DNA of 64,000 nt from an uncultured Acidobacteriota bacterium (GTDB lineage: Bacteria; Acidobacteriota; Vicinamibacteria; Fen-336), in NCBI GenBank assembly GCA_964561785.1, contig CAZLRF010000029.1, positions 1 to 64,000 on the forward strand, given 5' to 3'. The notes beneath the pieces were generated by a model that saw nothing but the letters and a program-made list of their open reading frames with translations, was not told where the DNA came from and did not search any database. This document shows positions 1-64,000 of this stretch, in pieces (position 1 is the stretch's first letter; each line of letters begins with the position of its first letter). Both the position numbers and the translations under genes were made by a program.

Positions 1-11
1 GCCCCAAAAAA

Positions 12-50
12 GAAGTGGGGGGCGAGATCGCTCTCGACCCCCCCCACTTC
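12..50 (-). terminator. Rho-independent terminator of the micropeptide gene
   Basis: Stem GAAGTGGGGGG-CGAGA / TCTCG-A-CCCCCC(C)ACTTC with a small bulge; on the minus strand it is followed by a T6 tract (plus strand aaaaaa at 6-11) and lies about 10 nt after the stop at 61-63. Confidence 0.8.
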
Positions 51-60
51 CCCGGGGCTC

Positions 61-114
61 TTACTTCTTCTTCTTCGCGGTCTTCTTCTTGGCCGCCTTC
101 TTCTTCGCAGGCAT
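61..114 (-). CDS. 17-aa Lys/Ala-rich basic micropeptide MPAKKKAAKKKTAKKKK
   Basis: ATG at 114-112, TAA at 63-61, all 10 Lys codons are AAG. SD-like AAAGGGGGG sits 9 nt upstream, a sigma70-like promoter lies further upstream and a terminator directly downstream. Too short for the ORF track. Confidence 0.7.
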   Translation of the reverse strand: MPAKKKAAKKKTAKKKK

Positions 115-203
115 CGAGGTGATCCCCCCTTTCAGTCCAAGGATGGACGGTGGAAGCCCTCTTTCAACCTAAAGGGTCTCAAAGGGCTTCGCATACTAGC
201 GGT

Positions 204-232
204 AGGGTAGGAACGCCCCTCACCCTTGTCAA
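204..232 (-). promoter_or_regulatory. Sigma70-type promoter for the micropeptide
   Basis: Minus strand TTGACA (232-227), 17-nt spacer, TACCCT (209-204). Confidence 0.65.
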
Positions 233-451
233 GCACTTTCTGGTCGTCGAGGCTCCGATGGTCCACGCATGGAGAGGCTTAGGCTGTGCACGTCGGTGTG
301 GAAATCTCTCAAAGTAGCTCCAGGAGCCAGTTTGCAGGACGACCTTTCGCGAACTCACTGTCCCGAAGTGCCTTCCGTCGCGGACGACGAAAATGTGGGA
401 GACCGGTGGAGACGGCGCGTTCTTATATGGTAGTTGGAATATGCGCACGCG

Positions 452-1903
452 TCATTCCTCGAGCGGCGGGCGATCGGGGAGGGTGGCGCGGGGGTCGAGG
501 CGGAGGATCGCCGCCGCGGCCGCCGCACGCACCGCGGCGCGTCCGAGCGGCTCCTCCCACGCGCGGCGCCACTCGGCGAGCGCGGCGTCCGTCTCCCCGA
601 GCGCCTCGAGCGCCTGGGCGAGCACCACGCGCGCCGCCGGGCGCAGGCCGGGGTCCGCCGCCGCGTCGAGGACCCCGCGGGCGAGCTCGCGCGCGGCCCG
701 CGCCCGCCCCTCGCGCAGGCTCGCGCGCGCCGCGCACAGGCGCGCCTCCTCGCTCGCGGGGTGCGTGCGGAAGGCGTCGAGGCACGCGGCCTGCGCCCCC
801 TCCTCGTCGCCCCGCTCCGCGAGCCGCCGCGAGAGGGCGAGGAGAGCCGCGCTCTTCGCCTCGGGGGAGAGCGGCGGCGCGGCGAGCGCGCGCGCCCGCG
901 CGAGGACGCGGTCGCGCCGCTCGGCCACCCAGGCCGCGCCGGGCACGTCGCGCACCTCTCGCGCCGCCGCCGCCGCCTCCTCGACCCGCAGGTCGCCGAG
1001 GAGGGCGGAGGCGAGCAGCGCCCCCGCCATGTCCGCCACGACCGGCTGGTAGTTCGCATGGCCGCCCCGGTGCGCGGCGGAGCGGACCTCGCGCGCCACC
1101 GCCGCGCTCTCGGGCCACAGCCCCATGTCGTCGCCGAGGAGCTGCGCGAGCTTGAGCCCCCACAGGGGCCAGCCGGGGTGGCGCTCGCGCATCGAGCGGA
1201 TCCAGCCGACGGCGCGGTCGGGCCGGCGCTCGAAGTACGAGTGGATGTCGTACATCTGCACCCGCGCCTCCTCGTCGTGGAAGAGGCTGCCGCCGCGCGC
1301 GACGCGCGCGATGCGCTCGAGGCCCCGCTCCCGGTCGCCCCCGGGGATGCGGAGCAGGAACGCGACGACCTTGAAGAAGCGGGGCAGGGTGTCGGCGTAG
1401 TAGTCGTACAGGCCGAGCCCGAAGTCGAGGTCGAGCACCGCCGGCCCCGACTCGCGGGCGGCGGCGAGGGCCTCGCGCATGCGCACCGCCTCGCGCGAGG
1501 CGGGACCGCGCTCCCAGCGGAACAGGTGCAGGCGGCTCTTCACGCCGTGGGCGGCGCCGCGGGCGAGCCGCGCCCGGGCGTCGCGGGGGTCCTTGCCGAG
1601 CGCGGCCTCCGCGAGGGAGAGCGCGCGGTCGGCGAGGGCGAGGACCGCCGCGTCGTGGGCGCGGCTGCGCGGATCCTGCTCGAGCCGCCACTCGAGGGCC
1701 AGGGCCTGCAGGTACGGCAGCACGGGGTCCTCCGGGTGCCGACGCGCGAGACGATCGAGCTCCTCCTCCGCCCGGTGGAACTCGCCGTCGTAGACGCGGG
1801 AGAGCGCGGCCCGCGCCTCGTCGTCCTGCGGCCGGCCGGGGCCCGCCGGCTCCTCGGAGCCGGCCGCCACCGCCGCCGCGAGGACGAAAACCGCCAGCCG
1901 CAA
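452..1903 (-). CDS. Secreted TPR-like helical repeat protein (483 aa)
   Basis: TTG start with AGGAG SD, hydrophobic N-terminal signal, Ala/Leu/Arg-rich TPR-like helices, DFGLGLYDYY segment; downstream of ddl in the same direction. Confidence 0.7.
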   Translation of the reverse strand: MRLAVFVLAAAVAAGSEEPAGPGRPQDDEARAALSRVYDGEFHRAEEELDRLARRHPEDPVLPYLQALALEWRLEQDPRSRAHDAAVLALADRALSLAEAALGKDPRDARARLARGAAHGVKSRLHLFRWERGPASREAVRMREALAAARESGPAVLDLDFGLGLYDYYADTLPRFFKVVAFLLRIPGGDRERGLERIARVARGGSLFHDEEARVQMYDIHSYFERRPDRAVGWIRSMRERHPGWPLWGLKLAQLLGDDMGLWPESAAVAREVRSAAHRGGHANYQPVVADMAGALLASALLGDLRVEEAAAAAREVRDVPGAAWVAERRDRVLARARALAAPPLSPEAKSAALLALSRRLAERGDEEGAQAACLDAFRTHPASEEARLCAARASLREGRARAARELARGVLDAAADPGLRPAARVVLAQALEALGETDAALAEWRRAWEEPLGRAAVRAAAAAAILRLDPRATLPDRPPLEE

Positions 1904-1912
1904 CCCCGCTCC

Positions 1913-2980
1913 TCAGGCGCCGTAGTCCGTGCGCAGGCGCTCGCGTGCGGCGTGGCGCTCGATCCCGAGCGCCACCAGCCGCCCGAGCAGCTCCTCGAAC
2001 GGGACGCCGCTCGCCTCCCACAGCTTGGGGTACATGCTGATCGACGTGAAGCCGGGGAGGGTGTTGATCTCGTTGACGAGGAGCCGGCCGCTTCCCCGCT
2101 CGAGGAAGAAGTCGACCCGGGCGAGCCCCGCCGCGTCCACCGCCCGGAAGGCGGCCTGGCCCAGCCGCCGCACCTCCTCCGCGGTCGAGGGGTCGAGCCG
2201 CGCCGGGACGTGGAGCTCGGTCCGGCTCGCGGCCGAGTACTTGGAGTCGTAGTCGTAGAACTCGCGGTCGGGGACGATCTCGCCGGGCACCGACGCCTCG
2301 GCGTCGTCGTTGCCGAGGATGGCGACCTCGATCTCCCGCGCGTCGACCCCCGCCTCCACGATCACCTTGCGGTCGTAGGCGAAGGCGGCGTCGAGGGCGG
2401 GGCCGAGGTCCTCTCTCGTCTTGACCTTGGCGACGCCGACGCTCGAGCCGAGGTTCGCGGGCTTGACGAACACCGGCAGGGAGAGCTCCTCGAGGACGCG
2501 CGCCTCCTCGGCGCCGTCGCGCCGAAGGAGCGTGCGGTGCTCCACCTGGGGCAGTCCCGCCCGCGCGAAGAGGGCCTTCATCATGGACTTGTCCATCGAG
2601 GCGGCCGAGGCGGCGACCCCCGCGCCGACGTAGGGCACCGAGGCGAGCTCGAAGAGCCCCTGCACGGTCCCGTCCTCTCCGTACGTGCCGTGCAGGACGG
2701 GGAAGAAGACGTCGGGCCGAGCGAGCACCCGCGCGTCCTCGAGCCTTCGCAGGCGGCCCGAGTCCCCGGGAGAGGGGGCGAGGAAGACGGGCTCGCCTCC
2801 CTCGGGCTGCGGCGTCTCCCCCTCCTGGAGGAGCCAGCGTCCCGCCTTGTCGACGAGCACGCACCGCACGTGGTGGCGGCCGCGCAGCCCCGTGGCCACC
2901 GACGCGGCGGAGCGCAGGCTCACCTCGTGCTCGCCCGAGCGCCCGCCGAAGAGAAGAGCCACCTCGAGCCGCTCGGTCAT
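1913..2980 (-). CDS. ddl: D-alanine--D-alanine ligase
   Basis: FGGRSGEHEVS, LHGTYGEDG, VKPANLGSSVG, NEINTLPGFT motifs. Confidence 0.96.
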   Translation of the reverse strand: MTERLEVALLFGGRSGEHEVSLRSAASVATGLRGRHHVRCVLVDKAGRWLLQEGETPQPEGGEPVFLAPSPGDSGRLRRLEDARVLARPDVFFPVLHGTYGEDGTVQGLFELASVPYVGAGVAASAASMDKSMMKALFARAGLPQVEHRTLLRRDGAEEARVLEELSLPVFVKPANLGSSVGVAKVKTREDLGPALDAAFAYDRKVIVEAGVDAREIEVAILGNDDAEASVPGEIVPDREFYDYDSKYSAASRTELHVPARLDPSTAEEVRRLGQAAFRAVDAAGLARVDFFLERGSGRLLVNEINTLPGFTSISMYPKLWEASGVPFEELLGRLVALGIERHAARERLRTDYGA

Positions 2981-2987
2981 GGGCGAG

Positions 2988-2997
2988 AGTCTATACT
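2988..2997. promoter_or_regulatory. Overlapping divergent -10 hexamers for ddl and tgt
   Basis: AGTCTATACT reads TATACT on plus (9 nt before the tgt ATG) and TAGACT on minus (7 nt before the ddl ATG) in a 26-bp intergenic gap with no SD. Confidence 0.6.
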
Positions 2998-3006
2998 CGC
3001 TGCCCC

Positions 3007-4146
3007 ATGGCCGGATTCTCGTTCACGGTGGAGTCCCGCGACGGCCGCGCCCGCGCCGGGCGCCTCCTCACCCCGCACGGCGAGGCCGAGACGCCGATGT
3101 TCATGCCGGTGGGCACGGCGGGCGCGGTGAAGGCCGTCCTCCACCGGGACCTGCGCGAGATGGGGGCCCGCTTCATCCTCGCGAACACCTACCACCTGAT
3201 GCTCCGCCCGGGCGACGCGCTCGTTCTCCGGCTCGGGGGGCTCCACGGCTTCACCGGCTGGGACGGGCCATTCCTCACCGACAGCGGCGGCTATCAGGTC
3301 TTCTCGCTCGCGGCCCTGCGCCGGCTCGACGAGGAGGGAGTGCGCTTCCAGAGCCACATCGACGGCACCGCGCACCTGCTCTCCCCGGAGCGGTCGATGG
3401 AGGTCCAGCAGAACCTGGGGGCGGACGTGGCGATGGCCTTCGACGAGTGCCCGCCGGGGGACGCCCCCCGCGAGGCCGTGGCGGAGGCGACCGCCCGCAC
3501 GACCCGCTGGGCCAGGCGCAGCCGCGACGCCCACCGGCGGGCCGACCAGTGGCTGTTCGGGATCGTCCAGGGCGGGGTCCACCTCGACCTGAGGGAGACG
3601 AGCGCGCGCGAGCTCCTCGCCCTCGACTTCCCGGGCTACGCGGTGGGAGGCCTCTCCGTGGGCGAGCCCAAGCCGGGCCGGGACCGCGTCCTCGAGCACC
3701 TCGAGGCGATCCTCCCGCCGGACAGGCCCCGCTACCTGATGGGGGTCGGCACGCCGGAGGACATCATCGACGCCGTGGCCCGCGGGATCGACATGTTCGA
3801 CTGCGTGCTGCCCACCCGCAACGCCAGGAACGGCCAGCTCTTCACGAGCCGGGGGCGGCTGTCGATCCGCAACGCCCGCTTCCGGGACGACCCGCGACCG
3901 CCGGACCCGGACTGCCCCTGCCCCACCTGCCGCACGACGAGCCGCGCCTACCTGCGCCACCTGCACCAGGCGGGCGAGATGGGGGCGGCGACCCTCGCCT
4001 CCGTCCACAACCTCTTCTACTACCTTGACATGATGAGGGCGATGCGGCAGAGTATCCGTTTGTGTCGCTTCGAGGAGTGGCGGGAGAAGACCCTGCGCCG
4101 CCTCGCGGCCACCGAAGAGGACGGGTCGTCGCGCGAACGCTCCTGA
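3007..4146 (+). CDS. tgt: Queuine tRNA-ribosyltransferase
   Basis: TPMFMPVGT, ANTYHL, TDSGGYQ, GIVQGG, RYLMGVG, DMFDCVLPTR and the zinc CxCxxC...H motif. Confidence 0.97.
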   Translation: MAGFSFTVESRDGRARAGRLLTPHGEAETPMFMPVGTAGAVKAVLHRDLREMGARFILANTYHLMLRPGDALVLRLGGLHGFTGWDGPFLTDSGGYQVFSLAALRRLDEEGVRFQSHIDGTAHLLSPERSMEVQQNLGADVAMAFDECPPGDAPREAVAEATARTTRWARRSRDAHRRADQWLFGIVQGGVHLDLRETSARELLALDFPGYAVGGLSVGEPKPGRDRVLEHLEAILPPDRPRYLMGVGTPEDIIDAVARGIDMFDCVLPTRNARNGQLFTSRGRLSIRNARFRDDPRPPDPDCPCPTCRTTSRAYLRHLHQAGEMGAATLASVHNLFYYLDMMRAMRQSIRLCRFEEWREKTLRRLAATEEDGSSRERS

Positions 4147-4206
4147 CGAGCCCCCGCCGCCCGTCCGCATAGCGAGAGAACCCGGAACAGCGGACTGCCC
4201 GGAGAC

Positions 4207-4548
4207 ATGACCGCCATGGCCGACCCCCGCCTCGTCCTCGCCCTCGCCGGGCCCTCCCGCCCGGGCGAGCCCAACCCCCTCGCCAGCCTGGTGATGATGG
4301 GGCTGATCTTCGCGATCTTCTACTTCGTGCTCATCCTCCCGATGCGGCGCAAGCAGAAGAAGCTCGAGGAGCTCGTCAAGCAGCTCAAGGCGGGCGACCG
4401 CGTGGTCCTCAACGCCGGCATCTTCGGCACGATCGTGGGCGTCGAGGACGACGCCTTCCTCGTCCGCGTGGACGACAAGACCAGGATCAAGGTCCTCAAG
4501 AGCGCCGTGGCCGGCCTGGCGCCGGGGGCCGAGAAGACGGAGAAGTGA
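4207..4548 (+). CDS. yajC: Preprotein translocase subunit YajC
   Basis: Single TM (IFYFVLILP) followed by LKAGDRVV...GIFG; canonical tgt-yajC-secD-secF order. Confidence 0.93.
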   Translation: MTAMADPRLVLALAGPSRPGEPNPLASLVMMGLIFAIFYFVLILPMRRKQKKLEELVKQLKAGDRVVLNAGIFGTIVGVEDDAFLVRVDDKTRIKVLKSAVAGLAPGAEKTEK

Positions 4549-6194
4549 TGCCTCCCGCCCTGCAGAACCCCGTGACCCTCTGGCTCCTGCTGACCGCCGC
4601 CCTCGCCGGGCTCGTCTACGCCTTCATGCGCCCGGAGCTGCGCTGGAAGGCGATCGGCTACGGGTCGTTCCTCCTCGCGTGCGCGGTGGCGATCTGGCCC
4701 CCCTACGAGCGGGACGGCGTCCCCGGGCGGATCAAGCTCGGCCTCGACCTGCGCGGGGGCATCCACCTCGTCCTCCAGGTCGTCGTCGAGGACGCGCTCA
4801 ACGCGACCGTCGACGACGCGGTCACGACCGCCCGCGATCAGGCCACGCGCAAGGGCATCCAGTTCGGCGCGGTCACCCGCGTCTCGCCGACGTCCTTCTC
4901 GGTGGAGGGGACCGAGCCGGCCCGGGTGAAGGACATGCGCGACGTGCTGCGCGACTACTTCCGGGGCAGCTGGGAGGTGCGCGAGTCGGGGGAGGGCAAG
5001 TTCACGGTCGAGATGACCGAGCTCTACCAGCGCCAGCTCAAGGACCAGACCGTCCAGGAGGCCCAGCGCACGCTCGAGCGCCGGGTGAACGCCCTCGGCG
5101 TCGCCGAGCCCATCATCGCGGTCCAGGGCGGCCGCGGCGACCAGATCCTCGTCCAGCTCCCCGGGGTGACCGACGTCGAGCAGGCCAAGCGCATCATCAA
5201 GACGACGGCGCAGCTCTCGCTCAAGCTCGTCGAGAGCTCCGCGGCGAGCCCGGAGACCCTCCTCCAGGGCACGGGGGGCAAGGTCCCCGACAACATGGAG
5301 ATGCTGTCCGGCCCGAGCGACACGCCGGGCCAGCCCACGTACTACCTCGTGCGCCGGGAGGCGATGATCACCGGGCGCGACCTCAAGAGCGCCCGGGTCG
5401 GGGTGGACGAGTCGAACCAGCCCCAGATCAACTTCTCCCTGAACGCTCTCGCCACCGACAGGTTCTCCCGGGAGACCGGCCGCAACATCGGCCGCCAGCT
5501 CGCGATCGTCCTCGACGGCACCGTCTACTCGGCCCCCGTCATCCAGAGCAAGCTCGGGTCGGACAACCGGATCACCGGCCGCTTCACCACCCAGGAGGCG
5601 GACGAGCTCGCGAAGATCCTCAAGGCGGGGGCGCTGCCCGCCACCCTGCGCTACCTGCAGGAGCTCACGGTGGGCGCCTCGCTCGGGCGCGACTCGATCC
5701 GGGACGGCGTGAGGGCCTCGATCGCGGCCATGGCGTTCATCGCGATCTTCATGCTCGTCTACTACCGCTTCTCCGGCCTCAACGCGGTGGTCGCCCTCGC
5801 CGCGAACCTCCTCATCGTCCTCGCCGCGCTCGCCTACTCGAACGCGACGCTCACCCTGCCCGGGATCGCCGGGATCATCCTCACCGTGGGCGTCGGCGTC
5901 GACACGAACGTTCTCGTGTTCGAGAGGATCCGCGAGGAGCTGCGCAACGGCAAGACGGTGCGGGCGGCCATCCAGAACGGGTTCGACCGGGTCTGGATCA
6001 CGATCCTCGACACCCACGCGACCGCGCTCATCGCCGCCGCCTTCCTCTTCCAGTTCGGGACCGGGCCCATCAAGGGCTTCGCGGTCACCCTCGTGATCGG
6101 CCTCGTGGCGAACGTGTTCGCCTCGTACTTCGTCAGCAAGTTCCTCTTCGAGTGGGTGCTCGGCAAGCGCCACGTCGAGAGCCTGAGCATCTAG
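4548..6194 (+). CDS. secD: Protein translocase subunit SecD
   Basis: LGLDLRGG, RRVNALGVAEP, AIVLDG, GALP, TLPGIAG, DTNVLVFERIREE. ATG overlaps the yajC stop (alternative GTG start at 4545). Confidence 0.96.
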   Translation: MPPALQNPVTLWLLLTAALAGLVYAFMRPELRWKAIGYGSFLLACAVAIWPPYERDGVPGRIKLGLDLRGGIHLVLQVVVEDALNATVDDAVTTARDQATRKGIQFGAVTRVSPTSFSVEGTEPARVKDMRDVLRDYFRGSWEVRESGEGKFTVEMTELYQRQLKDQTVQEAQRTLERRVNALGVAEPIIAVQGGRGDQILVQLPGVTDVEQAKRIIKTTAQLSLKLVESSAASPETLLQGTGGKVPDNMEMLSGPSDTPGQPTYYLVRREAMITGRDLKSARVGVDESNQPQINFSLNALATDRFSRETGRNIGRQLAIVLDGTVYSAPVIQSKLGSDNRITGRFTTQEADELAKILKAGALPATLRYLQELTVGASLGRDSIRDGVRASIAAMAFIAIFMLVYYRFSGLNAVVALAANLLIVLAALAYSNATLTLPGIAGIILTVGVGVDTNVLVFERIREELRNGKTVRAAIQNGFDRVWITILDTHATALIAAAFLFQFGTGPIKGFAVTLVIGLVANVFASYFVSKFLFEWVLGKRHVESLSI

Positions 6195-6203
6195 GGGCCC
6201 GCC

Positions 6204-7115
6204 ATGGAGATCATCAAGAACCCGAACATCGACTTCCTGGGCAAGGCGAAGTACTTCGTGGTCCTCTCCGTCCTGGTCATCGCGGCCGGGCTGTTCTTCA
6301 TCGCCTCCGGGAAGCTGCGCTACGGGGTCGAGTTCTCCGGGGGGACCCAGCTCATCCTGAGCTTCCAGGGCCCGCCCGAGGTCGACCGGATCCGCGACGC
6401 GGTGACGAAGGTCTCCCCGGGCGCCGTGATCCAGACCTACGGGGACGCGAGGGCCAACAAGGTGCTCGTGCGCATCTCCCAGGAGGCCCCCGAAGCCGAC
6501 CTCGACGCGCCCGCCCGCGCGGTGCGCCAGGCCCTCGCCGAGACCTACGCCCAGAACCCCGTCGTCGAGTCCTCCTCGGAGATCGTCGGGCCCGTCGTGG
6601 GGGCCGAGCTGCGGCAGAAGGCGATCCTGCTCACGGTGCTCGGCCTGCTCTTCCAGCTCGTCTACATCGCCGCCCGCTTCAAGGGCGGGGTGTGGGGGGC
6701 GGGGGCCACGATCGCCGCCCTCCACGACGTGCTCGTCTGCCTCGGGTTCCTCGCCTTCTTCGGCTTCGAGATCACGCTCAACGTGATCGCGGCCCTGCTC
6801 ACCCTCGTGGGCTACAGCGTCAACGACACGATCGTCATCTTCGACCGGGCGCGGGAGAACATGCTCCACCGCCGCAAGGACTCGATGGCGAAGATCCTCA
6901 ACGACGCGCTCAACCAGACCCTCACCCGGACGATCATCTCGAACGGGACCACGTTCCTCGCCGTGCTCGGCCTGTTCCTCTTCGGGGGGGAGGTGCTCCG
7001 CGGGTTCGGCTTCACCATGGTCGTGGGCATCCTCGTCGGGACCTACTCCACCCTCTTCATCGCGGTGCCCCTGGTGAGCTGGTGGTACGCCCGGCAGGGG
7101 CGCTCCTCGGCCTAG
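6204..7115 (+). CDS. secF: Protein translocase subunit SecF
   Basis: GVEFSGGT, VGPVVG, HDV, GYSVNDTIVIFDR, RTI motifs. Confidence 0.96.
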   Translation: MEIIKNPNIDFLGKAKYFVVLSVLVIAAGLFFIASGKLRYGVEFSGGTQLILSFQGPPEVDRIRDAVTKVSPGAVIQTYGDARANKVLVRISQEAPEADLDAPARAVRQALAETYAQNPVVESSSEIVGPVVGAELRQKAILLTVLGLLFQLVYIAARFKGGVWGAGATIAALHDVLVCLGFLAFFGFEITLNVIAALLTLVGYSVNDTIVIFDRARENMLHRRKDSMAKILNDALNQTLTRTIISNGTTFLAVLGLFLFGGEVLRGFGFTMVVGILVGTYSTLFIAVPLVSWWYARQGRSSA

Positions 7116-7276
7116 GCGCCCGACCCGTGACGGCGTTTGACCCCGGCGAGGGGAACGTCGCCGGGGCGCCCGACGTCAGCCGTATCGTCGGGGCCGTGGA
7201 GAGGCAACAACGTCAAAAGGCGTGGAGGCGGCGCCCGTCCCGGCCCGTCCCCGGGCCGGGTGCTAAGATGACGCTG

Positions 7277-8107
7277 ATGACGGGCGAGACGGAGGCTCGG
7301 GCCCCGCGGCACACCCTCGGGGCGCTCGACGAGGACAACCTCTTCGCAACCGGCCTCGCTGCGTCCGCGCCTCGCCCCCGCAGCCGCTGGCAGCGCATCG
7401 GGGCCCGCCTGTCCTTCTTCGCCCACGTCGCCGTGATCGCGGCGATCGTCTTCGTCCCGATCTTCATGCCGGAGGAGCTGCCCGACCAGGGCGACCGCAG
7501 GGTCGTCTTCTTCGACCCGCCCCCTCCACCCCCGCCCCCGCTGCCCAAGGGGAGCCCCACCGTCGCCCAGAAGGCGCAGCCCGAGGCGCCCAAGCCGGTC
7601 ACGGAGAGGCCGAAGCCGGAGCTGACCGCTCCGATCGAGACGCCCCAGCCCCGGGAGACGGCCCGCCTCGAGCCCGAGGCCGGCGTCCGCCCGGAAGATC
7701 AGTTCGGCAGCCTGACCGGCTCCGACTTCGGTGACCCGCTGGGAATGGAGGAGGGCGTCGAGGGCGGGGTGGTCGGCGGCGTGCCCGGCGGGGTCCTCGG
7801 GGGCGTCCTCGGAGGCACCGGGACCGGCCCCGTCATGGACTACGACGCGGCTCCCCGGCCGATCAAGCAGACCCGGCCCCAGTACCCGGCCGAGGCCTTC
7901 GTCAAGAAGATCGAGGGCACCGTCCTCGTGGAGATCCTGATCGACACCCAGGGGCGCGTGGTGAGGGCCCGGGTCATCCAGTCGGTGCCGCTCCTCGACG
8001 CGGCCGCCCTGCAGTGCGTCTACCAGTGGGTGTTCCAGCCCGCGGTCAAGCACGGGCGTCCCGTGCCCACGATCGCCCACGCCCCCGTCCACTTCCGCAT
8101 CTTTTGA
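7277..8107 (+). CDS. TonB family energy transducer (copy 1)
   Basis: N-terminal TM (FFAHVAVIAAIVFVP), poly-Pro linker, TonB C-terminal domain (PQYP...IEGTVLVEILIDTQGRV). The start is chosen at ATG 7277, 7 nt after extended -10 TGcTAAGAT; ATG 7268 is the alternative. Confidence 0.88.
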   Translation: MTGETEARAPRHTLGALDEDNLFATGLAASAPRPRSRWQRIGARLSFFAHVAVIAAIVFVPIFMPEELPDQGDRRVVFFDPPPPPPPPLPKGSPTVAQKAQPEAPKPVTERPKPELTAPIETPQPRETARLEPEAGVRPEDQFGSLTGSDFGDPLGMEEGVEGGVVGGVPGGVLGGVLGGTGTGPVMDYDAAPRPIKQTRPQYPAEAFVKKIEGTVLVEILIDTQGRVVRARVIQSVPLLDAAALQCVYQWVFQPAVKHGRPVPTIAHAPVHFRIF

Positions 8108-8170
8108 TCGTCACCCGGGAACCCCGAGGCCGCGCCGGGTGTCGAAACGGAGGCGAGGGGGACCGTCGTC

Positions 8171-8200
8171 TTGACACCCTCGGAAGCCGGGAGATAGAAT
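8171..8200 (+). promoter_or_regulatory. Sigma70-type promoter of the tonB-exbB-exbD-exbD operon
   Basis: TTGACA (8171-8176), 18-nt spacer, TAGAAT (8195-8200). Confidence 0.7.
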
Positions 8201-8258
8201 CCGCGCTTCTCGCCGAAGAGGCGACTTCTCACGGCCAAAGTGTCAGAAGGGGCGGAGA

Positions 8259-8999
8259 ATGGAAAAGAGGCTGTTCGAGGACCTCATTGACTCGGCCAAG
8301 TCGAAGAGTCGAACGGGCCAGTCCACGACGTGGCCCGTCTCCTTCCTCCTGCACCTGGCGGCGGCGTTGCTCGTCGTTCTCGTCCCGCTTCTCGCCTCCG
8401 AGCAGCTTCCCGAGCCCGCCTCGGCGGTGAAGGCCTTCTTCGTGGAGCCGATGGCGGCACCCGCGCCGCCGCCTCCCCCTCCACCGCCGGCCCCGCGGGC
8501 GGCGTCCGCCCCCCGGGTGGCGCCCAAGCCGATCGTACAGGATAATACGTTCGTCGCCCCCGTCGAGGTTCCCCAGGACATCAAGCCCGAGGAGGGCCTC
8601 GACCTCGGCGTCGAGGGGGGGGTCGCCGGCGGGGTCGAGGGTGGGGTTCCCGGCGGCGTCGTGGGCGGCGTGGTCGGCGGCCTGCCCGATGCTCCTCCCC
8701 CCCCGCCCCAGCAGGCGGTGCGGGTCGGCGGGCAGATCAAGGAGCCCAAGAAGCTCAAGAACGTGAGCCCCATCTACCCGGACATCGCCAAGCAGGCCCG
8801 GGTCCAGGGCGTGGTCATCCTCGAGGCCACCATCTCCCCCCAGGGCAAGGTCAGCGACGTCAAGGTCCTGCGGGGCATCCCCTTGCTCGACCAGGCGGCG
8901 GTCGACGCCGTGAAGCAATGGGTCTATACGCCGACACTATTGAACGGAGTGCCGGTTCCGGTCATCATGACCGTCACGGTCAACTTCAAGCTCTCCTAG
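8259..8999 (+). CDS. TonB family energy transducer (copy 2)
   Basis: TM with His (SFLLHLAA), Pro-rich linker, PIYPDIAKQARVQGVVILEATI TonB_C domain. Confidence 0.92.
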   Translation: MEKRLFEDLIDSAKSKSRTGQSTTWPVSFLLHLAAALLVVLVPLLASEQLPEPASAVKAFFVEPMAAPAPPPPPPPPAPRAASAPRVAPKPIVQDNTFVAPVEVPQDIKPEEGLDLGVEGGVAGGVEGGVPGGVVGGVVGGLPDAPPPPPQQAVRVGGQIKEPKKLKNVSPIYPDIAKQARVQGVVILEATISPQGKVSDVKVLRGIPLLDQAAVDAVKQWVYTPTLLNGVPVPVIMTVTVNFKLS

Positions 9000-9044
9000 G
9001 CCCCGGGCCCGAAGAGCGCGACTTACAGTCCAGGAGGACGCGAA

Positions 9045-9725
9045 ATGCAGTTCGATTTGAGGACCATGGCCGAGCACATGGGCGCGGTCGCGTGGGGCGT
9101 CGTCATCGTGCTCACGATCATGTCCATGTGGTCCATCGCGGTGATGATCGAGCGGTACTGGACCTACCGCCAGGCGACCCTGCAGTCGCGCAAGTACGCG
9201 CCCGACGTCGCCCGGTTCCTGAAGCAGGGCAAGATCAAGGAGGCGATCGACGTCTCCGACGGGAAGCAGTACAAGCTGTCCCACCTCGCCAAGGTGCTGA
9301 AGCCGGGCCTGCAGGAGTGGCAGTACCAGGTCGAGACGGGTGAGGCCGAGAAGGACCGCGACGGCGCGGTCGAGTCGGCCAAGCGGGCCATCCAGCGCGC
9401 GACCGCGGTGAACCTCGCCGACCTCAAGCGGGGGCTGTCCGGCCTCGCCACGATCGGCGCCACCGCCCCGTTCGTCGGCCTCTTCGGCACGACCTTCGGC
9501 ATCATCAACGCCTTCTCGGGCATGGCCCTCACGGGCTCGGGCGGCATCGCCGCGATCTCGGCCGGCATCGCCGAGGCCCTCATCACGACCGCCTACGGCC
9601 TGTTCGTGGCCGTTCCCGCGGTCTGGGCGTTCAACTACTTCAACGGCAAGGTCGAGGGCTTCAACGTCGAGATGGACAACTCGAGCTCCGAGCTGCTCGA
9701 CTACTTCATCAAGAAGGGCGCCTAG
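9045..9725 (+). CDS. MotA/TolQ/ExbB proton channel protein
   Basis: LATIGATAPFVGLFGT and GIAEALITTAYGLFVAVPA motifs. Confidence 0.93.
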   Translation: MQFDLRTMAEHMGAVAWGVVIVLTIMSMWSIAVMIERYWTYRQATLQSRKYAPDVARFLKQGKIKEAIDVSDGKQYKLSHLAKVLKPGLQEWQYQVETGEAEKDRDGAVESAKRAIQRATAVNLADLKRGLSGLATIGATAPFVGLFGTTFGIINAFSGMALTGSGGIAAISAGIAEALITTAYGLFVAVPAVWAFNYFNGKVEGFNVEMDNSSSELLDYFIKKGA

Positions 9726-9745
9726 CCCTAGGCGGATGCGGCGAA

Positions 9746-9771
9746 GACCGGGGTCCCTGGGGACCCCGGTC
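9746..9771. repeat. Perfect 12-bp inverted repeat between exbB and exbD
   Basis: GACCGGGGTCCC-TG-GGGACCCCGGTC. Confidence 0.85.
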
Positions 9772-9794
9772 CCGGCCGACAAGGAGTCACTCCC

Positions 9795-10223
9795 ATGTCA
9801 ATGGCAGTCGGCGGCAAGAAGGGCGGACCGATGGCGGACATCAACGTCACGCCCATGGCCGACATCATGATCGTGCTGCTCATCATCTTCATGGTCATCA
9901 CGCCCATGCTCCAGAAGGGCGTGGACGTGAAGCTGCCGCAGGCGGGCAACACCAAGGAGCGCAAGGACGAGCCCAAGACGATCGTGGTCGCCGTCCGAAA
10001 GGACACCACGACCTACCTCGGGACCCAGAAGCTCGAGAGCCAGGCGGAGCTGCTCCCCCAGATCAAGGAGCGCCTCCAGGACCTGCCCGAGGGCGCCCGC
10101 ATGATCTACCTCAAGGCCGACGAGGGCCTCCCGTACGCCGAGGTCATGAAGGTCATGGACCTCGTCCGCGAGGCGGGGGTCGAGGAAGTCGCGCTCATCG
10201 CCGAGCGCAAGGTGCAGGGGTAG
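9795..10223 (+). CDS. ExbD/TolR family protein (copy 1)
   Basis: INVTPMADIMIVLLIIFMV TM with the conserved Asp. Confidence 0.92.
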   Translation: MSMAVGGKKGGPMADINVTPMADIMIVLLIIFMVITPMLQKGVDVKLPQAGNTKERKDEPKTIVVAVRKDTTTYLGTQKLESQAELLPQIKERLQDLPEGARMIYLKADEGLPYAEVMKVMDLVREAGVEEVALIAERKVQG

Positions 10224-10227
10224 GACG

Positions 10228-10740
10228 ATGACCCACACGAACGACCCCCAGGCCCAGCACCACAAGGAGATGCAGCGCAAGCGGCGTCTGGCCGAGCACG
10301 AGGACGCCCACGCCTCCTCGGGCGCGATGGCCGACATCAACATCACGCCGCTCATCGACGTGATGCTGGTGCTGCTCATCATCTTCATGGTGGTCACCCC
10401 GCTCGCGCAGAAGGGCCTCGACATCTCGCTCCCCCAGCCCCCCCCGCCCAACCAGCCCGAGCAGAAGAGCCAGGCGAACCAGGTGGTCCTCGCCCTCGAG
10501 GAGGGCGCCATCACCGTCAACAAGAACCCCGTCACCGTCGAGGAGCTCGAGGCGAGGCTCCGCGACATCTACCAGGCCCGCTCGGACAAGACGATCTTCG
10601 TCCGGGCCACCGGGACCGTGCCCTACGGCAGCGTCGTGCAGGCGATGGACATCGCCAAGGCCGCGGGGGTCGAGCGGATCGGGATCATCTCCGAGAAGAT
10701 GATCGAGGAGGCGGGAGGCGTCGTCGGCGGCCAGCCCTAG
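10228..10740 (+). CDS. ExbD/TolR family protein (copy 2)
   Basis: INITPLIDVMLVLLIIFMV TM with the conserved Asp. Confidence 0.92.
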   Translation: MTHTNDPQAQHHKEMQRKRRLAEHEDAHASSGAMADINITPLIDVMLVLLIIFMVVTPLAQKGLDISLPQPPPPNQPEQKSQANQVVLALEEGAITVNKNPVTVEELEARLRDIYQARSDKTIFVRATGTVPYGSVVQAMDIAKAAGVERIGIISEKMIEEAGGVVGGQP

Positions 10741-10768
10741 AGAGGCGAAGCGTCGCGGCCGGACGCCC

Positions 10769-10866
10769 GGAAGGGGCCCCGAGAGGGGCCCTTTTCCTTT
10801 CGACTCAGTCCCGAAGATCTACGCCGCGCGCAAGAGGAAAGGGCGCTCCCGAGAGGGGCGCCCTTT
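10769..10866. terminator. Pair of terminator hairpins between convergent exbD and TPR genes
   Basis: GGAAGGGGCCCC-GAGA-GGGGCCCTTTTCC(TTTT) at 10769-10801 and AAAGGGCGCTCC-CGAGA-GGGGCGCCCTTT at 10838-10866. Confidence 0.75.
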
Positions 10867-10900
10867 CGTGGGCGGCGGGCCGTCCCCGCCGCTCGGGGGC

Positions 10901-11959
10901 CTACTTGCCCTCGGCCGCGGCCGCCGCTTCGGGCGGGATCTCCGCGGTCGCGCCGGCGCTCGCCGCCGCCTGAGCCTCCTTGCGCAGGTCCATGGCCTGC
11001 TTCTGCAGGAGCACGGCCTGGTCGAGGTAGCGCTTGCGCTCGGCCATGTTGGGTGCGACCTGGGCCTTGACCCGATAGAGGAGGCCCTTGGTGATGATCG
11101 CCTCCCAGTAGTCGGGCTTCACGGCGAGCGACTTGTCGATCGCCACGATGCCCTTGTCCGCGAGCGCGTTCTTCTCCTTGTCGGAGATGAGGGGGTCGCG
11201 GTAGGCCTTGTCCCAGTAGAACATCGCGAGCTTGTAGTGGCCGGAGGGGTCGGAGGCGTCGATGTCGGCGCAGCGCTCGAGGGTGGCGATCGCCTCGTTG
11301 AACTTGGCGCGCCGCGCGCCCTTGCTGGTGTTCTCCGCCCAGACCGCGCCCTGGTCGTCCCAGAGGGGCTTGTTGTAGAAGGCGGCGAGGGCGCCGCAGG
11401 CCTTCGCGTCGCTCGGGTTCTGCTCGCTGACCTTCACGTACGTGGCCTCCGCCTCGGCCACCCGGTTGAACTTCTCGTAGAGGTTCGCCATCGCGTAGAG
11501 GTTCTTGGTGTCGTTCGGGTTGTCCTTGACGAGCATCTCCGCGTACCCGAGCGCCTTCTCGTAGTTCGAGAGCGGCGGGTCGGAGTAGATCGTGGTGAGG
11601 GCGCCGAGAGCGTTGAGCCGCACCTGCTGGAGGTTCGGTGTGTCGTTCTTGTTGGTGGCGAGCGACTGCTCGTAGTGCTCGATGGCCTTGTCGAGGTGCA
11701 TCCGGTTCTCGTCGCCCTCCTTGCCGGGTCGGTAGAGGGCCTGGTGGGAGCTCGCCAGGTAGAAGTGCGCCTCGGTGAAGTCGGGCTTGAGCTGGACGGC
11801 CCGCTCGTAGTGCTCGATGGCCTTGCGGTAGTTCTCTTCCTTGTAGCGGGCGTTGCCGTCCTTGAACGCGGCCTTCGCCTGGACGAGGGTGCACCCGACA
11901 CTCGCCAGGACGAGCGGCAGAAGGGCGGCGAGGACAGGTGCGTGATATCGGGTTCTCAT
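10901..11959 (-). CDS. TPR-repeat lipoprotein (352 aa)
   Basis: Start at MRTRYHAP with lipobox-like LASVGC; repeated TPR helices (AIEHYERAVQLKPDFTEAHFYLA). Confidence 0.82.
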   Translation of the reverse strand: MRTRYHAPVLAALLPLVLASVGCTLVQAKAAFKDGNARYKEENYRKAIEHYERAVQLKPDFTEAHFYLASSHQALYRPGKEGDENRMHLDKAIEHYEQSLATNKNDTPNLQQVRLNALGALTTIYSDPPLSNYEKALGYAEMLVKDNPNDTKNLYAMANLYEKFNRVAEAEATYVKVSEQNPSDAKACGALAAFYNKPLWDDQGAVWAENTSKGARRAKFNEAIATLERCADIDASDPSGHYKLAMFYWDKAYRDPLISDKEKNALADKGIVAIDKSLAVKPDYWEAIITKGLLYRVKAQVAPNMAERKRYLDQAVLLQKQAMDLRKEAQAAASAGATAEIPPEAAAAAEGK

Positions 11960-12099
11960 CGGCCGTCTCCCGTGAAAGTCATTGAATACAAAAGGACTCC
12001 GAGGAAGCGGATTATAGGCACGCGGCTTCACCCGAGTCAAGGAACCGCGCGGCTCATTTGACCCCGGATCACGCGCTCCCTAGACTCGCCAACAGATCC

Positions 12100-14265
12100 A
12101 TGATCCGCTTCGAGGACATCCAGGACACCGTGCAGCGGCACCACCCGGACGCCGACCTCGACGTCCTGCGCCGGGCGTACGTCTTCTCCGCGGTCGAGCA
12201 CAAGGGACAGGTCAGGGCCTCCGGCGAGCCCTACCTCGTGCACCCCCTCGAGGTGGCGGCGATCCTCGCCGAGATGCGCATGGACCCGATCTGCGTCGCG
12301 GTCGGCCTCCTGCACGACGTGCTCGAGGACACGCTCACGACGCCGGAGCGGCTCGAGGAGTACTTCGGCAAGGACGTGCTGCACATCGTGGAGGGGGTCA
12401 CCAAGATCTCCAAGATCCCCTTCGCCACCACCGAGGAGCGCCAGGCGGAGACGTACCGCAAGATGCTGCTCGCGATGGTCGACGACATCCGGGTCATCCT
12501 GGTCAAGCTCGCCGACCGGCTCCACAACATGCGGACGCTCCAGCACCTGCCCGAGGACCGCCGGCAGCGCATCTCCCGCGAGACGCTCGACATCTACGCG
12601 CCGATCGCCGGCCGGCTCGGGATGGCCAAGGTCAAGAACGAGCTCGAGGACCTCGCCTTCCGCTACCTCGACCCCGCCGCGTACAGCGCCCTCGCGGCCA
12701 AGGTCGAGGAGCGCCGCCAGCGCGCCGCCGCCTTCGTCGAGAAGATCCGGACGACCGTCACCGAGAAGCTCGCGGCGGCGGGGGTCGAGGCGACGATCGA
12801 GGGCCGCATCAAGCGCCTCCACTCGATCCAGCAGAAGCTGAGGCGGCAGCGCATCGACCTCGACCAGGTGTACGACTTCGTGGCCCTGCGCGTGCTGGTG
12901 GACACGGTGCCCGACTGCTACGCCGCCCTCGGCGTGCTCCACAACACGTGGCGGCCCGTGCCCGGGCGCATCAAGGACTTCATCGCGATGCCCCGGCCGA
13001 ACGGCTACCAGTCGCTGCACACCTCGGTCATCTCCGACGACGGGCACCCCTTCGAGGTCCAGATCCGCACCCACGAGATGCACCGCATCGCGGAGGAGGG
13101 GATCGCCGCGCACTGGAAGTACAAGGAGGGGCGCACCGGGGTCGACAAGGACGACCACGCCTTCTCCTGGCTGCGGCAGCTGCTCGAGTGGCAGCAGGAG
13201 GTCAAGGACCCCCACGAGTTCCTGAACTCGCTGAAGCTCGACCTCTACCCCGAGGAGGTGTACTGCTTCACCCCGAAGGGCGAGGTGAAGATGCTCCCCC
13301 GGGGCGCCTCCCCGATCGACTTCGCCTACGCGATCCACACCGAGGTCGGCCACCAGTGCGTGGGGGCGCGGGTCAACGGGAAGATGGTGCCCCTGCGCTA
13401 CAAGCTCAAGAACGGGGACATCGTCGAGATCCTGACCTCTCCCGGCCACAAGCCGAGCCGGGACTGGCTGGGATTCACCGTCACGAACAAAGCCAAGGCG
13501 AAGATCCGGCACTGGCTCAACACCACCGAGAAGCTGCAGGCGCTCGAGATCGGGCGCAAGCACCTCGAGAGGGAGCTGCGCCGCTACGACCTCTCGCTCA
13601 AGAAGGTCGTCTCCGAGCCCTCTCCCCTCGAGTCGCTCGCCCAGGAGCTCGGGGTCGGCTCCCGCCTCGACGACCTGTTCGCCGCGCTCGGCTACGGCAA
13701 GGTCTCGGCGCGGCAGGTGCTCGCCCGCCTCCTCCCTCCGGAGAGGCTGGAGCGGCCCCCGGCGAAGCCGCGGCCGGTGGTGGACGCGGTCAAGCGCCTC
13801 CTGCGCCGGGGCGACGAGCGGATCACGGTCAAGGGGACCGACGACCTCCTCGTCTACCGGGCCAAGTGCTGCAACCCCATCATGGGAGAGCCGATCGTCG
13901 GCTACATCACCCGCGGCAAGGGCGTCTCGGTCCACTCGGTGAACTGCCCGAACGTCACGAACCTCGTCTACGACCCCGACCGCCGGATCGCGGTCGAGTG
14001 GGAGGCGGGGGCGGAGGGAGGCTACGAGGTCCGCCTCGCGGTGGGGCTCGAGGACCGGCCGGGCGCCCTCGCCGCGGTCACCGCCGCGCTCGCCGCGATG
14101 AACACCGACGTCCGCGACGCCCAGGTCCGGACCTTCGACGACAAGACGGCCTCGATCGAGCTGACCGTGCGGATCAACGACCTCAAGCACCTCGACAAGG
14201 TGCTCAAGTCGGTGCGGGGCATCTCCGGCGTCATCGACGTCTCCCGGCAGGCCGTGGCCCGCTAG
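12100..14265 (+). CDS. relA: Bifunctional (p)ppGpp synthetase/hydrolase (long RSH)
   Basis: HD hydrolase (LLHDVLED), synthetase (GRIK, YQSLH, FEVQIRT), TGS, CC (KCCNP) and ACT domains. Confidence 0.96.
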   Translation: MIRFEDIQDTVQRHHPDADLDVLRRAYVFSAVEHKGQVRASGEPYLVHPLEVAAILAEMRMDPICVAVGLLHDVLEDTLTTPERLEEYFGKDVLHIVEGVTKISKIPFATTEERQAETYRKMLLAMVDDIRVILVKLADRLHNMRTLQHLPEDRRQRISRETLDIYAPIAGRLGMAKVKNELEDLAFRYLDPAAYSALAAKVEERRQRAAAFVEKIRTTVTEKLAAAGVEATIEGRIKRLHSIQQKLRRQRIDLDQVYDFVALRVLVDTVPDCYAALGVLHNTWRPVPGRIKDFIAMPRPNGYQSLHTSVISDDGHPFEVQIRTHEMHRIAEEGIAAHWKYKEGRTGVDKDDHAFSWLRQLLEWQQEVKDPHEFLNSLKLDLYPEEVYCFTPKGEVKMLPRGASPIDFAYAIHTEVGHQCVGARVNGKMVPLRYKLKNGDIVEILTSPGHKPSRDWLGFTVTNKAKAKIRHWLNTTEKLQALEIGRKHLERELRRYDLSLKKVVSEPSPLESLAQELGVGSRLDDLFAALGYGKVSARQVLARLLPPERLERPPAKPRPVVDAVKRLLRRGDERITVKGTDDLLVYRAKCCNPIMGEPIVGYITRGKGVSVHSVNCPNVTNLVYDPDRRIAVEWEAGAEGGYEVRLAVGLEDRPGALAAVTAALAAMNTDVRDAQVRTFDDKTASIELTVRINDLKHLDKVLKSVRGISGVIDVSRQAVAR

Positions 14266-14353
14266 AGAGAGGCCGCGCGCCGGGGGCGAAAGCGTTTGCG
14301 CTCCCCGGCCACACCGGATAGGCTCGCTTCGCTCCCTCCAAGGAGGTCCGGTC

Positions 14354-14734
14354 GTGCCCAGCAAGTACGTCTCGACGCCCCACGCCCCGAAGCCCATCGG
14401 GCCCTACTCGCAGGGCGTCATCTCCGGCGGGTTCCTCTTCTGCTCGGGCCAGATCGCGCTCGATCCCCAGACGGGGGAGCTCCTGGACGGGGACGTCGCC
14501 GCCCAGACCGAGAGGGTGCTCCAGAACCTGATGGCGGTGCTCCGCGAAGCCAAGATGGGTCCGGAGAACGTGGTCAAGACCACGGTCTACCTGGCGGACA
14601 TGGCCGACTTCGCGGCCATGAACGAGGTCTACGCCCGCCACCTCGGGGCGAAGCCCCCGGCGCGCACCACGATCGCCGCCGCCGGCCTGCCGCGCGGGGT
14701 GAGGGTCGAGATCGACGTGGTCGCGGCCTACTAG
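14354..14734 (+). CDS. RidA/YjgF family enamine/imine deaminase
   Basis: PIGPYSQ, SGQI, KTTVYL, PARTT, LPRGVRVEID. Confidence 0.93.
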   Translation: MPSKYVSTPHAPKPIGPYSQGVISGGFLFCSGQIALDPQTGELLDGDVAAQTERVLQNLMAVLREAKMGPENVVKTTVYLADMADFAAMNEVYARHLGAKPPARTTIAAAGLPRGVRVEIDVVAAY

Positions 14735-14735
14735 G

Positions 14736-14966
14736 CTAGGCCGAGGCCGCCCCCGCCTTCGACCGGGCCTGGGGGGCGGGCTTCGTCACCTTGCCGGACC
14801 GCAGGCACCGGGTGCAGACCCGAACCCGCTTGTGGGTCCCCCGCCCCACGACCGCCCGCACCGAGACGAGGTTCGGGTTGAACCGGCGGTGGGTCACGTT
14901 GTGCGCGTGGCTGATCCGATTCCCGAACTGCGGGCCCTTGCCGCAGATGTCGCAACGCTGTGCCAT
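14736..14966 (-). CDS. rpmB: 50S ribosomal protein L28 (zinc-ribbon type)
   Basis: CDICGK...[19 protein letters not shown]...CTRCLRSG. Confidence 0.96.
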
Positions 14967-15018
14967 GACGAACGCCTCCCGTGAGGGCCCGAAGAACCGA
15001 CCCTGGAGCCAAAAGATG

Positions 15019-15047
15019 AGTGTATCGAGGCCCGTTCACCCCGTCAA
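15019..15047 (-). promoter_or_regulatory. Sigma70-type promoter of rpmB
   Basis: Minus strand TTGACG (15047-15042), 17-nt spacer, TACACT (15024-15019). Confidence 0.65.
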
Positions 15048-15152
15048 GGCCGGGGCCCTCCACGGGGCCTCCCCTTCGTCCCCCGTGCACGCCGCGCTCC
15101 CAGCGCCCCCGCGCCCGCCGGCGGTGCGTGCTATAGTCCGTCGCGCCCGGTC

Positions 15153-16886
15153 ATGGTCCAGTTCAACTTCAGCGAGCGGACCATCAAAGCGAAGGTGGTC
15201 TACTACGGACCCCCGCAGTCGGGGAAGACCACGAACCTCGAGCAGATCCACCGGATCACCGACCCCGACGGCTCGAACCGCCTCATCTCGCTCAACACGG
15301 CCCAGGACCGGACGCTCTTCTTCGACCTGCTCCCGTTCAGCCTCGGGAGCGTCTCCGGGTACGACTTCAAGATCCAGCTCTACACCGTGCCGGGGCAGGT
15401 GCAGTACAACGCCACCCGGCGGGTGGTCCTCGCCGGGGCGGACGCGGTCGTCTTCGTCGCCGACAGCCAGGCGCAGATGGCGCGCGAGAACCTGATGGCC
15501 TTCGAGAACATGAAGGTCAATCTCCTCGCCAACCGCCTGGTGCCGGAGAAGGTGCCTCTCGTCCTGCAGTACAACAAGCAGGACCTCGGCTCGCTCCTCC
15601 CCCGTTCCGAGCTCGACCGCACGCTCAACGCGTGGGGCCGAAGGGCGTTCCCCGCCGTCGCCTCCCGCGGCGAGGGGGTCATCGAGACGTTCGTCGCCGT
15701 CGTCCAGGACATGCTCGGGGCCATCGCCCAGAAGTACAACCTGAAGGAGAAGGGCCTCGACCCCGCGGCGGTGCCGGAGATCGTCGCCGAAGCGTTCGCC
15801 TCGATCCTCCGCCGGCCGCCGCCGGCGCCCGCCCCCGCCGCGTCTCCCTCCGTGCCCGCCCCCGCCCCCGCCGCGCCCCCCTCCGCCCCCGCGGCTCCCC
15901 CCGCCCGCGTGGTGATCGCTCAGCCCGAGGGGATGGAGCCCGCGTATCCCGGGCAGGCCGGGCCCGAAGCGAGCCCGGTCTCCGAGGAGCTCCTGCACCG
16001 GGCGATCCGCTCCAACGTCGAGCTCGCGGAGGTGCTGGGGCAGGTCGTGCGCGAGATGAGCCAGGGGCTCGTGACGGTCCAGCAGCACGCGGAGAGGCTC
16101 GCCTCGGTCCAGGAGGAGGCCTCGCGAGGGGCCCTCGTCGCGGCGATCCGGGGCGAAGTCCGACGCCTCCAGGGGACGCTGCGCTCGCTCGGCCAGGCCG
16201 CTCCCCCCAAGGCGGCCGTACCCCGGCGCGCGCCGGGGCCGCCCCAGGTGACGCCCGTGCCCCCGCGCCCCGTCACCCCCCCTCCGGCTCCCGGCGACCC
16301 GCGCCGGCCGGCCGCACCCGCGCCCGCGGTCCTCCCGCCCCCCTCCGCGCCGCGCCCGCCGGCTCCGTCTCCCGCGACGACTCCGCCCCGGCCCTCCCCC
16401 CCGCCGCCCGCGCCGGCCGCCGCCGGACCGCAGCCGGCCGGAACCGGCCTCGACGGTCTCGTGGCCGAGGTCCTCGGTGCGGCGCGCGCCGTCCTCGCCG
16501 CGCGCCCGGTCACGGTCGACAACCGTGTCGCCCGGGGCGCGGCGCTGCCGCGGTGCTCCCCGGCGGCGCTGCGCCGCGCCCTCGCCGGGTTCGTGCAGGG
16601 GCTGGCCGGCGTGGCCCCGCCCGCCACCGGGATCCTGCTCCGCGCCGAACGAAAGCCCGTCCTCCTGCGCGGCCGCGACGGCAGCGAGGTGAAGCGCGAC
16701 TTCCTGATGATCGCCTTCACCCAGGCGGGGGGCCTGCTCGACGCGGACCAGCAGCGCATCCTGAAGGGCGCCGACCCCGGCCCCCTCGGGGAGGGGCACC
16801 GCCTCGTGCGCGAGATGGGAGGCTTCCTGCGCTTCGCCCCCCTCCCCGGCGGGGCGCTCGAGACGAGGGTGTTCCTGCCGGCATGA
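15153..16886 (+). CDS. MglA-like small GTPase fused through Pro-rich linkers to a degenerate histidine-kinase-like module
   Basis: YYGPPQSGKTTN, DRTLFFD, TVPGQ and NKQD are MglA-type G motifs; the C-terminal part resembles HisKA/HATPase_c folds without catalytic residues. Confidence 0.8.
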   Translation: MVQFNFSERTIKAKVVYYGPPQSGKTTNLEQIHRITDPDGSNRLISLNTAQDRTLFFDLLPFSLGSVSGYDFKIQLYTVPGQVQYNATRRVVLAGADAVVFVADSQAQMARENLMAFENMKVNLLANRLVPEKVPLVLQYNKQDLGSLLPRSELDRTLNAWGRRAFPAVASRGEGVIETFVAVVQDMLGAIAQKYNLKEKGLDPAAVPEIVAEAFASILRRPPPAPAPAASPSVPAPAPAAPPSAPAAPPARVVIAQPEGMEPAYPGQAGPEASPVSEELLHRAIRSNVELAEVLGQVVREMSQGLVTVQQHAERLASVQEEASRGALVAAIRGEVRRLQGTLRSLGQAAPPKAAVPRRAPGPPQVTPVPPRPVTPPPAPGDPRRPAAPAPAVLPPPSAPRPPAPSPATTPPRPSPPPPAPAAAGPQPAGTGLDGLVAEVLGAARAVLAARPVTVDNRVARGAALPRCSPAALRRALAGFVQGLAGVAPPATGILLRAERKPVLLRGRDGSEVKRDFLMIAFTQAGGLLDADQQRILKGADPGPLGEGHRLVREMGGFLRFAPLPGGALETRVFLPA

Positions 16887-16888
16887 CA

Positions 16889-16923
16889 CCTCTGCGCGCC
16901 CCGGTCGAGCGGGCGCGCAGAGG
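16889..16923. terminator. 13-bp perfect hairpin between convergent genes
   Basis: CCTCTGCGCGCCC-N9-GGGCGCGCAGAGG directly after the GTPase stop; no U-tract. Confidence 0.55.
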
Positions 16924-16973
16924 ACCTCGAAAGCCCCGGCGAAGGCCGGTCCCCCGGGCCCCCTCCGCCCCCC

Positions 16974-17756
16974 CTAGACCCCTCTCTCCAGCAGCTCCCG
17001 CAGCGCGAACGCGTCCTTCGCGACGTGGTCGGGGCGGTGGGCGAAGCGGCCGAGGTCGGCCTCCTTCGAGACCCCCGTGAGCACGAGCACGGTCGTCATG
17101 CCGGTCTGCACCCCGGCGATGACGTCCGTCTCCATGTTGTCGCCCACCATGCACGCCTCGGCCGAGTGGGCGCCGAGGTGGCGCAGGCCGGCCCTCATCA
17201 TGAACGCCGAGGGCTTGCCCACGTAGAACGGCGACTTGCCGGTGATCCGCTCGATCGGCGCGGCGAGGGCGCCGCAGCTCGGGCGGCCGCCGGGGCCGGC
17301 CACGTCGGGGTTGGTGGCGATGAACCGCGCCCCCCTCTGGATGAGCGACGCGGCGCGCTGGATCATCTCGAAGTTGAAGTGCCGGGTCTCGCCGAGGACC
17401 ACGAAGTCGGCGTCCGACTCGGAGATCGTGAAGCCGATCTTGTACAGCTCGTGGACGAGGGCTCCCTCTCCGACCACGAACGCGCGCCGGCGCTCCCCCG
17501 CCTGCTTGTCGAGGAACTCGGCGGTGGCCATGGCCGAGGTGAAGAAGTGCTCGGGCGGGGCCTCGACCCCCGCGCCGGCCAGGCGGTTGGCGAGGTCGAG
17601 CGGCGTCTGCGAGGGGTAGTTCGTCAGGAACAGGAACCGCCGCCGGGAGGCGAGCAGCCACGCGACCAGCTCCCTCGCGCCGGGCAGGGCCTCGTCGTCC
17701 TTCAGCACGACGCCGTCGATGTCGATCAGGTAGGCGCTCGTCGCCGCGTCGCTCAT
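16974..17756 (-). CDS. HAD-IIA family hydrolase, NagD-like
   Basis: DIDGV motif I, TN motif II, GKP motif III, VGDNMETD motif IV. Confidence 0.92.
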   Translation of the reverse strand: MSDAATSAYLIDIDGVVLKDDEALPGARELVAWLLASRRRFLFLTNYPSQTPLDLANRLAGAGVEAPPEHFFTSAMATAEFLDKQAGERRRAFVVGEGALVHELYKIGFTISESDADFVVLGETRHFNFEMIQRAASLIQRGARFIATNPDVAGPGGRPSCGALAAPIERITGKSPFYVGKPSAFMMRAGLRHLGAHSAEACMVGDNMETDVIAGVQTGMTTVLVLTGVSKEADLGRFAHRPDHVAKDAFALRELLERGV

Positions 17757-17769
17757 GGGTCCCCCATCT

Positions 17770-19190
17770 TCACAGCACCTCCGGCCCGGGCCCTGCGTCC
17801 TCGCCGGGGAGAAGCTCGAAGGCCTCGCCGTGGGCGGGAACCCGCGCGGAGAAGCCGCGCTCGCGCACGATGCGGGCGGCGAGGGCCTCCGCGGCCTCCG
17901 CCTCGCCGTGCGTCACGAACACCGTCCGGGGCGGCCGCGCCACCCCGGACATCCAGCGCAGCATCTCCCCCCCGTCGGCGTGGCCGGAGAGGCCCTTGAG
18001 ATCGCGCACCTCGGCGAGCACCGGCACCTCGCCCTTGTGGATCCGCACCACGTGCGCCCCGTCGAGGAGCGCCCGCCCGAGCGTCCCCGCCGCCTGGTAG
18101 CCGGTGATGAGCAGCGTGTTCTCGGGGCGGGGGAGCCGGACGCGGCAGTGGTGCAGGATGCGCCCTCCGGAGAGCATCCCGCTCGAGGAGAGGATCACGG
18201 CCGGGCCCTTCATCTTGTTGAGGGCCTCGGACTCCTGCCGGGTGCGGTGCAGGTGCACCCACTTGCCGTGGAGGAGGCTGCGCCCGCCGATGCCGTTGAG
18301 GCTCACCCGGTGGGCGTCGGGGTAGGAGGCGTAGATCCGGGTCGCGTCGACCGCCATCGGGGAGTCGATGTGGATGGGGAAGGCCCGCACCCGGCCCTCG
18401 GTGACCAGCTGGTCCATAAGGTAGACCATCTGCTGGGCCCGGCCCACCGCGAAGGCGGGGATGAGGAGGACCCCCCCGCGGGCGAACGTCTTCTTGAGGA
18501 CGCCCTCCAGCTGGTCGAGCACGGACAGCTCGGGATGCGTCCGGTTGCCGTAGGTGCTCTCCACCACCATGTAGTCGGCCTCGGGGGCGGGGTCGGGGTC
18601 CTTCGTCAGGACCGCGCCGAAGCGGCCCACGTCGCCGCTGAACAGGACGCGGGTCTCCCGTCCGCCCTCGCGCACCGTCACCTCGGCGGAGGCGGCGCCG
18701 AGGAGGTGCCCGGCGTCGCGGTAGACGAACGAGAACGCCTGGCTCACCTCCTGCGGCCGGCCGAGGGGCACGGTCCGGAAGAGCCGGATCGTCTCCTTCA
18801 CGTCCTCCTCGTCGAAGAGGGGGAGCGCGGGGGCGTGCTTGGTGAGGCCCTTGCGGTTCAGGTACCCGGCGTCCTCCTTCTGCAGGTGCGCCGCGTCGAG
18901 GAGGAGGATCTCGGCGAGCTCCTTGGTCGGCGGGGTGCAGTAGACCGGCCCCCGGTAGCCCTGCTTCACGAGCCGGGGCACGCGGCCGATGTGGTCGAGG
19001 TGGGTGTGGGTGAGGACGATCGCGTCCACGCTCGCGGGCGGGAACTCGGGCGGCGCCCAGTTCCGCAGGCGCAGCGCCTTCTCGCCCTGGAACATCCCGG
19101 AGTCCACGAGGAGCCGTCCGCCGCCGCCCTCGAGGAGGTACTGCGACCCCGTCACCGTCCGCGCCGCGCCGAGGAAGCGGAGGCGGGCCA

Positions 19191-19191
<1 letters not shown>
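17770..19191 (-). CDS. MBL-fold metallo-hydrolase with beta-CASP/RNA-specificity domain (YSH1-like RNase)
   Basis: C-terminal part of track ORF 17770-21216, starting MARLRFLGAARTVTGS; THTHLDHIGR, FSGDVG, ESTYGNR, SGHADG, HGE. ATG overlaps the acnA stop. Confidence 0.92.
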
Positions 19192-21889
<2,698 letters not shown>

Positions 21890-21893
<4 letters not shown>

Positions 21894-22534
21894 GGCCTTC
21901 CTCTCTGCTGTGCAGCCCCGAAGCTTATACCAGCGCGTCGACGGGGGCGGGCGGAGACCGCCGCGCTGTCGGGGTCGAAGAAGCGCAGCCTTCGCGAGGC
22001 CGCCTGCCGGATGCCCACCCGCCGCGCGGCCACCACGCGCCGCGGGGGCGTCCCTTCCCGCAGGGTCAGGGGCGCGTTGCTCTCGAAGATGTGGCGCCCC
22101 GAGAGCCGCGTGTCGATCCCCAGCGCGCGGCAGAGCCTCCCGGGGCCGCGGAGGGCGTCGGGAGCCAGGTCGCTCCCGGGGAGCGGCTCCGCCGCCCGGA
22201 GGAGCACGCAGCCCGCCGTGTCGGGGCCGTCCACCGCCAGGTTGAGGCAGTGGTGCATGCCGTAGACGAAGTAGACGTAGAGGGTGCCGGGGGGGCCGAA
22301 CAGCGGGTCGGTCCGCGGCGTGCGGCCGCGGAACACGTGGGCGGCAGGGTCGCCGGCCCCGAGGTACGCCTCAGCCTCGACGATGCGCGCCGTGAGCGTT
22401 CGCCCACGCGCGCGGCGCACGAGGACGCAGCCGATCAGGCCGCGCGCGGCGTCTTCGGCCGGCCGTGAGAGCAGGGCCCGGAGCCGGGCCCTCGTCCCCC
22501 ACCCGCACGGGCGGGGCTGGCGAAGGGAGGCCAC
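21890..22534 (-). CDS. DNA-3-methyladenine glycosylase (MPG/AAG family)
   Basis: [42 protein letters not shown]; GTG 7 nt after TATACT. Confidence 0.93.
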
Positions 22535-22568
22535 GCGGCGGAGTATAGCCGCGCGCTTCGCGCGTCCC

Positions 22569-22709
22569 TCAGGCCGGCTCGTCGTCCAGGCGGCGGATGT
22601 CGGCCTCGCGCCACGTCACCCGGACGGAGATCGCCCGGACCACGAACCACGCGAGGGCCACCACCGCCACCGTCGGGAGAACCGACATCACGACGTAGAC
22701 CAGCTTCAT
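22569..22709 (-). CDS. 46-aa single-TM small protein
   Basis: ATG at 22709 with GAGGAGG SD; MKLVYVVMSVLPTVAVVALAWFVVRAISVRVTWREADIRRLDDEPA. Confidence 0.6.
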   Translation of the reverse strand: MKLVYVVMSVLPTVAVVALAWFVVRAISVRVTWREADIRRLDDEPA

Positions 22710-22711
22710 CC

Positions 22712-22944
22712 ACCGTCCTCCTCGTTCCCGCGCGCACCAGAGGGGTGCTCCGCGCGAAGCCCTCACCCGCCCCTCGCGGCGCCAACGCCGCGAGTGCGGA
22801 CGCCACCTTTCGGCCTGGAGGAGGGACAGCACCGGGGCCGCGACGGCCCCGAGCTCAGCTGTGGAGCTTCAGGGTGCGAGACACCACGACGGTATCATGG
22901 GCCGTCGTCCCGAGACAACCCTCTGGGTTGTGGTGCCTGCGAGT
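22712..22944 (-). other. Highly structured non-coding region between tRNA-Gln and the small protein gene (candidate ncRNA or structured leader)
   Basis: At least six inverted repeats within about 230 nt; no credible CDS. Confidence 0.35.
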
Positions 22945-23018
22945 TGGCTGGGAGACAGGGATTCGAACCCCGATTCCATGGTCCAGAGCCATGTGTCCTA
23001 CCGTTGGACGATCTCCCA
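22945..23018 (-). tRNA. tRNA-Gln (anticodon CUG)
   Basis: TGGGAGA acceptor stem, anticodon arm CATGG-CTCTGGA-CCATG, GGTTCGAATCC T-loop, encoded CCA; 74 nt. Confidence 0.97.
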
Positions 23019-23033
23019 AGCGCGGCTTCCTTG

Positions 23034-23062
23034 ATCCTAGCCAAAGGCCCGGCGGATTTCAA
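23034..23062 (-). promoter_or_regulatory. Sigma70-type promoter of tRNA-Gln
   Basis: Minus strand TTGAAA (23062-23057), 17-nt spacer, TAGGAT (23039-23034). Confidence 0.7.
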
Positions 23063-23094
23063 CGGTGCTACCATTCCCGCGGAGGCCACTGGTG

Positions 23095-23661
23095 GTGTCG
23101 GCAGCAACCCTTCCGAGCGGCGAACGGCTCGTCACCGGGGAAGAGCTCGCCCGAATGGGCGACGTGGGCCGCTGCGAGCTCGTCGACGGGAGGATCGTGC
23201 CCATGAGCCCGACCGGCTACCAGCACGGCGAGATCGAGGCGAGGATCGCCGAGGCGCTCTCCACCTTCGTGCGGCCGAGGAAGCTCGGACGGGTGCTCAC
23301 CGGCGAGGTGGGGCTCTACACGCGCCGCGACCCGGACCGCGTCCGTGGAGCCGACGTCATCTTCATCAGCGCCGCGGCGTACGCTCGACGCACCCCGGGC
23401 CTGGCCTACCTCGACGTCGCCCCGGAGATCGTCGTCGAGGTGCTGTCGCCCGAGGACAGGGCCGTCGACGTCAACCAGAAGCTCCGCGAGTACTTCGCCA
23501 TCGGCGTCGGCCAGGTCTGGGTGGCCGACCCCCAGGCTCGCGTCCTGACGGTCCACCTCACGCCCACCGACGCCCGGGAGCTCTCCGGGGCCGAGCGTCT
23601 CTCCGGCGGGGACGTGCTCCCGGGGTTCGAGCTCGACGTGGCTTCTCTCTTCGACGAGTAG
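23095..23661 (+). CDS. Uma2 family (PD-(D/E)xK-like) putative endonuclease
   Basis: ELVDGRIVPMSP...HG, PD-like GADV, PEIVVEVLSP, REYFAIGV; GGAGG SD before GTG (23092 or 23095). Confidence 0.88.
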   Translation: MSAATLPSGERLVTGEELARMGDVGRCELVDGRIVPMSPTGYQHGEIEARIAEALSTFVRPRKLGRVLTGEVGLYTRRDPDRVRGADVIFISAAAYARRTPGLAYLDVAPEIVVEVLSPEDRAVDVNQKLREYFAIGVGQVWVADPQARVLTVHLTPTDARELSGAERLSGGDVLPGFELDVASLFDE

Positions 23662-23674
23662 CTTCGTCGAGCCC

Positions 23675-24451
23675 ATGCTCCGCGACACGTCCCGTGAAGC
23701 CGCCGCCGAGTTCCTCGGCACGTTCCTCATCCTCGTCTTCGGCACGGCGTCGGTGGCCCAGAAGGTCCTGAGCGGCGGCGAGCTCGGGTCCGCCCTCTCG
23801 ATCCACCTCTCGTGGGGCCTCGGCGTCACGTTCGGCATCTACGCCTCGGCCGGCGTGTCCGGCGCCCACCTCAACCCGGCCGTGACGCTGAGCGTCGCCG
23901 CGCTGCGCGGCTTCCCGTGGCGAAAGGTCCCCGCGTACGTCCTCGCCCAGACCCTCGGCGCCTTCACGGGGGCCGCGGTCACGTTCCTCACGTACCGCGA
24001 GGCCTTCTCGGCCTTCGACGGCGGGACACGGCAGGTCGCGGGGGAGAAGGCCACGGCGATGATCTTCGCCACCTACCCCCAGCCGTTCCTGAGCGCCTTT
24101 CCCGGCGGCTTCGTCGACCAGGTGGTGGGCACGGCGCTGCTTCTCCTCGTGATCTTCGCCCTCGGCGACCGGCGAAACGCGGGGCCCGCGAGCGGCGGGC
24201 CGGTCCTCGTCGGCGCGCTCGTCGTGGCGATCGGGATGACCTTCGGCATGAACGCCGGCTACGCCATCAACCCCGCGCGCGACCTCGGCCCGCGGGTCTT
24301 CACCGCGCTCGCCGGTTGGGGAGGCGAGGTCTTCACCGCCGGCGGGCACTGGTGGTGGGTGCCGATCGTCGCCCCCTGCCTCGGGGCCGTGCTCGGCGGC
24401 CTTGTCTACGACCGCCTCGTCGGCCGGCACCACCCTCCCGAGCGCGCCTGA
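23675..24451 (+). CDS. MIP family channel, aquaglyceroporin GlpF-like
   Basis: SGAHLNPAVT and GYAINPARDLGPR NPA motifs; IFATYP loop. Confidence 0.94.
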   Translation: MLRDTSREAAAEFLGTFLILVFGTASVAQKVLSGGELGSALSIHLSWGLGVTFGIYASAGVSGAHLNPAVTLSVAALRGFPWRKVPAYVLAQTLGAFTGAAVTFLTYREAFSAFDGGTRQVAGEKATAMIFATYPQPFLSAFPGGFVDQVVGTALLLLVIFALGDRRNAGPASGGPVLVGALVVAIGMTFGMNAGYAINPARDLGPRVFTALAGWGGEVFTAGGHWWWVPIVAPCLGAVLGGLVYDRLVGRHHPPERA

Positions 24452-24456
24452 CGCCC

Positions 24457-26235
24457 GTGCTCGCCCTCCTCCTCCTGCTCGCCGCGGCCTCGCCCTTGCC
24501 CGCGGAGAGCCGGCAGATGGTCCTGTCGGTGAGTGCGGGCTGGGACTCGACGCCGGCGCTCCTCCAGGCGTACGAGAGACCCGCGGTAGGGGCTCCGTGG
24601 CGGCCGGTGGGCCCGCCGATCGAGGCGTCGCTCGGCCGGTCCGGCCTCGCCTGGGGCCGCGGGCTCCATCCGCCGGGGCTCCCCGGCCCGCACAAGCGCG
24701 AGGGCGACGGAAAGTCGCCGGCCGGGATCTTCGAGCTGCGGCTCGTGACGGGCGACGACCCCGCGCCCCCGGTCGGCACGCTCCTGCCCTACCGCGAGGC
24801 CACCGCCACGCTGCGCTGCGTCGACGACCCCCGTTCGACCCACTACAACCGGCTCGCCGACGAGGCGACGGTCGCGAAGGACTGGTCCTCGGCCGAGGAC
24901 ATGCGGCGCAAGGACGACCTGTACCGCCTCGTCGTGTGGGTGGGCCACAACGACGCCCCGGTCCTCCCCGGCGGCGGGAGCTGCATCTTCCTGCACCTGC
25001 GCGCGGGCCCCGACTCCGCCACCGCGGGGTGCACGGCCTTCGAGAGAGAGCCGATGGAGCGCCTCCTCCGCTGGCTCGACCCCGCCGCGCGGCCGCTCCT
25101 CGTCCAGCTGCCCGACGCCGAGCACCGCGGCCGCGCCGCGGACTGGGGCCTGCCCGAGCCGCGCCCCCGCGCCCGCGACCTCGGGCTCGCCCCCGGCGTC
25201 TTCCCGCCGGGTCCCCTGAACGCCATCACCGACGTCGCCGGCGTGCGCGTGGGCCACGCGACGCTCGTCGCGGGCGACGCGGTGCGCACCGGGGTCACCG
25301 CCGTCCTGCCCCACGGCGGCAACCTCTTCCAGGACAAGGTGCCGGGCGCCGTCTTCGTCGGCAACGCCTACGGCAAGCTGGCGGGCTCCACCCAGCTCCG
25401 CGAGCTCGGCACGATCGAGACCCCGATCCTCCTCACGAACACCCTCGCGGTGGGCACGGCGGTCGAGGCCGCGGTCGACTGGACGCTCCGCCAGCCCGGC
25501 AACGAGGAGGTCCGCTCGGTGAACGCCCTCGTGGGCGAGACGAACGACGGGGCGCTCGACGACATCCGCTCGCGCCCGGTGCGCGAAGAGCACGTCCTCG
25601 CCGCGATCCGCTCGGCGCGCGGGGGACCCCTCCTCGAGGGCTCGGTCGGCGCGGGGACCGGCACCGTCGCCTTCGGCTGGAAGGGCGGGATCGGGACGGC
25701 CTCGCGTCGTCTGCCGGAGGGCCTCGGGGGCCACACGCTCGGCGTCCTCGTCCAGGCCAACTTCGGCGGCGTCCTCGTGATGGACGGGGTGCCGGTGGGC
25801 CGCGAGCTGGGGCGAGACGCCCCAGGCCCCGCCGACGGCTCCTGCATGATCGTGGTGGCGACCGACGCGCCGCTCGCGTCGCGCGACCTCGAGCGCCTCG
25901 CCGCCCGCGCGGTGTTCGGCCTCGCCCGCACGGGCTCCTCCTACAGCAACGGCAGCGGCGACTACGCGATCGCCTTCTCGACCGCCCCGTCGCTGCGCCG
26001 CCGCCACGGAGACGTCTCCGCGCGCCCGCGCGAGGAGCTGCCGACGGACGCGCTCTCGCCGCTCTTCCAGGCCGTGCTCGAGGCCACCGAGGAGGCCGTC
26101 CTCAACGCGCTGCTGCGGGCCACGACCCTCACCGGCTCGGGGCGGACCGTGGAGGCCCTCCCTCTCGACCGCCTGCGCGCCGTGCTCGCGAAGCACGGGC
26201 GCGCGAGCGCTCAGGGACGGGCCGCAGAGAGGTAG
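24457..26235 (+). CDS. Secreted fusion: L,D-transpeptidase-like (YkuD/COG3786-type) domain + DmpA/peptidase S58 aminopeptidase (592 aa)
   Basis: Signal peptide VLALLLLLAAA; KREGDGKSPAG and GSCIFLH...TAGC; then RARDLG...NAITDVAGVRVGH, GAGTG, QANFGG and NG|SGD autocleavage-type site; one continuous frame. Confidence 0.85.
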   Translation: MLALLLLLAAASPLPAESRQMVLSVSAGWDSTPALLQAYERPAVGAPWRPVGPPIEASLGRSGLAWGRGLHPPGLPGPHKREGDGKSPAGIFELRLVTGDDPAPPVGTLLPYREATATLRCVDDPRSTHYNRLADEATVAKDWSSAEDMRRKDDLYRLVVWVGHNDAPVLPGGGSCIFLHLRAGPDSATAGCTAFEREPMERLLRWLDPAARPLLVQLPDAEHRGRAADWGLPEPRPRARDLGLAPGVFPPGPLNAITDVAGVRVGHATLVAGDAVRTGVTAVLPHGGNLFQDKVPGAVFVGNAYGKLAGSTQLRELGTIETPILLTNTLAVGTAVEAAVDWTLRQPGNEEVRSVNALVGETNDGALDDIRSRPVREEHVLAAIRSARGGPLLEGSVGAGTGTVAFGWKGGIGTASRRLPEGLGGHTLGVLVQANFGGVLVMDGVPVGRELGRDAPGPADGSCMIVVATDAPLASRDLERLAARAVFGLARTGSSYSNGSGDYAIAFSTAPSLRRRHGDVSARPREELPTDALSPLFQAVLEATEEAVLNALLRATTLTGSGRTVEALPLDRLRAVLAKHGRASAQGRAAER

Positions 26236-28817
26236 AGGGCGTTGAGCAGGGCCGCGTAGGTCACGCGGCTCTGGGCCCGGTACTGGGGCCGGAAGCCGAA
26301 GAGCACGACGCGCCCCTTCCCGAGGGGAACCTCCACGAGGGCGGCCTTTCCCCGGAGCCGCTCGCCCCCGAGCAGCCAGCCGGAGAGCAGCGGATCGCCC
26401 TCGCCGTAGCGCAGGACGACCCGGCCCGTCCCGGTCTCGAAGGCCGGCGAGCCCTCGAACCACACGGGCGTCGTCTCGGGCAGACCGTGGGCGAGAGGGT
26501 CGGAAGGGTCGGCCGAGGCGGCGAGGATCGAGCCGGGGCAGAAGAAGGCCGAGGGCTCGACCCCGGAGAGGACGTTCCTCACCGGCAGGGAGAGCTGCTC
26601 GATCGCGAAGAGCGAGGCGGAATCGAGCGCCACGAGCGTCCCACCCCCTTCGACGAACGCGCGCAGCGCCGCCACACCCTCCGGGCCGAGGCCCCCCGTG
26701 TACTCGTCGGGCATCGAGCCTCTCGCGTGGCCGTTCAGGAGGGCGCCCGGCGCCTGGTCGGGGAGGACGATCGCGTCGAAGCGCTCGGCGAGGCTCCCCG
26801 CCCGGACCTCCCGGTCGTGCAGCTCCCGGTGGCCGACGCCCATCTCCTTCTCGAAGACGAACCGCGTCCAGCCCTCGTCCATGCACGGCACCCACGAGCG
26901 GTAGAGGCCGACCCGCGGGCGACGCAGGCGGAGCGATCTCGGGCGCGCGTCGACGCCTCGGGCGGCGAACCCGAGCTCGCTCGCGAGCGAGGCGACCTCG
27001 CGCCGAGCGCTCCCCGGGACGAGCAGCGTCCCCGCGGGAAACGCGCGGTCCCGGTCGGTGAACGCGTCGAGCGCCCAGCGCACGGCCACCTCCCGCTCCA
27101 GCAGGCGGCCGAGCGCCACGAGCTCGCCGCTCGCGTGGCCGATCGCGAGCATCCGGCCGGCTCCCTCGACGCGGCCCGGGGGGACGGGAGAGTCCCGGAG
27201 CGGCTCGACGTCCGCTTCGAAGGGATGGAGGACCGCCTCCGCCTCGGCCCCGAGGAGCAGCGGCAGCGTGTGCGCGGTCACGTCGTAGGGACGGCGGGGC
27301 GGCCCGCCCTCGTGCTCGCGCAGGTCGGGGTATCGCTGGCGCTCGAGGATCGTCTTCGCGAAGCCGCTCGCCGGCTGCTGCATCCTCACCACGAGCGCGC
27401 CCGCCCCGTGGGCGCGGCCGCCGGCGGTGAAGGGGGCACGTGCCCTTTGCACCTCCACCTCGCCGAGCTGCAGCGTCTCGGCGAGGCGCACGACCGCCGA
27501 GGGGTCGCGCTGGCCCGCCGGCACCACGAACGCGAACGGCACGCGCCGCTCGCTCGCCCGGCGGTTCACGCCGAGCGCGGTGCGCAGCCACTGCTCGCGG
27601 TGGGCCGCGGCGTGCTCGAGGATCGCGAGCGACGCCGCCCGCTGCGTCTCGACGATGTCGGCGAGCCGCCAGGTCCCGCCCCGCCACGGGACGGGGTGGT
27701 TCGCGGAGGCCGTCCGCGGGTCGTACCCCGCCGCGCGCCGGGCGATCTCCTCCGGCTTCACCTCGATCGGCGTCGCGAGGCGGGCGGAGGCCGTTTCGGA
27801 GAGCAGCCTCACCCCGCCGTGGGTGTGCGGGTACGCGCGGCCGGGGGTCCACGCGTCGAAGATCGCCCCCGTCACGACCCCCGCCCGGCCCGCGGTCGTC
27901 AGCTGCGCGGCCACGTGGGAGCCGAGGGCGTTCACGGCCGCCACGAGGGCCCCGTCCACGTTGGGCTCCCAGGGGTCGAGGTAGGGGGGCACGAAGATGC
28001 GCGCCCCGCGGGCGCCCATCTGGTGCACGTCGTGGACGATCTGGGGGTGCCACCGGTGGTAGAGGTGGCGCACCGTGAGCCGGGTCTCGGCCTGCGTGAA
28101 CGCGTACCAGTCGCGGTTGTTGTCGTGGCCGACGTAGGGGTGGTAGAGGACCGGCGGCGACGTGCCCTCGAACGGCGTCCCCTCCTGCCGCGCGGCCCAC
28201 TCGGCCACGATGTCGGTCCCGTCGGGGTTGTGCGACGGCAGGACGAGGAGCACCGTCGCGTCGAGCGCCGCGCGCAGGGGTCCCTCGTCCGTCGTGGCGA
28301 GCTGCTCGAGCAGCCGCAGCGACGCGAGCGTCCCGCCCACCTCGGTCGAGTGGATCGAGAACGCCATCGCGACGATCGCCTTCCCCTCGCGCACGAGCCG
28401 CTCCGCCTCGTCCTCGGACAGCCCGCGCGGGTCGGCGATCCGCGCGTTCGCCCGCCGGATCTCCTCGAGCCGCGCCTGGTTTCGCTCGGACGTCACGATC
28501 GCGAGCACGAAGGGCCGGCCCCCGGTCGTCTTCCCGACCTCCTCGACCCTCACCCGCTCGGAGGCCGCGTCGAGCGCCTTCAGGTACTCGACCACCTGCC
28601 CCCAGCCCGCGAGCTTGCCGTCCTCGCCCGGCACGAAGCCGAGGACCGACGCGGGGGCGGGGATCGGGTGTGCGGCGGGCGCCGCCGGGCCGCACAGCAC
28701 GACCGCGGCGAGGACGTGGGCGACGCCCACCACCAGGGCGAGACGCGTCCGCCCGGGACGGGGTGGGAGGCGAGCCGCGTGTCTCGTGCGCGGCGTGCCG
28801 GGACGCTGCGGCGTCAC
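26211..28817 (-). CDS. M14 family zinc carboxypeptidase-like protein
   Basis: SIHSTE (HxxE), NPDG, DNNRDW, DVHQM. The start is uncertain; GTG overlapping the thioredoxin stop is chosen. Confidence 0.85.
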   Translation of the reverse strand: MTPQRPGTPRTRHAARLPPRPGRTRLALVVGVAHVLAAVVLCGPAAPAAHPIPAPASVLGFVPGEDGKLAGWGQVVEYLKALDAASERVRVEEVGKTTGGRPFVLAIVTSERNQARLEEIRRANARIADPRGLSEDEAERLVREGKAIVAMAFSIHSTEVGGTLASLRLLEQLATTDEGPLRAALDATVLLVLPSHNPDGTDIVAEWAARQEGTPFEGTSPPVLYHPYVGHDNNRDWYAFTQAETRLTVRHLYHRWHPQIVHDVHQMGARGARIFVPPYLDPWEPNVDGALVAAVNALGSHVAAQLTTAGRAGVVTGAIFDAWTPGRAYPHTHGGVRLLSETASARLATPIEVKPEEIARRAAGYDPRTASANHPVPWRGGTWRLADIVETQRAASLAILEHAAAHREQWLRTALGVNRRASERRVPFAFVVPAGQRDPSAVVRLAETLQLGEVEVQRARAPFTAGGRAHGAGALVVRMQQPASGFAKTILERQRYPDLREHEGGPPRRPYDVTAHTLPLLLGAEAEAVLHPFEADVEPLRDSPVPPGRVEGAGRMLAIGHASGELVALGRLLEREVAVRWALDAFTDRDRAFPAGTLLVPGSARREVASLASELGFAARGVDARPRSLRLRRPRVGLYRSWVPCMDEGWTRFVFEKEMGVGHRELHDREVRAGSLAERFDAIVLPDQAPGALLNGHARGSMPDEYTGGLGPEGVAALRAFVEGGGTLVALDSASLFAIEQLSLPVRNVLSGVEPSAFFCPGSILAASADPSDPLAHGLPETTPVWFEGSPAFETGTGRVVLRYGEGDPLLSGWLLGGERLRGKAALVEVPLGKGRVVLFGFRPQYRAQSRVTYAALLNALYLSAARP

Positions 28818-29257
28818 GGCGAGGCGACGAGCGCCTGCAGACGGCCCGCCAGCTCCTCGTAGCTCGTGGCCCCCACGATCCGGGACGCCTCCTGGCCGTT
28901 CTTGAAGAAGACGAACGTGGGGACGGCGGCGATCGCGTACCTCGCGGTCAGGGCGCCCTGGACGCTCACGTCCACCGTGCCGACGAGGGCCCGGCCGTCG
29001 AAGTCGGAGGCGAGGCGCGTGACGATGGGACCCATCGCCTGGCAGTAGGGTCAGGTGGGCGACTGGAACTCCACGAGGCTCGGCCGGGGCGCCAGGAGGA
29101 CGAGCGAGTCGAAGTTGCCCGACTCGAGGACGACGAGCTTCGACGCGCCGCCGCCCGAGGCCGCGGGAGTCGACGCCGCCGGCGACGAGGAGCCGCCCCC
29201 GCCGCAGCTCGCCGCGAGAGCGCTCGCCACCAGCACCACCGCCGCTCTGCGCCTCAC
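28814..29257 (-). CDS. Thioredoxin-family lipoprotein with in-frame UGA, probable selenoprotein (U-P-Y-C)
   Basis: Track ORFs 29051-29494 and 28814-29035 are in the same frame, separated only by TGA-CCC-TAC-TGC-CAG-GCG. GTG start with AAGGAGG SD, lipobox LAASC, continuous Trx fold (NFD..VL..P.LVEF, VPTFVFFKNG). Confidence 0.85.
29021..29039 (-). promoter_or_regulatory. Bacterial SECIS-like hairpin
   Basis: GGCGAUGG-GUC-CCAUCGUC begins 11 nt after the UGA; the apical loop is 19 nt from the UGA and starts with GU. Confidence 0.65.
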
Positions 29258-29388
29258 GCGGTCCTCCTTCCCCGGGGTCGAGATTAGCACGAGGCCGGGG
29301 CCGCACCGGCCCTCGCTCGCCGCCGACGGTGCCGTCGTGCCGTCCGAAGTTCCTTGAAAATCGAAAGCAGGCCGTTCAATATTCAAGG

Positions 29389-30552
29389 ATGCGGATCCTC
29401 CCTCGGCCCGCCCTCGCCCGGCGAGTCGAGACCGCCCTCGGCCGGGCCCCGGTGACAGTCCTCCTCGGCCCTCGGCAGTGCGGCAAGACGACACTCGCCC
29501 GCTCGATCGCTCGCGACCGCAGGGCCGCGGTCCTCGACCTCGAGAACCCCCGCGACGACGCGCGGCTGGCGGAGCCCCTGCTGGCGCTCGAGGGGATGCG
29601 CGACCTGGTCGTCCTCGACGAGATCCAGCGCCGCCCCGACCTGCTGCCCGTCCTGCGGGTGCTGGCCGACCGCCGCCCGCTCCCCGCGCGGTTCCTGCTC
29701 CTCGGCAGCGCCTCTCCCGGGCTCGTCCGGGGCGCCTCCGAGTCGCTGGCGGGGCGGGTCGAGTTCGTCGACATGGGCGGCTTCTCGGTGGAGGAGGTGG
29801 GGGAGCGTCAGTGGCGCCGGCTCTGGACCCGGGGAGGGTTCCCCGAGGCCTTCCGGGCGCGCTCCCGTGAGGCGAGCGCCGCCTGGCGCGAGGGCTTCGT
29901 CCGGACGTTCCTCGAGCGGGACCTGCCGCAGCTCGGCGTCCAGGTCCCGGCGGCGATGCTCCGCCGCTTCTGGACCATGCTCGCCCACTACCACGGCCAG
30001 ACGTGGAACAGCTCGGCCATCGCGTCCTCCCTCGGCCTCTCGCAACCCACGACCCGGCGCTACCTCGACCTCCTCACCGACGCGTTCGTGGTCCGCCAGC
30101 TCCCGCCCTGGTTCGAGAACGCCGGCAAGAGGGTGGTGAAGTCGCCCAAGGTCTACGTCCGCGACTCGGGGCTTCTGCACACCCTGCTCGGCATCGAGGA
30201 CGAGGCGTCCCTCGAGTCCCATCCGAAGCTCGGCGCCTCCTGGGAGGGCTTCGTGCTCGAGCAGGTCCTCGCCTGGCCCATCGAGCGCCAGGCCTGGTTC
30301 TGGGCCACGCACGCGGGCGCCGAGATCGACCTCGTCGTGGTGCGGGGGTCCCACCGATGGGGCTTCGAGTTCAAGTACGCGGACGCGCCGCGGATGACCC
30401 GCTCCATCCACGTCGCCCTTGCCGACCTCAGGCTCGACCGCGTGTTCGTGGTTTCGCCGGGGGAGAGGTCCTATCCTCTGCACGACCGCGTCGAGTGCGT
30501 CTGCCTGGCCGACCTGCCGCGAATCCGTCGGATCGTGATGGGGGGACCGTGA
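29389..30552 (+). CDS. AAA_14 ATPase with DUF4143 domain
   Basis: GPRQCGKT Walker A, VVLDEIQ Walker B, LLGSAS, ESLAGR, GGFP, KSPKVYVRDSG, EIDLV. Confidence 0.9.
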   Translation: MRILPRPALARRVETALGRAPVTVLLGPRQCGKTTLARSIARDRRAAVLDLENPRDDARLAEPLLALEGMRDLVVLDEIQRRPDLLPVLRVLADRRPLPARFLLLGSASPGLVRGASESLAGRVEFVDMGGFSVEEVGERQWRRLWTRGGFPEAFRARSREASAAWREGFVRTFLERDLPQLGVQVPAAMLRRFWTMLAHYHGQTWNSSAIASSLGLSQPTTRRYLDLLTDAFVVRQLPPWFENAGKRVVKSPKVYVRDSGLLHTLLGIEDEASLESHPKLGASWEGFVLEQVLAWPIERQAWFWATHAGAEIDLVVVRGSHRWGFEFKYADAPRMTRSIHVALADLRLDRVFVVSPGERSYPLHDRVECVCLADLPRIRRIVMGGP

Positions 30553-30583
30553 TGAGGACGAGACCGGACGAGGGACGCTCTCC

Positions 30584-31813
30584 GTGCTGAACGCCATCTG
30601 GGCGGCGTTCTTCCTCGCGGCCTTCCTCGCGGGGCTGCACCAGTGGCTCGTGCTCGGCAACTCCCAGGTGTGGGCCCAGATGGTGGCCGCCGCGTTCGAC
30701 ATGGCGAAGACCGCGTTCGAGGTCTCGCTCGGCCTCACCGGGGTCATGTGCCTCTGGCTCGGGTTCATGAAGCTCGGCGAGCGGGGCGGGGCGGTCACGT
30801 TCCTCGGCCGCGCGGTCGATCCCCTCTTCCGCAGGCTGTTCCCCGGGATCCCGGCCGGCCACCCGGCCGGCCCGTCGATCGTCATGAACATGTCCGCGAA
30901 CATGCTCGGCCTCGACAACGCGGCGACGCCGCTCGGGCTCAAGGCGATGAGGGAGCTGCAGGAGCTCAACCCGGAGAAGGACACCGCCACCGACGACATG
31001 ATCCTGTTCCTCGTGATCAACACCTCGGCGGTGACGGTGATCCCGGTCGCGATCATGACCTACCGGGCGCAGCTCGGGGCGAAGGACCCGACCGACGTCT
31101 TCCTGCCCCTCCTGATCGCCACCTACTGCAGCACGCTCGCCGGGCTCCTCGTGACGGCCTGGGTGCAGAAGCTGCGCCTGCGCGACCCGGTGGTCGTCGC
31201 GTACGTCGGTGCTCTCACCGCGCTCGTCGGCGGGATCGTGGCCTGGGCCTCGCGGCTCGACCGCGCGACGCTCGAGGCGCACGCCGGCTTCTTCAGCAAC
31301 TTCGTGATCTTCGGCCTCATCCTCTCGTTCGTGGCCCTCGCCGCGTGGCGCAGGGTGCCGGTCTACGAGGCCTTCGTGGAGGGGGCGAAGGAGGGCTTCC
31401 AGGTGGCGGTCGGCATCATCCCCTACCTCGTGGCGATGCTCGTGGCGATCGGCATCCTGCGCGCGAGCGGCGCGCTCGACCGGGTCCTCGACGTCGTCCG
31501 GTGGGCCGTCACCTCTCTCGGGCTCGACACGCGCTGGGTGGACGCGCTGCCCGTCGGGCTCGTCCGGCCGCTCTCCGGCAGCGGCTCGCGCGGCCTCGTG
31601 ATCGAGACGATGAAGACGTTCGGGGCGGACTCGTTCGCCGGCCGCCTCGCCTGCGTCATCCAGGGCAGCACGGAGACGACGTTCTACATCCTCACCGTCT
31701 ACTTCGGCTCGGTGGGGATCCGGAAGTGGCGCCACGCCGTGCCCTGCGGGCTCGCCGCGGAGCTCGTGGGCTTCGTGGCCGCGGTGATGGTCAGCTACCT
31801 CTTCTTCGGATAG
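30584..31813 (+). CDS. SpmA/SpmB fusion, nucleoside-recognition (gate) domain membrane protein
   Basis: NMLGLDNAATPLGLKAM, FVEGAKEGF, RPLSGSG, GSTETTFYILTVYFGSV. Confidence 0.9.
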   Translation: MLNAIWAAFFLAAFLAGLHQWLVLGNSQVWAQMVAAAFDMAKTAFEVSLGLTGVMCLWLGFMKLGERGGAVTFLGRAVDPLFRRLFPGIPAGHPAGPSIVMNMSANMLGLDNAATPLGLKAMRELQELNPEKDTATDDMILFLVINTSAVTVIPVAIMTYRAQLGAKDPTDVFLPLLIATYCSTLAGLLVTAWVQKLRLRDPVVVAYVGALTALVGGIVAWASRLDRATLEAHAGFFSNFVIFGLILSFVALAAWRRVPVYEAFVEGAKEGFQVAVGIIPYLVAMLVAIGILRASGALDRVLDVVRWAVTSLGLDTRWVDALPVGLVRPLSGSGSRGLVIETMKTFGADSFAGRLACVIQGSTETTFYILTVYFGSVGIRKWRHAVPCGLAAELVGFVAAVMVSYLFFG

Positions 31814-31817
31814 GGCC

Positions 31818-32774
31818 ATGCACGACACTCGGGTGGCCGCCGTGCAGATGGAGTGCGCGGCGGGGGACAAGGCCGCCAACTTCGCGACGGTCGAGCGCCT
31901 CGCGCGCGAGGCCGCGTCGCGAGGGGCCGCGCTCGTGCTCTTTCCCGAGTGCTGCCTCACCGGCTACTGGTTCCTGCGCCGGCTGAGCGTCCCCGAGCTG
32001 GGTGCGCTCGCCGAGCCGGTGCCGGGCGGGCCGAGCTGCGAGCGCCTGCTCGCTCTCGCCGCCGGGCTCGGGGCGAGCGTGGGCGCGGGGCTCGTCGAGT
32101 CGGCGGGCGGGGGCGTCTTCCACGACACCTACGTCGTCGCCCTGCCCGACGGGCGGCTCGCCCGCCACCGCAAGATCCACGCCTTCGAGCACCCGTCGAT
32201 CCACGGCGGCGACGAGGTCACGGTGTTCGACACGCCGCACGGGTTCCGCGCGGGGCTGCTCGTCTGCTACGACAACAACATCGTCGAGAACGTGCGGATC
32301 GCGGCGCTGCGCGGGGCGGAGGTGCTGCTCGCCCCGCACCAGACCGGCGGCTGCCGGACGACCAACCCCCACCTCATGGGCGCGATCGAGCGCCGGCTCT
32401 GGGAGGAGCGCCACGCGCACCCGGAGGCGATCCTCCGGGAGCTGCGGGGCGAGAAGGGCCGGGGCTGGCTCATGCGCTGGCTGCCGAGCCGCGCCCACGA
32501 CAACGGCGTCTTCCTCGTCTTCAGCAACGGGGTCGGCGTCGACGACGACGAGATCCGGACGGGCAACGCGATGGTCCTCGACCCGTACGGCCGGGTGCTC
32601 GCCGAGTCCGAGAAGGCGGGCGACGACGTCGTGATCGCGGACCTCGACGCCTCGCTCCTCGAGAAGGCCACGGGGCGGCTGTGGATGCAGGCGCGCCGAC
32701 CCGGGCTCTACGCCGAGATCGCGCGGCCGACCGGCCGGGAGCGCGACGTGCACGATCTCAAGCACGAGGAATAG
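31818..32774 (+). CDS. Carbon-nitrogen hydrolase (nitrilase superfamily)
   Basis: FPEC (Glu), RKIH (Lys), VCYD (Cys) catalytic triad. Confidence 0.9.
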   Translation: MHDTRVAAVQMECAAGDKAANFATVERLAREAASRGAALVLFPECCLTGYWFLRRLSVPELGALAEPVPGGPSCERLLALAAGLGASVGAGLVESAGGGVFHDTYVVALPDGRLARHRKIHAFEHPSIHGGDEVTVFDTPHGFRAGLLVCYDNNIVENVRIAALRGAEVLLAPHQTGGCRTTNPHLMGAIERRLWEERHAHPEAILRELRGEKGRGWLMRWLPSRAHDNGVFLVFSNGVGVDDDEIRTGNAMVLDPYGRVLAESEKAGDDVVIADLDASLLEKATGRLWMQARRPGLYAEIARPTGRERDVHDLKHEE

Positions 32775-32811
32775 GCCCCGGCGTGTCCGGGCGGTCCTCT
32801 ATGATGGGCGG

Positions 32812-35800
32812 GTGAGCGCCCGCCCGGCCGAGCTGCCGTTCCGGCCCGCCGTGCGGGAGTGGTTCGCCGACACGTTCGAGGCGCCCACGAAGGCGCAGCG
32901 GCTCGGCTGGGCCGCGATCGCGCGGAGGGAGAGCGCCCTCGTCTTCGCGCCCACCGGCTCCGGGAAGACGCTCGCCGCCTTCCTCGCCGCGATCGACCGG
33001 CTGCTCTTCGACCCCGTGCCGACGAAAGCCGACCGCTGCCGCGTCGTCTACGTCTCGCCGCTCAAGGCCCTCGCGGTCGACGTCGAGCGGAACCTGCGCT
33101 CGCCGGTCGCGGGCATCGCGCGCGTGGCCGGACGGCGCGGGGAGGCGGTCCACCTCCCGCAGATCGCGATCCGCACCGGCGACACGCCGTCCGAGGAGCG
33201 CGCGCGGATGCTCCGCCACCCCCCCGACATCCTCATCACGACGCCGGAGTCGCTCTTCCTCGTCCTCACGTCGCGCGCCCGGGAGCTCCTGGGCTCGGTC
33301 GAGACCGTGATCGTGGACGAGATCCACGCCCTCGTGGGGACGAAGCGCGGGGCCCACCTCGCGCTCAGCCTGGAGCGGCTCGAGGAGACGGCGCGGCGGC
33401 CCCTCCAGCGGATCGGCCTCTCGGCGACGCAGCGCCCGCTCGAGGAGGTGGCGCGCTACCTCGGCGGGGGCGAGGGCCTGCGGACGTGGAAGCCGCGGCC
33501 GGTCGCGATCGTGGACGCGGGGGCGAAGAAGGCCTTCGACCTGCGGGTCGAGGTGCCGGTCGAGGACATGGCGCGGCTCGGGGAGGAGATCGTCCCCTCC
33601 CCGGACGAGATCCCCGAGGGCCCGGCGAGCGTCGTGAGCCGGCGCTCCATCTGGCCCGCGATCCACCCGCGGCTCCTCGAGCTCGTGCGGGCGCACCGCT
33701 CGACGATCCTCTTCGTCAACTCCCGGCGCCTCGCCGAACGGCTCGCCGCCGCCCTCAACGATCTCGCGGGGGAGGAGATCGCCCGAGCCCACCACGGCTC
33801 GATCGCCCGCGAGGAGCGCCTGATCGTCGAGGACGCGCTCAAGGCCGGGCGCCTGCCGGCCCTCGTGGCCACGTCCACGCTCGAGCTCGGGATCGACATG
33901 GGGGCGGTCGACCTCGTCGTCCAGATCGAGACCCCGGTGTCGGTCGCGAGCGGGATGCAGCGGATCGGGCGCGCGAGCCACCGGGTGGAGGCCGTCTCGC
34001 GCGGGGTGATCTTCCCCAAGTACCGGGGCGACCTGCTCGCGAGCGCCGCGATCACGAAGGCGATGAAGGAGGGCGCGGTCGAGGAGACGCGCGTCCCCCA
34101 GAACCCGCTCGACGTCCTCGCCCAGCACCTCGTGGCCGCGGTGGCGCTCGGCGAGCGCAAGGCGGACGAGCTCTACGCGCTCGTGCGCCGGGCGGCGCCG
34201 TACTCGGCCCTCGCCCGGGCCCAGTTCGAGGGCGTTCTCGACATGCTCTGCGGCCGCTACCCCTCGGACGAGTTCGCAGAGCTGCGGCCCCGCCTCGTGT
34301 GGGACCGCCTGCGCGGCGTGGTGAAGCCGCGCGAGGGCACGCAGCGGCTCGTCGTGCACAACGCGGGCACGATCCCCGACCGGGGGCTCTACGGCGTCTT
34401 CCTCGCCGAGGGCGACGGCGGCGGCCGGCGGGTCGGCGAGCTCGACGAGGAGATGGTCTTCGAGAGCCGGGTGGGCGAGGTCTTCGTCCTCGGGGCCACG
34501 AGCTGGCGGATCACGGAGATCACGCGCGACCGCGTCCTCGTCGTGCCCGCCCCCGGCGAGCCGGGCAAGATGCCGTTCTGGAAGGCCGACCGGGGCGGCC
34601 GGCCGGTCGAGATGGGCCGGGCGATCGGCCGGCTCACCCGCGAGATCGCCGCGATGACGCCGGAGGAGGCGAACGAGCGGCTCCAGCGCGAGCACGACCT
34701 CGACCCCCTCGCGGCGAAGAACCTCCTCGCCTACCTCGAGGAGCAGCGCGAGGCGACCGGCGTGCTCCCCGACGACCGGACGATCGTCCTCGAGCGGACC
34801 CGCGACGAGATGGGCGACTGGCGCCTGTGCCTGCTGTCCCCGTGGGGAGGCCGCGTCCACGCGCCGTGGGCGACCGCGCTCGAGGCGCACCTGCGCCGCT
34901 CGGGGGAGGCCGAGGTCGAGTCCGTCTTCTGCGACGACGGGATCGTCCTGCGCCTGCCGGAGCGCGAGCGCCCGCCCGAGGCGGCGGACCTCCTGCCGGA
35001 CCCGGAGGAGATCGAGGACCTCGTGGTGCGGGAGCTGGGGGGCACGAGCCTCTTCGCCGCGCGCTTCCGCGAGGCGGCGGCGCGGGCCCTCCTCCTCCCG
35101 CGCCGGCGGCCGGGCCAGAGGACACCCCTGTGGATGCAGAGGAAGCGCGCCCACGACCTGCTGCAGGTCGCCTCGCGCTACCCGTCCTTTCCGATCGTCC
35201 TCGAGACCTACCGCGAGTGCCTGCGCGACGTGTTCGACCTGCCCGGCCTCGTGGAGCTCGCACGGCGCGTGCGCCGCCGCGAGATCCGCCTCGTCACCGT
35301 CGACACCCAGGCGCCCTCGCCCTTCTCGGCCTCGCTCCTCTTCGGCTACGTCGCGAACTACCTCTATGAGGGCGACGCGCCCCTGGCCGAGCGGCGGGCC
35401 CAGGCCCTCGCCGTCGACCAGGCTCAGCTGCGCGAGCTACTCGGCGAGGCGGAGCTGCGCGAGCTGCTCGACCGACACGCCCTCGCCGAGCTCGAGACGA
35501 CGCTGCAGTGCCTCGACCCGGCGCGCCAGGCCACGAGCCCCGAGCGGCTCCACGACCTGCTGCTCCGCCTCGGCGAGCTCTCGCGGGAGGAGGCGGCGGC
35601 GCGCGTGCGGCCTCTGCCCGACGGCGACGCCGCGGCGGCGGCCGCGGCCTGGCTCGCGACGCTCGAGCGCGAGCGCCGGGCGATCCGCGTTCACGTGGCC
35701 GGCGAGGAGCGGTGGGCCGCGGCCGAGGACGCCGGCCGGCTGCGCGACGCGCTCGGCGTGGTCCCGCCCCCGGGCCTTCCCGGGGCGTTCCTCGAGCGCC

Positions 35801-37344
35801 AGCCCCACGCCCTGCGCGAGGTCGTCTCGCGCTACGCCCGGACCCACGGACCGTTCACCGCGGCCGAGCTCGCCCGCCGCTACGCGACGGGCGAGGCCCC
35901 CGTGCTCGCGGCCCTCGTCGAGCTCCAGGCGGACGGCCGGGTTCTCGAGGGCGAGTTCCGGCCCGGGGGCCACGGACGCGAGTGGTGCTCGGCCGACGTC
36001 CTCGCCACGCTGCGGCGCCGGTCGCTCGCCGCCCTGCGCAAACAGGTCGAGCCGGCCGAGCCCTCCGCCCTCGCCCGGCTCCTCGTGGACTGGCAGGGGA
36101 TCGCCCTCGCGCCCTCGACCCGCCGCGGCCCCGACGCCCTCCTCGACGTCGTCGAGCAGCTCCAGGGCGCGGCGGTGCCGGCCTCGATCCTCGAGCGGGA
36201 CGTCCTGCCGGCGCGGCTTCCCGGCTACTGGCCGGAGGACCTCGACACGCTGTGCGCCGCGGGCGAGGTCGTCTGGGTCGGCCTCGGCCCGCTGGGCGAC
36301 CGCGACGGGCGCCTCGCCCTCTTCCTGGCCGACGACCTGCCGCTTCTCCTCCCGCCCCGGTCCGAGCCCCCGCTCGGCGAGGTCCACGAGCGCGTCCGCG
36401 AGCACCTCGCGAAGCACGGGGCGTCCTTCTTCGGGGAGATCCAGGACGCGGCGGGCGGCGGTCTCGCCCGGCCGGTCCTCGACGCGCTGTGGGACCTCGC
36501 GTGGGCGGGCGAGGTCACGAACGACACGCCGGGGGCGCTGCGGGCCTTCGTCGCGACGCACGCGGTCCGGGCGGAGCGCCGCTCTCGCGTGTCGGTCTTC
36601 CGCTCGCGGAGGCAGGTGCCGCCCTCGGCGGTCGGCCGGTGGAGCCGGGTGCCGCTGCCCCGCCGCCCGCCGAGCCCCACCGAGAGGATGAAGGCGCTCG
36701 CCGAGCAGCTCCTGAAGCGCCACGGCGTGCTCACCCGCGACGCGGTCGTCTTCGAGGAGGTGCCGGGCGGCTTCTCGGCCGTCTACCCGGTGCTGAAGGC
36801 GCTCGAGGAGGCCGGCCGTATCCGCCGCGGGTACTTCGTGGCCGGCCTCGGCGGCCTGCAGTTCGCCGACCCCGGCGCCCTCGACCGCCTGCGTGCGCGG
36901 CGCGAGGCCGACCCCGAGTCGCCGCAGGCGGTCGTCCTCGCCGCGGCCGACCCCGCGAACCCCTACGGTGCGGCGCTCGGCTGGCCGCGAGCCGGCGACG
37001 CGCGCCTCGCCCGCGCGGCCGGCCCGCACGTCGTCCTCGTGGACGGCGCGCTCGCGGCGGTCGTCGCCCGGGGCGGCCGCCAGGTCACGCCTCTCCTGCC
37101 GGACGAGGAGCCGGCCCGCTCGCACGTGGCCACTGCCGCCGCGCAGGCCCTCCGCCGCTGGTGCGAGAGAGGCGGCGGCCCCGCCCTCGGCTGGGCGGTA
37201 GGTGAAGGCCCGGCCCTCGCCGAGAGCCCGCTCGCACCGTATCTCGTCGAAGCCGGGTTCGTCCGATCCGGGCCGGGGTTTCGCACCTCTCGGGACCCCG
37301 GTGGAGCGGGTCCCGAGAGGCCCACCGATCTCGCAGAACCCTGA
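32812..37344 (+). CDS. lhr: Lhr-type ATP-dependent DEAD/H helicase, long form (1510 aa)
   Basis: APTGSGKT, DEIH, SAT, TSTLELGIDMG, QRIGRA, plus a long C-terminal winged-helix region typical of bacterial long Lhr. Confidence 0.92.
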   Translation: MSARPAELPFRPAVREWFADTFEAPTKAQRLGWAAIARRESALVFAPTGSGKTLAAFLAAIDRLLFDPVPTKADRCRVVYVSPLKALAVDVERNLRSPVAGIARVAGRRGEAVHLPQIAIRTGDTPSEERARMLRHPPDILITTPESLFLVLTSRARELLGSVETVIVDEIHALVGTKRGAHLALSLERLEETARRPLQRIGLSATQRPLEEVARYLGGGEGLRTWKPRPVAIVDAGAKKAFDLRVEVPVEDMARLGEEIVPSPDEIPEGPASVVSRRSIWPAIHPRLLELVRAHRSTILFVNSRRLAERLAAALNDLAGEEIARAHHGSIAREERLIVEDALKAGRLPALVATSTLELGIDMGAVDLVVQIETPVSVASGMQRIGRASHRVEAVSRGVIFPKYRGDLLASAAITKAMKEGAVEETRVPQNPLDVLAQHLVAAVALGERKADELYALVRRAAPYSALARAQFEGVLDMLCGRYPSDEFAELRPRLVWDRLRGVVKPREGTQRLVVHNAGTIPDRGLYGVFLAEGDGGGRRVGELDEEMVFESRVGEVFVLGATSWRITEITRDRVLVVPAPGEPGKMPFWKADRGGRPVEMGRAIGRLTREIAAMTPEEANERLQREHDLDPLAAKNLLAYLEEQREATGVLPDDRTIVLERTRDEMGDWRLCLLSPWGGRVHAPWATALEAHLRRSGEAEVESVFCDDGIVLRLPERERPPEAADLLPDPEEIEDLVVRELGGTSLFAARFREAAARALLLPRRRPGQRTPLWMQRKRAHDLLQVASRYPSFPIVLETYRECLRDVFDLPGLVELARRVRRREIRLVTVDTQAPSPFSASLLFGYVANYLYEGDAPLAERRAQALAVDQAQLRELLGEAELRELLDRHALAELETTLQCLDPARQATSPERLHDLLLRLGELSREEAAARVRPLPDGDAAAAAAAWLATLERERRAIRVHVAGEERWAAAEDAGRLRDALGVVPPPGLPGAFLERQPHALREVVSRYARTHGPFTAAELARRYATGEAPVLAALVELQADGRVLEGEFRPGGHGREWCSADVLATLRRRSLAALRKQVEPAEPSALARLLVDWQGIALAPSTRRGPDALLDVVEQLQGAAVPASILERDVLPARLPGYWPEDLDTLCAAGEVVWVGLGPLGDRDGRLALFLADDLPLLLPPRSEPPLGEVHERVREHLAKHGASFFGEIQDAAGGGLARPVLDALWDLAWAGEVTNDTPGALRAFVATHAVRAERRSRVSVFRSRRQVPPSAVGRWSRVPLPRRPPSPTERMKALAEQLLKRHGVLTRDAVVFEEVPGGFSAVYPVLKALEEAGRIRRGYFVAGLGGLQFADPGALDRLRARREADPESPQAVVLAAADPANPYGAALGWPRAGDARLARAAGPHVVLVDGALAAVVARGGRQVTPLLPDEEPARSHVATAAAQALRRWCERGGGPALGWAVGEGPALAESPLAPYLVEAGFVRSGPGFRTSRDPGGAGPERPTDLAEP

Positions 37345-37360
37345 GGAAGGCCGGTCCCCC

Positions 37361-38068
37361 ATGCCCCCTGCTCCCCACCCCCTCGTCGACTCCGCCCAGC
37401 GCCTCACCCGCCACCTCTCCGAGGACTTTCTCGGCGGACCCCGCCCCCTGCGCATGGCCGACGTCATCAACTTCCAGAAGGGCCTCACCGCGCCGTTCGT
37501 CCTCGCCCTGATGGCCCTCTACGACAACTTCACGACCACCGCGTGGGTCTACCTCGCTCTCCACGGCTCGTACGGCCTTCTCTGGCTGATGAAGCACCGG
37601 GCCTTCCCCGACGCGCGCTGGGAGAAGCGCGTCACGATCGGCGGCGCCGTGATGTCCTTCCTGCTCGTCCTCGGCCCCTACTGGGTGCTGCCGTGGCTGC
37701 TCGTCTCCCGCCAGACGCAGGCTTGCGCGCCGCTCCTCGCCGCCGCGATCGCGCTGCACACGGTGGGCGTCGCGGTCATGCTCGCCGCCGACGCGCAGAA
37801 GCACTTCACGCTCCGCGCGCGGCCCGGGCTCATCACCGACGGGATGCACGCGCGCAGCCGCCACCCCAACTATCTCGGCGAGATGATGCTCTACGGCGCC
37901 TACGCCCTCCTCGTGCGGCACTGGCTGGCGTGGGCGATCCTCGCCTGGGTGTGGACCGCGATCTTCCTCGTCAACATCCTCGCCCAGGAGGCGTCGCTCG
38001 GGCGCCACCCCGGCTTCGCCGCGTGGCGCGCGCGCAGCGGGCTGCTCCTGCCCCGGCTGCGCCCCTGA
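37361..38068 (+). CDS. DUF1295 / steroid reductase-methyltransferase-like membrane protein
   Basis: Multi-TM; ADAQK and GLITDG...SRHPNYLGEM motif. Confidence 0.75.
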   Translation: MPPAPHPLVDSAQRLTRHLSEDFLGGPRPLRMADVINFQKGLTAPFVLALMALYDNFTTTAWVYLALHGSYGLLWLMKHRAFPDARWEKRVTIGGAVMSFLLVLGPYWVLPWLLVSRQTQACAPLLAAAIALHTVGVAVMLAADAQKHFTLRARPGLITDGMHARSRHPNYLGEMMLYGAYALLVRHWLAWAILAWVWTAIFLVNILAQEASLGRHPGFAAWRARSGLLLPRLRP

Positions 38069-38155
38069 GCCCCGGCCGCCGGTGGTATCGTCCCCGGAGT
38101 CTCCCCGGGGGCCCTGCGACGAAGCGGAGCCCGGGGGCTTCACAGGAGGAGTCCG

Positions 38156-38728
38156 ATGGAGATCGACAAGGACAAGCTGGCCGCGATCCTCGCCCGGAAC
38201 TGGTGGGTGCTGCTCCTGCGCGGGGTCGTCGCCATCGCCTTCGGCGTGGTGGCCTGGCTGCAGCCGGGCCTCTCGGTGGCGGCGCTGGTGCTCTTGTTCG
38301 GCGCGTACTCGCTGGCGGACGGCGTCCTCGGCGCGTGGTCGGCGATCGCGGGGCGCAAGGAGAAGGAGCACTGGTGGGTTCTGCTGCTCGAGGGGCTCGT
38401 GGGCATCGGCGTGGGCCTGCTCACCCTCTTCGCTCCCGGCATCACCGCCCTCGCGCTGCTGTTCTACATCGCGATCTGGGCGATTGCGACCGGCGTCCTC
38501 GAGATCGTGGCCGCCATCCGCCTGCGGAAGGAGATCGAGGGCGAGTGGCTGCTCGTCCTGGGCGGGCTCGCCTCGGTGGCGTTCGGTGTCCTGCTGATGG
38601 CGCGGCCCGGGGCGGGGGCGCTCGCGGTGCTGTGGCTGATCGCGGCCTACTCGATCGCGTTCGGGGTGATTCTCGTGATCCTCGCCTTCAAGGCGCGGGG
38701 CTTCGGACAGGCCCTCGCCGCGAAGTAG
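38156..38728 (+). CDS. HdeD family membrane protein
   Basis: NWWVLLLRGVVAIAFG, six TM segments, GVLEIVAAIRLRKEIEGEW. Confidence 0.85.
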   Translation: MEIDKDKLAAILARNWWVLLLRGVVAIAFGVVAWLQPGLSVAALVLLFGAYSLADGVLGAWSAIAGRKEKEHWWVLLLEGLVGIGVGLLTLFAPGITALALLFYIAIWAIATGVLEIVAAIRLRKEIEGEWLLVLGGLASVAFGVLLMARPGAGALAVLWLIAAYSIAFGVILVILAFKARGFGQALAAK

Positions 38729-38737
38729 CGGGCGCCG

Positions 38738-39541
38738 GTGCCCGAGGGCGACACGCTCTGGAAGACCGCACGGTCGCTCGACGCGGCCCTCGCGCGGAAG
38801 GTCCTGGTCGGCCTGGCGTCGCCCCTGCCGGCGGTCGCCGCCGCCGCGCGGCGGCTGGGCGTCGTCGGCCGGACGATCACGGCGGTGGAGGCCCGCGGCA
38901 AGCACCTCCTCGTGCGCTTCGAGGGCGGGGCGGCGCTGCACACCCACCTCGGGATGCGGGGGAGCTGGCGCATCGCTCGCCGGGCGAGCGCGACGGCTCC
39001 CTCGCCGCGGGGGCGGGTGGTGGTGCTGACGAGCGACGTCGCGGCCGCGTGCACGCTCGCACCGGTCGTGGAGCTGCTCTCGCCGGACGAGCTCGCCCGG
39101 CACCCGGCGCTCGTCCGGCTCGGGCCCGACCTGCTCGCGCCCGGCTTCGACCCCGCCACCGCCCGCCGCCGCCTGCGGGAGCGGGGCGAGCTCCCGGTCG
39201 GCGTCGCCCTCCTGGACCAGACCGCGCTCGCCGGCATCGGCAACGTCTACAAGTCGGAGGTCCTGTTCCTCGGCCGCGTCTCGCCCTTCGCCCGCGTGCG
39301 CGACCTGGATGACGCGACGCTCGACCGTCTCGTCGCCACGGCCGCAGAGCTCCTGCGCCGCAACCTCGGCGCCGGGACACGACGGACCACCTCGCCCCTC
39401 GCCCCCGGGCGGCTGTGGGTCTACCGGCGGTCGGGCCTGCCGTGCCGGCGATGCGGGGCGCAGATCGTCCGCCGCGTCCAGGGCGAGCAGGCGCGCTCGA
39501 CGTACTTCTGCCCCGTCTGCCAGGCCGCGCCCGTCGGTTAA
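38738..39541 (+). CDS. Fpg/Nei family DNA glycosylase (Nei-like)
   Basis: N-terminal PEG, GKHL, H2TH motif LLDQ..AGIGNVYKSE, C-terminal zinc finger CxxC...CxxC. Confidence 0.92.
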   Translation: MPEGDTLWKTARSLDAALARKVLVGLASPLPAVAAAARRLGVVGRTITAVEARGKHLLVRFEGGAALHTHLGMRGSWRIARRASATAPSPRGRVVVLTSDVAAACTLAPVVELLSPDELARHPALVRLGPDLLAPGFDPATARRRLRERGELPVGVALLDQTALAGIGNVYKSEVLFLGRVSPFARVRDLDDATLDRLVATAAELLRRNLGAGTRRTTSPLAPGRLWVYRRSGLPCRRCGAQIVRRVQGEQARSTYFCPVCQAAPVG

Positions 39542-39589
39542 CGGTCGGCCCCGCCCCGGCGTCTCGTCATCGAAACGGGAGGAGACACG

Positions 39590-40207
39590 ATGCGAACGAG
39601 GCTCGCGCTCGCGGCAATGATGGCGGCGTCCCTGCCGGTCCGAGCGCCCGGTGCCCCGTCCGCGGCCGGGCCCTGCGCCGGGGCGCCGGCGCGCCTCGTG
39701 ATCGCCGGGTCGCAGGAGAGAGGGACCCCGCTGCGGGTCAAAGGACGCGTGCTCCAGCCCGACGGCCGGACGCCGGCTCCGGGAGTCACGGTCTACGCCT
39801 ACCAGGCCGACGCGAGCGGGCTCTACGCCCGCGAGGGGGGCGCGGAGCCGCGGCTGCGGGGCTTCCTGACGACGGATGCCGAGGGCCGCTTCGAGTACCG
39901 GACCGTCCGTCCTGCGCCCTACCCGGGAGGCCGCGTGGCCGCACACGTCCACCACCAGCTCTGGGGAGGCGGGTGGCCCGCGCAGTGGAGCGAGGACCTG
40001 CTCTTCGCGGACGACCCTCTCGTCAGCCCGCGCGAGAGGGAGCGCTCCGCGCAGCGCGGCCGCTTCGGCGGGATCCGGCAGCCGGTCCGGGGACCAGACG
40101 GCGTGCTCGAGGTCGAGATCGAGCTGCGACTCGAGCCGCGGGGCGACCGCTTCGAGCCCGGGACCCGCCACGGGATCGACGCCTGCGGGATCGCGCCCGC
40201 GCCCTGA
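39590..40207 (+). CDS. Secreted intradiol ring-cleavage dioxygenase-like protein
   Basis: Signal peptide; GTPLRVKGRV, YQADASGLY, RGFLTTDAEGRFEYRTVRPAPY, AHVH. Confidence 0.8.
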   Translation: MRTRLALAAMMAASLPVRAPGAPSAAGPCAGAPARLVIAGSQERGTPLRVKGRVLQPDGRTPAPGVTVYAYQADASGLYAREGGAEPRLRGFLTTDAEGRFEYRTVRPAPYPGGRVAAHVHHQLWGGGWPAQWSEDLLFADDPLVSPRERERSAQRGRFGGIRQPVRGPDGVLEVEIELRLEPRGDRFEPGTRHGIDACGIAPAP

Positions 40208-40211
40208 GGGC

Positions 40212-41729
40212 TCACCTCCCCCGCAGCTGGGCGACCGTGCCGTCGACGCCCGGGGGCGGCTGCTCGTCGGCGAAGCGGTCGTCGTCCTCGAGCTCGGCCC
40301 GCAGCCGCGCGAGCGTCGCCTGGAGCTCGGCCGTCACCTTCTCCTGCCCCGGCTGGCCGTAGAGGTTGACGAGCTCCGCGGGGTCGGAGCGCAGGTCGAA
40401 CAGCTCCCACTGGCCCTTCTTCCAGAAGTGGATGAGCTTGTGCGTCGTGGTGCGGACGCCGTAGTGGGCGCGGGTGTCGTGGTGGCCGGGGTCGTGGTAG
40501 TAGCGGTAGTACATCGCCGTCCGCCAGTCGGCGGGCGTTCTCCCCCGCAGGACGGGCACGAGGCTCCGGCCCTGCATCGACGCGGGCACCGCCACGCCCG
40601 CCGCCTCGAGGAACGTCGGGGCGAAGTCGAGGTTCGTGGCCATCGCGGCGGCCTCCGAGCCGGGTCGGACGACGCCCGGCCACCGCACGAGGAGCGGCGT
40701 GCGCAGGCTCTGCTCGTACATGAAGCGCTTGTCGTACATCCCGTGGTCGCCGAGGAAGAAGCCCTGGTCCGAGGTGTAGACGACGATCGTCGTGTCCTCG
40801 AGGCCGTCTTCCTTCAGGACGTCGAGGAACCGGCCCAGGTTGTCGTCGACCGACTGCACGCAGGCGAGGTAGTCCTGCATGTAGCGCTGGTACTTCCACC
40901 TCGCGAGCGCGCGGCCGGCGAGGGTGGTCGTCTCGCCGTCCCGGCTCAGCGTGACCTCGGTCGGCTTCACGGAGAGCCACGCCTCGCGCTCTCTCCCCTC
41001 GAGCCCGGGCGGCGGCACGAGCTTGAGGTCCCGCCGGGTCAGGTCGTCGGCCACGCGCTGCCGGTTCTCCCGCAGCGCGTCGGTGCGGGTCGCGTAGTCG
41101 TCCCACAGCGTCGGCGGCTCGGGGATCGTGCGCCCGGCGAACATCCTCCGGTGCTTCTCGTCGGGCGTCCACTCCCGGTGGGGCGCCTTGTGGTGGAGCA
41201 TCAGGAAGAACGGCCGGTCCCGCGGGCGCTCGCGGAGGAACTCGATCCCGAGGTCGGTGATGACGTCGGTCGCGTAGCCGGGGTAGGTCTTCTCGCCGGT
41301 CGCGGTGTAGAGGACGGGGTCGACGTAGACCCCCTGCCCCGGAAGGATCTCCCAGCGGTCGAAGCCCGTGGGGTCGCTCCCGAGGTGCCACTTGCCGATC
41401 ATCCCGGTGTGGTACCCCGCGGCCTGAAGCAGCTTCGCCACCGTCGTCTGCGAGCCGTCGAAGCGGTTGAAGACCGGCACGCCGTTCTTGTGCGAGTACA
41501 GGCCGGTCAGGATCACCGCGCGGCTGGGCGTGCAGATCGAGTTGGTGACGAACGCGTTGCGGAAGAGCATCCCCTCCCGGGCGAGCCGGTCGAGCTGCGG
41601 CGTCTCGTTCACCCGCGAGCCGTAAGCGGAGATGGCGTGCGCGGCGTGGTCGTCCGTCATGACGAAGACGATGTTCGGGCGCGGGGCGGGGGCGGCGGCC
41701 AGGATCGCGGCGGCGAGCGCGCAGAGCAT
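40212..41729 (-). CDS. Sulfatase (formylglycine-dependent family)
   Basis: PNIVFVMTDD, CTPSR, GKWHLG, HKAPH, SDQG, GDHG, DKR. Confidence 0.93.
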   Translation of the reverse strand: MLCALAAAILAAAPAPRPNIVFVMTDDHAAHAISAYGSRVNETPQLDRLAREGMLFRNAFVTNSICTPSRAVILTGLYSHKNGVPVFNRFDGSQTTVAKLLQAAGYHTGMIGKWHLGSDPTGFDRWEILPGQGVYVDPVLYTATGEKTYPGYATDVITDLGIEFLRERPRDRPFFLMLHHKAPHREWTPDEKHRRMFAGRTIPEPPTLWDDYATRTDALRENRQRVADDLTRRDLKLVPPPGLEGREREAWLSVKPTEVTLSRDGETTTLAGRALARWKYQRYMQDYLACVQSVDDNLGRFLDVLKEDGLEDTTIVVYTSDQGFFLGDHGMYDKRFMYEQSLRTPLLVRWPGVVRPGSEAAAMATNLDFAPTFLEAAGVAVPASMQGRSLVPVLRGRTPADWRTAMYYRYYHDPGHHDTRAHYGVRTTTHKLIHFWKKGQWELFDLRSDPAELVNLYGQPGQEKVTAELQATLARLRAELEDDDRFADEQPPPGVDGTVAQLRGR

Positions 41730-41762
41730 GGCCGGGAGTCTAACGCGTTATCCTAGGCCCCG

Positions 41763-42617
41763 ATGCCCGCCTCCTCGCCGGACGCCCCCCGCCTTCTCAT
41801 GGTCGCCCCCGACCCCTCCTTCGTCGAGGCCCTCCAGGCCGAGCCCGGGATGGCGCTCGTCGAGATGGACGCCGCGGCGGGCGGCGCCGACGCCCTGCGG
41901 CTCCTGCGGGCGTGGCCCTACGACGCGATCTTCACCTCCCCGGCGAGCCCGATCCGGGAGGACCTCGCCCTCGTCGAGCAGATGCAGCTCGTCCGCCCGG
42001 GGGCGAAGGCCTTCGTCCTCGCCCCGCACGCCGCGCCCGAGGAGGTCATCGCCACCCTGAAGGCCCACGCGTTCGCCTGCTTCGTGGCCCCGTGGGAGAT
42101 GGCCGAGGTGGCCGAGATGGTGCGCCGCGCCGTCCGGGAGCCGGGGTGGCGGGACGGCCTCCAGGTTCTCTCCGCCCGCCCCGACTGGCTGTCGCTGCGC
42201 GTCGACTGCCGCCGGCTCGCCGCGGAGAGGCTTCTCCACTTTCTCGGGGAGCTCGCCCGCGACGTGCCGGACGTGACGCGGGACGACCTCCTGACCGCCT
42301 TCCGCGAGATCGTTCTGAACGCGATGGAGCACGGGGCGGGCTTCGCGCCCGACCAGGTGGTGGAGGTGACCGCGGTGCGCACGCGGCGGGCGATCGTGTA
42401 CTACGTGAAGGACCCCGGGCCCGGCTTCGACATCCGCGACCTGCCCCACGCGGCCATCGGGAACCCGCCCGAGGCGCCGCTCGCCCACGCCGCCCGCCGC
42501 GAGAGCCTCGGGCTGCGGCCCGGTGGCTTCGGCCTGCTCATCGCCCGCCGGGTGGTCGACGAGTTCCTCCACAGCGAGAAGGCGAACGAGGTCCTGCTGA
42601 TCAAGCACACGGCCTAG
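41763..42617 (+). CDS. Degenerate receiver domain + RsbW/SpoIIAB-like ATP-binding (HATPase_c_2) protein
   Basis: REIVLNAMEHG, VKDPGPGFD, RPGGFGLLIARRVVDE; the N-terminal REC-like part lacks the canonical Asp residues. Confidence 0.75.
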   Translation: MPASSPDAPRLLMVAPDPSFVEALQAEPGMALVEMDAAAGGADALRLLRAWPYDAIFTSPASPIREDLALVEQMQLVRPGAKAFVLAPHAAPEEVIATLKAHAFACFVAPWEMAEVAEMVRRAVREPGWRDGLQVLSARPDWLSLRVDCRRLAAERLLHFLGELARDVPDVTRDDLLTAFREIVLNAMEHGAGFAPDQVVEVTAVRTRRAIVYYVKDPGPGFDIRDLPHAAIGNPPEAPLAHAARRESLGLRPGGFGLLIARRVVDEFLHSEKANEVLLIKHTA

Positions 42618-42621
42618 GCCC

Positions 42622-43686
42622 TCAGGCCCGGACGAGCGAGGCGCCCCAGGTCATCCCCGCCCCGAAGGCCACCATCAGCACGAGGTCGCCCGGCCGCAGG
42701 CGCCCGTCGCGGACGCACTCGTCCCACAGGAGCGGGATCGTGGCCGCGGTGGTGTTGCCGTACTTGTGGATGTTGTGGGGGACCTGGTCCTCGCGCAGGG
42801 CGAGCGCCTTCGCGCAGTACTCGTTGATCCGCTTGTTGGCCTGGTGCATCAGGACGAGGCGGAGGTCGCCGGGGGCGACGCCGTTTCTCAGCATCACGGA
42901 GCGCGCGACGTCGACCATGCTCGTGGTCGCCATCTTGAAGACGTGGCGGCCGTCCATCACCGGGATGTGGTCCCCGCGGCGGAACTGCTCGGGGTCGGTG
43001 TAGGGCCGGTGCTTGAAGCCCGTGCCCGGCACGTAGAGCTTCTCGTAGTCCGCCCCCGACCCGTGCAGCTCGTGGTCGAGGACGCCCCGCTCGCCGTCCG
43101 GCGCCGCCTTGAGGACCACCGCGGACCCCGCGTCCCCGAAGAGCACGACGAGGTGGCGGAAGCGCGAGTTCCAGTCCCACTCCTCCTTCGTGGGCGGCAC
43201 CTCGGACTCCCCGAGCGCGTAGGCGTAGTTCTCCTTCGTCCACGGCATGAAGCCGATGTGCACCTCGGCCCCGACGAGAAGGACGGTCCTGGCGAGGCCG
43301 GCGCGGACGTGGGCGTCCGCGAGCTGCAGCCCGTAGAGGAAGCCCGAGCACTGCTGGCGGATGTCGAAGCAAGGCACGCTGCGCAGGCCGAGCTTGTGCT
43401 GGAGGATCGTCCCGCAGCCGGGGAAGTAGTGGTCGGGGGTCATGGTCGCGAAGACCACGAGGTCGACCTCCTCGCGGGCCACCCCGGCCGCCTCGAGGGC
43501 CTTCGCCGCCGCCGCCGCCCCCAGGTCGGAGGTGGCGACGTCCGGGGTCGCGAAGTGGCGCTCTTCGACCCCGCTGCGCTCCCGGATCCACTCGTCGCTC
43601 GTGTCCAGGATCCGGGCCATCTGGACGTTGGTGACCCTCGTGGGCGCGATCTCGCTCCCGCTTCCGACGATGACCGCCCTCGTCAT
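42622..43686 (-). CDS. Beta-ketoacyl-ACP synthase III (FabH-like)
   Basis: QQCSG (Cys), HQAN (His), YGNT (Asn), FGDAG, GAGMTWG. Confidence 0.9.
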   Translation of the reverse strand: MTRAVIVGSGSEIAPTRVTNVQMARILDTSDEWIRERSGVEERHFATPDVATSDLGAAAAAKALEAAGVAREEVDLVVFATMTPDHYFPGCGTILQHKLGLRSVPCFDIRQQCSGFLYGLQLADAHVRAGLARTVLLVGAEVHIGFMPWTKENYAYALGESEVPPTKEEWDWNSRFRHLVVLFGDAGSAVVLKAAPDGERGVLDHELHGSGADYEKLYVPGTGFKHRPYTDPEQFRRGDHIPVMDGRHVFKMATTSMVDVARSVMLRNGVAPGDLRLVLMHQANKRINEYCAKALALREDQVPHNIHKYGNTTAATIPLLWDECVRDGRLRPGDLVLMVAFGAGMTWGASLVRA

Positions 43687-43808
43687 GAGGCCTCCTCGGG
43701 GCGCGCCCGCTCACCGGCGGCGCCCGCGGGGGCGATGATACCCTCGCTCTCCCCCGCCCCATGGGTCGCCTTGCCGCCGGGGCGCGGGCGTGGACAATAG
43801 GACCGCCG

Positions 43809-45545
43809 ATGCTGACGGACATCGCCCGCAGCCCGATCGCCGACGCCGTCCGCCGGCTCTCCGCCGAGCGGCGCAGCGGCGATCTGCAGGTGCGCTCCGG
43901 CCGGATGGTGAAGATCGCCTTCTTCGACCACGGGCGGATCGTCTTCGCCGCGAGCAACCTGCGCCGCGACCGCCTCGGCGAGGCGCTCGTGGCCGACGGC
44001 CGGATCACGCAGCAGGACTTCGACCGCGTCTCCGCCCTCATGCGTGCGGACCGGGGCCGGCGCTTCGGGGAGGCGCTCGTCCGGGCCGGGGTCATGGACC
44101 GCTACGAGGTCGGCACCGCAGTCGCCCGCCAGGTCCGCCGGGTCGCGCTCTCGCTGTTCGAGCTCGCGGACGGGGCGGCGGTCTTCGAGGAGCGGGCCTG
44201 CTCGATCCCCCTCGAGTACATGGTGAGCCTCTCCGTCCACCGCCTCCTGTACGACGGGATCCGGGCGATGAAGAACGAGGAGCTCGTGCTGAAGGGGCTC
44301 GGGAATCTCGACCGCGGGGTGGTGCTGGCCGAGGTGCCGCCGTTCCCCTACGAGCCGCGCGGCCGCTCCACCGAGGAGCTCGAGATCCTCGACCTCGCCC
44401 AGCGCCGGGTCACCGTGCGCCGGCTGGGCTGGGGCGAAGGCGGTCTCGCCTTTCCCCGGCTGCGGGCGGTCTACGCGCTGCTCTCGGCCGGGATCCTGCG
44501 AGAGGCGGACGCCCCCGCCTCCGCCCCCCAGCCGGTCGTCCAGACCGAGACCGGGATGTTCCTCCTCTCCGCCCTGCACGCCCGGCCCGACCCCTCGCTG
44601 CGGGACGCGATCCGCCGGGAGGTCCAGCAGGAGCTTCAGCACTCGGCCCGCCTCGACCGCGACGCCTGGCTGAAGCTGGCCCGCGCGGCCCCGCGCGACG
44701 AGCTCGTGCGGGCGCTCGAGGAGAAGATGGAGCGCTACCACGCGCTGCGCGACGGCGTCGCCGAGGACGACCCGCTGCGCACCGACATCGACGTGGTTCT
44801 CGGGCGCGCGTCGTCGGCCCTGCGCCTCGCCCGCCAGGCCCCCGAGACCGCGAGCGCCGAAGCGGTGCTCGCGCGGCACGCGGCGGAGGCGGCCGCGGCC
44901 CTGCGGGTGGCCGCGACCCCTCCCGTTCCCGCGCCGGCACCGCCTCGCCCCCCCGGGCCCGCGGCCGTCGCGGCCCCCCCGGTCGCCCCTCCCGCGGATG
45001 CGGCCCCCGCGCCGGCCTCGCCCGCGCCGCCGGACGAGACCCATCCCCCCGCCCGGGGCCCGCGGGCCGGCGACCTCACGCGGCCTCCGCTCGGCCGGCC
45101 CGACGACTCGCTCCAGGCGGCCCCGCCGGGCTCGAGCGCCTTCGAGGGCCAGGCCCAGATCGAGCACCTGCTCATGGAGGGGGAGGTCCGCATGACGGTC
45201 GCGGACTACGCGAACGCGGTGAAGGTCTACGACAAGCTGGTGAACATCGCGCCCCGGGTGGCCGCCTTCCACCTCCGGCTCGCCGTGGCCATGGCCTGCT
45301 ACCCGCGCACCTCGAAGCTCGCCGAGCGCGAGTTCTACGAGGCCGCGCGGCTCGAGCCCGAGAACGCCGAGATCCATTACCAGTGGGGGCTCTACTACAA
45401 GGTCATGAAGATCAAGAGCCGCGCGATCGCGGAGATGCGCACGGCGGTGCGCCTGAGCCCCAAGCACAAGGCCGCGCGCGCCGAGCTCGAGTCGATGTCC
45501 CCCAAGGACTCGGCCCTCAGCAGCCTGAAGAAGCTGTTCCGCTGA
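43809..45545 (+). CDS. DUF4388 (PatA-N-like) domain protein with Pro-rich linker and C-terminal TPR
   Basis: SGDLQV...FFDHGRIVFAASN..DRLGEALV; TPR-like helices at the C-terminus. Confidence 0.75.
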   Translation: MLTDIARSPIADAVRRLSAERRSGDLQVRSGRMVKIAFFDHGRIVFAASNLRRDRLGEALVADGRITQQDFDRVSALMRADRGRRFGEALVRAGVMDRYEVGTAVARQVRRVALSLFELADGAAVFEERACSIPLEYMVSLSVHRLLYDGIRAMKNEELVLKGLGNLDRGVVLAEVPPFPYEPRGRSTEELEILDLAQRRVTVRRLGWGEGGLAFPRLRAVYALLSAGILREADAPASAPQPVVQTETGMFLLSALHARPDPSLRDAIRREVQQELQHSARLDRDAWLKLARAAPRDELVRALEEKMERYHALRDGVAEDDPLRTDIDVVLGRASSALRLARQAPETASAEAVLARHAAEAAAALRVAATPPVPAPAPPRPPGPAAVAAPPVAPPADAAPAPASPAPPDETHPPARGPRAGDLTRPPLGRPDDSLQAAPPGSSAFEGQAQIEHLLMEGEVRMTVADYANAVKVYDKLVNIAPRVAAFHLRLAVAMACYPRTSKLAEREFYEAARLEPENAEIHYQWGLYYKVMKIKSRAIAEMRTAVRLSPKHKAARAELESMSPKDSALSSLKKLFR

Positions 45546-45593
45546 CCGGACGGTCTTCGTCGGGGCCTTCCAAGACGGACCACGGCCCTCCAA

Positions 45594-45614
45594 AACGGAC
45601 AACGGACAACGGAC
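45594..45614. repeat. Heptamer tandem repeat (AACGGAC)x3 followed by a partial unit
   Basis: Directly visible in the convergent intergenic region. Confidence 0.8.
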
Positions 45615-45625
45615 AACGGCAACTC

Positions 45626-45651
45626 CCGCGGGAGCCTGGCGGCTCCCGCGG
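45626..45651 (-). terminator. Terminator-like hairpin after the acyltransferase gene
   Basis: CCGCGGGAGCC-TGGC-GGCTCCCGCGG perfect 11-bp stem followed on minus by a U-rich repeat. Confidence 0.55.
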
Positions 45652-45656
45652 TGGCG

Positions 45657-46775
45657 TCACCACGGCCGCACCAGGAACTCGTACAGGAACGTCACCGTCG
45701 CGAACACGAGCAGCAGCTGCGCCTCGTGGGGGGCGCGCTGCTTCGCCGAGCGCCAGAGCCAGGCCGCGCCGAGGAGCACGGGCAGCATGAGGGCGAGGGC
45801 GAGGAGCGCCCCGCCGAGCCCCGTCACGTGGTGCCAGCGGGCGAGGGGCGAGGGGCCGAAGACGCCCCCGAAGAGCAGGTGGAGGTGCAGCACGTAGACG
45901 AGGAGCGTCTCGTGGCCGAGGAGGGCGAGGGCCCGGATGCCGGGCAGCGCCGCGTCCGCGGCCGCCTCGACCGTCCGCAGGAGGAGCAGCAGGCCGCCGA
46001 GGCGGACGACGGCGTACGCCGGCGACGCGCCCCAGAAGTCCACCCGACCCGCGAGGAGGAGGGCGAGGAGCGCCCCGAGGGCGACGAGCCCCATGCCCCA
46101 CGCCAGCTCCCGACGGTGCCGCCTCCCCGGCTCGCTCCGGCCGATCGCCGCGCCGACGAGGGTGCCCGCGAGCACGAAGGCGGAGAACGGGAACAGTGGG
46201 AAGCGCGAGCCCGTGCCCGGGTCGAGCCACGGGGCCGCGGCCTCGGGCAGCCGGGCGGACGCTCCGGAGGACCACACGAACGGCGTCGCCGCCACGACCA
46301 GCGCGGCGAGCCCGGCCGCCCATCGCGTCCAGTGCCGCCCGGCCGCCCACTGCAGGGCGAGGACGACGAGCTGCGTGAGCGCGATGACCTGCAGCGCGTT
46401 GCACGCGAACAGGGCCGCCCGCTCCGCCGGGGTCGCGGCGGCGAGGGTCTTCCACAGCGAGAAGTAGGGCAGCTGCAGGAAGTAGCCGACGCCGAGCACG
46501 AACAGCAGGCGCCGCGCGCGGCGCAGGCTCGCGCGCAGCGACAGCGGCGCGCGGGGCAGCCCGGCCACGAAGCCCGAGGCGAAGAGGAAGCCCGGGGCGG
46601 TCGATCCGTGGAAGGCCTGCTGGAAGACGTACCAGGGCGCGTGCGTCGCCTCCGCGGTGAGGAGGGTGTCGGTGACGTGGCCCTGGACCATCACGAGGGC
46701 CATCAGCCCCCGGAAGACGTCGATGTAGACCTCCCGGCGCGGGCTCGAGGGAGACTGCGGCGCCGCCCCGGACAT
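45657..46775 (-). CDS. Membrane acyltransferase, HGSNAT/DUF1624-like
   Basis: YIDVFRGLMALVMVQGH, APGFLFASG, many TM segments, LGHETLLVYVLH. Confidence 0.78.
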   Translation of the reverse strand: MSGAAPQSPSSPRREVYIDVFRGLMALVMVQGHVTDTLLTAEATHAPWYVFQQAFHGSTAPGFLFASGFVAGLPRAPLSLRASLRRARRLLFVLGVGYFLQLPYFSLWKTLAAATPAERAALFACNALQVIALTQLVVLALQWAAGRHWTRWAAGLAALVVAATPFVWSSGASARLPEAAAPWLDPGTGSRFPLFPFSAFVLAGTLVGAAIGRSEPGRRHRRELAWGMGLVALGALLALLLAGRVDFWGASPAYAVVRLGGLLLLLRTVEAAADAALPGIRALALLGHETLLVYVLHLHLLFGGVFGPSPLARWHHVTGLGGALLALALMLPVLLGAAWLWRSAKQRAPHEAQLLLVFATVTFLYEFLVRPW

Positions 46776-46780
46776 GGCGC

Positions 46781-48073
46781 CTAGACCCAGCTCGGGAACC
46801 AGGTCCACAGCCCGCCCGCGCCGGGGAAGCGGAAGCCCCACAGGGACAGGGGCACCGGCAGCCCGACGAGGAACGGCAGGAAGAGCAGGAACAGCGCGGC
46901 GGCGAGCGACACGTAGCCGCGGGGGAGGAGGGGGCGCCGGCCGTCCCACGCGCGGTCGAGGAGGATCCCGAGCGACAGGCAGGCGTACGGGATCGCCTCG
47001 AACAGGTAGTGGCTGAAGTTGAGCGTGCGCGGGGAGAGCCCCCACGGGAGGTACAGGAAGAAGAACCCCGCGCCGGCGAGGACGCGACGGGGGTCGCGCC
47101 AGCGCACGCCCGTCGCCGCCGCCCAGGCCGCCGCCGGGACCGACGCCCACCAGATCGCGGGGTTGCCGAGGGCCACGATGCCCCGCACCCAGCCCTCGCC
47201 CGACCACCAGAAGTACCAGGTCGGACGGTAGAGCCAGGGCCAGGTCCACCAGGGGCTGTAGTAGGTGTGCCCCGCGCTGAGGTTCGCGTGGTAGCCCCAG
47301 ATGTCGCGCTGCATGAGGACGGCCTCTTTCACCCGTCCCGCCCAGCCCGAGAGCCCCTGCGGGTGCGCCTGCTGCATCCACGGGACGTAGCTGAGGAGGT
47401 ACACGGCGGCGGGGACCGCGGCGAAGGCGAAGCCGGCGAGGACGAGCTCGCGCGGCGCGAAGGCGCGCGCGCGCCGGCGGGCGAGGAAGACGAGGCCGAG
47501 GAAGCCCCACGCCCACAGGCTCGTCCACCGCGTGCTGAGCGCGAGGCCGAGGGCGAGCCCGAGCCCAGCCATCCGCCCGAGCGAGAGCCGGCGCTCGTCC
47601 GTCGCCCGCAGCAGCGCGAGCGCCGAGAGCAGCTGGAAGAGCACCGCGAAGACGTTGGTCATCGCCACGCGGCTCTGCACGAGGTAGACGCCGTCGAGCA
47701 GGAGCAGGAGCGTCGCGAGGAGCGCGGCCCGCTCGGTGGCGAGGACGCGGCGGGCGAGGAGGAAGAAGACCCCGGCGAGGAGCGTGCCGGCGAGGGCGGG
47801 CACGAGCCGCCACGCCCACGGCTCGTATCCGAAGAGGGCGACCCCGACCGCGATCAGCAGCTTCGCGGTCGGCGGGTGGACCCACTCGGTGGGGGGCTCC
47901 CCCCTCAGGTACTGCAGCGCCGTCTTCGCGTGGTAGATCTCGTCGAAGTACTCCTCCGCCGGGAAGCCGAGGCCGGGGAGGCGGAACAGCGCGGCGGCGA
48001 GGAAGATCCCCGCGAGGAGGAGCCGGGTGCGACGGGGCTCGGGGGGGAGCCGCTCGAGGAGGCGGTCGAGCAC
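46781..48073 (-). CDS. Lipid-carrier-dependent glycosyltransferase, PMT (protein O-mannosyltransferase)-like
   Basis: YFDEIYH, VHPPTAK, WAWRL, SRVAM, HTYYSPWWTWP, IVALGNP, YLPW. Confidence 0.8.
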   Translation of the reverse strand: MLDRLLERLPPEPRRTRLLLAGIFLAAALFRLPGLGFPAEEYFDEIYHAKTALQYLRGEPPTEWVHPPTAKLLIAVGVALFGYEPWAWRLVPALAGTLLAGVFFLLARRVLATERAALLATLLLLLDGVYLVQSRVAMTNVFAVLFQLLSALALLRATDERRLSLGRMAGLGLALGLALSTRWTSLWAWGFLGLVFLARRRARAFAPRELVLAGFAFAAVPAAVYLLSYVPWMQQAHPQGLSGWAGRVKEAVLMQRDIWGYHANLSAGHTYYSPWWTWPWLYRPTWYFWWSGEGWVRGIVALGNPAIWWASVPAAAWAAATGVRWRDPRRVLAGAGFFFLYLPWGLSPRTLNFSHYLFEAIPYACLSLGILLDRAWDGRRPLLPRGYVSLAAALFLLFLPFLVGLPVPLSLWGFRFPGAGGLWTWFPSWV

Positions 48074-48078
48074 GGGCC

Positions 48079-48588
48079 TCAGCGGCCGGCCACGATGTCC
48101 TCGACGCCCGGGGCGCCGATCCGCCGCTCGACCGCGGCCTCGCCGAGCTTCGCCCAGCTCGACGAGCCGATCCGGACGTAGATCTCGACCCGCGGGTCGA
48201 CGAACCCCGGCGAGCGGAGCAGCTCCTCCGCCTCGGCCGCGGCGTGGTAGCGGCCCGCCGAGCGCACGGTGACCACGGCCTCCCGGCCCGGCTCGAGCGG
48301 CCGCTGCCACGTGCTCACCTGCTCCTGGATCGACCCCCAGGTCTCGTCCTGGCCGGGGGCGGGGAAGCGGGCGCGGGCCTGGACCGAGCCGAGGGTCTCT
48401 CGGCCCACGTTCTTCAGGCGAAAGCGCACCGCGGGCGCGATGAAGTTCTCACCCTGCTGCGGCGAGTCCACGATCCAGTAGGTCTCGATGCCGCTCACGG
48501 CGAGCTCCCGGGCGGGGTCGTGGCCCTGGCAGGCCGGGAGGGTGAGGAGAAGGCTCGCGGCGAGCGTGGCGCCGCGCGGGACAGGCAT
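48079..48588 (-). CDS. Hypothetical lipoprotein
   Basis: Lipobox-like LTLPAC; ATG 48588 lies 7 nt after TAGAAT; leads the PMT-acyltransferase operon. Confidence 0.65.
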   Translation of the reverse strand: MPVPRGATLAASLLLTLPACQGHDPARELAVSGIETYWIVDSPQQGENFIAPAVRFRLKNVGRETLGSVQARARFPAPGQDETWGSIQEQVSTWQRPLEPGREAVVTVRSAGRYHAAAEAEELLRSPGFVDPRVEIYVRIGSSSWAKLGEAAVERRIGAPGVEDIVAGR

Positions 48589-48598
48589 GACGCGCATT

Positions 48599-49786
48599 CT
48601 ACCGCGGCGCGGGCGGGCTGAGCGGGAGGGCGAGGCGGAAGCGGGCGCCCCGTCCGGGCGAGCTGTCGACGAGCTCCACCCGCCCGCCGTGGTCCTCCAC
48701 GAAGCGCCGGGCGACCGCGAGGCCGAGCCCCGTGCCCTGCTTCTTCCCGAGGGTGACGAAGGGCTCGAAGACCCGGTCCCGGATCTCGGGGGGGACGCCC
48801 GGCCCCTCGTCCTCGAGCTCGATCACGAGGTGCTCCGGGGGCCCGTCCGCCCCGGGCAGGGCCTCGACCCGGGCGGCGAAGGCGAGCCGGCCCCGGCCCC
48901 CCATCGCGTCGCGGGCGTTCGCGGCCACGTTGATCACCGCCCGGCGGACCTTGTCGACGTCGAGGGCGGCCCGGCGGCCCGCCGGGACGTCGAATTCGCG
49001 CTCCACCGAGAGCCCCGGCAGGTCGGCTTCGATGCTCGCCGCGAGGTCGGCGAGGAGCAGCGAGAGGGGCACCGCACGCAGGGCGAGCCGCTCCGCCCCC
49101 CGCGCGAAGTCGAGCGTCTCCCCGGTCATGCGCTCCAGCCGGTCGACCGCCTCGACGATCGCCCGCGCCCGCGCGGCCGTCTCCTCCGGGGGCAGGTTGC
49201 CTTCGAGGAGCGTCTCCGCCCAGCCCCGGATGAGCGTCATCGGCCCGCGCAGGTCGTGGACGAGCATCCCGGCCATCGTCCCGAGTGCGGCTAGCCGCTC
49301 GGAGGCGATGAGCTCTCTCTGGTAGAAGTGGTTCTCGACGGCGAGGGCGGCGCGCGCGGCGACGAGCGACACGAGGCGGGCCTCGGCCTCGGACACGGGC
49401 CGGTCGCGGCCGCCCGCCGGCCGCAGGACCAGCATCCCGGCGAGCCCGCTGCGGGCGAGCAGGGGCACCAGCATGCCTTCTTCCGCCCCGGGTGCGGTCT
49501 CGAGGAGCTGGCCGTCCGAGAGCAGCCAGCGCGTCTTCGGCCCGCCGGCGCCCGCGACCTCGGGGGCGAACGTGCGCAGGCGCCCGCCCTCGGCGAGGGC
49601 GAGGCCCTCGAAGCTCTCGAGCCGGCGGTCCCACAGGAGCAGCGTCGCCTGCTTCGCGCCGAGGGCTCGCGGGAGGTCCTCGGTGAGCAGCCGGGTCAGG
49701 GAGGGCAGGTCGGGGGCCTCGAGGACCCTCTCGGCGATGTGGCCGAGGGCCGAGCGGCGCCGGGAGCGGAGAGCGAACACGCGCAT
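48599..49786 (-). CDS. GAF-domain sensor histidine kinase
   Basis: GAF-like N-terminus; VHDLRGP H-box, NVAANA, EDEGPG, GTGLGL. Confidence 0.9.
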   Translation of the reverse strand: MRVFALRSRRRSALGHIAERVLEAPDLPSLTRLLTEDLPRALGAKQATLLLWDRRLESFEGLALAEGGRLRTFAPEVAGAGGPKTRWLLSDGQLLETAPGAEEGMLVPLLARSGLAGMLVLRPAGGRDRPVSEAEARLVSLVAARAALAVENHFYQRELIASERLAALGTMAGMLVHDLRGPMTLIRGWAETLLEGNLPPEETAARARAIVEAVDRLERMTGETLDFARGAERLALRAVPLSLLLADLAASIEADLPGLSVEREFDVPAGRRAALDVDKVRRAVINVAANARDAMGGRGRLAFAARVEALPGADGPPEHLVIELEDEGPGVPPEIRDRVFEPFVTLGKKQGTGLGLAVARRFVEDHGGRVELVDSSPGRGARFRLALPLSPPAPR

Positions 49787-49796
49787 CGCGGGAGGT

Positions 49797-49826
49797 TTGA
49801 CACCCCGAAAGAGCCGTCGCTATGAT
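49797..49826 (+). promoter_or_regulatory. Sigma70-type promoter of the gld-like ABC operon
   Basis: TTGACA (49797-49802), 18-nt spacer, TATGAT (49821-49826); the -10 overlaps a minus-strand TATCAT for the kinase. Confidence 0.65.
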
Positions 49827-49945
49827 ACTTGGACCGGTCTCGGGACGAGGCGATTGCGCAGCGTCCCGCGGGGCGAGCGCCCTCGACGGCCTCCCGTGCC
49901 CCACCGGACTCCGGCCCGCGGGCCAGAACACGGAGAAGCGATCGG

Positions 49946-50905
49946 ATGATCGAGGTCGACAACCTCACCAAGAGGTACGGCCGCGCGACGGCGGTGGACG
50001 GGGTCTCGTTCCGGGTCGAGCGTGGCGAGATCCTCGGCTTCCTGGGCCCGAACGGGGCGGGGAAGACGACGACCATGCGCATCCTCACCTGCTACCTGCC
50101 CCCGACGGAGGGCACGGCGCGGGTGGCGGGCCACGACGTCTTCGCGCAGCCCATGGAGGTCAAGAAGCGGGTCGGCTACCTGCCCGAGACGCCCCCGCTC
50201 TACCCCGACATGAGCGTGCGGGACTACCTGGAGTTCTGCGCGCGCATCAAGGGTGTCCCGGGGAGCGAGCGGCGGACGCGCGTCGCCGACGCGATCGAGA
50301 AGTGCCGGGTGGGTGACGTGCAGGGCAAGCTGATCGCCAAGCTCTCGAAGGGCTACCGCCAGCGGGTGGGCCTCGCCCAGGCGATCCTCCACAACCCCGA
50401 CGTCCTCATCCTCGACGAGCCCACCGCGGGGCTCGACCCCAAGCAGATCATCGAGACCCGCGAGCTCATCCGCTCGCTCGCCGGCAGCCACACCGTCGTC
50501 CTCTCCACCCACATCCTGCCCGAGGTCTCGATGACCTGCGGGCGGGTCGTGATCATCAACAAGGGCCGGGTGGTGGCGGAGGACACCCCGGAGAACCTGA
50601 CCCGCCGCCTCAAGGGCGCGGGCACCATCCGCGTCGAGGCCCGGGGCGACGCCGCCGCCGTCCTCGAGGCGCTGAAGGCGGTCCCCGGCGTCCTCGCCGC
50701 GCACCCGCGCGGCGGCCACGACGGCGCGGTCGTCGTGGACGTGGAGGCCGAGGCGGGCCGGGACGTGCGGGCCGAGATCGCCTGGGCGGTGGTCACGAGG
50801 GGCCACGGCCTTCTCGGCCTGCAGCAGATGGGCATGAGCCTGGAGGAGATCTTCCTCCACCTCACCACCACCGACGCCGCCGCCGAGCCGGCGAGCGCCG
50901 CCTGA
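49946..50905 (+). CDS. ABC transporter ATP-binding protein (GldA-like)
   Basis: GPNGAGKT, LSKGYRQR, ILDEP, STH. Confidence 0.92.
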   Translation: MIEVDNLTKRYGRATAVDGVSFRVERGEILGFLGPNGAGKTTTMRILTCYLPPTEGTARVAGHDVFAQPMEVKKRVGYLPETPPLYPDMSVRDYLEFCARIKGVPGSERRTRVADAIEKCRVGDVQGKLIAKLSKGYRQRVGLAQAILHNPDVLILDEPTAGLDPKQIIETRELIRSLAGSHTVVLSTHILPEVSMTCGRVVIINKGRVVAEDTPENLTRRLKGAGTIRVEARGDAAAVLEALKAVPGVLAAHPRGGHDGAVVVDVEAEAGRDVRAEIAWAVVTRGHGLLGLQQMGMSLEEIFLHLTTTDAAAEPASAA

Positions 50906-50925
50906 GGCGAAGGAGAGACAGGAAC

Positions 50926-51720
50926 GTGACCGCGCTTCGCAACGTCGCCGCGATCGTCGGCAAGGAGTGGCGCCACTACTTCGGCAGCCCCATCGCCTGG
51001 GTGGCGCTGTTCGTGTGGACGATGCTCTTCGGCATCTTCTTCTACTTCGCCCTCTCCTACTTCCTCGAGGCGTCCATGCGCGTGGCGCAGCAGGGGATGG
51101 AGTTCGGGGGGGGGATGAAGCTGTCCCTCAACGAGGTCATGATCCGGCCGCTCTTCCACAACATGGCGGTCGTGGCCCTCTTCATCGCCCCGATGCTGAC
51201 CATGAGGCTCTTCGCCGAGGAGAAGCGGCAGGGCACGATCGAGCTGCTCGCGACCTCCCCGGTGAGCGACCTGCAGGTGGTCCTCGGGAAGTTCCTCGCC
51301 GCGGCCGCGCTGTACGCCCTCATGATCCTCGCCGGGCTCGTCAACGTGGCCCTCATGTGGGCGTACGCCTCGAGCCCGCCGGAGTGGAAGCCGATCCTCA
51401 CCGGGGCGCTCGGCCTCTTCCTCCTCGGCTCGTGCTTCCTCGCCATGGGCACCTTCGTCTCGACGCTCACGAGGAACCAGATCGTGGCCGGGATCCTCTC
51501 CTTCTGCCTCTTCCTCGGGATGTGGACGCTCGGCTGGGCGGAGGACCCCATGGGCGGGACGGTCTCGAAGGTGGTCGCCTACCTCGGGGTCACCACCCAC
51601 CTCGAGGACCTCGTGAAGGGCGTGGTGGACCTCAAGGACGTGGTCTTCTACCTCAGCGTGATCACCTTCGGCCTCTTCCTGGCCCACCAGTCGGTCGAGA
51701 GCCAGCGGTGGAGGGCGTGA
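50926..51720 (+). CDS. ABC-2 type permease (GldF-like)
   Basis: YFGSPIAW, TMRLFAEEKRQGTIELL, TRNQIVA. Confidence 0.88.
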   Translation: MTALRNVAAIVGKEWRHYFGSPIAWVALFVWTMLFGIFFYFALSYFLEASMRVAQQGMEFGGGMKLSLNEVMIRPLFHNMAVVALFIAPMLTMRLFAEEKRQGTIELLATSPVSDLQVVLGKFLAAAALYALMILAGLVNVALMWAYASSPPEWKPILTGALGLFLLGSCFLAMGTFVSTLTRNQIVAGILSFCLFLGMWTLGWAEDPMGGTVSKVVAYLGVTTHLEDLVKGVVDLKDVVFYLSVITFGLFLAHQSVESQRWRA

Positions 51721-51725
51721 GAGCC

Positions 51726-53315
51726 ATGAAGAGACTCGTCGACCTCCTCTCCCCGCTCGGCTTCCTCGTCGCGATCGCCGCCCTCGCCTGGACGCGCTTC
51801 ACCCCCATGGGCAAGCCCCTGCCGGGCGGCCTGCGGCCCTGGCTCGTCGGCGCGCTCGCCCTCGTGCTCCTGCACGTCGTCCTGCGCTGGGAGGACGTGG
51901 TCCGCGGGCTCGGCCGCCGCCAGCTCAAGTACGGGACGAACACCTTCGTGCTCGTCGTCGCGGTCCTCGGCATCCTCGGCTTCGCGAACTACTTCACGAG
52001 CCGCTGGACGAAGCGCTTCGACCTCACCAAGGGCCAGCGCTACAGCCTCTCCGACCAGACCCGCAAGGTGCTCGCCTCTCTCCCGGAGGAGGTCAAGATC
52101 ACCTACTTCCAGCGCCAGCGCGACATGGCGCGCGGGCAGGACCGCCTCAAGGAGTACCAGGCGCTGTCCCCGAAGCTCAGGGTCGAGTTCGTGGACCCCG
52201 TCCAGAGCCCGGCCAAGGCGCGGGCCTACGACGTGCGCTCCCCCTGGCCCGTGCTCGTGGTCGAGCGGGGCGACAAGCGCGAGAGGCTCTCGAACGACGG
52301 CGAGCAGGAGATCACGAACGCGCTCATCAAGGTCACGCGAGAGGGGCGAAAGACGGTGTGCCTCCTCGAGGGCCAGGGCGAGAGGAGCGGCGAGGAGACG
52401 GGAGAGCGCGGCTTCTCGGGCGTCAAGAGCGCCCTCACCAAGAGCCTCTACGACGTGAAGAACGTCCTCCTCCTGCGCGAGAAGACCGTCCCCGGCGACT
52501 GCACGGTGCTCCTCGTCGGCGGCCCGGAGAAGGACCTGCTTCCCGAGACGACGGGGGCGATCCGCGACTTCGTGAAGAAGGGCGGCAAGGCCTTCGTGAT
52601 GGTCGAGCCCGAGCTCAAGGAGCCCTACCCGAACCTCGTCGCACTGCTCAAGGACTGGAACATCGAGGCCGGCAGCGACATCGTGGTGGACGTGTCGGGG
52701 ATGGGCCAGCTCTTCGGCATCTCGGAGCTCGCCCCGATGGCCATGGACTACCCGTGGCACCCGATCACGAAGGACTTCCGCCTGCCCACGGTGTTCGGCG
52801 GGGCGCGCAGCGTCCAGGCGGGCCAGGGGACGGTCGAGGGCGTCTCCGCACAGGACCTCGTGAAGACCTCGGCCCAGTCGTGGGCGGAGACGGACCTCGC
52901 GATGAAGGGTCCCATCAAGTTCGACGAGGGCAAGGACCGGATGGGGCCGATCTCCCTCGCCGCGGTGGCGACCGTGAAGGGCCCCGCCCCCGCGCCGACG
53001 CCCACCCCGTCTCCCGCGCCGTCTCCCGCGCCCGAGGAGCCGAAGGCCCCCGAGGGCCGCGTCGTCGCGGTGGGCGACGCCGACTTCGCCTCGAACGCGC
53101 TCCTCGGCTTCCAGGGCAACCAGGACTTCTTCCTCAACGCGGTGGCGTGGCTCGCGGAGGACGCCGACCTCATCTCGATCCGCCCGAAGGAGCCGGAGAA
53201 CCAGGCGCTCTTCCTGAGCCGCCAGGTCCAGCAGAACGTGGCGTGGTTCGCGCTCGTGATCCTGCCCGGCCTCTTCGTGGTCCTCGGCGTGGCGAGCTGG
53301 TGGCGGAGGCGGTAG
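51726..53315 (+). CDS. GldG-like ABC auxiliary protein
   Basis: RFDLTKGQRYSLS, GQGE, VGGPEKDL, GRVVAVGDADF, NQDFFLNAVAWL. Confidence 0.85.
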   Translation: MKRLVDLLSPLGFLVAIAALAWTRFTPMGKPLPGGLRPWLVGALALVLLHVVLRWEDVVRGLGRRQLKYGTNTFVLVVAVLGILGFANYFTSRWTKRFDLTKGQRYSLSDQTRKVLASLPEEVKITYFQRQRDMARGQDRLKEYQALSPKLRVEFVDPVQSPAKARAYDVRSPWPVLVVERGDKRERLSNDGEQEITNALIKVTREGRKTVCLLEGQGERSGEETGERGFSGVKSALTKSLYDVKNVLLLREKTVPGDCTVLLVGGPEKDLLPETTGAIRDFVKKGGKAFVMVEPELKEPYPNLVALLKDWNIEAGSDIVVDVSGMGQLFGISELAPMAMDYPWHPITKDFRLPTVFGGARSVQAGQGTVEGVSAQDLVKTSAQSWAETDLAMKGPIKFDEGKDRMGPISLAAVATVKGPAPAPTPTPSPAPSPAPEEPKAPEGRVVAVGDADFASNALLGFQGNQDFFLNAVAWLAEDADLISIRPKEPENQALFLSRQVQQNVAWFALVILPGLFVVLGVASWWRRR

Positions 53316-53319
53316 GCCG

Positions 53320-54738
53320 ATGAAGGAGTTCTGGAAGACCGGGGCCGCGATCCTCGTCCTCGGCGGGCTCGTCTCGTTCTGGTGGTTCTTCGAGCGCAAG
53401 CGCGAGCCGAAGCCGGAGGGCGAGCGCGAGAAGGTGACGGTGCTCGCCGTCGACAAGGCGAAGGCGAGGGAGATCTCGCTCGCCCCGGCCGGACAAGAGC
53501 CGGTCCGCCTCGTGAAGGACGGCGACGCCTGGAGGGTCGCCGCCCCGTTCGCCGCTCCCGCCGACGGCTCGGCCGTGGAGTCGCTGCTCACGAGCCTCGA
53601 GCGTCTCGAGGCCGACGAGGTGGTGGTCGAGCAGGCGGCCGACCCCGCCGAGTTCGGGCTCGACCGGCCGAGCCGCACCGTGAGCGCGACGGTCGAGGGC
53701 GCGGCCGCGCCCCTCGTCGTCGAGTTCGGCGCCAGGTCCCCCGACGGGTCGAGCGTCTACGCCCGCTCCGCCGGGTCTCCGAGGGTCTTCCTCGTGCCGA
53801 GCTGGGTCGAGGGCACCTTCGACAAGAAGCCGTTCGACCTGCGCGACCGGGACATCCTCAAGGTCAAGCGCGACGACGTGCGCTCGCTCGAGGTCACCGG
53901 CCCCGAAGGCGGCTATGCCCTCGCCCGCACCGACGAGGGGGAGTGGGCGTTCACGAAGCCGCTCGCCACCCGCGCCGGCCGCTGGTCGGTGGACGGCCTC
54001 CTCGGCACCATCGAGAACCTGCGCATGGAGTCGGTGGCGGCGGAGGCGCCTGCGGACGTGAAGGCGTACGGCCTCGACACGCCGGCCCGCACGGTGAGCC
54101 TCGTGCTCAAGGACGGCTCCACGCGCGCGCTCGAGATCGGCGCGGCGGCCCCTGACCCCACCGCGACGCCTTCGCCGTCGCCCTCTCCGGCGAAGAAGGG
54201 CGAGAAGCCGGAGCCGCCGAAGCCGACGAAGTACTACGCGCGGCAGGCGGGCCGCGGCCTCGTGGCCGTCGTCCCGGCCACCCTCGCCGACGACCTCGCC
54301 AAGGGCATGGGCGAGCTGCGGGCGAAGCGCCTCCTCGAGGTCGCCACGTACGAGACCGAGGGCTTCGAGGTCGTCGCGGGAGGGGTGAAGAAGACCTACG
54401 CCAAGAGCACGACCAAGGACAAGGACGGCTTCGACAAGACCCAGTGGAAGCGCACCGCCCCCGACGCCAAGGAGCTCGAGACCACGAAGGTCGAGGACGC
54501 CCTGTTCAAGATGGGCGGGGTCGAGGTCTCCGAGTTCGTGGACGCGCCGCAGGCGAGCTCGGCCTACGGCCTCGACGCGCCCGTTCTCAAGGTCACGGTG
54601 AAGGCCAAGAGCGAGAGCGTCGTCGAGCTCGGGAAGAAGGACGGGGCCTTTTACGCCCGCCGCAGCAACGACGCGGCGGTCCTCAAGCTCGACCCGGCGA
54701 AGGCCGAGGAGCTCGTGAAGGCGTTCTCCGAGCTGTAG
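53320..54738 (+). CDS. DUF4340 domain protein
   Basis: N-terminal TM and repeated W...P...AD...V..LL..L...FGLD.P modules; typical partner of gldAFG-like operons. Confidence 0.78.
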   Translation: MKEFWKTGAAILVLGGLVSFWWFFERKREPKPEGEREKVTVLAVDKAKAREISLAPAGQEPVRLVKDGDAWRVAAPFAAPADGSAVESLLTSLERLEADEVVVEQAADPAEFGLDRPSRTVSATVEGAAAPLVVEFGARSPDGSSVYARSAGSPRVFLVPSWVEGTFDKKPFDLRDRDILKVKRDDVRSLEVTGPEGGYALARTDEGEWAFTKPLATRAGRWSVDGLLGTIENLRMESVAAEAPADVKAYGLDTPARTVSLVLKDGSTRALEIGAAAPDPTATPSPSPSPAKKGEKPEPPKPTKYYARQAGRGLVAVVPATLADDLAKGMGELRAKRLLEVATYETEGFEVVAGGVKKTYAKSTTKDKDGFDKTQWKRTAPDAKELETTKVEDALFKMGGVEVSEFVDAPQASSAYGLDAPVLKVTVKAKSESVVELGKKDGAFYARRSNDAAVLKLDPAKAEELVKAFSEL

Positions 54739-54759
54739 GCGACGGCCATCCCGGGGGGG

Positions 54760-55401
54760 TCAGGGGGTGGGAGCGGCCACCGGGGCCTCGGCCTTCAACT
54801 CTCGGGCCTTCTTGATCACGACCCCGACCTGGGGAACGTTCTCGTGCGGCCCGCGGCTCGTGGTGGGGACCATCGCGATCCGGTCCACCACGTCCATGCC
54901 CTCGACGACCCGGCCGAAGACGGCGTAGCCCGCCCCGGAGATCCCGAAGTCGAGGCGGTGGTTGTCCCGCAGGTTGACGAAGAACTGGCTGGTCGCGCTG
55001 TGGGGGTCGTTCGTGCGGGCCATGGCCACCGCGCCCCGGGAGTTGCGCAGGCCGTTGCGCGCCTCGTTGCGGATGGCGGGCCGCGTCGGCTTCTCCTCGA
55101 GCTCGGGCGTGAAGCCGCCGCCCTGGATCATGAAGCCGGGGATGACGCGGTGGAACACCGTGCCGTCGTAGTGCCCGGAGCGCACGTAGCCGAGGAAGTT
55201 CTCGACGGTGACCGGCGCCTTCTCCGGGTCGAGGGCGATCGTGATCGTGCCCAGGCTCGTCCGGCCCTGGGCCACCTCGAGGGCGACGAGCGGCCCGGAG
55301 GGAGCCGTCTCCGGGGCGGTCTCGGAGGCTGTCGGGGCCGACGGGGCCGCGGGGGCGGCGGCGGCCTGGGCGAGGGCGAGGACGCAGGCGAGAAGGGACA
55401 T
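54760..55401 (-). CDS. Cyclophilin-type peptidyl-prolyl cis-trans isomerase
   Basis: [44 protein letters not shown]; signal peptide. Confidence 0.95.
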
Positions 55402-55487
55402 GGGGACGGGTCTCCGGCCCGATTCTAGCAGGTGGGATCAGGGGCGTTGCGCGAGCGGGGAGGGGGCCATAGAATGCCCGCAACCGC

Positions 55488-56717
55488 ATGGTGCTCTTCA
55501 ACTACTCGACCAAGGAGCTGACGGCCAAGGTGGTCTACTACGGCCCGGGCCTGTGCGGGAAGACCACCAACCTCCAGTGGGTCCACGAGAAGCTGCCCAT
55601 CAAGAACAAGGGCAAGATGCTCTCGCTGGCCACCGAGACGGACCGGACCCTGTTCTTCGACTTCCTGCCGATCGAGATCGGCACCATCCGGGGGATGAAG
55701 ACGCGGATCCAGCTCTACACCGTCCCCGGCCAGGTCTTCTACAACGCCACCCGCCGGATGGTGCTGAAGGGCGCCGACGCCGTCTGCTTCGTCTGCGACT
55801 CGCAGGAGGCGATGCTCGACGCCAACCTCGAGAGCTTCGAGAACATGCGGCAGAACCTGGAAGCGAACGAGATCGACCCGGACGAGATCCCGGTCGTGCT
55901 CCAGTACAACAAGCGCGACCTGCCGAACGCGCTGCCGATCGAGATCCTCAACGAGCGGATGAACCCCCGCAACTACCCCTTCTACGAGGCGATCGCGGTC
56001 AAGGGGATCGGGGTCGAGGACACGCTCAAGGCCGTCACGAAGCTGGTCTTCAAGTCGCTCTCGGTGAAGTACGGCGAGGGTGCCCCCGCCGCCTCTGCGC
56101 CGGGCCGGGCCCCCGGGCCCCCGCGGTCGATGCCCGCGCCCTCCTCGCTCACCCCGGCTCCCCCCGTGCCGCTGACCACGGAGGACCTCCTCGGCGAGCT
56201 CGACCTCGGGGGGCCGGAGCCCCCCGCCTCCGTCCCCGAGATGCCCTCGATCGAGCTCGACGAGAACACGCCGGTCGGGTCCACCTTCGCCCCCTCCGTG
56301 CCGGCCGTCTCGCGCCCCCCGACGCCCCGGCCCGCCCCGGTCCCGACGCCGGTGCCCGCCCCGGTCCCGACGCCCGCGTTCGAGCCCACGCGCCCCCCGG
56401 TCGCGAAGCACCGTCCGCAGAACACGCTCGTGTCGAACCGGGACGAGTCCGACGAGCTGCGGCGGCACATCCGCACCCCCGGGATTCCCGCGGTCGAGGA
56501 GGAGATGGAGCTCGAGGCGATCGACGAGCTCGACCACCCCACGCAGGCGAAGATCGTCCCCGGAGCTCGCCAGGACACGAGGGCCCCGGAGCCCGTCTTC
56601 GAGCCCGAGGCGCCCTCCGCCACCGAGGTCGAGGTGCCGATCGACATCGAGGTGGCGCCCGGCACGACGCGCATCAGCCTCAACATCAAGCTGATGCTGA
56701 GCCTGCGGCGGCGATAG
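55488..56717 (+). CDS. MglA-like small GTPase with long Pro-rich C-terminal extension
   Basis: YYGPGLCGKTTN, DRTLFFDF, TVPGQ, YNKRD, EAIA. Confidence 0.88.
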   Translation: MVLFNYSTKELTAKVVYYGPGLCGKTTNLQWVHEKLPIKNKGKMLSLATETDRTLFFDFLPIEIGTIRGMKTRIQLYTVPGQVFYNATRRMVLKGADAVCFVCDSQEAMLDANLESFENMRQNLEANEIDPDEIPVVLQYNKRDLPNALPIEILNERMNPRNYPFYEAIAVKGIGVEDTLKAVTKLVFKSLSVKYGEGAPAASAPGRAPGPPRSMPAPSSLTPAPPVPLTTEDLLGELDLGGPEPPASVPEMPSIELDENTPVGSTFAPSVPAVSRPPTPRPAPVPTPVPAPVPTPAFEPTRPPVAKHRPQNTLVSNRDESDELRRHIRTPGIPAVEEEMELEAIDELDHPTQAKIVPGARQDTRAPEPVFEPEAPSATEVEVPIDIEVAPGTTRISLNIKLMLSLRRR

Positions 56718-56730
56718 GCCCCGCTTCCGG

Positions 56731-57639
56731 CTACTCCGCCGGCGCCGCGAACGTCGAGGCCCGCTGCACGTCCTCGTAGCGGACCTTCGACACGTCGAAG
56801 CCCTCGATCGCCGCGAGGAGCCTCGCGAACGTCTGGTCGAAGGACGGCACGGTCTTGCGGGCGCGGGTGAGCGGGCTCGTGCGGGCCAGCACGTAGTTCT
56901 TCACGTACGGGTGGTGGATGCCCCGCTTCTTCAGGGCGGCGACCGCCTTCGCGAGCGCGTCGTCCGCGGCCCTCACCTTCGCCGCGCGCTCCTGCCGCTC
57001 CCCGAGCGAGTCGGCGAGCCTCCCCTTCAGGAAGCGGTCGACGCGCCTCAGGATCGGGGCGAACGCGCCCCCCGCGAAGCGCTTGTTCTCCTCGTAGAGG
57101 AGCCCCAGGGTGACGAAGTGGGGGGCCTCGAACTGGAACGCCCAGTCCTCCTCGCTCGTCCGCGGCTGCTCCTCGGCGAGGCCGCGGTACATGCGGACGA
57201 CCTCGAGGGACTTCTCCTTGAGGTTGTGGGCCTTTTCGGTGTTGAGGGCGAGGATCTGGAAGGCCACGTCCGCCTCGGGGACGAGGATGGCGGGAACGAG
57301 CTTCGCCTTGAGCTTCTCGAGCGCGGTTCGCCGGTGGTGGCCGTTCGGCGTCCAGTAGACGCCCGGCCGCGGCGACACCACGACGATCGGGTCGACGAAG
57401 CGGCCGACCTTCCTCACCACCTCGGTGAGCCGCTTCGCGTGGGCGGGGGAGAGGTCGCGCTGGTAGGGCGTGGGCGCGACCGCCTCGAGGGGCAGGAGGC
57501 AGAAGGCCTGCCAGTTCCCGCCCACCGGCTCGCGGTAGACGGCGAGGACGTGGCCGCCGTCACGGTCCACCTGCTCGAGGAGAGGGGCGAGGGCCCGGGG
57601 GAGCGGCTCGCCGTCGGGGTGCTGGCCGGGAGGCTTCAT
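56731..57639 (-). CDS. ParB/Srx N-terminal domain protein (non-canonical)
   Basis: PTPYQRDL, DPIVV, PNGHHR (GxxR box); no adjacent parA. Confidence 0.75.
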   Translation of the reverse strand: MKPPGQHPDGEPLPRALAPLLEQVDRDGGHVLAVYREPVGGNWQAFCLLPLEAVAPTPYQRDLSPAHAKRLTEVVRKVGRFVDPIVVVSPRPGVYWTPNGHHRRTALEKLKAKLVPAILVPEADVAFQILALNTEKAHNLKEKSLEVVRMYRGLAEEQPRTSEEDWAFQFEAPHFVTLGLLYEENKRFAGGAFAPILRRVDRFLKGRLADSLGERQERAAKVRAADDALAKAVAALKKRGIHHPYVKNYVLARTSPLTRARKTVPSFDQTFARLLAAIEGFDVSKVRYEDVQRASTFAAPAE

Positions 57640-57669
57640 GCCGCGGAGGCTACTACAATCGTTCTCCTG

Positions 57670-60324
57670 ATGGTCCCCCGCCGCGTCGGTTTCGCCGTGC
57701 TCGCCGTGCTCGCGGCCCTCGCCGCCGCGCCGCCCCTCCGGCCCCTCGACCTCGAACGGGGCGCGAGCGGCCTCCAGCTGGCGCTGCGCCGCGTCGGCGT
57801 CGCGGGGCGCGTCCTGTACGTGACCGCCCACCCCGACGACGAGATGAACGGCGTCCTCGTGCGCCTCTCCCGAGGCCTCGGGCTGCGCACGGCGCTGCTG
57901 AGCCTCACGCGGGGCGAGGGCGGGCAGAACGCGATCGGACCGGAGCTGTTCGATGCCCTCGGCGTGCTGCGCACGGGGGAGCTCGACGCGGTGCACCGCT
58001 ACGACGGGGCGGAGCAGTACTTCGGTCGCGCGTACGAGTTCGGCTTCTCGTTCAGCGTCGAGGAGACCTTCGCGCGGTGGGGACACGAGGAGACGCTCGG
58101 GGACGTCGTGCGCGTGCTGCGCGCGTTCCGGCCCGACGTCGTCCTCACCCTCCCCCTCGAGGGCGAGGGGGGCGGGCAGCACCACCAGGCGGCCGCCCGC
58201 CTCGCTCTGGAGGCCTTCCGCGCGGCGGCCGACCCCGCGCGCTTCCCGGAGCAGCTCGCGGCCGGCCTGCGCCCCTGGCAGGCGCGCCGGATCTACCAGG
58301 GCGGGGTCGGGGGCTACGGGACCGTGCCGGGGACCCCTGTCCGGGTGCCGACCGGCGTCTTCGACCCGGCGCTCGGCGAGACGTGGCAGCAGCTCGGCAG
58401 CCGGGCGCGGGCGATGCACCGCTGCCAGGGCACCGGGCAGCTCGTGGCCGACCCGGGGCCGGCGGAGGGCGTCTTCTCGCTCCTCGACTCCGAGCCCGCC
58501 GCGGCCTCCGCCGGGGGGGACCTCCTCACGGGGATCGACGTGTCGCTGCGGGGGATATCTCGGTTCGCGCCAGGGCTCGCCGCCGACCTCGAGGCCCTCC
58601 AGGCCCGGGCCGACGCCGCCCGGGCGGCCTTCCGTGCCGACGACCTCCCCGCCGCCGCCCCGGCCCTCGCGGAGACGCTTCGCGCCGTGCGTGGCCTCGC
58701 GGACGGGCTCGGGGGCCGCGTGGCCGACCCCGCCTCACGGGCCGAGGTGGAGGAGCGCCTGCGGGACGAGGAGGCGGACGTCGAGCGCGCGCTCGCGCGG
58801 GCCCTCGGTCTCGCCCTCGACGCGCGGGCCGACGACGGCCTCGTCACCCCCGGGCAGGAGGTGGGGGTCTCACTCGTGCTCGCGAGCGGGGCGGGCCTGG
58901 CCGTCGACGTCCTGGCCTTCGAGGTCGAGGCCCCGGCCGGCTGGACGGTCGCCCCGCGCCACGCGCAGACGGGCCCGCTCCCGGCCGGCGACGTGCGTCG
59001 CGCGGGCTTCGCGGTGACGGTGGCCGCGGACGCGCGACCCTCCCAGCCCTACTGGCGGCGGGAGCCGGACCGCGACCGGCACCACCTCCTCGTCCCCGCG
59101 GACGAGTCGCGGCCGTGGAGCCCCCCCGTCCTCCTCGCACGGGCCCGCGTGCGCGCGGCGGGCGTCGCGACGACGCTCGCCGCGCCGGTGGCGTGGCGCT
59201 ACGAGGGCCCGTTCGTCGGGGGCGAGCGCCGGCACGAGGTGCAGGTCGTGCCCGCGCTCTCGCTGCGCACGTCCCCCGAGATCGCCCCCGTGCCGCTCGC
59301 GCTCCCGCGGCGCCCCCTCGAGGTGCGGGTGTTCGCGCGCAGCCTCGCGCGGGGCGCGGGAGCGGCGGAGGTGCGGCTCGACGCTCCTGCGGGCTGGACG
59401 GTCGACCCGCCGTCCGCGCACCTCGTCTTCGCCCACGAAGGCGAGGAGGCCGCGGCCCGCTTCCGGGTGACGCCGCCCGCCTCCCTCGAGCCGGGGACCC
59501 TCGCCCTGCGGGCGGTGGCCGTGCGGGACGCTCGCGAGCACCGCGACGGCGTCCAGGCCGTCGAGTACGACCACGTGGAGCGCCGCCAGCTGCTGCGTCC
59601 CGCCGAGACGCGCGTCCTCGTCCTCGACCTGCGCACGTCCCCCGAGGCGTCCGTGGGCTACGTCATGGGCCCGGGCGACGCGCTCGCCGACGCGATCCGG
59701 CAGATGGGCGTCCCCGTGACGCTGCTGAGCGCCGAGGACCTCCTCTTCGGAGACCTCGGGCGGTTCACCACGATCGTGACCGGCATCCGGGCGTACGAGA
59801 CGCGGGCCGACCTGCGCGCGTCGCACGGCCGGCTCCTGCGATGGGTCGAGGCGGGCGGGCACCTCGTCGTGCAGTACAACCGGGACGCCTTCAACCGCCT
59901 CGCTCCCGGGGCGCCCGCGCCGGCGCCGGGCGCGCCGAGCCCCTACGTCCCGCTGCCGGCCGTGGTCACTCCCGCGCGGGTCAGCGACGAGACCGCGCCC
60001 GTCCGGGCGTTGGTCGGCGGCCACCGGCTCCTGTCGCAGCCCAACCGCATCGGCCCCGCCGACTGGGAGGGCTGGGTGCAGGAGCGCGGCCTCCAGCTCC
60101 TCGCCCCGCGGGATCCCGGCTACGTCGACCTGCTGGCCGCGACCGACCCGTTCCCGTTCAACCCCGGCGAGAAGAAGGGATTCCTCGTCGAGGCGAAGGT
60201 GGGCCAGGGCACGTGGACCTACGTGGGCCTCGCCCTCTTCCGGCAGGTCCCCGCCGGCGTCCCCGGCGGCTGGCGGCTCCTCGCCAACCTCGTCAGCCGC
60301 CCGAGGGGTCAGATCTTGAATTGA
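57670..60324 (+). CDS. Secreted PIG-L/LmbE family deacetylase with C-terminal beta-sandwich and GATase-like regions
   Basis: TAHPDDE, TRGEGGQN, GQHH, WVQERG. The stop codon lies inside the left repeat (protein ends GQILN*). Confidence 0.88.
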   Translation: MVPRRVGFAVLAVLAALAAAPPLRPLDLERGASGLQLALRRVGVAGRVLYVTAHPDDEMNGVLVRLSRGLGLRTALLSLTRGEGGQNAIGPELFDALGVLRTGELDAVHRYDGAEQYFGRAYEFGFSFSVEETFARWGHEETLGDVVRVLRAFRPDVVLTLPLEGEGGGQHHQAAARLALEAFRAAADPARFPEQLAAGLRPWQARRIYQGGVGGYGTVPGTPVRVPTGVFDPALGETWQQLGSRARAMHRCQGTGQLVADPGPAEGVFSLLDSEPAAASAGGDLLTGIDVSLRGISRFAPGLAADLEALQARADAARAAFRADDLPAAAPALAETLRAVRGLADGLGGRVADPASRAEVEERLRDEEADVERALARALGLALDARADDGLVTPGQEVGVSLVLASGAGLAVDVLAFEVEAPAGWTVAPRHAQTGPLPAGDVRRAGFAVTVAADARPSQPYWRREPDRDRHHLLVPADESRPWSPPVLLARARVRAAGVATTLAAPVAWRYEGPFVGGERRHEVQVVPALSLRTSPEIAPVPLALPRRPLEVRVFARSLARGAGAAEVRLDAPAGWTVDPPSAHLVFAHEGEEAAARFRVTPPASLEPGTLALRAVAVRDAREHRDGVQAVEYDHVERRQLLRPAETRVLVLDLRTSPEASVGYVMGPGDALADAIRQMGVPVTLLSAEDLLFGDLGRFTTIVTGIRAYETRADLRASHGRLLRWVEAGGHLVVQYNRDAFNRLAPGAPAPAPGAPSPYVPLPAVVTPARVSDETAPVRALVGGHRLLSQPNRIGPADWEGWVQERGLQLLAPRDPGYVDLLAATDPFPFNPGEKKGFLVEAKVGQGTWTYVGLALFRQVPAGVPGGWRLLANLVSRPRGQILN

Positions 60325-60343
60325 CGCATTCCGTCGCCCGGAT
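60305..60343. repeat. Left (truncated) copy of a palindromic REP/MITE-like element
   Basis: GGGGTCAGATCTTGAATTGACGCATTCCGTCGCCCGGAT is 38/39 identical to the reverse complement of 62278-62316. Confidence 0.9.
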
Positions 60344-60348
60344 TGCTC

Positions 60349-61245
60349 TCAGGGCGTGTCGCGCCCGGCGGACCTCGAGTGGAGCCACACGTGGGGCAGG
60401 GTGAGGGCGAGCAGCGCCTGGAAGACGATCCGGACCCCGCTTTCGAGGGGAGGCCCCGGGAGGGCCAGCCAGGTCGCGGCCCCAGCGACGACCACGCCGA
60501 GCGAGAGCGGCAGGCCGAGGACGAAGCGCCTGCCGGCCTCGTGCCAGGACCGGGCCGGGCCCGGCAACCGCAGATCGAGGGTGTGGCGGACCGCGTGGAC
60601 CGCGCAGAAGTACACGAGGAAGGACGCGAGCGGGGAGAGGACGAGGAACAGGGTGAGGAGGAGCGCGATCTCGGCGGCGGAGCGCAGGGGGGCGACGCGG
60701 CGCTCGCGAAGCGCCCGGCCGGCTTCGACGAGGGCGAGGAGCACCGCCGCCGGAACGAGGGCGAGCCCGGCACGGCCGAGCGCCTGTCCCAGCGGCGACG
60801 GGGTGCCGGGGGGCAGTCCCTCGACCGCGCCGAGCAGGAGCGCCGCCGCCTGGGGATGGGCGAGGGCGGGAGCGACGAGCGGCAGGGAGCCCCGCACCAC
60901 GATCTCTGCCCGTCGCCCCCCGCGCGACGGACCGCCGCTCCCGTCCTCGAGGCCGAAGTGCAGGGCGGAGAGGGCGAGCAGGGCGCAGAGGGTGAGCCGG
61001 GGCGCCAAGGCGAAGGCCAGCAGGGCGCCGGCGGCGAGGCCGGCATACGCCAGGGTCGAGGCCAGGCGTCCGTCGCGCGGGCCACGGCGAAGTACCTCGA
61101 GGTCGAGGGCGCCGTGGGGAAGACCGAGAAGCACGATCAGGCTCAGGATGAGGAAGGCTTGCTCCCCCGCGCCCGGCAGCAGCAAGCTCCCCGTGATCGC
61201 GACGGGAAGAACGAAGAGGAGCGCTTGCTGGTGCTGCGTCTGCAC
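60349..61245 (-). CDS. blh: Brp/Blh family beta-carotene 15,15'-dioxygenase
   Basis: GLPHGALD, LHFG, HAVRH, LTLPH iron-ligand His motifs; multi-TM; directly downstream of the opsin. The start is uncertain (GTG 61245 chosen; ATG 61323 possible). Confidence 0.88.
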   Translation of the reverse strand: MQTQHQQALLFVLPVAITGSLLLPGAGEQAFLILSLIVLLGLPHGALDLEVLRRGPRDGRLASTLAYAGLAAGALLAFALAPRLTLCALLALSALHFGLEDGSGGPSRGGRRAEIVVRGSLPLVAPALAHPQAAALLLGAVEGLPPGTPSPLGQALGRAGLALVPAAVLLALVEAGRALRERRVAPLRSAAEIALLLTLFLVLSPLASFLVYFCAVHAVRHTLDLRLPGPARSWHEAGRRFVLGLPLSLGVVVAGAATWLALPGPPLESGVRIVFQALLALTLPHVWLHSRSAGRDTP

Positions 61246-61332
61246 ATCCACCTGTCCTCGGCACGTCCCAAGCGCGCTCCTCGAGTGACTGATGCGGGGT
61301 ATGGGCGCCACACAAGAACCCATGGACCGAGA

Positions 61333-61363
61333 GGGGCGGGCGGATCGAGGACCCGCCCGCCCC
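61333..61363 (-). other. Stem-loop between the opsin and blh genes
   Basis: Perfect 11-bp inverted repeat GGGGCGGGCGG-N9-CCGCCCGCCCC, 10 nt after the opsin stop; no U-tract. Confidence 0.7.
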
Positions 61364-61373
61364 AGAGGGACCG

Positions 61374-62150
61374 TCAGACGGTGGCGAGCGGGGCCGGCGC
61401 GGGGGCGAAGTGCTCCGCGGCCGACTTCGCGCGCGCGATCCCGAAGACGTACAGGCCGAGACCCACCTTGGCGACGAGGTCGGCGATCGTGTAGCCGACC
61501 TGGAGCGCCACCTCGGCGGTCGCCCCTCCCAGACCCAGGTCGGGCGCGAGGAACGCGATCGGGTAGAAGCTCCAGGAGAGCAGGATCAAGAGCCGGGCCC
61601 GGGCCACGAGGTCCTTGACCGCGTCGGGCTGCCGGTCGATCGAGCGGGAGAGCTGCGACCAGAGCACGTACATGATGTAGAGGAACGGGAGCATGCTGAG
61701 CGACCACCAGAGCAGGCGGGTCGGTGTGGCGTCCGCCACCTCCCCGGGGTAGCCGAGCCCGATCATGAGCGTGGCCGCCACGACCAGCTTCGTGAGGAGG
61801 GGGCGGGCCACCGCGGCCGCGAGGGCGAGGACGGCGACCAGCTCGACGAGAAGCAGCGGAACCGTGAGGAGCCAGTCGGCGTAGCGGTACGCGTCATTGA
61901 AGGGGAGGCCGGTGGGGGCGTACGCGCCTCCCTGGAGGGCGTAGGCGGCCTTCCAGCTCTCGTAGATGCGGAAGTAGTGGTAGCAGGCGATCGCCGTCAC
62001 CAGTCCGGAGACGGTGAGAGCGGTCCGGTACTGGGGGGCGACCTGGGCTCGCGACAGGAAGAAGAACAGGGTCGCCGCTCCCATCCCGGCAACGGTCAGG
62101 GAGAGCAGGTTCGCCACCAGCCCAAACTGTCCGGGGTTCAGGGTTTCCAT
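61374..62150 (-). CDS. Microbial rhodopsin, xanthorhodopsin/Gloeobacter-rhodopsin family, DTE proton-pump motif (258 aa)
   Basis: YHY (His), YRYADWLLTVPLLLVE, GYPGE, SWSFYPI, GYTIADLVAK (retinal Lys); ATG 62150 with AAGGAG SD. Confidence 0.95.
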   Translation of the reverse strand: METLNPGQFGLVANLLSLTVAGMGAATLFFFLSRAQVAPQYRTALTVSGLVTAIACYHYFRIYESWKAAYALQGGAYAPTGLPFNDAYRYADWLLTVPLLLVELVAVLALAAAVARPLLTKLVVAATLMIGLGYPGEVADATPTRLLWWSLSMLPFLYIMYVLWSQLSRSIDRQPDAVKDLVARARLLILLSWSFYPIAFLAPDLGLGGATAEVALQVGYTIADLVAKVGLGLYVFGIARAKSAAEHFAPAPAPLATV

Positions 62151-62254
62151 CGAGTGAGACTCCTTGTGGGGCAAGCGCATCGAGCGCCGTCACTCTTGAA
62201 GACGCCCCGGCCGAGTCTATGTTTTGTAAAACTTTTGAATAGCCCAGGAGACGA

Positions 62255-62316
62255 GGGGTCAGATCTTGAAATAGCGCATCCGGGCGGCGGAATGCGTCAA
62301 TTCAAGATCTGACCCC
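62255..62316. repeat. Complete 62-bp palindromic element with 16-bp terminal inverted repeats (GGGGTCAGATCTTGAA ... TTCAAGATCTGACCCC)
   Basis: Directly visible; it contains the amidohydrolase stop codon (62297-62299). Confidence 0.9.
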
Positions 62317-63982
62317 CTTCGTAGAGCACGCGGCCGTCGAGGACCGTCATCTCCACGCGGGTGTGCAGCAGCCGCTCGTCGGGCACCGACAGGATGTCCT
62401 GGGAGAGGACGACGAGGTCGGCGAGCTTCCCGACCTCGATCGAGCCCTTCTCGCGCTCGGCGAAGCTGCCGTAGGCGGCGTCGAGCGTCATCGTCCGCAG
62501 GGCCTCGCTCCGGGTGAGCCTCTGGTCGGGGTCGAAGCCGCCCGGCGGCCTGCCGCTCGCGTCCTGCCGCGTCACGGTCGCGTGGAAGTTCTGGATCGGC
62601 GAGAGGTCTTCCACCGGCGCGTCGGTGCCGTTGAGGACCCGCGCGCCCGCGTCGAGGAGCTTGCGCCACGCATAGGCGCCCTCCCTCACGCGGTCCTCGC
62701 CCAGGCGGAGGGGGGCCCAGGGGCGGTCCGAGGGGCAGTGGATCCCCTGCACGGCGGCGAGGACGCCGAGCCGCCCGAAGCGCGGGAGGTCGGCCGCGTC
62801 GAGGATCTGTGCGTGCTCGATCCGCAGCCGCGGGTCCTTCGCCTCGGGGCGCTCGGCCATCGCCTTCTCGTAGGCGTCGAGGACGATCCGGTTCGCCCGG
62901 TCGCCGATCGCGTGGGTCCCCACCTGGAAGCCGCGGGCGAGGGCGAAGCGCACGGCCTCGAGGATGGCGTCCGGGGGGGTGACGAGGAGGCCGGAGTGGC
63001 CCGGGTCGTCCGCGTACGGCTCGAGCAGCGCCGCCCCGCGCGAGCCGAGAGCGCCGTCCGCGTAGAGCTTGACCGCGCGCACGGCCAGGAAGCCGTTTCC
63101 CGGATCGGGCCTTTCGAGCTCACGCATCGTCGGCAGGCCCGCCGCCATCACGTACAGCCGCGTCCGCAGCCTCCCCGCCGCGGCCGCCGCGCGGTACAGC
63201 GCGATCACGTCCGCGCCCGCGCCCGCGTCGGTGAGGCTGGTGACCCCCTTCGAGAGGCACTCGTCCATCGCCAGCTCGAGCGCCCGCCGGAGCTCCTCCG
63301 CGGACCGCTCGGGGGCCGCCACCAGGCGCTCCGCGTTGTCCACGAAGACGCCGGAGGCCTCGCCGGCGGCGTCGCGAAGGATCTCGCCGCCCTCGGGCGG
63401 CGCCGTCGTCCGCGTGATCCCCCGCAGCGCCATCGCGCGGGCGTTGGCGAGCACGGCGTGCCCGTCCGCCCGCTCGAGCACGACGGGGTTGTCCGGGGAG
63501 ACGGCGGTGAGGGCGTGGTGGGTGGGAAAGCCGCGCACCGCGCCCGGCGCCGGCGCGTCCCACTTGCCCTCGTGCCAGCCGCGGCCGCGCACCCACTCCC
63601 CGGGCCGCCGGGTGCGGACCGCCGCCGCCACGCGCTCGACCACCTCCGGCCAGCTCCTCGTCCCCGTGAGGTCCACGTCGAGCCGGGCGAACCCGATGCC
63701 CAGCATGTGGGCGTGCGAGTCGTCGAAGCCGGGGACGACGGTCCGGCCCGCGAGGTCGACGACGCGGGTTTTCGGCCCGACGAAAGCCCTCGCCTCCGAG
63801 GCGGAGCCCACCGCCACGATGCGGTTGCTGCGCACCGCCACCGCCTCCGCCCGCGGCCGCTTCACGTCGACGGTGTGGACGACGCCGTTCGTCAGGACGA
63901 GGTCGGCCGGGTCGGCCGCCCGCGCGCGGGGCGCGAGGGCGAGCAGGACCGCCGCGGCGAGGGTGGGGGAGATGCGGGTCAT
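62297..63982 (-). CDS. Secreted amidohydrolase family 3 (YtcJ-like)
   Basis: DSHAH, KLYADGALGSRGA, HAIGD, RIEHAQ, NGTDAP, GSIEVGKLADLVVL. Ends GQILN* within the right repeat. Confidence 0.92.
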   Translation of the reverse strand: MTRISPTLAAAVLLALAPRARAADPADLVLTNGVVHTVDVKRPRAEAVAVRSNRIVAVGSASEARAFVGPKTRVVDLAGRTVVPGFDDSHAHMLGIGFARLDVDLTGTRSWPEVVERVAAAVRTRRPGEWVRGRGWHEGKWDAPAPGAVRGFPTHHALTAVSPDNPVVLERADGHAVLANARAMALRGITRTTAPPEGGEILRDAAGEASGVFVDNAERLVAAPERSAEELRRALELAMDECLSKGVTSLTDAGAGADVIALYRAAAAAGRLRTRLYVMAAGLPTMRELERPDPGNGFLAVRAVKLYADGALGSRGAALLEPYADDPGHSGLLVTPPDAILEAVRFALARGFQVGTHAIGDRANRIVLDAYEKAMAERPEAKDPRLRIEHAQILDAADLPRFGRLGVLAAVQGIHCPSDRPWAPLRLGEDRVREGAYAWRKLLDAGARVLNGTDAPVEDLSPIQNFHATVTRQDASGRPPGGFDPDQRLTRSEALRTMTLDAAYGSFAEREKGSIEVGKLADLVVLSQDILSVPDERLLHTRVEMTVLDGRVLYEGGQILN

Positions 63983-64000
63983 CGTCGACTCTCCTTGGGG

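What the first reader, a model, noticed from the sequence alone, without database searches (positions are those of the whole stretch)
61374..62150. Xanthorhodopsin-family proton pump lacking the antenna fenestration, in a probable Acidobacteriota genome
Helix C reads D-T-E at the BR 85/89/96 positions with Leu at the position-93 tuning site (green-type). The helix-B His and the helix-G D...K are present, predicting an outward H+ pump. In helix E, TRLLWWSLSMLPF aligns with Gloeobacter rhodopsin TRIIWGTVSTIPF, placing Trp where antenna-binding pumps have Gly, so no carotenoid antenna is predicted. Rhodopsin phototrophy is not a standard trait of this inferred lineage.
Basis: partly seen in the sequence, partly recalled or inferred. 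Interest (0 to 1): 0.62.

Follow-up and report, generated by a model that had tools for sequence, protein, structure and literature searches.

The report
Antenna-less xanthorhodopsin acquired by soil acidobacterium
This is a real, intact light-driven proton-pump gene of the xanthorhodopsin family, inserted together with its retinal-making partner gene into the chromosome of an uncultured Vicinamibacteria (Acidobacteriota) bacterium. The pump type, including its blocked carotenoid-antenna site, is already well known, so it is an ordinary new member in an unusual host.

Summary
Observation confirmed. The minus-strand ORF 61374-62150 is a xanthorhodopsin-family rhodopsin. It matches Pfam PF01036 and is 58-59% identical to psXR and Gloeobacter rhodopsin. 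The model has pLDDT 92 and TM 0.93-0.98 to solved XR-clade structures. It has helix-B His, D-T-E with Leu93, and helix-G D...K. Trp aligns exactly with GR Gly178 / XR Gly156.

A Brp/Blh beta-carotene dioxygenase gene lies directly downstream. A crtY-crtI-crtB operon sits on another contig, so the full retinal route is encoded.

The host is Vicinamibacteria (Acidobacteriota). Rhodopsins are rare there: 1 of 59 genomes in the family (this one), 7 of 401 in the class, about 2% of the phylum. Thirteen congeners have the two flanking genes next to each other with no rhodopsin. The 1.95-kb rhodopsin+blh pair is therefore an insertion, not a binning artefact.

Two points are not new. Trp at the antenna site is the majority state among the 120 nearest homologues (96 W, 22 G, 3 F). 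Published work puts about 45% of environmental xanthorhodopsins in the non-fenestrated class. Acidobacteriota rhodopsins are already annotated and published.

Verdict: new member of a known kind, of modest interest, mainly as a clean case of plug-in phototrophy by horizontal transfer.

The parts
61374..62150 (-). Xanthorhodopsin-family opsin gene, 258 aa (an alternative in-frame ATG at 62180 would give 268 aa)
   Evidence: PF01036 E 1.7e-41. PDB psXR 9wfa E 1e-87 and GR 6nwd E 4e-85. AF2 pLDDT 92, TM 0.93-0.98 to 9wfa/6nwd/3ddl/5azd/8i2z. dN/dS 0.12 against the 90%-identical L093.
62160..62165 (-). Shine-Dalgarno AAGGAG, 9 nt upstream of ATG 62150
   Evidence: Read directly from the sequence.
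61842..61877 (-). Helix C motif codons: D92 (BR D85), T96 (T89), L100 (L93, green tuning), E103 (D96)
   Evidence: RYADWLLTVPLLLVELV in the translation. All four are invariant in 121 homologues.
61704..61706 (-). TGG codon for Trp149, the residue at XR Gly156 / GR Gly178 / Kin4B8 Gly153 (antenna fenestration site)
   Evidence: Ungapped alignment to 6nwd. Among homologues the column reads 96 W / 22 G / 3 F.
61467..61481 (-). Helix G D224...K228 (BR D212 and Schiff-base K216)
   Evidence: IADLVAK in the translation. Invariant in homologues.
61977..61979 (-). Helix B His58 (XR His62 / GR His87 / PR His75 equivalent)
   Evidence: CYHYFRI. His in 120 of 121 aligned sequences, one with a gap.
61333..61363 (-). 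14-bp G+C stem-loop between the opsin stop and blh; no U tract
   Evidence: Inverted repeat I17. RNA fold -40 kcal/mol, z -3.5. Not called as an intrinsic terminator.
60349..61321 (-). blh: Brp/Blh beta-carotene 15,15'-dioxygenase (retinal synthesis); start codon uncertain
   Evidence: PF15461 E 9e-41 and TIGR03753 160 bits against a cut-off of 95. The motifs PHGALD, LHFGLED and HAVRH supply four His. The same gene order occurs in L093.
60305..60343 (+). Half copy of a genus-restricted REP-like palindromic element; contains the stop codon of the PIG-L-domain gene (...GQILN*)
62255..62316 (.). Full copy of the same palindromic element; contains the stop codon of the amidohydrolase gene. Its right half is 97% complementary to 60305-60343.
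57700..60324 (+). Host flank: PIG-L / NEW3-domain protein, syntenic in congeners (start not determined)
   Evidence: Pfam. Orthologues at 63-79% identity lie next to the amidohydrolase in 13 congeners.
62297..63982 (-). Host flank: Amidohydro_3 protein, syntenic in congeners
   Evidence: Pfam E 2e-103. Orthologues at 72-83% identity.

Best explanation
The gene encodes a retinal-only, green-absorbing, outward light-driven proton pump of the xanthorhodopsin (XR) clade. Asp92 accepts the Schiff-base proton and pairs with His58. Glu103 donates the proton back. Lys228 binds retinal. Trp149 fills the helix-E opening that carotenoid-binding XRs keep open with Gly, so no carotenoid antenna is expected. 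The co-oriented downstream blh gene cleaves beta-carotene to retinal. Beta-carotene comes from a crtY-crtI-crtB operon elsewhere in the genome. The opsin+blh pair is a 1.95-kb insertion between two convergent housekeeping-type genes of a Vicinamibacteria chromosome, acquired horizontally after this species split from its sampled congeners. It gives an otherwise chemoheterotrophic soil-type acidobacterium a supplementary light-driven proton-motive force. Shown here: sequence, family, residues, fold, gene context, insertion, rarity in the lineage, purifying selection. Inferred: retinal binding, pumping direction, absorption colour, absence of antenna, expression.
For: Family and fold:
- PF01036.
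- E 1e-87 to 1e-71 to psXR, GR, TR, XR and Kin4B8, against about 1e-29 to proteorhodopsins and chloride pumps.
- Model pLDDT 92, seven helices plus a B-C hairpin. TM 0.93-0.98, rmsd 0.7-1.5 A to the XR-clade structures.

Catalytic residues:
- D, T, L, E, D and K are invariant in 121 sequences; His is present in 120, one with a gap.

Trp at the Gly site:
- Alignment.
- Kin4B8 G153F abolishes carotenoid binding, and bulky Trp/Phe are stated to make antenna use impossible (the same statement).

Retinal supply:
- blh is adjacent.
- crtB, crtI and crtY lie at C42:19916-23369.

Selection:
- dN/dS 0.12 against L093.

Host and integrity:
- Aconitase on the same contig is 88-90% identical to 'Vicinamibacteria bacterium' proteins.
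- Both flanks are syntenic with 13 congeners that lack the pair.
- GC3 of the opsin is 0.93, like host genes.
- The MAG is 100% complete with 0.2% contamination.

Horizontal origin:
- Only 1 of 59 family genomes carries any rhodopsin.
- The other rhodopsins in the class are 31% identical, a different type.
- The same opsin+blh pair, at 76-77% nucleotide identity, sits beside different neighbours (a PF04248 gene; a PIN gene) on two metagenomic contigs.
Against: There is no biochemical or expression evidence. No sigma-70-like promoter was found upstream, although such scans are poor for Acidobacteriota. The habitat of the organism is unknown, so light exposure is unproven. A few rhodopsins bind carotenoids without using the XR-type fenestration in the same way, for example the myxol-bound NM-R3 structure 9jow listed. 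Absence of any antenna is therefore a prediction, not a certainty. The donor lineage is unresolved: grouping with the Acidobacteriota XR clade has only 84% SH-aLRT.
Confidence: 0.85

Rival explanations
1. The protein still uses a carotenoid antenna, bound in another mode or to a secondary site despite Trp149. This would make it an atypical two-chromophore pump.
For: The genome makes carotenoids. Carotenoid-bound rhodopsins outside the classical XR mode exist, for example myxol-bound NM-R3 9jow in the fold-search list and heliorhodopsin proposals. The fenestration residue is evolutionarily labile, with at least 5 changes on an 85-sequence tree.
Against: Blocking the homologous Gly in Kin4B8 (G153F) abolishes binding. 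Two papers state that bulky Trp/Phe at this site preclude antenna binding. From memory, not checked here, GR G178W behaves the same way.
Confidence: 0.07
2. The rhodopsin does not belong to this genome, because of a mis-assembly or mis-binned contig. The acidobacterial host would then be an artefact.
For: The gene lies only 1.9 kb from the end of a 64,019-bp contig. It is the only rhodopsin in 59 family genomes. Repeats flank it.
Against: Genes on both sides, including the last gene of the contig, are orthologous to and collinear with 13 congeners. Aconitase, SecDF and RelA on the same contig are host-like. The opsin's codon-position GC matches host genes. The bracketing palindrome belongs to a family found only in this genus.
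Confidence: 0.03
3. The gene is a recently acquired passenger that is not used: silent, or retinal-starved and without physiological role.
For: No promoter was detected. The trait is absent in all congeners. The habitat is unknown. Only 6 of 17 congeners have crtY.
Against: The ORF is intact with every functional residue. dN/dS is 0.12 against its closest relative. blh is co-inherited. A complete crtYIB operon is present in the same genome. The Shine-Dalgarno sequence is strong.
Confidence: 0.05

Closest known systems
Non-fenestrated (Trp/Phe at XR position 156) DTE xanthorhodopsins of environmental bacteria, as classified by Chazan et al. (bioRxiv 10.1101/2022.08.24.505090; later Nature 2023)
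   Same: XR clade, DTE motif, Leu at the tuning site, helix-B His, bulky Trp at position 156. Such proteins make up about 45% of environmental XRs and 96 of the 120 nearest homologues here. They include XRs of Myxococcota, Planctomycetota, Gemmatimonadota and Melainabacteria.
   Different: Nothing in the protein differs. Only the host (Vicinamibacteria) and the two-gene insertion context do. The nearest genome-derived homologues are only 64-67% identical.
Gloeobacter rhodopsin (GR, PDB 6nwd) and psXR (PDB 9wfa)
   Same: 58-59% identity over the whole length, TM 0.91-0.98. Same proton acceptor, donor, His and Schiff-base Lys. Both are characterised outward H+ pumps.
   Different: GR Gly178 and psXR Gly172 open the fenestration and bind echinenone or lutein. 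Here the residue is Trp149.
Salinibacter ruber xanthorhodopsin (PDB 3ddl), Thermus thermophilus rhodopsin (5azd), Kin4B8 (7ytb/8i2z)
   Same: 52-54% identity, same fold (TM 0.92-0.94) and motif.
   Different: All three carry Gly at the antenna site. XR and Kin4B8 have proven carotenoid energy transfer.
Acidobacteriota rhodopsins already described: Acidiparvus (UBA12189, Holophagaceae) proteorhodopsins (PMC11561045), and the XR clade of Blastocatellia/Acidobacteriota MAGs
   Same: Same phylum. DTE, Leu-type green pumps. The Blastocatellia XR clade is the weakly supported sister group (SH-aLRT 84).
   Different: Acidiparvus has PR-type opsins, conserved in the genus, and no crt genes. The Blastocatellia XRs carry Gly, so they are fenestrated. 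The window protein is XR-type with Trp, a singleton in its family, and comes with blh.
Laterally transferred opsin + blh (+crt) 'plug-in phototrophy' modules of marine proteorhodopsin bacteria (established knowledge, not checked here)
   Same: The opsin is linked to blh and moves as a unit between genomes. The host supplies or co-acquires beta-carotene synthesis.
   Different: Here the module is reduced to two genes, sits in a high-GC soil-type acidobacterium, and is bracketed by copies of a host-specific palindromic repeat.

Membership tests
Microbial (type 1) rhodopsin, Pfam PF01036 | Seven-helix opsin fold and profile match above the curated cut-off | tested here: met
   142.6 bits against a cut-off of 24.6. 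The AF2 model has seven helices and pLDDT 92. Top 50 PDB fold hits are all microbial rhodopsins.
Microbial (type 1) rhodopsin, Pfam PF01036 | Schiff-base Lys in helix G (BR K216) with Asp four residues before it (BR D212) | tested here: met
   D224 and K228 in IADLVAK; invariant in 121 sequences.
Xanthorhodopsin clade of the PR/XR group | Closer in sequence and phylogeny to XR, GR, TR and Kin4B8 than to proteorhodopsins or other clades | tested here: met
   E 1e-87 to 2e-71 for XR-clade chains against 1e-29 or weaker for PR, ClR and NaR. Placed inside the XR tree, 3.4 substitutions per site from the PR-like outgroup.
Xanthorhodopsin clade of the PR/XR group | DTE motif (proton acceptor Asp, Thr, carboxylate donor Glu) plus helix-B His | tested here: met
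   D92, T96, E103, H58.
Antenna-containing (fenestrated) xanthorhodopsins | Gly at XR position 156 (GR 178, Kin4B8 153, psXR 172), which opens the fenestration to the retinal ring | tested here: not met
   Trp149 occupies this column. The protein is therefore not filed in this subgroup.
Antenna-containing (fenestrated) xanthorhodopsins | Carotenoid binding and excitation energy transfer to retinal | not testable with these tools
   Needs purified protein with carotenoids (CD, absorbance, fluorescence excitation).
Light-driven outward proton pump | Retinal binding and light-induced proton extrusion | not testable with these tools
   Inferred from full conservation of functional residues and 58-59% identity to characterised pumps.
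Brp/Blh beta-carotene 15,15'-dioxygenase (neighbour gene) | Profile match above the curated cut-off and four conserved iron-binding His | tested here: met
   TIGR03753 160.4 bits against a cut-off of 95.25; PF15461 140.6 bits. His in PHGALD, LHFGLED and HAVRH. That these His bind iron is from memory.

The most novel reading that the evidence does not exclude
The host-specific REP-like palindrome may be more than a bystander. It could have served as the capture or integration site for the rhodopsin+blh pair. The pair is flanked by 39-nt inverted copies that are 97% complementary even through the element's normally variable centre. This would point to a repeat-mediated route by which soil Acidobacteriota pick up small cargo such as a complete phototrophy add-on, and it would make this the first documented recent gain of rhodopsin phototrophy in Vicinamibacteria.
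Probability: 0.15. Interest if true: 0.55.

Novelty: new member of a known kind. Interest (0 to 1): 0.3.

Why it matters
The protein adds nothing new to rhodopsin biology, because antenna-less Trp-type xanthorhodopsins are common and already described. The modest value is ecological and evolutionary. It is a clean, well-bounded example, with empty sites in 13 congeners, of a dominant soil lineage (Vicinamibacteria) gaining light-driven energy capture. The gain needed only two genes, because the host already encodes beta-carotene synthesis. No paper in the searched library links Vicinamibacteria with rhodopsins. The case could therefore be cited as evidence that rhodopsin photoheterotrophy reaches soil Acidobacteriota sporadically by horizontal transfer.

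Tried and rejected
1. Looking up the exact protein on public contigs returned nothing, because records of the window's own genome are withheld.
2. I tried to name the phylum by asking for the kinship of named Acidobacteriota loci through the genome search handles. Kinship is not reported for such genomes, so that search was wasted. Taxonomy was obtained instead from the aconitase on the same contig.
3. NCBIfam has no model that hits the opsin.
4. The promoter and terminator consensus scan found nothing around the cassette.
6. I checked whether the palindromic repeat came in with the cassette. This was rejected: the 77%-identical cassettes on L093 and L094 have no such arms, and the repeat family is spread over the host genome and three congeners.
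7. I checked whether the rhodopsin was inherited vertically within the class. This was rejected: the other class members carry a 31%-identical PR-like opsin or a 50%-identical XR.
8. The papers found for 'Acidobacteria + xanthorhodopsin' did not attribute XRs to Acidobacteria.

Full report
**1. Observation**

The minus strand carries an intact ORF ending at 61374.
- Two in-frame ATGs exist, at 62180 and 62150.
- The second is preceded by AAGGAG nine bases upstream.
- It is also the start used by the closest relative, a 258-aa protein on a JGI metagenome contig (aligned).

The protein matches Pfam Bac_rhodopsin at 142.6 bits. Against all PDB sequences, the best hits are all in the XR clade:

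| Chain | Protein | E-value |
|---|---|---|
| 9wfa | psXR | 1e-87 |
| 6nwd | Gloeobacter rhodopsin | 4e-85 |
| 5azd | Thermus rhodopsin | 3e-76 |
| 3ddl | Salinibacter xanthorhodopsin | 8e-76 |
| 7ytb | Kin4B8 | 2e-71 |

Proteorhodopsins and chloride or sodium pumps score 1e-29 or weaker.

Residues:
- Helix C reads RYADWLLTVPLLLVELV. This gives D/T/L/E at BR positions 85/89/93/96.
- Helix B has CYHYF.
- Helix G has IADLVAK.
- The alignment to 6nwd is ungapped through helix E. Counting chain residues puts the second Trp of TRLLWWSLSMLPF opposite GR Gly178, which is XR Gly156.
- In an alignment with 120 database homologues, D, T, L, E, D and K are invariant and His is present in all but one gapped row.

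An AlphaFold2 model built on 34 homologues has mean pLDDT 92 and pTM 0.88. It shows seven helices and the B-C beta-hairpin.

**2. Surroundings**

Retinal synthesis genes:
- Immediately downstream, on the same strand, is a Brp/Blh beta-carotene 15,15'-dioxygenase gene at 60349 to about 61321.
- It matches PF15461 at E 9e-41 and TIGR03753 at 160 bits against a cut-off of 95.
- A 14-bp G+C hairpin without a U tract separates it from the opsin.
- The genome, 5.2 Mb in 159 contigs and 100% complete with 0.2% contamination, carries only this one rhodopsin.
- On contig C42 it has a contiguous crtY-crtI-crtB operon.
- The full route lycopene, beta-carotene, retinal, holo-rhodopsin is therefore encoded.
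- Six of 17 congeners have a crtY-type cyclase. Carotenoid synthesis is thus patchy but present in the genus.

**3. Host and contig integrity**

- The contig carries SecDF, RelA/SpoT, aconitase and Lhr.
- The aconitase is 88-90% identical to proteins that NCBI names 'Vicinamibacteria bacterium'. It agrees with earlier, unchecked scan notes on this genome.
- The opsin lies 1.9 kb from the contig end, so I tested for chimerism.
- The two flanking genes are a PIG-L/NEW3-domain protein and an Amidohydro_3 protein. Both have orthologues at 63-83% identity in 13 congeners.
- In every one of those genomes the two are convergent neighbours, and genes further upstream are collinear too.
- The gap between them is 6-70 bp in five genomes and 380-600 bp in seven. 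One interval (about 1.5 kb by HSP ends) was not resolved.
- None contains an opsin or blh.
- The opsin's codon-position GC (0.67/0.47/0.93) is like that of host genes.
- The rhodopsin+blh pair is therefore a genuine 1.95-kb insertion in a Vicinamibacteria chromosome.

**4. How unusual it is in this lineage**

A whole-genome profile search with PF01036 gave these counts:

| Level | Genomes with a rhodopsin |
|---|---|
| Family (25 genera) | 1 of 59, this genome only |
| Class | 7 of 401 (5 of 164 genera) |
| Phylum | 7-8 of 401 |

- Six of the seven other rhodopsin copies in the class (five genomes of family f11) share only about 31% identity with the window protein. They have H-DTE-L with Phe at the antenna site, so they are a different, PR-like type. 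The seventh is a 50%-identical XR with Gly.
- 'Not a standard trait' is therefore correct.
- The trait is not unknown in the phylum, however. NCBI already labels MAG proteins 'xanthorhodopsin [Acidobacteriota bacterium]'.
- A freshwater study recovered a few acidobacterial opsins.
- The genus Acidiparvus (Holophagaceae) has conserved proteorhodopsins.
- No paper in the searched library mentions Vicinamibacteria together with rhodopsin.

**5. Origin**

- In a maximum-likelihood tree of 91 sequences, the window protein pairs with the JGI contig L093 (SH-aLRT 99).
- The pair joins an Acidobacteriota/Blastocatellia XR clade and one other same-phylum genome only weakly (SH-aLRT 84). Myxococcota XRs are next nearest. 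The donor is unresolved.
- L093 and an ENA contig, L094, both about 71% GC, carry the same opsin-blh pair at 76-77% nucleotide identity. On L093 the match runs from 54 nt upstream of the opsin start to the end of blh. Their upstream neighbours differ: a PF04248 gene and a PIN gene. The two genes therefore travel as a unit.
- dN/dS between the window opsin and L093 is 0.12, with dS 0.49. This indicates purifying selection.

**6. The antenna site**

- Among the 120 nearest homologues the column reads 96 Trp, 22 Gly and 3 Phe.
- Among the 91 tree sequences it reads 52 Gly, 31 Trp and 8 Phe. Over the 85 XR-clade rows (excluding the six PR-like outgroup rows) there are at least five state changes on the tree.
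- Chazan et al. state that environmental XRs and PRs vary here. They say Trp or Phe make antenna use impossible, that 55% of environmental XRs have Gly, and that Kin4B8 G153F abolishes carotenoid binding. The psXR paper repeats this.
- The prediction of no antenna is therefore well founded. The feature is a known, common state, not a novelty.

**7. Mechanism**

Most likely (confidence 0.85) this is an outward proton pump.
- All-trans retinal is bound at Lys228.
- The Asp92-His58 pair is the counterion and proton acceptor.
- Glu103 is the cytoplasmic donor.
- Absorption is green, by analogy with the Leu-type tuning site and GR.
- There is no carotenoid antenna.
- Retinal is made in the cell by Blh from CrtYIB-derived beta-carotene.
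- The pump supplements the proton-motive force of a heterotroph in light.

The sequence-level steps are shown. Pigment formation, pumping, colour and expression are inferred.

Rival explanations:
- An unconventional antenna mode: 0.07.
- An unused passenger gene: 0.05.
- An assembly artefact: 0.03.

**8. Side observation**

- The cassette is bracketed by a half copy (60305-60343) and a full copy (62255-62316) of a palindromic mini-element, GGTCAGATCTTGAA-N20-45-TTCAAGATCTGACC.
- The half copy and the right half of the full copy form 39-nt inverted repeats that are 97% complementary, including the normally variable centre.
- Both flanking genes end ...GQILN* inside the element. Their orthologues in congeners end differently.
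- The element has 19-21 full copies in this genome and 9, 2 and 1 in three congeners. It has none in the 42 genomes of the family's other genera. It is absent from L093 and L094.
- It is therefore a host repeat, not cargo. Whether it mediated the integration is open.

**9. Verdict**

The finding is a new member of a known kind. Interest is about 0.3, mainly as a tidy case of two-gene horizontal gain of rhodopsin phototrophy in a soil acidobacterial class where it is rare.

Noticed in passing
window 60305-60343 and 62255-62316; genome-wide (e.g. C1:56694-56750, C4:89301-89358, C38:11206-11263): A REP-like mini-palindrome family, GGTCAGATCTTGAA-N20-45-TTCAAGATCTGACC. It has 19-21 full copies in this genome, 9/2/1 in three congeners, and none in the other 24 genera of the family. 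One full and one half copy bracket the rhodopsin-blh cassette as 39-nt inverted repeats, 97% complementary. Both neighbouring genes take their last codons (GQILN*) and stop from it.
   Followed up: partly
loci L112, L114, L115, L117, L118, L120, L121 (junction between the PIG-L and amidohydrolase orthologues): The same convergent-gene junction is a variable spot in congeners. Five have 6-70 bp between the genes. Seven have an unexamined 380-600 bp insert, possibly a small gene.
   Followed up: no
loci L082-L086, L088 (genomes G114, G090, G283, G195, G234; same class, family f11): Another Vicinamibacteria-class family carries a different, PR-like rhodopsin. It is about 31% identical to the window protein, with H-DTE-L and Phe at the antenna site. 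G114 has two copies.
   Followed up: partly
own genome C42:19916-23369 (minus strand): A contiguous crtY-crtI-crtB carotenoid operon. A crtY-type cyclase is found in only 6 of 17 congeners, so carotenoid synthesis is itself patchy in the genus. C48:29839-31433 holds two tandem SQS_PSY genes, probably squalene/hopanoid-type.
   Followed up: partly
window 61333-61363 (minus strand RNA): A strong 14-bp G+C hairpin (-40 kcal/mol, z -3.5) lies between the opsin stop and blh, without a U tract. It may be a partial terminator or stabiliser that sets the opsin:blh expression ratio.
   Followed up: partly
L093 (JGI 3300037524) and L094 (ENA ERZ27245496): Two short high-GC metagenome contigs carry the same opsin-blh pair. 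The opsin is 90% and 87% identical in protein, and the cassette is 76-77% identical in nucleotides. Their upstream neighbours differ (a PF04248 gene; a PIN-domain gene), which shows the pair sits in several genomic contexts.
   Followed up: partly
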